Shown here piece by piece: positions 1-29,892 of a stretch of DNA of 29,892 bases; position 1 is the first letter of the stretch, and each line of letters opens with the position of its first letter. A model generated the notes under the pieces. It was given only the letters and a program-made list of their open reading frames with translations. It had not been told where the DNA came from and ran no database searches. Source of the DNA: a virus (taxonomy: Duplodnaviria > Heunggongvirae > Uroviricota > Caudoviricetes); IMG/VR virus record IMGVR_UViG_3300020576_001396, positions 64,001 to 93,892 of that record; one strand, 5' to 3'. The translations under genes were made by a program, and so were the position numbers.

Positions 1-3000
1 AACTAAACGTTGATTGCTTGTGTTAACAAATGTAAAATCTGTTATCATATATTTCTCTCTGATACGTTCATTGAACATTCTAGTCTTATCTAGGTTTGCT
101 GCTGCGAACACGTCAGGATTGGTATCGTAGTTCTTGTTTACTGCATTACGTGGTACGAATGTAGTCCATTCTCTTTCGTCTCTCTCTAGGTTAGTTCCGT
201 ATACCAAGTCACAGTAGTCTGTATTCTGGTAGTTGTTATAACATCTGATTGAGTTAAAGGTTCTGTTATATATCTCTATGTTATTAGAAGTTACTGTAGA
301 AACTATAGACAGATTATCAAATGCTTTTGTGTATCCGTAGTCATCATTGAATACTACTTTAATAGTAGAGTCTTTGTACTTAGGTGATGCTGACAGGGTT
401 TCACTTGCTGCAACCCCTGGTATGTAGGAATGAAATACACAACGGTCTTTTATCAGGCTGTTATGATAGAAGAGTAGGTCATTAGAGTATACGTGATTCG
501 TTGATAAATACCCCTCGTTAAACGGTATAAATTTATAAGTATAATAGTCGTAGAAAGATGAGAAAGAATCTATGACTATATTTTCGTCAAAAGATAGGGT
601 TACTCCGTTCGCTGTGCTTGTATTATAAAACGACATTAATACTTGATTGTACCTCTTATCATATACTGTTCTTATTACATTGTACTGTAGATTAGCAGGA
701 GACAGCCTTTCTTCAAACCATGACTGCATCTGTTTACTCTTGGTTATGTTCTCCAAAGCATTGGTAAATCTATATATCGACTTGTCTTTAGTATTAAGCC
801 AGTACACACCGCTTTGTGAAGCTACAACGTGTTGATTATTAGTAGAGCCTACTTTATCAGAAACGTAATCATACCTGTCTAATACACCCCCTGTACCAAG
901 TACTAGAGCTGCTCCACCACTATCTTGAACTAATGATCTATCGTTAACGGAAAGTACACCGAAAGCGTTCTCTTGCCAAAATAATAGCTTGTCATTTACA
1001 TTAGACAATGTAGTTATAGGACCGTGGTTGGTCTGAACTTCTATAAAATCATTTATAGGAAACAACGTGAATGAATCTTGAGCTTCTCCATTAATCTTAG
1101 TTTTAGATACCTTTACCATACAATCAAACTCAGTATCTGTTGATACGGAAGTAGGTACGTTAACGTAGAACTTAGCATTTGATTCCTGTGAATAGACTGT
1201 ATTATATTGATACAATGAAGTCTTCTGGTCGTAGGTATCACCGGATAGGTTAGTCCACTTGCCTGCTACTTCTTGTATATTATAGTTATAAGCGTCTAAC
1301 GCTGCCTTACTAGAACTTCTATCATGACGTAGGTCACAATTTACAGAACTTTCTAAAGGAACAAAAACATTTTCATTTAATGTATTATTGTAAGTCTTCG
1401 TAAGGTCTGCTAGTTGTGTGCTTACATCAAAGAAGTTTATAAAGGTATCACCATTCCATGCAGTATAAGTAGGACTTGTGGACGTAATTATATCGGAAGC
1501 AGGTATAGCAATGTTTCCCTCCCTTGATTCAAAGGATTGCCCTCCATACTGTGACACGTGTACATCTCTTTTATAGTTAACAACAACAAGACTTACTCCT
1601 TCAGCAGCCCATGTATCATTTGTATGATGTACAAATAAACCAGAACACCCTAAGGCAGAAGTAGCAGAGTCATAGTTAGCACACGTAGTTGCGTTGAATG
1701 AAAAAGTATTAGTGTTAGACCTAGGTTCTACATACAAAGCATCATCGATAGTAGCTTTTGTACTATCAGAATAAGCTACCAATGCGTTAGTATCACATTT
1801 ATAATACTTTAACCAAGCATTACCTGTAACAAGACAAGATGGGTAGTAAGTTACATACTCTAAGTAATCTGAGGACCCTTTTGAAATATTTTTAGTAACG
1901 TTTATTTCTGGTGATACGAGTTTAACTATGTTCCCTGTAGCTGCTATGGTATTCGTCATTACCCTTGGTCTTGAAGCAGCTGATACAGAACCAACTGGTA
2001 TTACAAGAGCTTGTGTAAGTATTGAACGATCATCCCCTTGTCGTTCCATACGTAGCAACTGTGCTGATACAGCTCCTGTAGGGAAACTGTTTAACTTAAC
2101 CGTAGGGTATAAAGCTGTAGTGTTGATGTTTGATCCACTCAATACCGATAAAGCATGGTATCCATTATCATGCAAGCTTGGCATACGTAAATCACATACC
2201 CATTTAGCAGGACTTGCTATACCGTGTGCATTAAAGAATACTATGTATAGTCTATATACCTCATCTCGTTGCCATGACTTTCTACCAGACATGTATGGAC
2301 TAGCGAAGCTGGTATATGATTTATTATCTGTTTGGTCTTCAGTACCAGCAGAAAACACATTACCACTGTTATTGTTATCAAGATTTATAGTATCTGTGGT
2401 AAATCCTATTTTAATGTTAGGGCCTTCCGCTCCTAAAGTAGAGCCATTGCTTTGAAACTTGTACGCATAAGTAGCATTACCGTCATTATAAGGATCATTA
2501 TAAGGATTTATACCGTCGTGATCTGGTAAATAACTTGACCAGTTGGTGAATGTCTGATTTATCGTAACGTTACCTGCAGTATCTGTAACTAACGCTTGAT
2601 TAGAAGAGTTAAAACGTACTGCTCTAGCATCCCAATCTCCTATTGAGAATTCTTCTTTAGTTATGTTACTTGCAAATAAACGTTCGTCCTTTATAGTAAG
2701 GTCTTTAGCACCAAATAACTCTGTGTGCCCTAAGTTAAGCTCGTCAAGTGTATAAGTACCATAAGAGGTAGCACCTGTATCTAGATAAGATATTGTAGCA
2801 GGACTAGAAGTTAATGGAACTTCGCCCACAACTGTTATAGTAGGTACAGAATTAATAGTTTCATAGTGAAGACGTATTACCCTTATATGACTATACTTAG
2901 CACTGTCAGGTGTTGTAAAAGTCATACGAACACTCTTACCTGTAGTCTTACTTAAATCTGCTTCACCTTTATAGTAGTAAGAGCCTAAAAGATAATCATT

Positions 3001-3879
3001 ATCTGTGGTTATGTGTATAGTGTTACTTAAAGGAGATATGGAGGTCTCGGCACCATGGTTGTTGAAATACTGAAAAGCATACTGTACTACCCCTGCTTTG
3101 ATAGCACCGGGGGATAATCTGTCGAGTATAGGCTTGTGAAGTAGGGCTTCTGGTATAAACTCAAACAAGTCTGGTTGAAAGTAATAGTTTACACCAACTG
3201 AGTATGGGTCTTTATCTGTAGTTAGACTGTCTGTAATGTTAGCATAACGCATATTGTTATACCCATCACACCAGTATATTTTTTGTATAGTAGGAGTTTC
3301 ATATGCGCCTACTGACCTTATAGGATATGCTGTACTAAATTTTAAATATCCAGCACTGTTGTTTAAGTTATCATCATATACTACTGCAAAGTCTGTGAAG
3401 GACTCCGTAGAAGCATCTATTTTAAATTTAACTATCTTGCTATGTCCTGTTGTAGGAGTAGTAGTCGTATTAGAAGTTAGAAACAATACAATAGTATCAC
3501 GTATTGTCACACTTCCTACTACATACATGTCATCTTCTGTGAAAGCGTTTAGGTCAGATACCATTGCTCCTGCACCTGTAAATATAATAGGTGAGGATAG
3601 TACTGTGAATATTTGTCCTAATGTATAAGCAACGCTATTATAAGTCGCAGTACCTTTAACTACAATGTATCTGTGCCCTGTCTGTAAAGAACAAGGACTT
3701 AAAGCAGTAGAAATGTTATTATTACCTTCTATGTTCTCTAAGCCTCCTGTAGACTCTCCTACACTAGTTATAAGTCGTATGTTATGTGCGTCTAAATAAC
3801 GTTCCTTAGATATCAAAGACTTATCCAAGTCCTTGACCATACCCATCTGGAACGTGTGTACAGCTTGTTTAGCACTCAT
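1..3879 (-). CDS. Tail muzzle / tail stabilization protein (crAss001 gp44-like, P22 gp10-related), 3' end outside the window
   Basis: Not in the ORF track. ATG at 3879 overlaps the upstream TAA (TAATG). I read all 1293 codons to position 1 and found no stop. Recognisable motifs: MSAKQAVHTFQMGMVKDLDKSLISKERYLDAHNIRLI, IQKIYWCDGYNNMRYAN, AGVVQYAFQYF, KSWQRDEVYRLYIVFF...KWVCDLRMP, LVLGTGGVLDRYDY, RINEREKYMITDF-like C-terminus. It sits directly after ring protein 1, as in crAss-like phages. Confidence 0.9.
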   Translation of the reverse strand, partial: MSAKQAVHTFQMGMVKDLDKSLISKERYLDAHNIRLITSVGESTGGLENIEGNNNISTALSPCSLQTGHRYIVVKGTATYNSVAYTLGQIFTVLSSPIIFTGAGAMVSDLNAFTEDDMYVVGSVTIRDTIVLFLTSNTTTTPTTGHSKIVKFKIDASTESFTDFAVVYDDNLNNSAGYLKFSTAYPIRSVGAYETPTIQKIYWCDGYNNMRYANITDSLTTDKDPYSVGVNYYFQPDLFEFIPEALLHKPILDRLSPGAIKAGVVQYAFQYFNNHGAETSISPLSNTIHITTDNDYLLGSYYYKGEADLSKTTGKSVRMTFTTPDSAKYSHIRVIRLHYETINSVPTITVVGEVPLTSSPATISYLDTGATSYGTYTLDELNLGHTELFGAKDLTIKDERLFASNITKEEFSIGDWDARAVRFNSSNQALVTDTAGNVTINQTFTNWSSYLPDHDGINPYNDPYNDGNATYAYKFQSNGSTLGAEGPNIKIGFTTDTINLDNNNSGNVFSAGTEDQTDNKSYTSFASPYMSGRKSWQRDEVYRLYIVFFNAHGIASPAKWVCDLRMPSLHDNGYHALSVLSGSNINTTALYPTVKLNSFPTGAVSAQLLRMERQGDDRSILTQALVIPVGSVSAASRPRVMTNTIAATGNIVKLVSPEINVTKNISKGSSDYLEYVTYYPSCLVTGNAWLKYYKCDTNALVAYSDSTKATIDDALYVEPRSNTNTFSFNATTCANYDSATSALGCSGLFVHHTNDTWAAEGVSLVVVNYKRDVHVSQYGGQSFESREGNIAIPASDIITSTSPTYTAWNGDTFINFFDVSTQLADLTKTYNNTLNENVFVPLESSVNCDLRHDRSSSKAALDAYNYNIQEVAGKWTNLSGDTYDQKTSLYQYNTVYSQESNAKFYVNVPTSVSTDTEFDCMVKVSKTKINGEAQDSFTLFPINDFIEVQTNHGPITTLSNVNDKLLFWQENAFGVLSVNDRSLVQDSGGAALVLGTGGVLDRYDYVSDKVGSTNNQHVVASQSGVYWLNTKDKSIYRFTNALENITKSKQMQSWFEERLSPANLQYNVIRTVYDKRYNQVLMSFYNTSTANGVTLSFDENIVIDSFSSFYDYYTYKFIPFNEGYLSTNHVYSNDLLFYHNSLIKDRCVFHSYIPGVAASETLSASPKYKDSTIKVVFNDDYGYTKAFDNLSIVSTVTSNNIEIYNRTFNSIRCYNNYQNTDYCDLVYGTNLERDEREWTTFVPRNAVNKNYDTNPDVFAAANLDKTRMFNERIREKYMITDFTFVNTSNQRLV

Positions 3880-4796
3880 TATTTATTCTTATTGTAGATT
3901 ATCTGACGATCACTTAGTGTTGAGAATCCGTTTGCGTGTTCGTGTATCTCAGGTATAAGCCTTAACCACTGATTTTTTATACTCTCAAGTTGATCTATAT
4001 TAGGCATCATTGCATTACCATAAGCCTTCTTACATGTGAAGTTCCACGAACGTCTAGCATCGTAGTATACCTCATCGCGTACTCTACCTAGTTTCCATTC
4101 TGGATAAAGTAGCTTCATTGTTACGTACCAGTATAAAGCTTCTATGAAGTCTACATCGTCTGGTATCATTGGGTAACCATCATTGTCTGTCGGTATAGCT
4201 TGATAAGCTAACATTATATAACCATTCCTGATGTTGGTTTTAATGTAGTTGTTGTTTATAAAATACTTGTAAGTACCATCGTAGTTATAGGCTTCCGTCT
4301 CCATTCCTATACCGTTACTAGGGTACATTCTGTTTAGCATAACAGTAAGTGTATCCCGTACGTTAGGTTCTACATTTAATTTAAGCAAAGCAGCGTCATA
4401 ATCCAAACTGTACAGCGACATAGCTAAGGTTACATAGGAACTCTCAGGGAAGGCATTTGATATGGAGCTTACCTCGTTAACTGTCTTACCTACTTCAAAA
4501 GAACCTGTACCATATATCATAGGATAATAAGGTCCTGTAACATTCTCTGAGAAACTAACCTGTATTATTGAATGAAAGTCATTAGGTAGTTTAGCTTGAT
4601 AGTCAAATACCTCAAGGAAGGGGTTACCGTCTTTACCTGCTACCTTATTTATAAACGATGGAAAAGCGCCTATCTTTAGTAGACCTTCAGCACACCATTC
4701 AATCATGTCTGTTATACGGTGGTCACCTTCTTTTAAATCTAAGTCTGTAAAGACCTTTGCAATTACTCTTTTTACACTTGTAGTTTTATACAACAT
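3879..4796 (-). CDS. Tail ring protein 1 / tail tubular protein (crAss001 gp43-like, P22 gp4-related)
   Basis: 305 aa with SVKRVIAKVFTDLDL, YIKTNIRNGYIMLAYQAIPTDNDGYPMIPD, EALYWYVTMKLLYP and AYGNAMMPNIDQLESIKNQW; immediately upstream of the muzzle gene. Confidence 0.85.
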   Translation of the reverse strand: MLYKTTSVKRVIAKVFTDLDLKEGDHRITDMIEWCAEGLLKIGAFPSFINKVAGKDGNPFLEVFDYQAKLPNDFHSIIQVSFSENVTGPYYPMIYGTGSFEVGKTVNEVSSISNAFPESSYVTLAMSLYSLDYDAALLKLNVEPNVRDTLTVMLNRMYPSNGIGMETEAYNYDGTYKYFINNNYIKTNIRNGYIMLAYQAIPTDNDGYPMIPDDVDFIEALYWYVTMKLLYPEWKLGRVRDEVYYDARRSWNFTCKKAYGNAMMPNIDQLESIKNQWLRLIPEIHEHANGFSTLSDRQIIYNKNK

Positions 4797-5409
4797 AATT
4801 ATTATTTTTAAAAACCCACTTATACCCAGACGCTGATTTTCTTTTTCCTAAAGCAACTAAACTTATGTTTACTTGTTTATTTCGGTTTCCTAAAAATACA
4901 GCTGCTTCAACTGCAGATTCAAATTCTTTTAAAGGTTGTTTTGTTTTTTTATCCAGCATGATTATTGCTTTTTTCATATTCTTAACTCTATAAGAATTTA
5001 ACGCACTTATAGATTGTTTTTTTCTAACTTTTATTAATTCTTCATTAGTAAGTCTACAAATTCCTCTTTTACCTTTTTTTGAAACAGATATTTTTAGTTT
5101 TGTAACTTCACTGCAAATACAACCCAATGAACTACCAGCAACATATAATATATTATATTCTGGTTTTAAATCCAAGTATTTTTGTTCTATAAATAGTAAA
5201 GTATCCTTAATTGGCTCGCAGAGCTCTAGTATGTTGAATTCAAAATGTTGTTCCCCATATTTGTTCCAAGCTCTCTGTAACTTTATAGACTTATGGTTAT
5301 TGTTCCACAAAGAATATTTATGTGACATAAAACGCTTACATATATCAATACTACTACCAATATATCTATGACTATTTAATTTATTTCTTATTTCGTAAAT
5401 CCCTGACAT
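4786..5409 (-). CDS. Free-standing GIY-YIG homing endonuclease (I-TevI-like) with NUMOD3- and NUMOD1-type DNA-binding segments
   Basis: SGIYEIRN...RYIGSS...R...H catalytic domain, EQKYLD...PEYNI..AGSSLG, SEVTKLKISVSKKG, C-terminal KEFESAVEAA...GKRKSASGYKWVF; the DNA is visibly more AT-rich than the flanking ring gene. Confidence 0.9.
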   Translation of the reverse strand: MSGIYEIRNKLNSHRYIGSSIDICKRFMSHKYSLWNNNHKSIKLQRAWNKYGEQHFEFNILELCEPIKDTLLFIEQKYLDLKPEYNILYVAGSSLGCICSEVTKLKISVSKKGKRGICRLTNEELIKVRKKQSISALNSYRVKNMKKAIIMLDKKTKQPLKEFESAVEAAVFLGNRNKQVNISLVALGKRKSASGYKWVFKNNNYVV

Positions 5410-5429
5410 TCAGTAAGTTTGTATATCAT
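5388..5429 (-). pseudogene. Orphan 13-codon ORF MIYKLTECQGFTK*, probable displaced original 5' end of the ring protein 1 gene
   Basis: ATGATATACAAACTTACT (MIYKLT) versus the current ring start ATGTTGTATAAAACTACA (MLYKTT): 12/18 nt and 4/6 aa identical. It starts 10 nt after the upstream TAA. Confidence 0.6.
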
Positions 5430-5439
5430 ATTATTTAAA

Positions 5440-5655
5440 TTATTCTTCTATTGGTAATTCAGGTTCAATAAATGTAACCTCTTGTTGTGGTAGTGTGAGT
5501 AATAGTTCTCTTATTGATATAAATTCATCGTTTGTTAATACGTCTAATGGTAAACAATAACCTTCAACTACTTGTGTAGGATCAAGTGCGGAATAAGTTC
5601 CGTATCTACCACGTACTTGATTAGCCTGATCTGAATTTAATAATATCATTTTCAT
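5440..5655 (-). CDS. Hypothetical 71-aa protein, fibre-associated
   Basis: TAATG-coupled to the upstream gene; same strand as the operon. Confidence 0.7.
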   Translation of the reverse strand: MKMILLNSDQANQVRGRYGTYSALDPTQVVEGYCLPLDVLTNDEFISIRELLLTLPQQEVTFIEPELPIEE

Positions 5656-6473
5656 TAAAATGTTCCTCCTACATTATTATAGAAATAAACTAATATATTA
5701 TAAAGAGTAGTATGTTGGGAATTACTCAAGGACCCTCCTAGAAAAAAAGCTTTTGTACCATTTAACGTTGAGTTATATATTTCGTTATAATTAGAACCGT
5801 TTGATGCTACGTTAGAAGCTGTTGAATATTCTGACACATATGATCCATCTCTAAAAAACTTTCTGTATAGACTTCCGTTTGGTGAACTATTCAAACTCAT
5901 AAATTGTCCTTCTGTTGTATTACCACTATAGGCAGCATATGTAGCAGAAGAGTAATAATACCATCTAGCTGAGGAACCGTAATTAATTAATCCATTCGCA
6001 GTGCTCCCACCTATAACAGATGAGCTTGCTACATTAGGTTTATTGTAAACCATCTGTCCTATTGAAAAATCAGTACATTGATTATAATTAACTTTCTGTG
6101 TATTATTATAATTTAAGTCTAGTTTTTTAGTAGTACCTGTAGTAAATCCTTGCTTAGCAACCCAGGGACAACTATTTATGTTAGTAGAATTATGTGCATT
6201 CTTCACCCAATTTAAATGAGATGCTTGCTCTGTATGTAATCCTCGTATGTAAAAAACATCTAGTTTACTGAAAATACCAGCATCTTTTAAATCCTTTATA
6301 GTTTTATTAATTAACAGTTTTAAAGAATTGGTAGGTTGACTAGACATTCTTGCAAGTAAAGAAACTGTTTCAGATTCTAAATTAGAATACACTTCAATAG
6401 TTCCTTGGTATACTTTATTTACTTGAGACGTACCAATATAAATATTACTATATTGTGTTGTACCTATATACAT
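5655..6473 (-). CDS. Putative fibre/appendage protein (272 aa)
   Basis: N-terminal IYIGTSQVNKVYQG module typical of small phage fibre proteins, followed by a helical segment (LINKTIKDLKDAGIFSKLDVFY) and an S/N/G/Y-rich beta region; TAATG coupling at both ends. Confidence 0.6.
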   Translation of the reverse strand: MYIGTTQYSNIYIGTSQVNKVYQGTIEVYSNLESETVSLLARMSSQPTNSLKLLINKTIKDLKDAGIFSKLDVFYIRGLHTEQASHLNWVKNAHNSTNINSCPWVAKQGFTTGTTKKLDLNYNNTQKVNYNQCTDFSIGQMVYNKPNVASSSVIGGSTANGLINYGSSARWYYYSSATYAAYSGNTTEGQFMSLNSSPNGSLYRKFFRDGSYVSEYSTASNVASNGSNYNEIYNSTLNGTKAFFLGGSLSNSQHTTLYNILVYFYNNVGGTF

Positions 6474-6760
6474 TATACTATAAAATATAAAGTAGAATTA
6501 TCCCACGTGCCTAAAGCATTATATGAAGATTGTGAACCAACCCATACAGACATTGGTGAACCTAATGGACCTTGTGCCCCGGTAGCACCAACTAAAGATG
6601 CTAACCACTGTGCTTCAGTACCAACATAACCGTTCTCTAAAGCTACCTCGTATGCTGATATACCAGGTATGCCTTGTACTTTTATCGTGTCTTTACCCAG
6701 CTTTAAATAAGTATTCTTATTAGCTGAAGAAACATTACCTTCATTACCGTATAGACTCAT
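6473..6760 (-). CDS. Short collagen-associated fibre protein (95 aa)
   Basis: GISAYEVALENGYVGTEAQWLASLVG motif, GATGAQGPLG triplets and the WVGSQSSYNAL...STLYFI fibre motif. Confidence 0.7.
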   Translation of the reverse strand: MSLYGNEGNVSSANKNTYLKLGKDTIKVQGIPGISAYEVALENGYVGTEAQWLASLVGATGAQGPLGSPMSVWVGSQSSYNALGTWDNSTLYFIV

Positions 6761-7224
6761 TATGCTCTTTCAAAATAATCATTTTCTCTTGTCTTTACAA
6801 GTCTTGCAACTTCACGCTTGATTGCTCTAGCGGGTTTAAATATGTAGGCAGTCTTATTATCAGTCATGCTTTTTTTACGATCCCAGTAGAATCTGTAAAC
6901 ATAACCATTACTATGTTCGTTAAACTGTCGTACTTGTTTGTTCTGTTCCTTGGACTTGTCCCAGTCCATAACCATGTTCTTTAAAGACTTGTACACAGGT
7001 TTGTGTTTAACAACTGTTATCTCTCCCAACCTAAAAGGTAGACATATTGTAGTAGACTTGTAAACAAGCTGTTCTGTCATATGCTTTAGAAACATGGTTG
7101 TTATATCTCTGTACTCGAGGTACTTTAAATAATAGTCTGAACCTTCAGGATACTTAATTAAATAGTCCTTGTAACTATCTTGTATAGTATAAGGATTCTG
7201 TATCTTATTCTTGCCTATACCCAT
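6760..7224 (-). CDS. crAss-type IHF/HU-like DNA-binding protein
   Basis: LPFRLGEITVVKHKP...DWDKSK...NEHSNGYVYRFYW...NK..Y...PARAIKREVARLVK; located between ring genes, as in crAss-like tail modules. Confidence 0.75.
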   Translation of the reverse strand: MGIGKNKIQNPYTIQDSYKDYLIKYPEGSDYYLKYLEYRDITTMFLKHMTEQLVYKSTTICLPFRLGEITVVKHKPVYKSLKNMVMDWDKSKEQNKQVRQFNEHSNGYVYRFYWDRKKSMTDNKTAYIFKPARAIKREVARLVKTRENDYFERA

Positions 7225-7916
7225 TACTCAGCGTTTACAGACACTTCGTTGGAACTGTCATTCTTATTGTCACTTGGTGCTTGAGAAAGTATACCAAGCT
7301 CTTTGGAGAGTATCATCTCCTTTAATACAGGTACCATGTTAGCTGGTATAGGATAAGCATCTCTGTATTCTAGTGTAACAACTTCAGAATTAGGATTAAT
7401 ATAGTTACCTACTTCAGTTGGAACTTCAAATATACCACGTACTGTTATTGACTCTAAGGGAGTTGGATAAGTAATGTATAAATGTTTATTACGTAAGAAT
7501 GCTAGAGGGTTGTTGGCGGTGAAGCGCTTATACTTCTGCCACTTAGTCCTTCCCTCTGGTACGAGTTGAATCTCGTTTCCGTCTATAGTGCCTAGGTATG
7601 TGAAGCCCGGCTTAAAGTTAAGGTCTAAGGTTTTAGGAACAGCAAGCTTCGTTCTCAGAAAGAAGGTCTCTGACTTGAGGTCTACCTCCTTAGATTGATC
7701 TACAACTTCCAACAACAACCCTGGAATCTCTTGAATGTAATCTGGATTAGGCATCTTGCCTTTATCCATATCTTGTTTAATAAGTAAAGCCCTATACTGA
7801 TTAATCCACTCTTCGACTTGTCTACGTGTTATAGTTTCACTTTGTGTAACTTTGCTACCACGTATTATGTTGAGTAAGTCAGTAATTATATTGTCTAGTG
7901 TAATGAATGTAATCAT
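7224..7916 (-). CDS. Tail ring protein 2 (crAss001 gp40-like)
   Basis: ITLDNIITDLLNIIR, WINQYRALLIKQDMDKGKMPNPDYIQ, YPIPANMVPVLKEMILSKEL. Confidence 0.8.
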   Translation of the reverse strand: MITFITLDNIITDLLNIIRGSKVTQSETITRRQVEEWINQYRALLIKQDMDKGKMPNPDYIQEIPGLLLEVVDQSKEVDLKSETFFLRTKLAVPKTLDLNFKPGFTYLGTIDGNEIQLVPEGRTKWQKYKRFTANNPLAFLRNKHLYITYPTPLESITVRGIFEVPTEVGNYINPNSEVVTLEYRDAYPIPANMVPVLKEMILSKELGILSQAPSDNKNDSSNEVSVNAE

Positions 7917-7924
7917 ATCTATTA

Positions 7925-8698
7925 TTATGCGCCAAGTATAAGACCTTGTGAGCCTATCCCTGTCTTTTTAATATCTTGTACCATTTCTCCAAATGTTCCT
8001 GGATTGTTATTTGTAGCTGTGCTAGACGACCATGGGTTACCAGCGCCCCCTGCATCTGCTAACGCTTCGCCTGTAGAACCTGGTGTATTATGGTTAGCTA
8101 CTAATTCGTCCCATATAGCATCTACCAATTGTTCAGTAGTAGCAGCTGATTCGTTAACATATATGTGTGCAGACATATAAGCCTTGCCTAGTATATTAGC
8201 ATAGTTTACACTGCCTGTACCTTGTGCTGTAGCTAACATGCCTATGATAGCACCCATATTAGCTTTAGTAACTGTACCAGACCCTGAAATATTAGTCGCC
8301 AGCATCTTGAGGATACTAGCCATTTGTGCTTTGTTAACGCTACCAGTACCTGTTACGGTAGCTAACATCTTAACAAGGTTTTGTAGATTAGCGCTTACAA
8401 CTGATCCTTGACCAACTAACGCATAAGTAGAGTTACCTAAATTTATTGCATTAGCCATTAAAGCTTTGTATACAGTACCGGAACCGTAATCTAATACAGC
8501 AAGACCATTAGCTTTTATAGCTGGAGCCCAAGTATAGTTAGGAGTATAACCTGAAGGTATGCTGTTATTTTTATTTAAAGAAGAATATCTGTTTAGATTG
8601 TTAGCTTGATTACCAACAGACCATCCCCATACACCGCTATAGTAACCGTGTATAGTATAGGTACTATTCTTATAAATATATGTGTTACCTATAATCAT
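7925..8698 (-). CDS. Accessory virion protein with five GxG[ST]VxxA repeats (257 aa)
   Basis: Repeat units at aa 72, 96, 117, 139 and 160; also two NxPG[ST]xGE units near the C-terminus. Confidence 0.75.
   Translation of the reverse strand: MIIGNTYIYKNSTYTIHGYYSGVWGWSVGNQANNLNRYSSLNKNNSIPSGYTPNYTWAPAIKANGLAVLDYGSGTVYKALMANAINLGNSTYALVGQGSVVSANLQNLVKMLATVTGTGSVNKAQMASILKMLATNISGSGTVTKANMGAIIGMLATAQGTGSVNYANILGKAYMSAHIYVNESAATTEQLVDAIWDELVANHNTPGSTGEALADAGGAGNPWSSSTATNNNPGTFGEMVQDIKKTGIGSQGLILGA
8174..8485 (-). repeat. Protein-level tandem repeat, five units of 21-24 aa
   Basis: GSGTVYKA / GQGSVVSA / GTGSVNKA / GSGTVTKA / GTGSVNYA, with MLAT recurring in three units. Confidence 0.8.
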
Positions 8699-8701
8699 TT
8701 A

Positions 8702-10312
8702 TTAACTCCAAGCTGCAGTTAAATAACCTTGATACATACACGGGTTAGGTATTACCGCACCAGCGAATATTATAAATCCTAAACAGTTACCTTTCTTCAG
8801 TTCAGGTAATGCCGGAAGTTGATTTAAGAAATCTCTTTCAGAAGCGTAGAAAGCTGCGGTGATAGGAATAGCTGCAATTGGTTTTACTAACACTAAGTCT
8901 ACAAATCCTGCTGAAGCTGATGCTGCTGAGAATGCCGCTGACTGGCAATCTACTAAACCTAAGTCACCTTGTGCAAAAGGTAAGAAAGGACCGAAGTTAC
9001 CTGCAGCAACTCCACTGTGTCCTAAGTGTCCTACGATAGCAGAAGCTGTGTTAGATACAACAGCCCCTAAGTCTCTAAGACCTTCACCGTTTTGGTTAGC
9101 GTACTTCAAGAAGAAGTTCTGAGCGTTAGCTCCGTTAGTTGTGTTAATAGAATAGAAAGCTCTAACTCCTTTACCATCTGTATATCTCTGTAATCCAAGA
9201 CCACATGACACATCGTCTATATTAATACGTATGGCATCTGAAGGTGTTATGCTAAACACTGCTGAGTTACTTGTAGCTGTTATAATATCTACAAATGTAC
9301 CGTTACCTGTTATTGTACGCGCAGGGGCTGTGGCACCACCGTAAGCACACTGTAATGTACCACCAACTGTGTAACCACTTACAGTATAACGTACTGTATA
9401 TACTCTACCAATTACTGGTGTGTATGTAGTAGTTTGTGTGAGTGTACCTGTACCACTTGTATTCTTTGCAACGTTGTTAGAGTTGTATGCCCAACCAGAG
9501 TTTAATGTCCAGCCGGTAGCAGCACCTGTGAAGGTTCCATTTGTTAAAGTGTTCTGTACACCTAACACTGTTGTACTTGTAGTGTTAGTAGCAATCTTTG
9601 GATAACTACCTAAGAAGTCACATAACATTAATACTGACGGAGCACCTGCTGCTACGTTAGTCCAAGCACCGAAGTTAAGTAAGTGTTTTGTATCTGGGTT
9701 AACTGCACCCCCCATAGGAATATCTAAATCTTTAGAAGCTGCATTTGTTGCTACAGTATCATCATAAGGAACGAAGCCTGATGATAAAGAGGCGTAAGGC
9801 CTTATGTAAACAAGGTCTACTGTGGCAGCAGTTATAGCTGCAGCTGCTGATATAAGGAATGTAGAGTTAGAACTACCGGCAGTAACAGTCTCTGTGAATG
9901 TACCGTTAGCTGCTCTAGTAACACCTGTCCCACCTCCTATAGAAAGTGTAACGTTTCCTGAACCAGCGTAAGAACCTAGTGTCCATATTACTTCATATAC
10001 CTGTCCTGCTACACAGTCTATGTCCTGCTGTAGAGTTTCAATACTAGCAGTGTTAGCCTTGGTCATCAAGTGTGTACCTGCAGTCCATGACCATCCAGCA
10101 CTGAATGTCCACTGTGCTGTACCTCCTAAGAAGTTAAAATTAGATATAAGGTTACCGTGAATGTAGTCTGCTGGAAAACCTCCAAACCCTGTAAGGTCAT
10201 ACCAACGACCAGCAACAACTGTACCGCCAGTAAAGGTTTTCATCCAGTCCTGACGAAACTGTTTTCCGCCAGTCATTTCACTTATTAATTCATCGAAGCT
10301 TGCAAATCCCAT
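8702..10312 (-). CDS. Accessory virion protein (536 aa), paralogue of 10325..11173, with two inserted CBM-like jelly-roll domains
   Basis: Shares GGxVxPxTK, YPxI, LxRYTDGxGVxAF, YxNQN, HSGxxAG, LVLxK and LPxxxxGxxLxFI with its neighbour; two mutually similar inserts at aa ~53-172 and ~253-370. Confidence 0.8.
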   Translation of the reverse strand: MGFASFDELISEMTGGKQFRQDWMKTFTGGTVVAGRWYDLTGFGGFPADYIHGNLISNFNFLGGTAQWTFSAGWSWTAGTHLMTKANTASIETLQQDIDCVAGQVYEVIWTLGSYAGSGNVTLSIGGGTGVTRAANGTFTETVTAGSSNSTFLISAAAAITAATVDLVYIRPYASLSSGFVPYDDTVATNAASKDLDIPMGGAVNPDTKHLLNFGAWTNVAAGAPSVLMLCDFLGSYPKIATNTTSTTVLGVQNTLTNGTFTGAATGWTLNSGWAYNSNNVAKNTSGTGTLTQTTTYTPVIGRVYTVRYTVSGYTVGGTLQCAYGGATAPARTITGNGTFVDIITATSNSAVFSITPSDAIRINIDDVSCGLGLQRYTDGKGVRAFYSINTTNGANAQNFFLKYANQNGEGLRDLGAVVSNTASAIVGHLGHSGVAAGNFGPFLPFAQGDLGLVDCQSAAFSAASASAGFVDLVLVKPIAAIPITAAFYASERDFLNQLPALPELKKGNCLGFIIFAGAVIPNPCMYQGYLTAAWS

Positions 10313-10324
10313 TTGTATATTTTA

Positions 10325-11173
10325 TTAATTCCAGACTGTTTCAATTAGTCCTGTTGTTACTGTAGCCGCGGCTGATCCATTCACCTGGCCTATAAAATTT
10401 AAATATGCCCCGTCTTGTATTATAGGAAGTTCACCTTTCATAAGTAAACAGTCCCACTCTTGCTTTGCAGGGGCTACGTTATATGTTGTTACTGTAGTTA
10501 ATACCTTACAAAGAACCAAAGCTGCTAACCCTCCGTTAGGGGCCATGAAAGTAATTGATACTACTCTCTTTATGTAGTCACCGTCTGGAGTATTTATAAA
10601 CGTACCTGATGCCCCAGCAGAAGCACCTGAATGTACTATAGTGCCGATGTAGGTATGTGTATTGGTAGTTTGTAATCTAGTAGTCTTTAACTGGTCGTTT
10701 TGATTGATGTAGTCTATGGTGAAGGATGCTCCTCCTACATACGGGTTAGTAGCTACTAGAAAAGCTTTAACACCTACACCGTCTGTATACCTAGGTAATG
10801 TTACAGTATTATCGAAATACTGAGGGTCTGTGCTATCCATATCTATAAGCGGATAGAAAAGTAAATAGTCCAATGCATACATCTCCATAGGAGTTATTGT
10901 TGCAGGAGGAAATACAAAATCTATCTTTCTTAGTATCTTGGTAGCAGGAGCTACATTACCTCCGTGCCATATCCCATAATTAGTATTAAGCAACGTTGCT
11001 GTTAGCGCATCCCCTGTATAGAAGTTAGCTCTAGGATTGCCAGGAGCCATTGAGAAATCAATAACACCTGTAGCTGTAGAAGCGATAGCAGGTACTTTAC
11101 GAAAGGAAGTAATACAATTCTTACCGCCTAAATAACACTGTTCTACAAGTTCTCTTAATTTCTTTATTGACAT
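10325..11173 (-). CDS. Accessory virion protein (282 aa), paralogue of 8702..10312
   Basis: Motifs as listed for the paralogue, in the same order; beta-rich composition. Confidence 0.8.
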   Translation of the reverse strand: MSIKKLRELVEQCYLGGKNCITSFRKVPAIASTATGVIDFSMAPGNPRANFYTGDALTATLLNTNYGIWHGGNVAPATKILRKIDFVFPPATITPMEMYALDYLLFYPLIDMDSTDPQYFDNTVTLPRYTDGVGVKAFLVATNPYVGGASFTIDYINQNDQLKTTRLQTTNTHTYIGTIVHSGASAGASGTFINTPDGDYIKRVVSITFMAPNGGLAALVLCKVLTTVTTYNVAPAKQEWDCLLMKGELPIIQDGAYLNFIGQVNGSAAATVTTGLIETVWN

Positions 11174-11337
11174 TACAGTAAAGTATCTACGTATGATTGA
11201 AGCACAACTGAGTAAGCATTTAATGCTTCAAGCTGAGCCTTAATTGTATTTATAACTGTGGTATGTTCGGTGAATTTAATAAACTCACCATTCTCATCTT
11301 CCACAAGTACACCTTCAACAAGATTGTATCTAATCAT
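11173..11337 (-). CDS. Hypothetical 54-aa protein (not in the ORF track)
   Basis: MIRYNLVEGVLVEDENGEFIKFTEHTTVINTIKAQLEALNAYSVVLQSYVDTLL*. It fills the gap exactly: ATG 1 nt after the upstream TAA, and TAATG overlap with the next gene. Confidence 0.8.
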   Translation of the reverse strand: MIRYNLVEGVLVEDENGEFIKFTEHTTVINTIKAQLEALNAYSVVLQSYVDTLL

Positions 11338-11338
11338 A

Positions 11339-11773
11339 TTAATCCTCTTGAAAGATTAAGTCTCCGGCTGAGAACTGAGGCTGAATACCCACACTAATGT
11401 TACGTGGGCTATTTAACTGCCCTGAATATAAAATCTGACCAGCACCACTAGCAGCTGTACCAACAGCAACGTAAGTGATTGTATCTGACCCTACTGTACA
11501 TAAAGCAAATTGTATTAATGCAGTATTACTTGCCTGGTTACCAGAGACTGTCCATCCACCAGCTGTACGTGATACTGCAACCCTACCATATGAACCTGAA
11601 TTATATGTAGCTTCACTTGTTGTTTGTGAACCACCTTCACCCGGGTCTGCTGTATGTAACGATACGTAAAGGTCAGTATTACCTGTACCCGATAGTGTTC
11701 CAAGATATGAAGGTAATGTCTTATTAAATATAAGCAACATTAAATCGTTCTCGGCTGTATTACTTTTACTCAT
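11339..11773 (-). CDS. Phage minor tail/fibre-associated protein (144 aa)
   Basis: LYVSLHTADPGEGG...E...YGRVAV...W...SN...I.F motif family, widespread in tailed-phage tail regions. Confidence 0.7.
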   Translation of the reverse strand: MSKSNTAENDLMLLIFNKTLPSYLGTLSGTGNTDLYVSLHTADPGEGGSQTTSEATYNSGSYGRVAVSRTAGGWTVSGNQASNTALIQFALCTVGSDTITYVAVGTAASGAGQILYSGQLNSPRNISVGIQPQFSAGDLIFQED

Positions 11774-11779
11774 TTTAAA

Positions 11780-12760
11780 TTATGTTATTGTTATGTTAAC
11801 AGACGCAAGAGTTGCATCTGGGTTGTATGAAAATATCTTTGTAACGGTGTCTGTTAGTCTAAACCAAACTATAGTTGATACAGTGCTGTCTGGATTATAT
11901 ACAAATGTTTTATATTGTCCATCAGCGTAGTCGATTCTAGTAACTAAACCATCTGAGTAAGTGTAGGTACTATTAGAAAGCATTGAATCGCCACCACCCC
12001 CTGTACCGTCTAAACCATCTCGACCAGGTCTACCATCGCGACCGTTAGCCCCATTTATTATAAAGTAGTCTACACCTAAAATAGGCTTATCGCCTTTTTC
12101 TCCTTTAGGTCCTCGTTTACCATCAGTACCTGGAAGTCCTGATTCACCACGATCTCCTTTATCACCTTTCTCACCACGTTCACCAGGTTTACCATCGGCT
12201 CCGTCTTTACCTGATGGACCACGCAAACCTCTTTTACCTTCAGGTCCACGTTCACCACGTTCACCGGTAGCACCTACTGGTCCTGGTTCCCCACGAGAAC
12301 CCTCAGGTCCTGTGTCACCGTTTCTACCATCAGTACCAGGTTCACCTTTAGGCCCCTGTATATCTTTCAGTGCTATTATGTTGTACCACTTACCTTCATC
12401 AGCATAACCCCACTGTAAGTGAGTATCGCTGGTATGTAACTCTAGCTTACGGCCTTCAGGACCAACAGGACCTACTTCACCTTGTGGGCCTTTAGCCCCC
12501 ATGAAACCTTGTTCTCCCTGCTCTCCTTGTGGTCCCTGTTCACCAGTTATATCTTCAAGGTAAACAAGTGTATACCACTCGTCTGTACCTATGTAATGCC
12601 ACTGTATTGAATCGTTAGCCTTACGTAACTCTATTTCTCTACCATCGCTACCGGAGGCACCATCAAAATAGTGTACACCTTTAACAGGTGAATAATCACT
12701 ATCTGTAGTGTCTAATAGAGAACGTAGTAAAGCTTTACGTTTGCTTGAGATTGGAGACAT
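11780..12760 (-). CDS. Collagen triple-helix repeat protein (326 aa), putative fibre
   Basis: G-X-Y runs of 11 and 30 triplets, each preceded by a GR(E/K)(I/L)EL...(I/L)QW.Y....W...I.L.DI.G linker; C-terminal short YxYNxD repeats. Confidence 0.85.
12086..12355 (-). repeat. Uninterrupted collagen (Gly-X-Y)30
   Basis: GPKGEPGTD...GPKGEKGDK, counted triplet by triplet. Confidence 0.95.
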
Positions 12761-13500
12761 TATTTAACTACTGCGTTGATTAATATATAGGTTACTGTAC
12801 CTATTAAAGCACCGCCAAGTATATTCTTTTGACGTTTCTGCTTCTTATCATGTTTGGTTATACCTTCGATTTGAATCTTGTAAGCTTCCTTCTCTTTGGT
12901 ACATATATCCATCTGTGATAGATATACGTTATTCAATGCCTTTAGTTGCAGTATTTGGTTATCCTTTGTGAAGGACAATCGTTTTAAATCCACTACAATA
13001 CTATCAAGATTGTTATTTATATTAAACAACCCGTCTCTTTCTATGAATGTATAATGTATCTTCTTTACTTGAATAGAGTCGAAAGGGTACTTCAATTCAC
13101 CAATAGGTTTAATTCTCTGATTGATGTATTTGAATGAGCTATCGGCAGACACAGCTGCTACGTTATTCAAATCAGTTTTCAAACTATCCTTAAGAGCTGA
13201 GATAGCTTTCTCTTGATTAGCAATAACCTTTTCCTTCTGTGCTATTGTAGCATCTTGTTCTTTAATAGTTTTAACGTAGACAACTCTAAGAGAGTCTAGG
13301 CGATGTTTCTCCTTCTCTACAATACTATATAAGGTTTTAGATGAAGATAGCTCAGAACGCATTAGAAGTAGGTCTGCACGCATTCCAATACCACGATAGA
13401 TAGTTATACCAGCCAACAGAGCTAAAGCCATAATGACAGTAGTCTTTGTTACATACTTCTTAAGCTTAGCTATAGAAGTCTTTACATCCTTTATATTCAT
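12760..13500 (-). CDS. Membrane-anchored coiled-coil protein, spanin-like candidate
   Basis: N-terminal hydrophobic helix (TTVIMALALLAGITIY), long heptad region and C-terminal hydrophobic helix (ILGGALIGTVTYILINAVV); next to the holin and endolysin. Confidence 0.5.
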   Translation of the reverse strand: MNIKDVKTSIAKLKKYVTKTTVIMALALLAGITIYRGIGMRADLLLMRSELSSSKTLYSIVEKEKHRLDSLRVVYVKTIKEQDATIAQKEKVIANQEKAISALKDSLKTDLNNVAAVSADSSFKYINQRIKPIGELKYPFDSIQVKKIHYTFIERDGLFNINNNLDSIVVDLKRLSFTKDNQILQLKALNNVYLSQMDICTKEKEAYKIQIEGITKHDKKQKRQKNILGGALIGTVTYILINAVVK

Positions 13501-13508
13501 GTTATTAT

Positions 13509-13718
13509 TTATTTAGGTTCTTCAGTAAATTCAGAAAGACCTGATACTGTTGCTACTGCTAAGCTTAATATAAAGGTTAGCAGTATTTTGTGTTCATCAG
13601 ATAGAGGGCCTATAGCCACAGCTCCAATGTATAACGGTAAGCTCCTTGAAAGAAACTTAGATACCATTTTCCAACGCTTGTTTGTTGGCTTCGAGTAGTT
13701 ACTTAGTTTTAAGGCCAT
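13509..13718 (-). CDS. Putative holin (69 aa, two hydrophobic segments)
   Basis: Basic N-terminus YSKPTNKRWK, two hydrophobic helices, acidic tail; immediately downstream of the endolysin. Confidence 0.55.
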   Translation of the reverse strand: MALKLSNYSKPTNKRWKMVSKFLSRSLPLYIGAVAIGPLSDEHKILLTFILSLAVATVSGLSEFTEEPK

Positions 13719-13722
13719 ATCC

Positions 13723-14190
13723 TTATTTATAAGGTTCGTACGTCTTTTTATTATTTACAGTTTTCATTTTTAGTACTTGCATACGTAGAGGGGTTTTGTA
13801 AGTATAGCTAACATGTACCCAATCTGGTTCTGTATCAGTACCAGCTTCCCATATGAGTTGGTCAAACTCTAAATGGTCTTTGATATAATCAAATATCTCT
13901 TTGTTAGTTGTTCCACCAAATTTCTCTGCATCTAAGTCCATGGCTTCACCGGTCATGTGTTGACTATTCTTTGCGCCCTTCATAGCTTTGTTTAAGGCTT
14001 CTGAACGAAAGCAAGAACTTATATAGATGGGTACCTTCAACGCTTCCCTCAAAGGTTCAAATATCTTTAGAGCTGTAGTCTTAATGCGCTCTGTCTGACC
14101 CCCATTAGGTTCATTGGATATACCTAGTCTTTTAGCTGTGTCACTATGTACTACTTCAGAGTACAGTACGTGTGTGGATATACTTTCCAT
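13723..14190 (-). CDS. Endolysin, peptidase M15 family (Zn D-Ala-D-Ala carboxypeptidase fold)
   Basis: FEPLRE...ISSCFRSEALN, SQHMTGEAMD (His and Asp Zn ligands), FDQLIWE and WVHVSY. Confidence 0.9.
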   Translation of the reverse strand: MESISTHVLYSEVVHSDTAKRLGISNEPNGGQTERIKTTALKIFEPLREALKVPIYISSCFRSEALNKAMKGAKNSQHMTGEAMDLDAEKFGGTTNKEIFDYIKDHLEFDQLIWEAGTDTEPDWVHVSYTYKTPLRMQVLKMKTVNNKKTYEPYK

Positions 14191-14193
14191 TTA

Positions 14194-14589
14194 TTATACT
14201 CCTATACCAAACAAGTGAGCTACTAACATGCTTGTTAGTATTGTACCAACTGCTATGCCTACTGTAATCAACGTGTTTGTTTTTGTTTTACTAGATTCTA
14301 TAGAGAATATCCTCTTTTCATGATCTGCTATTTGTAAAGAAGTTCCATCTTTAATATCCCTAATATCATTTCTAAGACTTTCCATACGTGTCTTCAATTC
14401 TATTAGTAAGTCATGATCGTTAGACCCTTTCTCTTGAAGTACCTTAATTGAGTTGGCAGCGGCGTCAGCCACTACCTTAGCCGCCTCTCCGGCAGCAGCA
14501 GAGATTACTGAAACAGCCTGAGCAGCTGCGTGTTCTATATCCATTTTAGCTTGAGTAACAGAATTAATATGTGATTTATTTTCTGACAT
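14194..14589 (-). CDS. Coiled-coil protein with C-terminal transmembrane helix (holin/antiholin-like)
   Basis: Ala-rich helix, heptads LLIELKTRMESLRNDIRDIK and a terminal hydrophobic helix; directly upstream of the endolysin. Confidence 0.5.
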   Translation of the reverse strand: MSENKSHINSVTQAKMDIEHAAAQAVSVISAAAGEAAKVVADAAANSIKVLQEKGSNDHDLLIELKTRMESLRNDIRDIKDGTSLQIADHEKRIFSIESSKTKTNTLITVGIAVGTILTSMLVAHLFGIGV

Positions 14590-14600
14590 TTCTTATTCAT

Positions 14601-14882
14601 TTATAATTCAATATTATAGTTTGAGTCACATATTCTATTAATCCTAGATATGACTTCAACAACTTCTTCTGTAGTAAAGAAATTGTTATTGCTGTAATCC
14701 GACTGGTAGAAATAATCCACCATAATAGTTACATAGTAACCTAATATAGTATTTCGTAGACGGTCGTTAAATAGGTCGCTATGACCTAAACGTTCTTTAC
14801 GATTTAAATCGTCCATGTAAACAGACTGCGCATACTTAATGTATGTAAGATAGTCTGTAATTTGTTGTTGTGTTGCAGCCAT
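14601..14882 (-). CDS. Small helical protein, putative tail hub protein B (crAss001 gp39-like); likely start at 14882 (MAATQQ, 93 aa)
   Basis: The ATG at 14882 lies 10 nt after the upstream TAA with an A-rich leader, whereas the track's start at 14906 overlaps the upstream gene. The hub assignment rests on size and synteny only. Confidence 0.5.
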   Translation of the reverse strand: MAATQQQITDYLTYIKYAQSVYMDDLNRKERLGHSDLFNDRLRNTILGYYVTIMVDYFYQSDYSNNNFFTTEEVVEVISRINRICDSNYNIEL

Positions 14883-14892
14883 TTTATATTGG

Positions 14893-15759
14893 TTAACCGT
14901 AGGCAATTACGTCCCCTACGAAAGTTATTGTGCCTGTACTTCCTAGCGTAGCTTTGTTAGTACCACTGTATTTGAATAATAAGTCTGTTCCACTAGGAAA
15001 GAATCGCCATGCTGAGAACCCATAAGAAGTAGTAAACGTAGGAGAATCTATAGGTGCCTTTAAACCTAAGGCTGTTGTAATATCTGTTTGATTTGATAGA
15101 GTACCTGTAATACTACCCCATACTCCACCTCCTCCAGAACCTCCTGCTTGACCGTTGAGAACACCATTAGCGTCTATTGTAAGATAGGCGCCTACTTTAA
15201 TACCTCCAAGTAAATTAGTGGTTGCTTTAGGTAATACGTAATCATACTCTGCATGTGTATGCCCTACCTCTGAATAAGCGGTGGTATCTAGAGTCCAGGT
15301 ATTAGCAGCAGTCTTACGTAAATTAGCTGCTGATGTAAATCCAAGTCCTGATATAGCTGTTAAGTCGGCATCTAAAGGCTGTAACGAATCTGTAATACCA
15401 TACCCTGCTAGAGTAGTAGGTTTACTTGTTATAGTACTCCATGCTCTGGTATCAGCTTTTAGTTCTACTTCAGCAGCATCTATTTTCTTAAGTTCGTTAA
15501 CAGCTGTATCATATAGCAGAAAGTAATTACTAGTAACAGTGTCTGTATCAACTGTACCGAGACCTACCTTATACGATAGATTCTCAGGTACAAGTTTAGC
15601 ACCAGACATATTCCAATAACTATCTGCGTTGTTACCACTACCTACTATTGAGATAGGGCTAACCATAGGTAATGTGGTTATAACAGAACCTGTAGCTATT
15701 GTTTGGTCACCTCCTATTACTACAGGTCCTGTAGAACTACCAAGTGTAATTACTGCCAT
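14893..15759 (-). CDS. Fibre protein (288 aa)
   Basis: Fibre repeat motifs WSTITSKPTTLAGYGITD, QPLDADLTAISGL, LPKATTNLLGGIKVG and WGSITGTLSNQTDITTAL; C-terminal GDVIAYG. Confidence 0.8.
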   Translation of the reverse strand: MAVITLGSSTGPVVIGGDQTIATGSVITTLPMVSPISIVGSGNNADSYWNMSGAKLVPENLSYKVGLGTVDTDTVTSNYFLLYDTAVNELKKIDAAEVELKADTRAWSTITSKPTTLAGYGITDSLQPLDADLTAISGLGFTSAANLRKTAANTWTLDTTAYSEVGHTHAEYDYVLPKATTNLLGGIKVGAYLTIDANGVLNGQAGGSGGGGVWGSITGTLSNQTDITTALGLKAPIDSPTFTTSYGFSAWRFFPSGTDLLFKYSGTNKATLGSTGTITFVGDVIAYG

Positions 15760-16372
15760 TGAGTACTAATCTTTCTAATACGTATAACTGGTTGATTACC
15801 TGTTCTTCTCTACCCACTATTGCAGTAGCTATCATAGAATCATAGTAACCTTTCATAAATATAATATCTAGTACTTCACGTTCGTGATTATAGTCACACT
15901 CGTATGAAGTAGGTATAGTCCTTAGCAATCCGTATAAAGAACTCTTTACAACTCCATCTATAAGTACAGAGGCGTCTGTATGAGTCTCAGTACCACCAAG
16001 ACCTTTCTTCCAAGTATATGTTATTGCATATATACCGTCTGGTAGCTCATCAGCAGATGTGCCTATAGCTACCGTACTAAGTTTTAAGTTAGCACATGTT
16101 AAATTCCACACTAACGCAGATACAGAAGTATGCGTTCCTAGAAGAGCGTGTAAATCTATAGTGTCATAAGACACTGTAACATTATCAGAAGTAGTAATAG
16201 ATATGTCTAACTTCAGAGTGTTACTAGAGCTATCTATAGTAGATACATCCGGATTAGGCGCTCCCCATCCACCTACATTGGTGCCAGCGTTATAAACACC
16301 GGTTGTGTCTGTTATAGTTAATGTTTTACTGTCACCTGATTCGGCAACACTGAATAAGAGAGCTAAAGCCAT
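15737..16372 (-). CDS. Putative tail hub protein A (crAss001 gp38-like), 211 aa
   Basis: Beta-rich N-terminal part (DTTGVYNAGTNVGGWGAPNP, LPDGIYAITY) and helical C-terminal part; assignment by size and synteny. TAG stop overlaps the next gene by 23 nt. Confidence 0.5.
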   Translation of the reverse strand: MALALLFSVAESGDSKTLTITDTTGVYNAGTNVGGWGAPNPDVSTIDSSSNTLKLDISITTSDNVTVSYDTIDLHALLGTHTSVSALVWNLTCANLKLSTVAIGTSADELPDGIYAITYTWKKGLGGTETHTDASVLIDGVVKSSLYGLLRTIPTSYECDYNHEREVLDIIFMKGYYDSMIATAIVGREEQVINQLYVLERLVLNGSNYTW

Positions 16373-16380
16373 ACTTCAAT

Positions 16381-16545
16381 TTATTCTGTTACTTTAGCAA
16401 CTTCTTCTTTAGGCTGGTTAGCCTGAGGCTGTGCTTGAGCAACAATGTTTTTAATAAGTTCGTTAACTGTCTCAAAAGGCAGTTTCTGTAAACCAAACAA
16501 TACAATGTTTAGTTCCTGTTCTGTTAATTCTAACTTAAACTTCAT
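16381..16545 (-). CDS. Hypothetical 54-aa protein (not in the ORF track)
   Basis: MKFKLELTEQELNIVLFGLQKLPFETVNELIKNIVAQAQPQANQPKEEVAKVTE*; fills the gap and resembles small helical proteins found near phage fibre genes. Confidence 0.8.
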   Translation of the reverse strand: MKFKLELTEQELNIVLFGLQKLPFETVNELIKNIVAQAQPQANQPKEEVAKVTE

Positions 16546-16546
16546 A

Positions 16547-16717
16547 CTAGAAAAGTACTACATGAGCTACAAAGCCTAATACGAAACATATGAATCCTAC
16601 AATTCCGTACCAAACCTTATCTTTAAGTTTACCTTTTATTAAGTTTTTAACTGAGGCATTACCAGCATTCTGTGATAAACCTGTGTTTTCTTTCTGTTCT
16701 TCTACTATTTTTCCCAT
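16547..16717 (-). CDS. Hypothetical 56-aa membrane protein (not in the ORF track)
   Basis: MGKIVEEQKENTGLSQNAGNASVKNLIKGKLKDKVWYGIVGFICFVLGFVAHVVLF*; single C-terminal transmembrane helix and A-rich leader TAAATAAAACAATG. Confidence 0.75.
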   Translation of the reverse strand: MGKIVEEQKENTGLSQNAGNASVKNLIKGKLKDKVWYGIVGFICFVLGFVAHVVLF

Positions 16718-16735
16718 TGTTTTATTTATTAATTA

Positions 16736-18229
16736 TTAAGAGGAAGCCCCTATGTTTATGTATAGTATTTGTCCTGGTGTTAAAGCAGACACTGTTACGT
16801 CACCAGTTACGTTATTATTTGAAATTTTATTCATTGTAGTATTACCTATCAAGTGTGTTAGACCTGGATTGTCGTATACTTTTACTGGTATGTTTGAACC
16901 AGAAATAGTATTAGGAACTGTACCCCAGGTTATATTCAACGTTGTTGAACCTATAGATAATCCTGAATTAACAGACGTACTTGCTAAAGTATAATCCGAT
17001 GAAGAAAATGCGTATACTGAAGGAGGAGTACCATCTTCGTGTTTTAAATGTATTGTACATTCAGTTCCAAATGTATTAGGGTGTGATATCTCTAACCCAA
17101 ATATAATGTCTTGATTTATTTCTGCTCCGTTATTTACACCTGTAGGTTGTATTGATATAGCTGTACCATCGTCCCAAGCATTGTAGTTAGCAGTAACAGA
17201 GTTGCCTCCAACACCTCCTTGTTCAGCCAAAGGTATGCTCCAATGTGAAGGTATAGTATTTGGTCCTGAATGTGCCGACCCGTTAGGTCTCCATAACCTT
17301 ATCTTTTGTACAGCATTGCTATTATAAGCCCATGTAAGTTGAGTAACATTAGTAGTTGTATCTGATGTATTTCCTGCTATTAACCAAGGTCCCATAGTAA
17401 ATGTACCTGTAGATTGTATGGTCTTGCTACCCCAAGTCTCAGAACCACCTCCAGGTAACTCAATGTAGTTTGAAGGTTGAGAAGAAGACTGTCTCCATGT
17501 AGTATCCTGAGTGGGTGAAAGATACAGATTCCAAGTATATGTACCTACATCTGTACTAGGAAAATCTGTCATTGCTTTACTGGACAAATCAGTCAAGTTA
17601 GCATCAAAATAAACATCTTGACCTCCTACACCAATAGAACTAACTAAGGCTCCTGTCTTATAAAAGTGTAGAGTACCTATATTTAAGTGTACCCCTATAC
17701 GATAGTTAGCTGATGTATAACCTAAGTCGGAAGGTAATATCTTTACTGAATTATGTGGAGCTTGGTTACACTTAACCCACCAATGTCCTGTAGAATAACT
17801 AGGGGTTAATGAAGGTGTAAGTGTTGTACCATGTGCAAATACAACATCACTAGTCAAACAGTATATAACAGGGCCAGCGATATCAGGATCGTGTTCATAT
17901 CCTCTGAAGTCCCCTAATCTACCTGGCTCATCTGGACTACCACCAGGACTACCACCACGTGGTGCAAGATATGCCCAGAAAGCTTTTGTACCATCTATTA
18001 TAGTACCTCCGTATTTTACGTTAAGTCCATACATCCCAAAAGTATCCTGCGGCCAATATGCCCCTAATCCTGCATCTCTAATTGGTTTATATCTAGACCA
18101 TTTATTAATACCGTTAGCAGCACCTGGGGTTGCTTTATCAAATGTACAGTTTGTAAATAAACTATATGTGCTACCACCTATAGTAGATTTAACTGTATTT
18201 AAACTTATATTTGTTGTACCTAAGGCCAT
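16736..18229 (-). CDS. Putative receptor-binding / fibre-tip protein (497 aa)
   Basis: N-terminal INKWSRYKPIR and PRGG...PGRLGDFRGYEH motifs characteristic of proteins that follow fibre genes in Bacteroidota phages; the remainder is S/T/N/G-rich beta structure. Confidence 0.65.
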   Translation of the reverse strand: MALGTTNISLNTVKSTIGGSTYSLFTNCTFDKATPGAANGINKWSRYKPIRDAGLGAYWPQDTFGMYGLNVKYGGTIIDGTKAFWAYLAPRGGSPGGSPDEPGRLGDFRGYEHDPDIAGPVIYCLTSDVVFAHGTTLTPSLTPSYSTGHWWVKCNQAPHNSVKILPSDLGYTSANYRIGVHLNIGTLHFYKTGALVSSIGVGGQDVYFDANLTDLSSKAMTDFPSTDVGTYTWNLYLSPTQDTTWRQSSSQPSNYIELPGGGSETWGSKTIQSTGTFTMGPWLIAGNTSDTTTNVTQLTWAYNSNAVQKIRLWRPNGSAHSGPNTIPSHWSIPLAEQGGVGGNSVTANYNAWDDGTAISIQPTGVNNGAEINQDIIFGLEISHPNTFGTECTIHLKHEDGTPPSVYAFSSSDYTLASTSVNSGLSIGSTTLNITWGTVPNTISGSNIPVKVYDNPGLTHLIGNTTMNKISNNNVTGDVTVSALTPGQILYINIGASS

Positions 18230-18230
18230 A

Positions 18231-19514
18231 TTATGTACTATATGCTATTACATCAGCTGTTGCTAGAATTGTTCCAGTTACAGTTGCTCCTGTATTAGTT
18301 AGATTTAATCTTAGTGTGCCCCCCATACCACCGTATACATTAGCATTAGCTGTTCCGTAATTATAGAACCTTATTCCATGAGTAGAAGTAATTGTTGTAT
18401 TACCATCACCTGCACAAATACCGGTTTGGGTTCCGTCGTATTCACCTATTCTTAAAGTTGCTACATCATTAGATTCTATAGTAACCGTGTCATAAGTATT
18501 GTTAGTAATGTAATCACTAACACTTCCTTTTACAACTCTAAAAGCAGGACCAGCTGTTGCATTACTTGTGTTATACCAAACTCCTAAAAGGGCTGTAGGA
18601 TCTGTTCTACCAACACCAACTCCTGTGTTTGTTATAGTCATACGTGGTGATCCTTGTGTTTCTAAGGAAATAGAGGGAGTATTTTTTAATATTATTTTAG
18701 AAGTACCGCCTCTATTACAAAAAATGTTTAACCAATAATCATTATCCACATACATAGAAGCTGTCTGCCTTACACTAGTAGTGTCAAAATATAAATGGTT
18801 TCCTACTCCTTCTATTGATATGTCGCCCGTAACATCTAATTTTGAATCTGGAGAAGTATTACCAATACCTATAGAACCAGAAGTTGCAAGAAACAATTGA
18901 TTTGTTCTGTTATTCCATGTACCTAAAATAAGAGCCTGTTCAGAACCGCCCCCATTATAATCGGTTATTATTCTCTGTGAGGAGCCATACACAGTATCAA
19001 ACAGTATGCCGTTATTGTTTGTTACACCGCTGTATAAAGCTAGGTTATAGCTAGTACCCTTATAGTTAGTTATACCAGCTGCTGTTACAACACCTGTAAA
19101 CGTAGGACTAGTAAACATAGTGGATTTAGACTCGTTGGTAACATTGCCTAAACCTACTTGTGAAGCTGATACTGCATGTGGATTAGAATAATTAGTAACG
19201 TGTGCCACAGGAGCATAAAGTCCTGAATGGTTCCCCCATCCATAAGCAGTATTCCAGTTAGCAGAGTTATTTGTTATAGATGTACTCCATGTTGAACTAC
19301 CTGAATAAAGTGCAATACCTGCAGCACCAGGCCATGTCATGCCACCAGAAGTAGCTGATAGTACACCAGCACCGTCTATACTAAGACCTCCACCGTTTAT
19401 CTTAACGCCTCCTAACGTACCAGCACCAGCTATAGGCAAGCTATAGCTGCTACCAGCAGATATTTCTCCTCTGTTTATTGAGGACTGTGTTTCTAGTGAG
19501 CTTAGATATGACAC
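18231..19514 (-). CDS. Fibre protein (427 aa, GTG start)
   Basis: LPIAGAGTLGGVKI, NSANWNTAYGWGNH, HAVSASQVGLGNVTNESK, GSIGIGNTSPDSKLDVTG and GVGVGRTDP beta-helix motifs; C-terminal ADVIAYST. Confidence 0.85.
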   Translation of the reverse strand: MSYLSSLETQSSINRGEISAGSSYSLPIAGAGTLGGVKINGGGLSIDGAGVLSATSGGMTWPGAAGIALYSGSSTWSTSITNNSANWNTAYGWGNHSGLYAPVAHVTNYSNPHAVSASQVGLGNVTNESKSTMFTSPTFTGVVTAAGITNYKGTSYNLALYSGVTNNNGILFDTVYGSSQRIITDYNGGGSEQALILGTWNNRTNQLFLATSGSIGIGNTSPDSKLDVTGDISIEGVGNHLYFDTTSVRQTASMYVDNDYWLNIFCNRGGTSKIILKNTPSISLETQGSPRMTITNTGVGVGRTDPTALLGVWYNTSNATAGPAFRVVKGSVSDYITNNTYDTVTIESNDVATLRIGEYDGTQTGICAGDGNTTITSTHGIRFYNYGTANANVYGGMGGTLRLNLTNTGATVTGTILATADVIAYST

Positions 19515-19515
19515 G

Positions 19516-20127
19516 TTACTTACGTTTGGTTAAGTCTAAAATTATACCTACAACAGTATTTAACTGTTTTAAAAATGCTTCGTTCCTTACTTCGTCAGAT
19601 TTCAAAGTCATCTCATCAGCTATCTGATATGAAAACTCTGAATCAAAATCGCAATCGAGACCGTAATGACCTAGTCTCATGTTCTCACGTTGTTCTTTAT
19701 TAAGGTAGTATACTGTGAAATCACATATACTCCTTGTGTGTGTAGGGTCACCGAAGGAACCCATGTAGCTATAATAAGGAGCGATAAGCTTGGCTTTACC
19801 ACCTGGTTTAAGTATCCTATGAAGTTCATTCATGAATAGTATAAACCCATCCTTATTAATATATTCTTTAATCTTTTCTTTATACTCCTCAAAGCTATTG
19901 CTTTCAGCTGTAGCCTTAATTGCGTATGTGTCAAAGGTGCTATGTGGTATATGTTCTATATAGTGTGAGCAATATACTTCATCTACACTACCACTTTCTA
20001 TAGGCCATGGGTATGAAGTTAAATCCATTTCATAATCTACACCTTCAACTTTAACTTTATCTATGCCAATATAGCCTGGCATTTTACTCTGGCCACAGGC
20101 CAAGTCTAGCTTTTTACCTTCAATCAT
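19516..20127 (-). CDS. Class I SAM-dependent methyltransferase (type 11-like)
   Basis: LDLACG motif I, DLTSYPWP..SGSVDEVYCSHYIEHI, ELHRILKPGG...APY and DPTH. Confidence 0.9.
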   Translation of the reverse strand: MIEGKKLDLACGQSKMPGYIGIDKVKVEGVDYEMDLTSYPWPIESGSVDEVYCSHYIEHIPHSTFDTYAIKATAESNSFEEYKEKIKEYINKDGFILFMNELHRILKPGGKAKLIAPYYSYMGSFGDPTHTRSICDFTVYYLNKEQRENMRLGHYGLDCDFDSEFSYQIADEMTLKSDEVRNEAFLKQLNTVVGIILDLTKRK

Positions 20128-20129
20128 AT

Positions 20130-20867
20130 CTAAAAAACTATGTCCCGTTTAACATCATAATGACCAACAAGAACTCTATTGTCACAAGCAAACTTGTAAC
20201 CTTTCTCTGCTGCCTTGCGATAGAAGTAGAAATCCTGTGTAAGATTACTTACTCCTTTAATAGGGTCAGCGTCTTGAACAGTCTTGAACCAAGGTTCTTC
20301 GATGTTCTTAAACATATCTAGCTTAAATAGATTGAAACCCATACCTAGTGCTGCAGCTGGCTGCACTTCACCTGGTTTAGGTACTAGTGGTTTTGAATCC
20401 ATCTCCTTGGCATCAGGGTCTCCGAATAGCATTGGGAATGCATTTTCATCAGCCTTAGCCCAATATAAACCTCCAACAACATCATACTTATCTATACTCT
20501 CGTATAGTTTAAGTAGACCGTCTGTAGGTGGTAAGTTATCTTCCTCTATTGTAAGTATGTATTTAAACGTACTAAGCCATGGATTCTTAAGTATGTACTT
20601 GATTAAAGCATTATAGGCATCATCAACATTCATACTCTCTGCAAATATAGGCCCTGCTACTACCTGATTCATAGGCTTAAGCATCTTCATCCAGGACTGT
20701 ACTACCCTTGTAGGGAACATACCTCTGGTTGGACATATAATAATAGTAGATAAGTCTTTATACATTTTAGACTTTTCTACATTTTCAATTGAGTGTTCGA
20801 GGTCATCGTTGTGTCTACCAGCGGTACTCTCGGCTATAATTCTAGGTTCTTTCGTTCTAGTTTCCAT
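20130..20867 (-). CDS. GT-A fold glycosyltransferase (GT2-like)
   Basis: IIICPTRG, YNALI, YILTIEEDNLPP (DxD-equivalent), DVVGGLY, GMGFNLFKLDMF, EPWF, QDFYFYRKA...GYK...D..V..GH. Confidence 0.8.
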   Translation of the reverse strand: METRTKEPRIIAESTAGRHNDDLEHSIENVEKSKMYKDLSTIIICPTRGMFPTRVVQSWMKMLKPMNQVVAGPIFAESMNVDDAYNALIKYILKNPWLSTFKYILTIEEDNLPPTDGLLKLYESIDKYDVVGGLYWAKADENAFPMLFGDPDAKEMDSKPLVPKPGEVQPAAALGMGFNLFKLDMFKNIEEPWFKTVQDADPIKGVSNLTQDFYFYRKAAEKGYKFACDNRVLVGHYDVKRDIVF

Positions 20868-20904
20868 ATATAATTTTGTTATATAGATTAATATAAGAAA
20901 GGTT

Positions 20905-21243
20905 TTAGTATCTACCTTGCCAATCTTTATTCATGTATGTTTTTAATCGATGACAGTTTGCACATAATACTTGTAAGTTATTATCGCTATTATTGTGTCT
21001 ATTACCGTCAATGTGATCTATATCCATCTGGCATAAATGCGTAGGCTTAAAACCACATATACAACACTCAGTACGATTATTGTATATTGGGTATAGATTT
21101 CTTTTCTTTCTTTTCTCTGAATTACAATTTGAACCGTATTTTCTTTTTATAGATGCATATTTCTTACACTGTACATTACAGTATATCATATCTATACGTC
21201 TAGGTATAAAAATACAGTTGCAATATAAACATTGTCTCTCCAT
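20905..21243 (-). CDS. HNH endonuclease with N-terminal zinc finger (free-standing, probable homing endonuclease)
   Basis: CLYC...YCNVQC zinc finger; CCICG...DIDHIDGNRHNNSDNNLQVLCANCH; AT-rich DNA. Confidence 0.9.
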   Translation of the reverse strand: MERQCLYCNCIFIPRRIDMIYCNVQCKKYASIKRKYGSNCNSEKRKKRNLYPIYNNRTECCICGFKPTHLCQMDIDHIDGNRHNNSDNNLQVLCANCHRLKTYMNKDWQGRY

Positions 21244-21255
21244 AGATTTTATATG

Positions 21256-21294
21256 AAAAAGGGCTGAGAGCTAATGCACTAACCCCAAGCCCTT
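21256..21294 (-). terminator. Intrinsic terminator after the capsid accessory genes
   Basis: Minus strand AAGGGCT-TGGGGTTAG-TGCA-TTAGCTCTC-AGCCCTT-TTT: a long stem with G-U pairs ending in a run of five U. Confidence 0.75.
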
Positions 21295-21319
21295 ACTCAT
21301 ACTATTTTATTTATAATGC

Positions 21320-21703
21320 TTATGCATATAAGTAGTCAACATAGACTTCATATGATGCTGTAGCAGAAGCGTTACTTGTGGTTCCTTCGATAATAACAAG
21401 CTCAGCATTAGCAGTCAGCTGGTTGCCTCCTGTAGTTGCCATTGTTAAAATTCTAGGTACGGTAACAGCAGCTAATGTAGAGATGTTAGAAGTAGCAACA
21501 ATGCTAACTGCACCTACTGCAATCTGGACTGTACCAGATGCACCAGTGATAGTAATAGCATTAGGAGCTGTAATTCTAGCACCAGTTACGATAGCGCCTT
21601 TAGGGATAATAAGACCTGTGTAAGTTGTTTTAGCTGCGTTCGCGATTGTGAACTCGGCCTTAACAGTCCTATTTGTCATGAATTCGTTTTTACTCTGTGC
21701 CAT
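21320..21703 (-). CDS. Small beta-rich protein, possible capsid decoration protein (127 aa)
   Basis: LIIPKGAIVTGARI motif and A/T/I-rich beta composition; follows the auxiliary capsid gene and precedes the terminator. Confidence 0.55.
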   Translation of the reverse strand: MAQSKNEFMTNRTVKAEFTIANAAKTTYTGLIIPKGAIVTGARITAPNAITITGASGTVQIAVGAVSIVATSNISTLAAVTVPRILTMATTGGNQLTANAELVIIEGTTSNASATASYEVYVDYLYA

Positions 21704-21712
21704 TGTATTAAT

Positions 21713-21720
21713 CCTCCTTA
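21713..21720 (-). promoter_or_regulatory. Perfect Shine-Dalgarno sequence TAAGGAGG
   Basis: 9 nt upstream of the ATG at 21703. Confidence 0.7.
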
Positions 21721-21727
21721 TTTAAAA

Positions 21728-22777
21728 TTAAGCTGTAAATGGTCCTACTGGTGCAAATGTACCTGCTGTAGAAGCCATCCAAGGGTTAAGAACGGCGAGA
21801 AGAGAATCCATCTGGTTTGCAGAAGCGTTGTTAGGAACGAAGATGATAGTCTTTATTGGAGTCTGCTTAGTATAAAGATTATCAGGAGCAATGTAAGATT
21901 TAGAATGCTCGATAACAATCTCATCATAAGTCTCATTCTTAACTGTAGACCAGTCTGGTTTAAGAATTGGCCAGTTAGTCTGGTTTGTGAAACCTTTGTA
22001 ACCTCTAACTTCTTTCTCAGCGTCTCTAGTAAGAGTCCAAGTACCGTTACCAACAACAGCAGCTGTTGTAGTCTGAGTAGCACCTGAAGCTACTTCGTTA
22101 CCGCTAGACTGTACTACTGTAAGGTAGGCATTGAATCTAACCATTACATACTCATCAATATCATCAAGAGATGAAGTACATGAAGGAATAGCCTGTCCTG
22201 TAAGAATAAGATAGTCTGAACCTGCGTTGAGTGTAGCAACAACTCTGGCGTTGGCTCTTTTGTTTACAAGAGCAGCAAGGGCAGCAGCAGCTGTGTCAAC
22301 TGTAGCACCTGTTGGGCAAATATATCTGTAAGCGTGAATGAACTGTCCGCCACCTTTCTGCTCCTGAAGATCATGATATACAATCTTAAGAAGAAGCTCG
22401 GTACCTGCAGTTACTGTAAGGTTAGTACAAGTAAAAGTAGTTACCTGCTGTGAAGTAGCAGTGTAAGCTTTACCTGTATAGTTTTTAACATAGTGACCTT
22501 CAATAGGGTCTGAAAAGATAATTTTCTTAGTTCCAGTTACAAGTGAACCAGTCTCAGTGGTGTAGTTGTAAGTTGTACCAGTTACCTGTCCGATATAGAT
22601 TGTGTCTGTATCAGCGATGGTAGAACCAGCTGCGAGAACTTTCTTACCTTTGTCAAATACTATTACCTCACCTTCAGCAGAGTTAGCACCTACTGTAAGA
22701 AGTGTAGCACCTCCTACAACAGCTGCGTTCCAGCTAATGTCCTTACCAATAAGAACTTTTGTGGGTTTGTTTAACAT
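21728..22777 (-). CDS. Auxiliary capsid protein (crAss001 gp36-like)
   Basis: 349 aa with VLIGK, IYIGQV, GQFIHAYRY, LILT and GNGTWTLTRDAEKEVRGYKG..N...WP...P......TYD.I.IEH; synteny after the ring gene; C-ending, high-expression-type codons like those of the MCP. Confidence 0.75.
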   Translation of the reverse strand: MLNKPTKVLIGKDISWNAAVVGGATLLTVGANSAEGEVIVFDKGKKVLAAGSTIADTDTIYIGQVTGTTYNYTTETGSLVTGTKKIIFSDPIEGHYVKNYTGKAYTATSQQVTTFTCTNLTVTAGTELLLKIVYHDLQEQKGGGQFIHAYRYICPTGATVDTAAAALAALVNKRANARVVATLNAGSDYLILTGQAIPSCTSSLDDIDEYVMVRFNAYLTVVQSSGNEVASGATQTTTAAVVGNGTWTLTRDAEKEVRGYKGFTNQTNWPILKPDWSTVKNETYDEIVIEHSKSYIAPDNLYTKQTPIKTIIFVPNNASANQMDSLLAVLNPWMASTAGTFAPVGPFTA

Positions 22778-22796
22778 TTTAATTAATTATTAGTTG

Positions 22797-23693
22797 TTAT
22801 TCGTTTTGATTGATTTCGATAGACTCTGTTTGATAACGTGGAGATTCTATGTTTTCAGTTAGTACTTTAACTGCTAACAACACAATCTCTCTGTGAGTGT
22901 GTTCCGGCAAATCGCAATCAGTTAACTGAGCTGTAGCCGTACCAGTATTTGTGAAGGCTGTCTGCCCTAACACTCCGGTAAACACTTCTCCTACGCTATA
23001 CGATGCACCATTATAGGTTACTGTGGAACCAGATACTTTGTATTTAATTCCTTCAACTATGTTAGATGTCCCGGCTGTCTGAGAATCCGTCAGTGCAAGA
23101 TTTACTCTTGCTGGTTTACGTAAGTACTTTAGAAAGTAATTCGAAATGGTGTACTGTCCGTCTGTAATTAACTCAATACCTTTTTCAGAAAACAGTCTTA
23201 ATGGTCTAGCAGTACCCAGATGTAAGATATGTTCACTATAAGGATTATTTATCATGGTGCTATATGTGTCTGAAGAACATACAACCGGATAAGTACGAAG
23301 AGTCTTACCCACACCTAGTACAGGATGAGTAAAACTAATACTTACTTCGTCATTGAGAAAAAGCATATAATCTGCAGGTAACCCTGTAGAGTCAATATGA
23401 TATGAATTTGGTTTGAATGAAATTGTATAACCATTAACTACCTCAGTTGCTGAGCTAGATGTGGGGGTTAACACAACCTCTTTAACTAGACTTCTTAAGT
23501 CGTCAACTCTCTTCTGAGACTGTTCAAAAGATTCACGTTTGACATTCATTCCTGAATATCTAACTTTAACGAATCTGTCTATTGCCTCGTTTATCCAAAA
23601 GTCAATCTCTTCTGTCTTAAAAGCAGCATAAGTCAGGCCTTCGGTTTTATCCAGACCTAACTTAACCGCTAAATGCATTGATTGAATGTTCAT
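22797..23693 (-). CDS. Tail ring protein (crAss001 gp34/gp35-like) with a 40-aa insert
   Basis: LDK...EEIDFWINEAIDRFVKVRYSG, FEQSQKRVDDLRSLVKE, YLRKP and CDLPEHTHREIVLLAV. Confidence 0.8.
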   Translation of the reverse strand: MNIQSMHLAVKLGLDKTEGLTYAAFKTEEIDFWINEAIDRFVKVRYSGMNVKRESFEQSQKRVDDLRSLVKEVVLTPTSSSATEVVNGYTISFKPNSYHIDSTGLPADYMLFLNDEVSISFTHPVLGVGKTLRTYPVVCSSDTYSTMINNPYSEHILHLGTARPLRLFSEKGIELITDGQYTISNYFLKYLRKPARVNLALTDSQTAGTSNIVEGIKYKVSGSTVTYNGASYSVGEVFTGVLGQTAFTNTGTATAQLTDCDLPEHTHREIVLLAVKVLTENIESPRYQTESIEINQNE

Positions 23694-24436
23694 TACTTAG
23701 AAGCTGTTTCTTTTGTAATTGCGAACTTTAAATCTTGGTTTTCTACTTTATCAATGAAGCTTACGACTTCTTCTAGGTTGTGCCCTATAATGTCTGTACC
23801 ATACTTGTAGATGTTTTTATTTCTACGTATGATGTTTTTCGCAATGGCGTCTTGTATAAGATACTCAGTATCTTTACGCGTGTTATTAACCCACTTCTCG
23901 ATAAATGATGCTGGATCGTTTTCAACGATATCACCAAGTTTCTGTTCTACTACCTCAGCACTCATCTCGTCAGCCTTGTTACCAAATATTCTAAGACACT
24001 TTCTCATATCTGAGATAGTAAGCTTATCAAATTCACGTAGAGCTGTACGTTTGATTTTGTTTCTGAGATTTGTTTCTTTTGCTTCAGCTTCCTCGTTTAT
24101 AATAACGTAGTTTGCTGTTGCTTTTCTATCAGCCAATCCATTAGCTACTCGCTTATGGCCTTTTAGAAATAAGTATCTCAATTCATCATAAGGGTCTTCA
24201 AGGTCCAATACAAGGTCCTTTACTCCCATCTTAATATTGAATGTGATCCAGAATGGAGACGAAGATATCAAATTCATCCTAAGTTTCTCGCCTAGTCGAT
24301 CCTCGTCTTCTTTTGTAAGGCCGGTATATATTCTACCAGTCCTTGTTAAATATGGGGATATAGTTGTATGACAGTTTTTATACTGTGTTACTCCCGCCCA
24401 TAAGTTCCTATTAATAGGTCTTATTACTACTTTCAT
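23693..24436 (-). CDS. Conserved crAss-like protein downstream of the MCP (gp33-like)
   Basis: YLTRTGRIYTGLT, LDLEDPYDELRYLFLKGHKRVA, DMRKCLRIFG and IAKNIIRRNKNIYKYG; conserved position. Confidence 0.75.
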   Translation of the reverse strand: MKVVIRPINRNLWAGVTQYKNCHTTISPYLTRTGRIYTGLTKEDEDRLGEKLRMNLISSSPFWITFNIKMGVKDLVLDLEDPYDELRYLFLKGHKRVANGLADRKATANYVIINEEAEAKETNLRNKIKRTALREFDKLTISDMRKCLRIFGNKADEMSAEVVEQKLGDIVENDPASFIEKWVNNTRKDTEYLIQDAIAKNIIRRNKNIYKYGTDIIGHNLEEVVSFIDKVENQDLKFAITKETASK

Positions 24437-24467
24437 TTTAGTATTTCCTCGTTATTACGGTATAAAC

Positions 24468-24517
24468 TAAAAGTTCAAACACGGGGCAGCTAGGATGTGA
24501 AGCTACCCCATGGAACT
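24468..24517 (-). terminator. Stem-loop after the MCP stop (terminator/attenuator or mRNA stabiliser)
   Basis: Minus strand ATGGGGTAGCT-TCACATCCT-AGCTGCCCCGT (11 bp including G-U pairs), extended by AGTTC/GAACT and followed by TTT. Confidence 0.65.
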
Positions 24518-24530
24518 AATATTATTGTGA

Positions 24531-25994
24531 TTACTCAGCTTCGCAAATAAGTTCTCCAGAGCTATTTGGGAATCTTAACATGATACCCTGTTCTGAAAGG
24601 AAGTTAACTGTGTAACCGTCTTTTGCGTTAGACCTAAGAGTTGTGATAGATTTAGAGTGACCTGAGCCTGGAGCTACAGAACCACCAACATACCACATAA
24701 CCATTTCGCGGTCTTTGCGAACTACTTTTACCAGGTTAGATTCACCATCACGGCTACCGATATCAACAATAGTGAAACGGTATGACTCGAGAGGTTTACC
24801 TGATATTGGATGTAACTTACGGTTGTAAACCAAGTTGTCGTACATCGGGAAATGCTTGAGGGTAAGTTCAATACCGTTGAGCATTTTGTATGTAGTAAAC
24901 TGTCCACCAAGTGTAAGATTCTGTCCACTACCTGTAACGAAGTTGGTAGCAATCAGCTGGTATGTAGAAGCTTTGTCGCGAAGAACGCGGTCAAATTCTT
25001 TCATACCCATCTCACCTGTGAGGGCAACGAATTTACGCTCGTTAGTTCCAAGAATATTATATGAAAGGTCGAAGAGGAATTCCTCGAGAATGTCAGCGGT
25101 CAGAGTTGTATAGTAACGTCTGTTAGCTGGAGCAATCTGCTCAAGAAGACCTGCGCCGATATAAACCGGACGACCGTTTGTACCCATAAGGTCTGTGGTA
25201 CCATCAGCGTTTGCATTGTATTTTGAGTATACTGAGTAACGCTCGATTGTATCATACCACTGACGAATAGCTCTCCACTCCTGGTAGTCTGACCAGAGGT
25301 AAGATGATTTGCCAGTAGCTGGGTCCCTGAGGGCGATAACCATAACTGAAGAGTAAGCGTCACCGGTGATATCGTACTGCAGACGCATTGTTGTCAGGTG
25401 GTTCCTGAGTTTGAATGGTGTCTGATAGTTCACGATATCAGCTTCTTCGCTGTATTCTTCGTATGCACTACCTTCTCTACTTATCTGTTTTCCAACAGCC
25501 AAGAGTGAAGGCGGAATGAATGACTCTGGTTTTCCGTCAGCCATAACCAGGGTATATACGTAGTCCGAACCGTCTTGGTAGGGCTCGCCCTGGATTCTAG
25601 CCTGGAACTCTCTGTCGTCAAATGCGACAACAGCACCAGGACCAAACCATTTTTCTGCAACCCAAATCTGGATTGGTGTTCCGTTGATACCGGGAACGTC
25701 GGCTGTGCCTATAGAGGCACCATTCCATTTAGCTGCTTTGATTGTAATCGCTTTATCCGATTCAATCATAACTGGCCATTCGTACTGTCTGTTTTCTACT
25801 ACAAGAGTTTTACCAAGACCCATTGTGAGGAAGTCGAGGGTGTTGTTCTCGTATTTACCAAACACATAAGAGATAACTGTAGATACCTGATACGGCTTAG
25901 TAAGCAGTGCGGTGGCAAGCATGTTTTCGTCAACTAAGTCCGAAAAACGTTTGGAACGGTAGAGTACTAGATTGTTTAATGAAGTATTATCCAT
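24531..25994 (-). CDS. Major capsid protein, crAss-like (HK97 fold)
   Basis: LNNLVLYRSKRFSDLVDENML, GKQISREGSAYEEYSEEADI, FKLRNHLTTMRLQYDITGDAYS, GRPVYIGAGLLEQI and SNAKDGYTVNFLSEQGIMLR; no intron or intein. Confidence 0.93.
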   Translation of the reverse strand: MDNTSLNNLVLYRSKRFSDLVDENMLATALLTKPYQVSTVISYVFGKYENNTLDFLTMGLGKTLVVENRQYEWPVMIESDKAITIKAAKWNGASIGTADVPGINGTPIQIWVAEKWFGPGAVVAFDDREFQARIQGEPYQDGSDYVYTLVMADGKPESFIPPSLLAVGKQISREGSAYEEYSEEADIVNYQTPFKLRNHLTTMRLQYDITGDAYSSVMVIALRDPATGKSSYLWSDYQEWRAIRQWYDTIERYSVYSKYNANADGTTDLMGTNGRPVYIGAGLLEQIAPANRRYYTTLTADILEEFLFDLSYNILGTNERKFVALTGEMGMKEFDRVLRDKASTYQLIATNFVTGSGQNLTLGGQFTTYKMLNGIELTLKHFPMYDNLVYNRKLHPISGKPLESYRFTIVDIGSRDGESNLVKVVRKDREMVMWYVGGSVAPGSGHSKSITTLRSNAKDGYTVNFLSEQGIMLRFPNSSGELICEAE

Positions 25995-26014
25995 TTGCCT
26001 TGCTTAAATATATG

Positions 26015-27223
26015 TTAATTAAAATTAGGTCTCCTCAGCTGTCTGCTCACAGTGTCCCATGCATTTAGAGTATTGCTTGAACCACCTTGTGATACTGCGC
26101 TGTTTTTCACTCTTTTTCCTTTGTTGGCTAACTTATCCTGTAGATTTTTAGCAGCTTGAGAAGTCGCTTTTTGTGTTACCTTCTGAATGAGGGAATCCCC
26201 CTTCATGGTAAAGTATGCAGATTCTATCAAATTTCTATAGTCTTTGGCATAGTCTTTTTGATACTTCGTAAGCCCGTCTGCTTCAGGTTTGAATATGTAA
26301 TCATTCAACTCTTTTTTCTCTTTAGCAGAAATCGGTATACCGCGAATAGAATCTGTTTTTTCTATACTTGTATATACGTTTTTATAGAAGTTTTGTTGCT
26401 GTTTAATAGACTCCTTACGTAAGTTCTCCTGCTCTACTAATAGCTCTTCCGCTTTAGTTTTTTTGTACTCTTTGAGTAACTCTAGAGCATCTTCAGCTTC
26501 TTCTTGTAAAGTACCTGAATCTTCGTAACGTGTTATGAATCTATTTATCTTATCTTGTGTATACCCAAGACGTTCAAAATTATCAATCAACACCTGCTTC
26601 TGAGCGTTCTCGTCAGCTATGTCAATCCTGTCTAGGTCTGTATTACCGTATACTTCAGAGTAATACTTTTTGAGGTCTCCCCCGTCTGCTACATACTTAT
26701 TAAGCTTTTCAATCTCTTCGTTAGCATATGATGGACGGGAGCTCTCCTCAACAATACCTTTCATGTATTCGATTACTTCCGCAACCGTCTTCGGTTTGGT
26801 TTCATCTCCTAGTTCCCAACCAAGTTCTGTGCTAAAGCGGTCAGTAAAGAAATCTACTACTTCTTGCTCGTATTCACCAAGGTCGGAACTATCTTCATCG
26901 TTGGTAGAGGTATTAGTAGGAACTGGTTTTACAACCTCTTCTACTTCCTCATCATCTTCGACTACTTCTTCTTCTTCCCTGATTTCTTCTTGCAGGCCAT
27001 CTTGTTTAGTTTTTTTAGGTTTAACTTCAGGTTCCCCAGTAATCTCCTCTGGGTCGGTCATCGGGAATTCGTCAATGTCGTTTCCAATCTCTGTAATAGT
27101 TTCGAAACCTTCATCGGGACCTGCGCCTGAGCCTGGCTTTACACGCTCGTAACGTGCAAGTCCGTCAACCACAGCTTCGAATCCACCGAAGAATGCGTTA
27201 TCATTATCTTCTTTTTTTCTCAT
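26015..27223 (-). CDS. Acidic protein between portal and MCP, putative scaffolding protein
   Basis: E/D-rich disordered N-terminal half and helical C-terminal half (LIESAYFTMKGD); conserved crAss-like position. Confidence 0.65.
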   Translation of the reverse strand: MRKKEDNDNAFFGGFEAVVDGLARYERVKPGSGAGPDEGFETITEIGNDIDEFPMTDPEEITGEPEVKPKKTKQDGLQEEIREEEEVVEDDEEVEEVVKPVPTNTSTNDEDSSDLGEYEQEVVDFFTDRFSTELGWELGDETKPKTVAEVIEYMKGIVEESSRPSYANEEIEKLNKYVADGGDLKKYYSEVYGNTDLDRIDIADENAQKQVLIDNFERLGYTQDKINRFITRYEDSGTLQEEAEDALELLKEYKKTKAEELLVEQENLRKESIKQQQNFYKNVYTSIEKTDSIRGIPISAKEKKELNDYIFKPEADGLTKYQKDYAKDYRNLIESAYFTMKGDSLIQKVTQKATSQAAKNLQDKLANKGKRVKNSAVSQGGSSNTLNAWDTVSRQLRRPNFN

Positions 27224-27228
27224 GTCTT

Positions 27229-29628
27229 TTATTTTTTAGCGGCTGGTCGAGGCGTTGGTTTCGAAGCAACCTTCTTTTTTATTGCTATTTCCTGTGCCTT
27301 AAATTCCTCAGCTTTCATATTCTTGCGAACAGTTTCATCAAGTTGTTTATTTTTTACTTGGTAATCTTTGTCAGTCTTCTCCTTTTGCAGTTGAAGCTTA
27401 CGTTCTTCCATCATCTGGCCTTCTACATCTGGTGCCTCTTCAGGACCCATGTCTTCGCCCATTAGACTCATCCTAGCTATTTCTAACTGTGTTTCTGCCT
27501 TACGTATAGAGTCTTCCTCTTTAATACGAAGCTCGTCTTGTTTAAGAGCTACCTCAGTTGCTACCTGCTGCTGCTGTGCCTGTATAGTCTGCTGCTGTAG
27601 TTGAGCTTTGGACTGCTGTTCTTGCTGTACCATAGCGTCTCTCTTTCTATCTACTTCCTCAAGTCTCTGTTTAATCTGATTCATATTGTCAGAAGTAAGT
27701 ATACTTGCAGCGTCAAGAAGTGTAGCCCCATTCTGCATAGCAGGTTGTAACAGTGTCTTAAGAGACTCGATGTTACGGAACTCCTTGCTTGAATCTGTGA
27801 TGAATACCCCAAAGGATGAATAAGGGAAGTCTTCAGATATCTGTATAAATTTACGTGTCATATCATTGAGTACGTAGTACAGATGCTTTCTATCACTGTT
27901 ACGCCAAGCTGTCTTAGAAGCTTCAAGTAACTGTGTATATACACGTTTCTTAATACTGTTATGTACCCAGAATAATATTTCCGTAATGTGTGAGGATTGA
28001 ATGACTGAACGCTCTACGTTTCCCACAAGTTCGCTAGAACTTATAGAACCTTGTCTCTGCCTGGATACACCTGAGAGTTCACCAATCATCTCCTCTATCT
28101 TATTCATCAAATCAATGTAGTTAGCTATAACGTTAGTCATAGTTAAATCCTGTGCGCTGATTTGATTAAACTGTGCTGGTCTACCACCTTCACGACCTGG
28201 AACATCCCAACCTTCTTCATAAGGGTTGATGAAGTTAACTCCAAGTGCAGTTAAGTAATGTAACCATTTGTTTACATCTACGTTCATAGACTTAGGTATC
28301 TGGGTGATATCCATGTTGATAATCTTACCTTTATCCCTAGACAAAGCCAGTTCAAGCCTATACCATATTATTATATACATATAAGCAAGTGGTTTCATCA
28401 CGTCTACCAACGATCTATTAATTGAGTTGGTATCGCTGTACAAGCTACCTATATAAGGAAGCTTAGCGTTGTTTGGAGTCTCTATAGATATGTCTTGATA
28501 TGATAAAGGCTGTACACCTACATAGATGTCATCCCCTATTCTATAACCTTCCCATATTTCAGTAACCCAATCCCATTCTATCGTCTCTCCTGGTAATGTA
28601 GGATACTCCTCATCTACCATTTCGACTTTCTCTTCACCATCAACTACAGATGATACAAAGCCTACTTTCTTGAAAGACCTCCATGTGGCGTGCCATACGT
28701 CAACATAACTTGCCTGTAGATTGGAATCAATACCTGCATTTTGAGTATCAACAGTTTTAAACTCAATCTTATTAAACTGGTCTTCACTTTGTGTAGATGC
28801 GGAAGCTCTGTTCTCTACCATGTCTAAGACCTTCTTCAAGTCTGAGGTATCCATGATATCATTGAACCTGTCATATATTGAAGTAGGAGTCATACGCATG
28901 TGACGTACTGCCCAATCGCCGTCTTCAATATTATCTAATTCAGGGTCGTTATCGTGTGAGAACTCCATAGGATTTACACGCTCAGCAATAGGTTCGCCAC
29001 TATGTATGCCTACATAATGCACCTCTTTGCCAGAGATAAGACCGTCTTTCAAACCCTTTATAAAAGAGTCATCCAGACTGTTTACCATACGTAAATACTC
29101 AAGTGAGCTATGTGCTGTAACCTCTGCTGGGTTAACATACTCACTAGTTACATAGTTGGTTATTTTCTGTACTTCTGCCTCAAAAGCTTTCTGGGCTTCT
29201 TCCGAATCCCCACCGTTCTCTATTTGTTTCTGAACGTCTTGTATTAATGTTTCGAGTAGAAGTTGATTGAGTTTGTCTCTATTCTTAGAACCTGCTTCAT
29301 TGTTAGTTTGATACACAAGAACGTTGTTAGGACGCTTGCTTTCCTCACCAAGAAGTAGGTTTATCTTAGGACGTATTATGTTGAAATTCTGTAAGGATGC
29401 TGGGAAGCTGTCGTCAACTTTAAATGGGTTGGTAACGTATTTTAAATCAGCTTCGTTGAATATACCATTGTACAGGTCGTAGTTAGTCTTCATCCGGTCA
29501 CGTTCACCAGATAAACTGTTTGCTCTACCGACTATTCCATCAACGCACTTTTCACGCCAGTCTTTATTCTTCTGGCTGATAGATAGTTGCTGGGCCGGAA
29601 AATCGGACCTCTTAATATTATTGAACAT
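27229..29628 (-). CDS. Portal protein
   Basis: 799 aa with YDLYNGIFNEADLKYVTNPF, NFNIIRPKINLLLGEESKRP, EWDWVTEIWEGYRIG, RDKGKIINMDITQIPKS and GVSRQRQGSISSSELVGNVERSVIQSSHITE; Q-rich coiled-coil C-terminus. Confidence 0.93.
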   Translation of the reverse strand: MFNNIKRSDFPAQQLSISQKNKDWREKCVDGIVGRANSLSGERDRMKTNYDLYNGIFNEADLKYVTNPFKVDDSFPASLQNFNIIRPKINLLLGEESKRPNNVLVYQTNNEAGSKNRDKLNQLLLETLIQDVQKQIENGGDSEEAQKAFEAEVQKITNYVTSEYVNPAEVTAHSSLEYLRMVNSLDDSFIKGLKDGLISGKEVHYVGIHSGEPIAERVNPMEFSHDNDPELDNIEDGDWAVRHMRMTPTSIYDRFNDIMDTSDLKKVLDMVENRASASTQSEDQFNKIEFKTVDTQNAGIDSNLQASYVDVWHATWRSFKKVGFVSSVVDGEEKVEMVDEEYPTLPGETIEWDWVTEIWEGYRIGDDIYVGVQPLSYQDISIETPNNAKLPYIGSLYSDTNSINRSLVDVMKPLAYMYIIIWYRLELALSRDKGKIINMDITQIPKSMNVDVNKWLHYLTALGVNFINPYEEGWDVPGREGGRPAQFNQISAQDLTMTNVIANYIDLMNKIEEMIGELSGVSRQRQGSISSSELVGNVERSVIQSSHITEILFWVHNSIKKRVYTQLLEASKTAWRNSDRKHLYYVLNDMTRKFIQISEDFPYSSFGVFITDSSKEFRNIESLKTLLQPAMQNGATLLDAASILTSDNMNQIKQRLEEVDRKRDAMVQQEQQSKAQLQQQTIQAQQQQVATEVALKQDELRIKEEDSIRKAETQLEIARMSLMGEDMGPEEAPDVEGQMMEERKLQLQKEKTDKDYQVKNKQLDETVRKNMKAEEFKAQEIAIKKKVASKPTPRPAAKK

Positions 29629-29637
29629 TTTTATTTT

Positions 29638-29892
29638 CTAAAGATTAATAAAGCGCGGTATTTGGTTTCTGAACAGTGGTACCTTAAATAATTGTCTGCT
29701 CTTCTCTTCTTTACCCGTTTGTTTTACATGTTGTGTGTGTAGTTCTTCCTTGTATACCATGATTAGCATAAAGGCTATTACTCGGTCAAAGTTACCTTCC
29801 CTAGTGTAGGATATCAATTCCTCTAGTAAAGGCTCTGACATTATCTTAGTTAAATTCTTTTTACCTGGTTGGTACTCTTCTTGTAACCAGTC
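29638..29892 (-). CDS. terL: Terminase large subunit, C-terminal fragment (5' part outside the window)
   Basis: The frame stays open to the window edge (DWLQEEYQPGKKNLTKIMSEPLLEELISYTREGNFDRVIAFM); LLEELI.Y...GNFDRV is the crAss TerL C-terminal motif; directly upstream of the portal. Confidence 0.85.
   Translation of the reverse strand, partial: DWLQEEYQPGKKNLTKIMSEPLLEELISYTREGNFDRVIAFMLIMVYKEELHTQHVKQTGKEEKSRQLFKVPLFRNQIPRFINL

Follow-up and report, generated by a model that had tools for sequence, protein, structure and literature searches.

A ring 3/4 protein and the muzzle protein encoded in one stretch of a crAss-like phage genome share a small module, one copy in each, at a site where relatives of both proteins may lack it. 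The module is predicted to be an autonomously folding, all-beta domain of about 50 residues, and it is an undescribed domain family with no detectable relative among solved or annotated domains. It is a new family within a known kind, the promiscuous decoration domains of phage virions: the module is found in several unrelated virion proteins and is patchily distributed among close relatives, the combination by which decoration domains are recognized.

The window analyzed here (29,892 nucleotides, positions 64,001 to 93,892 of IMG/VR record IMGVR_UViG_3300020576_001396) comes from a crAss-like phage record of 93.9 kb. The window genes are encoded on the minus strand; read on the plus strand, the coordinates of both module segments are full of stops. 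The ring protein (P0003, 298 aa; 22800..23693, minus strand) passed the gathering threshold of Pfam family PF25710, CrAss_Ring_3_4 (51.1 bits, cut-off 27), and matches crAss001 gp34 (PDB chain 7qoj_E, E 0.0021). It is the only R3/R4/R5-type gene of the window, a ring-core HMM having matched no other window ORF. The muzzle gene (1..3879, minus strand) encodes 1293 aa inside the window, with its C-terminus beyond the window end, and the complete protein (P0124) has 1306 aa. It scored 640.9 bits against PF25731 (crAss_MUZ) and 37.5 bits against PF25729, both above the gathering threshold of 27, and matches crAss001 gp44 (PDB chain 7qok_A, E 1e-19). With PF25710 and PF25731 above threshold, the names given to both hosts in the first-pass annotation of this DNA were right. 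Two further ring proteins of the window are module-free, giving no match to the module HMM: Ring 1 (3879..4796, minus strand; PF24228 CrAss_Ring_1, E 3.7e-83) and Ring 2 (7224..7916, minus strand; PF25702, E 4e-50).

Copy 1 of the module (~56 aa, all-beta) comprises residues 203-258 of the ring protein (22920..23087, minus strand); the strand that closes the beta-sandwich (YLRKPARV) precedes it, and the C-terminal helix (CDLPEHTH) follows. Copy 2 (~53 aa) comprises muzzle residues 58-110 (3550..3708, minus strand); it comes after the N-terminal segment of the muzzle and ahead of the first confidently predicted run of beta-strands. The first-pass annotation had aligned 3568-3687 with 22941-23060, and the minus-strand translations of these intervals are exactly the two peptides that it gave, with the same ungapped 14/40 identities when recounted. 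Its claim of homology stood, while the length of 40 aa that it assigned to the module did not, the unit being ~53-56 aa long.

When the whole ring protein was compared with the whole muzzle by BLASTP, the module pair was the sole significant segment (15/43, E 8e-05), a value that refers to a single comparison and is modest on its own because each window contains many protein pairs. An HMM built from 41 ring-protein inserts and zero muzzle sequences was searched against the 204 six-frame ORFs of the window; it found muzzle residues 65-107 (E 1.2e-07), with no other significant match among these ORFs. The reverse HMM drew on 12 muzzle modules, all from other phages, and found residues 207-254 of the window ring protein (E 4e-08). 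As a decoy control, 4,080 shuffled ORFs peaked at 11.6-14.1 bits, compared with 25-27 bits for the true matches. On these comparisons of sequence, the homology of the ring and muzzle segments is real. The two copies of the window share ~35% identity in protein and 50% in nucleotide sequence, and they are not recent duplicates of each other because they are only 50% identical in DNA. A DNA-level check found no direct repeats flanking the ring cassette and just one 7-nt repeat, at chance level, in the flanks of the muzzle cassette. An intein or intron-like element was also considered and ruled out, as the module is a small all-beta domain, in frame and conserved as protein.

That the ring segment is an insertion between the YLRKP and CDLPEHTH motifs, as had been suspected, was confirmed in a set of 120 ring homologues, 34% of which have it. 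Their lengths show steps at about 235, 290 and 335 aa, and alignment occupancy falls from 1.0 to 0.34 exactly across P0003 residues ~203-256. Module-free homologues have a loop of 10-14 residues from the strand after YLRKP to the CDL motif, and solved crAss001 gp34 has about 14 residues at this site. P0018, the nearest core relative of P0003 (86% identity over core columns), is distinguished by one clean 55-aa gap. The insertion status extends to the muzzle: the copy 2 segment is a clean indel, present in 13/29 homologues and absent from P0135-P0138, which are ~50% identical to the window muzzle, and crAss001 gp44 has ~46 residues in the region where the window muzzle has ~112. Both crAss001 proteins, homologous to the two hosts, are without the module (PDB 7QOJ/7QOK; PMC10172136). 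The crAss001 structure paper ascribes length variation of the muzzle to insertions within its crass and IG2 domains, not at the N-terminal site, and its text leaves insertions in ring proteins unmentioned (PMC10172136). In neither family is the segment a core part of the fold in all relatives, as the first-pass annotation had allowed it might be; it is an indel in both.

AlphaFold2 predicted six short strands for the ring module modeled alone (2-4, 15-19, 23-25, 28-30, 35-37 and 50-54; 56 aa, 34-row alignment, pLDDT 94.7), the first and last of which lie at opposite chain ends, as expected of a domain plugged into a loop. Within the predicted structure of muzzle residues 1-200, confidence was highest for the module (pLDDT 83-90), whose strands, at 70-75, 78-80, 83-85, 90-92 and 106-109, have a constant offset of 55 from those of the ring copy. 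The predicted structures of the two copies accordingly do not diverge, which had been named beforehand as a result that would speak against a common module, and share their strand pattern. The module consensus is [VI]xSGx[IL]xxGxxYxVxxG[TS][VI]TYNGxxYxxG[QDE]xFxGVxGxTT[FY]TGxG. Among 214 module instances, 193 of them non-redundant at 70% identity, the conserved non-polar positions are I/L9, G12, Y15, V17, V/I22, Y24, Y29, G32, F35, V38, F/Y44 and G48, and the few conserved polar ones are T23, N25, Q/D/E33 and T45. The conserved aromatic, aliphatic and glycine positions (Y15, V17, Y24, Y29, F35, F/Y44) look structural, and since few polar positions are conserved there is no obvious common ligand site in the module.

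The module is neither restricted to one site per protein nor to ring and muzzle proteins. Ring 3/4 proteins have at least three module sites, as illustrated by a second module at residues 82-127 of P0012 (E 5e-13), at about 120-165 in P0077 and related ring proteins of ~334-345 aa, and at 135-179 in P0108, and by modules at 101-137 and 180-224 in P0099 and P0102. Muzzle proteins likewise have several sites, those of other phages carrying the module also near residues 154-223 and 441-564. In IMG/VR, the module alignment picked up a Ring 2 protein and DUF2586/phrog_907 tail-sheath proteins as further hosts; the module-bearing Ring 2 proteins include L020 and P0187. A profile of eight module copies from the above contexts (A2), searched against 1.84 billion representative proteins, matched 393 protein clusters at E<=1e-3, 31 of them at E<=1e-10. 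The shortest matched host protein has 74 aa and the longest 2,337 aa; each contains 1-4 full copies, at very different positions. When the module was masked, the best 147 of the 393 matches together with the two hosts of the window fell into at least 54 BLAST-separate clusters.

All hosts that could be named are phage virion proteins, nearly all of them parts of the tail; most hosts are unannotated, and the scope "tail proteins" therefore rests on the nameable minority. At least ten named or profile-assigned host families carry the module. They include Ring 2 and Ring 3/4 proteins, with remote forms of ~250 aa and ~330 aa among them, the muzzle, the tail sheath, a Phage-tail_3/phrog_1101 gpJ-like protein, a pectate-lyase-like (tailspike-like) tail protein, a collagen-flanked fibre, and phrog_15220, which is annotated just as virion structural protein. 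This range of sites and proteins, from several positions in ring and muzzle to Ring 2, sheath, gpJ-like tip, tailspike and fibre, bears out the mobility that had been proposed for the module. Almost no module-bearing hosts are present among GenBank phages: tblastn with the 56-aa module gave no match to them, nor did P0203, and P0165 matched three unannotated faecal phage records only. P0203, P0164 and P0156 each typify a large host family that lacks annotation. A scan of bacterial genomes with a pattern (A1) matched 67 stretches, of which 0 were confirmed as the module.

The distribution of the module among relatives was followed on a ring tree built with the module columns removed, on which the C-terminal site was scored as present or absent. 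This tree requires 18 presence/absence changes, at least 12 of them forced by supported branches, and shuffled labels average 34; the muzzle tree requires 3-4 changes. Among near-complete crAss-like records, the window's own genome has both copies, G008 (complete) has the ring copy only, G010 (complete) and G007 have the muzzle copy only, and G003 and G014 (both complete) have neither. Since near-complete genomes show all four ring/muzzle combinations, neither insertion depends on the other. Most module sequences cluster by site, as observed for 14/14 modules of the muzzle N-site and 43/50 of the ring C-terminal site, a grouping that points to old site-specific lineages with reshuffled presence. 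The reshuffling probably occurs mainly by homologous recombination via the conserved flanks, with loss as an alternative route. The exceptions to the grouping, namely the second copy in P0012, which is 60% identical to ring C-terminal modules, and the modules at other muzzle sites, which are closest to Ring 2 or ring modules (52-57%), indicate on the basis of their sequences real transfers between sites and proteins.

In the tail barrel of crAss001, the muzzle end is occupied by rings R4 and R5, both made of gp34, and R5 directly contacts the six-fold muzzle complex (PMC10172136). The ring-joining domain is named first in the published domain order of the muzzle (PMC10172136), and from this order we infer that the first ~57 residues of the muzzle belong to the ring-joining domain; the first run of beta-strands after copy 2 is probably the first propeller blade. 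On this reading, the copies would occupy two layers next to each other, close to the distal tail end. Such an arrangement lends no support to the proposal that the module decorates both ends of the tail, as the gp34-type ring is at the muzzle end of the barrel with R5 bound to the muzzle (PMC10172136). The loop position of the copies, together with the literature on domains added to sheath proteins (PMC9230969), suggests that the module is exposed at the surface and faces outward.

By analogy, the best explanation of the module, which we consider moderately probable, is that of a promiscuous cassette, outward-facing and with an accessory role in adhesion or decoration through weak multivalent binding to cell-surface glycans. 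This mode of action has been proposed for the Ig-like, BACON and CBM domains of phage virions. The cassette behaves as an in-frame insertion in loops of tail proteins of phages, and its copies in the muzzle, a hexamer, and in the ring 3/4 protein, whose crAss001 counterpart assembles into dodecameric rings, would together form a belt around the distal part of the tail. Copies facing outward would bind host polysaccharide (capsule, LPS or other glycans) weakly and multivalently, while their presence or absence would be reshuffled by recombination in the flanks, with occasional moves to new sites and proteins. For the domains added to sheath proteins, which lie away from the contact with the tube, an aid to adhesion or stability has been proposed (PMC9230969). 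Glycan binding by the module is plausible by analogy, the one hint being a sub-threshold partial match to CBM_5_12. Counting against adhesion are the structural appearance of the conserved residues and the lack of a carbohydrate-binding module among the fold matches.

The main rival to accessory adhesion is a structural cement, in which contacts made by the module would stabilize the stacked rings, the joint between ring and muzzle, or the discs of a myovirus sheath. The insertions could indeed adjoin each other, given that R5 binds the muzzle (PMC10172136) and copy 2 is near the muzzle N-terminus; the conserved module residues are mostly structural, and the role proposed for added sheath domains includes stabilization (PMC9230969). 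However, complete relatives that have the ring copy only, the muzzle copy only or no module argue against an obligatory partner, and the near-identical ring protein P0018 works without it. Moreover, some proteins carry the module in tandem, and it is also found in fibres and in tailspike-like and gpJ-like proteins, for which the stacking of rings is irrelevant. Adhesion or decoration is favored over a structural staple because of the occurrence of the module in tailspike-like, fibre and tip proteins, its tandem copies and the independence of the ring and muzzle insertions, and we regard the cement as unlikely.

It is less likely still, and in our view improbable, that the module is a divergent member of CBM family 5/12 or of DUF7210 which profiles have missed. 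Pfam has no family that spans the module in any scanned protein, and all matches to these two families are sub-threshold and fall on the VTYNGxxY hairpin. The best CBM_5_12 (PF02839) match scored 15.5 bits, below the gathering threshold of 26.2, and covers model positions 5-22 of 44; such matches were obtained for 3/8 module copies at E<=1 (best E 0.019-0.026). For DUF7210 (PF23843), the best score was 22.4 bits (P0183), below the gathering threshold of 27, with matches in 2/8 copies at E<=1 on this hairpin only. These weak matches to the two families span ~18 of the ~53 residues.

Searches by structure likewise failed to connect the module to either family or to another known fold. Foldseek with the module model against PDB and BFVD returned nothing at E<=0.001. 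VIA-align, run against 48,161 chains, ranked the jelly-roll protein PirA highest (Z 5.1), followed by generic cupin and double-stranded beta-helix rows at Z~4, the background level expected of a common arrangement. CBM5/12 structures were absent from the top 50 rows of Foldseek and VIA-align, below which the family could still lie, and the top fold matches of both programs contained no Ig-like chains. A PDB sequence-profile search gave only one spurious mucin row (E 4.3), and a search of the ESM Atlas led to nameless viral hypothetical proteins (0.88).

The module is Thr-, Ser- and Gly-rich, and this composition, with the surface display suggested by its position, would suit an acceptor for phage-encoded glycosylation, a role raised in the first-pass annotation. 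That proposal found no counterpart in the genome: genes of the GT1 and GT2 families were not found in the 93.9-kb record, and no glycosyltransferase was present among the 42 scanned ORFs of the window. The module is, furthermore, a tightly conserved folded domain and not a disordered linker, making the acceptor role very improbable. Chance or compositional similarity of the two segments, conceivable at just 14/40 identities between T-, G- and V-rich stretches, can be dismissed in view of the reciprocal profile matches (E 1e-7 and 4e-8) against decoys at <=14 bits, the shared predicted strand pattern and the status of both segments as discrete indels of equal length.

With accessory adhesion or decoration as the preferred reading, the closest parallels are found among other shuffled virion domains. 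Ig-like domains of phage virion proteins are reported by Fraser et al. (2006; quoted in PMC9230969) to be promiscuous and to undergo horizontal exchange. Like these domains (I-set, FN3, BIG2), the module is small and beta-stranded, accompanies many structural proteins of unrelated families, is patchy among close relatives and non-essential for assembly, and by analogy may share their proposed weak binding of carbohydrate. Unlike them, it has ~50 residues and six short strands, compared with the 80-100 residues of the Ig sandwich, is located inside loops instead of being a C-terminal or frameshift add-on, and has no Pfam family. With CBM5/12 (PF02839) it has in common a length of ~45-60 aa, an all-beta composition and a 'Y..G..V.YNG..Y'-like hairpin, but the match is partial and sub-threshold and has no structural counterpart among the matches listed. 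A repeated and shuffled domain is also seen in the BACON repeats of the crAssphage tail protein, which are described as putatively carbohydrate-binding (PMC6949934). In contrast to the module, which enters loops as a single insertion, the BACON domain appears to be unrelated, larger and present in tandem arrays (PMC6949934).

A further and more doubtful possibility is that a new, very small fold family is spreading as a plug-in unit for host adhesion in the tails of uncultured phages. If this were true, the exchange or addition of cassettes would adjust adsorption, for example to the capsules of Bacteroidota, with the receptor-binding proteins untouched, and would constitute a separate combinatorial layer of host-range evolution, one accessible straight from metagenomic sequence. 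The most abundant phages include Crassvirales and their relatives in the environment, and most surface features of their virions are without an assigned role. Here, a compact domain with no Pfam family, solved structure or confident fold relative is found on at least ten kinds of tail protein and in hundreds of clusters, and its coming and going between near-identical phages provides a testable handle on accessory functions of the tail surface. Shuffled decoration domains are already known in general, and the module is an extension of this theme, not a new principle. In practical terms, the loops of ring, muzzle and sheath proteins that are permissive for the cassette could be useful for display or engineering in laboratory phages, and a new module profile would improve the annotation of metagenomic phage proteins. 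In addition to the ring and muzzle genes, the window encodes the major capsid protein (24531-25994), a GIY-YIG endonuclease (4786-5409), collagen-like and Gp80-like fibre proteins and an M15 peptidase.

Module placement is not confined to a single protein or a single loop of the crAss-like phage tail. The Ring 2 protein of the window phage (window 7224-7916, minus strand; PF25702, E = 4e-50) is without the module. In other phages, Ring 2 proteins (L020 and the P0187 cluster) carry it approximately 50-60 residues ahead of the C-terminus, a relative position that seems to match its site in ring 3/4. In P0003, the ring 3/4 protein of the window phage, an 8-residue insert, EVVNGYTI, was placed in a beta-sandwich loop (residues 84-91; window 23421-23444, minus strand; alignment occupancy ~0.15). 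Since the full second module copy of the ring 3/4 homologue P0012 (residues 82-127) appears to sit in this same loop, the loop looks like a second permissive site. A larger, different insertion was found in three further ring 3/4 relatives (L012, L013 and L015; match 1501-2764, ~421 aa); no module copy was detected in these proteins, nor anywhere in the complete 95-kb genome behind L015.

Among the representative proteins, P0155 (943 aa) and P0157 (903 aa) gave multiple matches limited to the central hairpin of the module profile (positions ~18-45). The representative search reported 14 and 10 such stretches, respectively; a local re-scan gave 5 and 2 above its own threshold. This pattern suggests a related repeat consisting of the VTYNGxxY hairpin alone.

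The ring module itself (window 22920-23087, minus strand) has a higher GC content than the remainder of the ring gene (0.435 versus 0.366), which may be a simple effect of its Gly/Thr/Ala-rich composition.

Other genes, all on the minus strand, include those for a collagen-triple-helix repeat protein and, after it, a Gp80-like podophage fibre protein (window 11339-12760; PF01391, E = 5e-21; PF23140, E = 3e-21), probably the tail fibre set, and, midway through the structural genes, an M15 peptidase (window 13723-14190; PF08291, E = 2e-15), probably the endolysin or a virion-associated lysin. Within the tail gene block, immediately upstream of Ring 1 and overlapping its start by 11 nt, lies a free-standing GIY-YIG endonuclease gene (window 4786-5409, minus strand; PF01541, E = 5e-9). 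If it encodes a homing endonuclease, it might stimulate recombination among the genes of the tail module.

Follow-up and report, generated by a model that had tools for sequence, protein, structure and literature searches.

An orphan ring-1 start bordering a putative homing endonuclease gene in a crAss-like phage

In the 29,892-nt stretch of viral DNA analysed here (the window), six codons reading MIYKLT sit exactly at the 5' edge of a GIY-YIG endonuclease gene that directly precedes the tail gene ring-1. Its sequence identifies this orphan as a ring-1 start that has been displaced, and not as a chance match. Although the footprint is genuine, it is only a minor variation on what homing endonucleases are known to do. 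Its preferred explanation, to which we give somewhat better than even credence, is one-sided homing with an imprecise left junction, in which the working ring-1 start was imported with the endonuclease.

Organization of the ring-1 locus

All features of the locus lie on the minus strand, and rereading the DNA confirmed the layout described in the initial annotation. The furthest upstream is a 154-aa gene (6760..7224), a homologue of the ~155-aa gene that usually lies directly upstream of ring-1 in relatives. It belongs to phrog_12177, matches the product of L002 2526-2999 in BLASTP (32% identity, E 2e-24) and has the C-terminal ...DYFE motif in common with it. In this phage, two accessory genes (5655..6760) stand between ring-1 and its usual neighbour, one of 95 aa with a tail-tip domain and one of 272 aa, as identified from the ORF list, PF24243 and tail-fibre PHROGs. 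L001-L006 have neither gene; there, the ~155-aa gene directly adjoins ring-1 or the endonuclease. A search of viral contigs for relatives of the 272-aa gene returned none. A 71-aa gene without a family match (5440..5655) is the direct upstream neighbour of the orphan start; its TAA (5442-5440) is followed by the 10-nt spacer TTTAAATAAT.

The orphan itself, ATGATATACAAACTTACT (MIYKLT, 5412..5429), opens a 13-codon upstream ORF (uORF), MIYKLTECQGFTK, which spans 5388..5429 including its stop at 5390-5388. The endonuclease ATG lies 2 nt past the 18-nt orphan and is overlapped by the uORF in another frame; the overlap measures 22 nt, and the uORF ends 19 nt beyond this ATG. At its other end, the endonuclease gene (4786..5409) terminates in ...NNNYVV with a TAA at 4788-4786, and this tail is read across the ring-1 ATG and codons 2-4, giving an 11-nt overlap (4786..4796). 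The working ring-1 start, ATGTTGTATAAAACTACA (MLYKTT, 4779..4796), is clade-atypical at positions 2 and 5. It begins a full-length gene for the crAss tail ring protein 1 (3879..4796, 305 aa), which opens with MLYKTTSVKRVIAK and matches PF24228 at E 3.7e-83 over profile positions 1-271 of 272. A duplicated ring-1 terminus thus flanks the endonuclease ORF on both sides (MIYKLT 5429-5412, MLYKTT 4796-4779), the two copies being 633 nt apart and identical at 12/18 nt.

The 207-aa endonuclease is free-standing and I-TevI-like. It matches PF01541 (E 4.7e-9) and homing-endonuclease PHROGs, and aligns with the I-TevI catalytic domain 1mk0/1ln0 (E 2e-11); in this alignment it displays the GIY-YIG features SGIYEI, YIGSS, KR, HKSIKLQR and an aligned Glu. 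The gene is apparently intact, and it is present as a single copy in the 93.9-kb genome. The C-terminal half, where a DNA-binding module of the NUMOD or helix-turn-helix type would be expected, has no Pfam match, and its ..SGYKW.FKN tail is common to homologues with PF07453 or PF07460.

The orphan start and the ring-1 clade

A position matrix built from 119 ring-1 N-termini was used to score every ATG-initiated hexapeptide free of stops on the two strands of the window, 685 in all. The orphan was the top match at 21.9 bits, followed by the working start MLYKTT at 20.4 bits, with the next best match at 10.1. This corresponds to P = 3.9e-6 per ATG, or 0.003 such matches expected per window, and a broader matrix of 186 N-termini gave P = 1.9e-6.

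In a tree based on ring residues 8 to end, the window's ring-1 falls within a 12-member clade with an SH-aLRT of 100. The identification of MIYKLT as a displaced ring-1 start, proposed in the initial annotation, agrees with the N-termini of the closest relatives, which are identical to it. The accompanying prediction, that relatives would read contiguously MIYKLT-SVKRVIAK, was borne out at the protein level by the sister sequence P0003 and by P0006, and also, apart from L in place of I at position 12, by P0007 and P0009. The proposed divergence of the working start likewise held: all 11 other clade members have L-T at positions 5-6, and within the clade KTT occurs in the window's protein only. 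The orphan therefore matches the clade consensus at 6/6 residues and the working copy at 4/6, a difference of two residues measured for most relatives on protein data. Within the window's ring protein, only the first ~15 residues are nearer to distant clades than to its own. The ring proteins of the closest relatives are 74-80% identical to the window's; the matches listed in a metagenome scan reached at most 68%, and those in a scan of genome contigs at most 54%.

L012, the sole close-clade locus available as DNA, provides the endonuclease-free comparison: its ring-1 gene starts with ATGATTTATAAATTAACA (MIYKLT), and the 222 nt upstream contain no endonuclease. A different, glycine-rich gene precedes ring-1 there; the region upstream of ring-1 varies within the window's clade.

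Nucleotide self-alignment of the ring start against the endonuclease 5' region at each locus gave no significant match, including in the window, because the two copies there differ at 6/18 nt. The 18-mer had a single exact match in IMG/VR, in L011, which is an unrelated chance hit.

The endonuclease family at ring-1 boundaries

Among 160 related loci, the endonuclease family yielded 22 matches, all at ring-1 boundaries (18 upstream, 4 downstream). The gene lies directly 5' of the ring-1 ATG in 16/160 loci, directly 3' of ring-1 in 4/160 and nowhere else, and the GenBank entries cr113_1 and cr114_1 are annotated with the same arrangement. Sporadic presence at a fixed site among relatives is the pattern of a GIY-YIG homing endonuclease.

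The ring start written into the endonuclease end, which the initial annotation had singled out, is real as an 11-nt overlap, but it is not special. In relatives, too, the endonuclease frequently ends within the ring start (L044, L064, L078, L082 and cr113_1), making the window's overlap typical of the family. In most occupied relatives the endonuclease fits neatly between the ring ATG and the gene before it, without an orphan; an 18-nt insertion inside the gene with a designed replacement start is therefore not the family's general mode. What survives of that original interpretation is the displaced start, the contiguous reading in the nearest relatives, the clade-atypical working start and the absence of an intron.

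Near-identical occupied and empty loci are available for one subfamily only (L062/L072 and L084/L083). In both pairs, the endonuclease is accompanied by ~200 nt of the upstream gene, and the ring start stays recipient-type. This co-transferred flank points to a cut site upstream of ring-1, not in ring-1, for the subfamily, and judging from these pairs the same may apply to the homing family.

A protein-matrix scan of the other occupied loci gave two weak candidates, RIYFTTS in L013 and GINKNTH in L062, each ranked second in its locus; neither is counted here as an orphan. As a matter of speculation, the endonuclease starts MIATS in L013 and MIKIS in P0122 could be eroded in-frame ring starts. 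A link between ML or MV ring starts and endonuclease presence was rejected, as 36 endonuclease-free loci have such starts. All 15 occupied loci with M at the inferred ring start have MI.

Origin of the orphan start

One-sided homing is preferred because most occupied relatives lack an orphan and because three extra genes stand upstream of ring-1 in this phage. The mobile element would be a free-standing I-TevI-like GIY-YIG gene whose family occupies the 5' (sometimes 3') ring-1 boundary across crAss-like phages. In the recipient lineage, three accessory genes would have preceded ring-1 in place of the usual ~155-aa gene, so that homology to the donor would exist on the ring side only. Acquisition through double-strand-break repair would then have been homologous on the right and illegitimate on the left, with the resident DNA end joined to the endonuclease 5' end after ring nucleotide 18-20, near the putative cut. 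The resident first six codons (MIYKLT) would thereby have been stranded as the orphan, while MLYKTT, which overlaps the final 11 nt of the endonuclease ORF, would have arrived with the endonuclease and the ring gene from about codon 7 onward would be resident. Keeping its old initiation context, the orphan would now open the 13-codon uORF, which probably feeds or limits endonuclease translation by termination-reinitiation.

The 3' junction is consistent with such an import. It reads AATAATT before the ATG and resembles those of L070 (AATAATTAAT before the ATG) and L013, suggesting that the working start is an ordinary ring start accompanying the endonuclease. The window's endonuclease has its four closest counterparts in P0122-P0125 (65-74% identity). 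These end in ..DVV, ..NGL, ..YGV and ..YVV; such tails imply overlap with M[L/V]Y ring starts, and the first ring codons thus appear to travel with this subfamily. The assignment of resident and imported starts rests on two residues, I2L and L5T, of which L at position 2 is also seen inside the clade (P0002, P0005). The event is not necessarily recent, given that even the nearest homologue of the endonuclease shares just 74% identity. An unconstrained orphan that still reads a perfect MIYKLT would, however, have to be young, be regenerated whenever the element homes, or be maintained by selection on the uORF.

Regeneration is what would be expected of a portable in-gene cassette, an alternative that we regard as unlikely but as deserving serious consideration. 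Such a cassette would be independent of the upstream gene, with both homology arms in the ring-1 start, within the first ~18 nt, and a cut just after codon 6, at ring nucleotide 18-20. Each homing event would strand the recipient start as a uORF that drives or limits endonuclease translation, and would install the donor's recoded start, making the occupied allele uncuttable. Both junctions do fall at the same ring point, the orphan ending at nucleotide 18 and resident-like sequence resuming from about codon 7; the closest endonucleases all overlap M[L/V]Y starts, and the orphan is still perfect. In P0152, another family member, MIYNLIS is joined in frame to the start of the endonuclease (P 6.6e-6; 0.002 when corrected for 251 tests), and the mobile ORFs of fungal mitochondria present a mirror image at C-termini (PMC3630166). 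Against the cassette, 18 nt would be a very short left homology arm, the other occupied loci have no significant orphan, and in the L062/L084 subfamily an upstream flank accompanies the endonuclease and the ring start is unaltered. Endonuclease-free loci, too, often have ML or MV ring starts.

The order of events may instead have been the reverse, although this seems distinctly improbable. The endonuclease would already have stood between the 154-aa gene and ring-1, and the three accessory genes, together with an 18-nt foreign ring stub, would have been inserted later by module exchange with an illegitimate right junction. Accessory tail genes are often exchanged among phages, the upstream region is variable in the clade, as the glycine-rich gene of L012 illustrates, and the orphan is contiguous with the accessory genes. 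However, the ring body from codon 7 belongs to the orphan's clade, where such upstream genes are typical, and the outlier is MLYKTT, not the orphan. Reverse order would further require an unassisted illegitimate junction that happens to coincide with the point where the endonuclease begins.

The ring start could also have been duplicated in tandem where it stood, for instance through replication slippage during insertion, with the working copy diverging afterwards. This would account for the same six codons occurring twice 633 nt apart. It is very unlikely, as 6/18 nt differ although the working copy is under purifying selection, and the unconstrained copy is the one that matches the clade consensus at 6/6.

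In group I introns, the 5' splice site is preceded by U and the 3' splice site by G. Joining of MIYKLT to SVKRVIAK in the mature product by a self-splicing intron or translational bypass would give the exact family consensus MIYKLTSVKRVIAK, but it is scarcely credible: the would-be 3' splice site is preceded by A instead of G; positions 3800-6000 have no Rfam match to a group I or II intron up to E 10, in line with the intron-free arrangement first proposed; the ORF takes 624 of the ~633 intervening nt, so that a ribozyme core could not be accommodated; the downstream gene carries an ATG of its own and aligns with its Pfam profile from position 1; and no unusual RNA structure is predicted, the junction fold being weaker than shuffles. 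Promoter and terminator scans gave matches at shuffle level only.

One-sided homing, if correct, would make this locus a simple natural case of a homing endonuclease entering a lineage without homology on one side. The footprint would also predict the cut site of an uncharacterised endonuclease, near codon 6-7 of ring-1. Should the cassette apply instead, an essential virion gene would have been invaded despite unrelated upstream genes and without an intron, providing an N-terminal phage counterpart of the fungal mitochondrial mobile ORFs (mORFs). None of this overturns the current understanding of homing endonucleases. Across crAss-like phages, one GIY-YIG family has a hotspot at the boundaries of the ring-1 gene, and this hotspot, together with the co-transfer of ~200 nt of a neighbouring gene in one subfamily, matters for phylogeny or gene calling with these virion genes.

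Relation to known homing systems

The locus resembles the T4 Seg/I-TevI systems in its I-TevI-like catalytic domain encoded without an intron and wedged between tightly packed conserved genes, in a single fixed site that is occupied only sporadically among relatives, and in co-transferred flanking sequence (here in L062/L084). Its ORF overlaps with neighbours, of ~11-24 nt, are also similar; overlaps of 11-24 bp between endonuclease starts and upstream ORFs, with low-level reinitiation, have been described (PMC2988022). It differs in that the host is a crAss-like phage and the site of the putative homing enzyme is the 5' boundary of the ring-1 tail gene, where insertion left an 18-nt duplicate of the target start that is now a uORF.

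One-sided homing with illegitimate, microhomology-mediated junctions has been documented in T4 (Parker et al. 1999, reviewed in PMC2988022). As in T4, homology here would be on one side only, with the other junction at short or no homology. The T4 observations come from the experimental td intron system, whereas we infer the present event from a natural footprint.

The closest analogues are fungal mitochondrial mORFs that carry a replacement C-terminus. Such mORFs with a duplicated gene terminus are found in Allomyces macrogynus atp6 and in Glomus atp6, atp9, cox2 and nad3 (PMC3630166). In both settings, an intron-free endonuclease ORF has entered a coding gene, and a foreign copy of the displaced terminus appears to be used; the native terminus is kept as an orphan matching close relatives, and the copy in use is divergent. 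The phage case is N-terminal and not C-terminal, involves 6 codons in place of tens to hundreds, has its endonuclease out of phase with the host gene and concerns a phage and not an organelle. In addition, the foreign origin of the copy in use rests here on two residues.

Genes split by an endonuclease are also known in T4-like phages, namely nrdA of Aeh1, interrupted by mobE, and T4 genes 39 and 60, separated by mobA (PMC2988022). There, as here, a free-standing endonuclease interrupts an essential gene within its coding sequence, and the phage remains viable without splicing. Those genes consist of two reassembling polypeptides, whereas the upstream piece here is a 6-codon stub followed by out-of-frame sequence with no expected protein role. 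The downstream ORF is complete, covering Pfam positions 1-271 of 272, and so the ring-1 locus is not a gene in pieces in the sense of two needed polypeptides.

A stranded ring protein 1 start at the endonuclease boundary

The window, the final 29.9 kb of a 93.9-kb crAss-like phage record, carries a real second copy of the start of ring protein 1 (ring-1) exactly at the 5′ edge of a GIY-YIG endonuclease gene. This orphan start, ATGATATACAAACTTACT (5429-5412, −), follows the TAA of a 71-amino-acid gene after a 10-nt spacer, and its frame reads MIYKLTECQGFTK*. The endonuclease ORF (207 amino acids; 5409..4786, −) begins 2 nt past the orphan 18-mer. The ATG of the working ring-1 start, MLYKTT, is at 4796, 11 nt ahead of the endonuclease stop, so that the terminal ..NYVV* reads across ATGTTGTATAA. 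All of these features had been described in the initial annotation and are present at the locus. The orphan is considered a real copy because of its scores under a position matrix built from 119 ring-1 N-termini and applied to ATG-initiated hexapeptides on both window strands. It ranks first at 21.9 bits, versus 20.4 for the working start and 10.1 for the next match, with a P value of 3.9e-6 per ATG (0.003 expected per window); with a matrix derived from 186 distinct N-termini, P is 1.9e-6. Orphan and working start are identical at 12 of 18 nucleotides.

The gene order begins with ring protein 2 (7916..7224, −; PF25702) and a 154-amino-acid gene (7224..6760, −; phrog_12177), a homologue of the usual ~155-amino-acid neighbour of ring-1 (E 2e-24, common ..NDYFE end). 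In most relatives this neighbour adjoins ring-1; in the window, three genes within 5440-6760 (−) stand between them, namely a 95-amino-acid gene with a PF24243 tail-tip domain, a 272-amino-acid gene and the 71-amino-acid gene (5655..5440, −) directly upstream of the orphan. Ring-1 itself (4796..3879, −) matches PF24228 over profile positions 1-271 of 272 (E 3.7e-83) and is followed on the same strand by a gene of more than 1293 amino acids.

Ring-1 starts in related phages

Most of the 119 other ring-1 proteins begin MIYK[T/N/L]T followed by SVKRVIAK, and an MI start is found in 76% of ring-1 N-termini across the whole family. A tree computed from residue 8 to the end places the window in a 12-member clade (SH-aLRT 100), whose 11 other members all carry L-T at positions 5 and 6. 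KTT occurs in the window only, and the sister protein P0003 (80% identity) begins MIYKLTSVKRVIAK. The contiguous MIYKLT-SVKRVIAK start that had been predicted for relatives is thus borne out at the protein level. By these residues, it is the orphan that has the start typical of the clade, and the working start stands out; from two residues, we infer a resident origin for the orphan and import of the working start. In sliding windows, the window's ring-1 sides with distant clades rather than with its own only over the first ~15 residues. MLYKTT occurs naturally as the ring-1 start of more distant phages that lack the endonuclease (e.g., loci L099-L101 and L117), and the L117 start matches the working start at 16 of 18 nucleotides.

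Within the clade, the spot upstream of ring-1 is a variable accessory slot, because the close relative L012 carries a different gene there. In L012, the only close-clade locus with DNA among the loci listed (ring-1 73% identity), a glycine-rich gene fills the 222-nt upstream region, followed by a 17-nt gap and ATGATTTATAAATTAACA (MIYKLT); no endonuclease lies between that gene and the ring start within these 222 nt.

A free-standing endonuclease family at both ends of ring-1

The inserted gene matches Pfam GIY-YIG (E 4.7e-9) and homing-endonuclease PHROGs, retains the GIY, YIG, Arg, His and Glu positions when aligned to the I-TevI catalytic domain, and is single copy in the 93.9-kb genome. There is no intron, in line with the proposed intron-free invasion: no Rfam group I or group II intron model matches in 3800-6000 at E up to 10, the ORF takes up 624 of the ~633 nt from the orphan to ring codon 7, an A precedes the would-be 3′ splice site, and shuffled sequences fold at least as well as the junction RNA.

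Among the matches listed, a set of 160 related loci drawn from viral contigs and from metagenomes with 3.5-5 kb flanks, endonuclease homologues lie directly 5′ of the ring-1 ATG in 16 loci and directly 3′ of ring-1 in 4, with none elsewhere in those flanks. The 3′ copies (L064:1755-2354, L090:515-820, L091:4443-4733 and L115:910-1212) separate ring-1 from the large virion gene that follows it. Because homologues also occupy this 3′ boundary, both ends of ring-1 are endonuclease hotspots. In GenBank, GIY-YIG genes flank the "tail tubular protein" of cr113_1, a ring-1 homologue, and 32 nt of the upstream one overlap its start; in cr114_1, one such gene lies downstream of the ring-1 homologue. 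NC_055896.1 and NC_055897.1 (L172, L173) have GIY-YIG homologues at the 3′ boundary.

The ring start written into the endonuclease, as seen in the initial annotation, is not special. Overlap of endonuclease stop and ring start is the family's normal arrangement, because L044, L064, L078 and L082 overlap by 11-26 nt and the window's 3′ junction, AATAATT|ATG, is similar to the junctions in L070 and L013. Most occupied loci have the endonuclease 0-4 nt past the stop of the ~155-amino-acid gene (...DYFE*), or overlapping that stop, and an orphan start is not detectable in most of them. In L013 (2951-2977, the same stretch as L001:2451-2477), the endonuclease begins ATGATAGCAACTTCT (MIATS) directly past the upstream stop, similar to that locus's own ring start ATGATATACAAAACAACTTCC minus 6 nt; this may be an eroded in-frame orphan and is not statistically secure. 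In L091 (2864-3486), a stop in frame near the beginning of the catalytic domain (..SSIRRRYR*) suggests that the upstream endonuclease has decayed, and the ring start of this locus is likewise unusual.

Probable modes of homing

Two occupied/empty pairs from a gut crAss clade, L062/L072 and L084/L083, caution against taking the insertion ~18 nt inside ring-1, proposed in the initial annotation, as the family's general mode. Over ~200 nt directly left of the endonuclease, L062 and L084 are 97-100% identical to each other, versus 62-73% between each occupied locus and its own background; from the first nucleotides of the ring gene, the values are 77-92% and 95-100%. Because the flank is alike between occupied loci and the ring gene is of background type, this subfamily moves with a replaced 3′ end (~200 nt) of the upstream gene, leaving the ring start untouched. 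The pairs show that the family does not generally home by a cut inside ring-1, and suggest that the cut falls within the upstream gene, reminiscent of the distant cut sites of T4 Seg/Mob enzymes. The L062/L084 enzyme is only 45% identical to that of the window, so this result is not directly transferable. In both loci (2400-3505), the upstream gene has altered ..DYVE.. codons, and the endonuclease ATG falls within them.

P0122-P0125, the four endonucleases nearest to that of the window (65-74% identity), terminate in ..KDVV, ..KNGL, ..DYGV and ..DYVV, which in the ring frame imply ATG-[TTG/GTG/GTT]-TAT-AA, or M[L/V]Y. These tails suggest that the first ring codons may move together with the endonuclease in this subfamily. 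A further homologue, P0152 (Logan contig, 4485 nt), has the N-terminus MIYNLIS in frame with the endonuclease, followed by DSFKDIPNSSGVYMIKN; its match to the ring-1 start (P 6.6e-6; 0.002 corrected for the 251 N-termini tested) may represent a second, in-frame captured start.

Since three genes separate the 154-amino-acid gene from ring-1, a usual-type donor would share homology with the window lineage on the ring side only. Entry could then have occurred by one-sided homing, with an illegitimate junction on the other side; the review PMC2988022 documents such events in T4, with junctions at microhomology, from Parker et al. 1999. The predicted product starts with nucleotides 1-18 of the resident ring gene and, 2 nt on, continues with the endonuclease and the donor ring start before resident ring sequence resumes at ~codon 7, which would be exactly the observed structure. 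Both junctions fall at the same point of ring-1, and the break would lie near ring nucleotide 18-20 if this model holds. We infer cleavage by the window's endonuclease and immunity of the occupied allele.

Mechanistically, the case would belong with the intronless homing of free-standing GIY-YIG enzymes. Fungal mitochondrial mobile ORFs (Allomyces atp6; Glomus atp6, atp9, cox2 and nad3) also leave a stranded terminus and use a divergent replacement, in mirror image: there, a C-terminus of foreign origin has been inserted, and the native one, identical to that of close relatives, is left as an orphan (PMC3630166). The mobE and mobA split genes differ from the window, where ring-1 stays whole. 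Genes of this family are already annotated in GenBank, and the crAss literature searched describes neither their association with ring-1 nor an N-terminal stub. Overall, the features described in the initial annotation stand, and its interpretation is borne out in part.

Endonuclease expression

A terminator-like hairpin with a T-run occurs at 4897-4915 (−), within the endonuclease ORF towards its 3′ end and ~100 nt upstream of the ring-1 ATG; no other such site occurs in 3.5 kb, and shuffled sequences give at least as many. The orphan keeps its original initiation context, and its 13-codon frame stops 19 nt past the endonuclease ATG, a 22-nt overlap. Overlaps of 11-24 bp between T4 segC, segF, mobA and mobC and their upstream ORFs are thought to permit only low-level reinitiation (PMC2988022). 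By analogy, it is reasonable that this upstream ORF may damp endonuclease translation; equally, coupling to it could be what permits any endonuclease translation.
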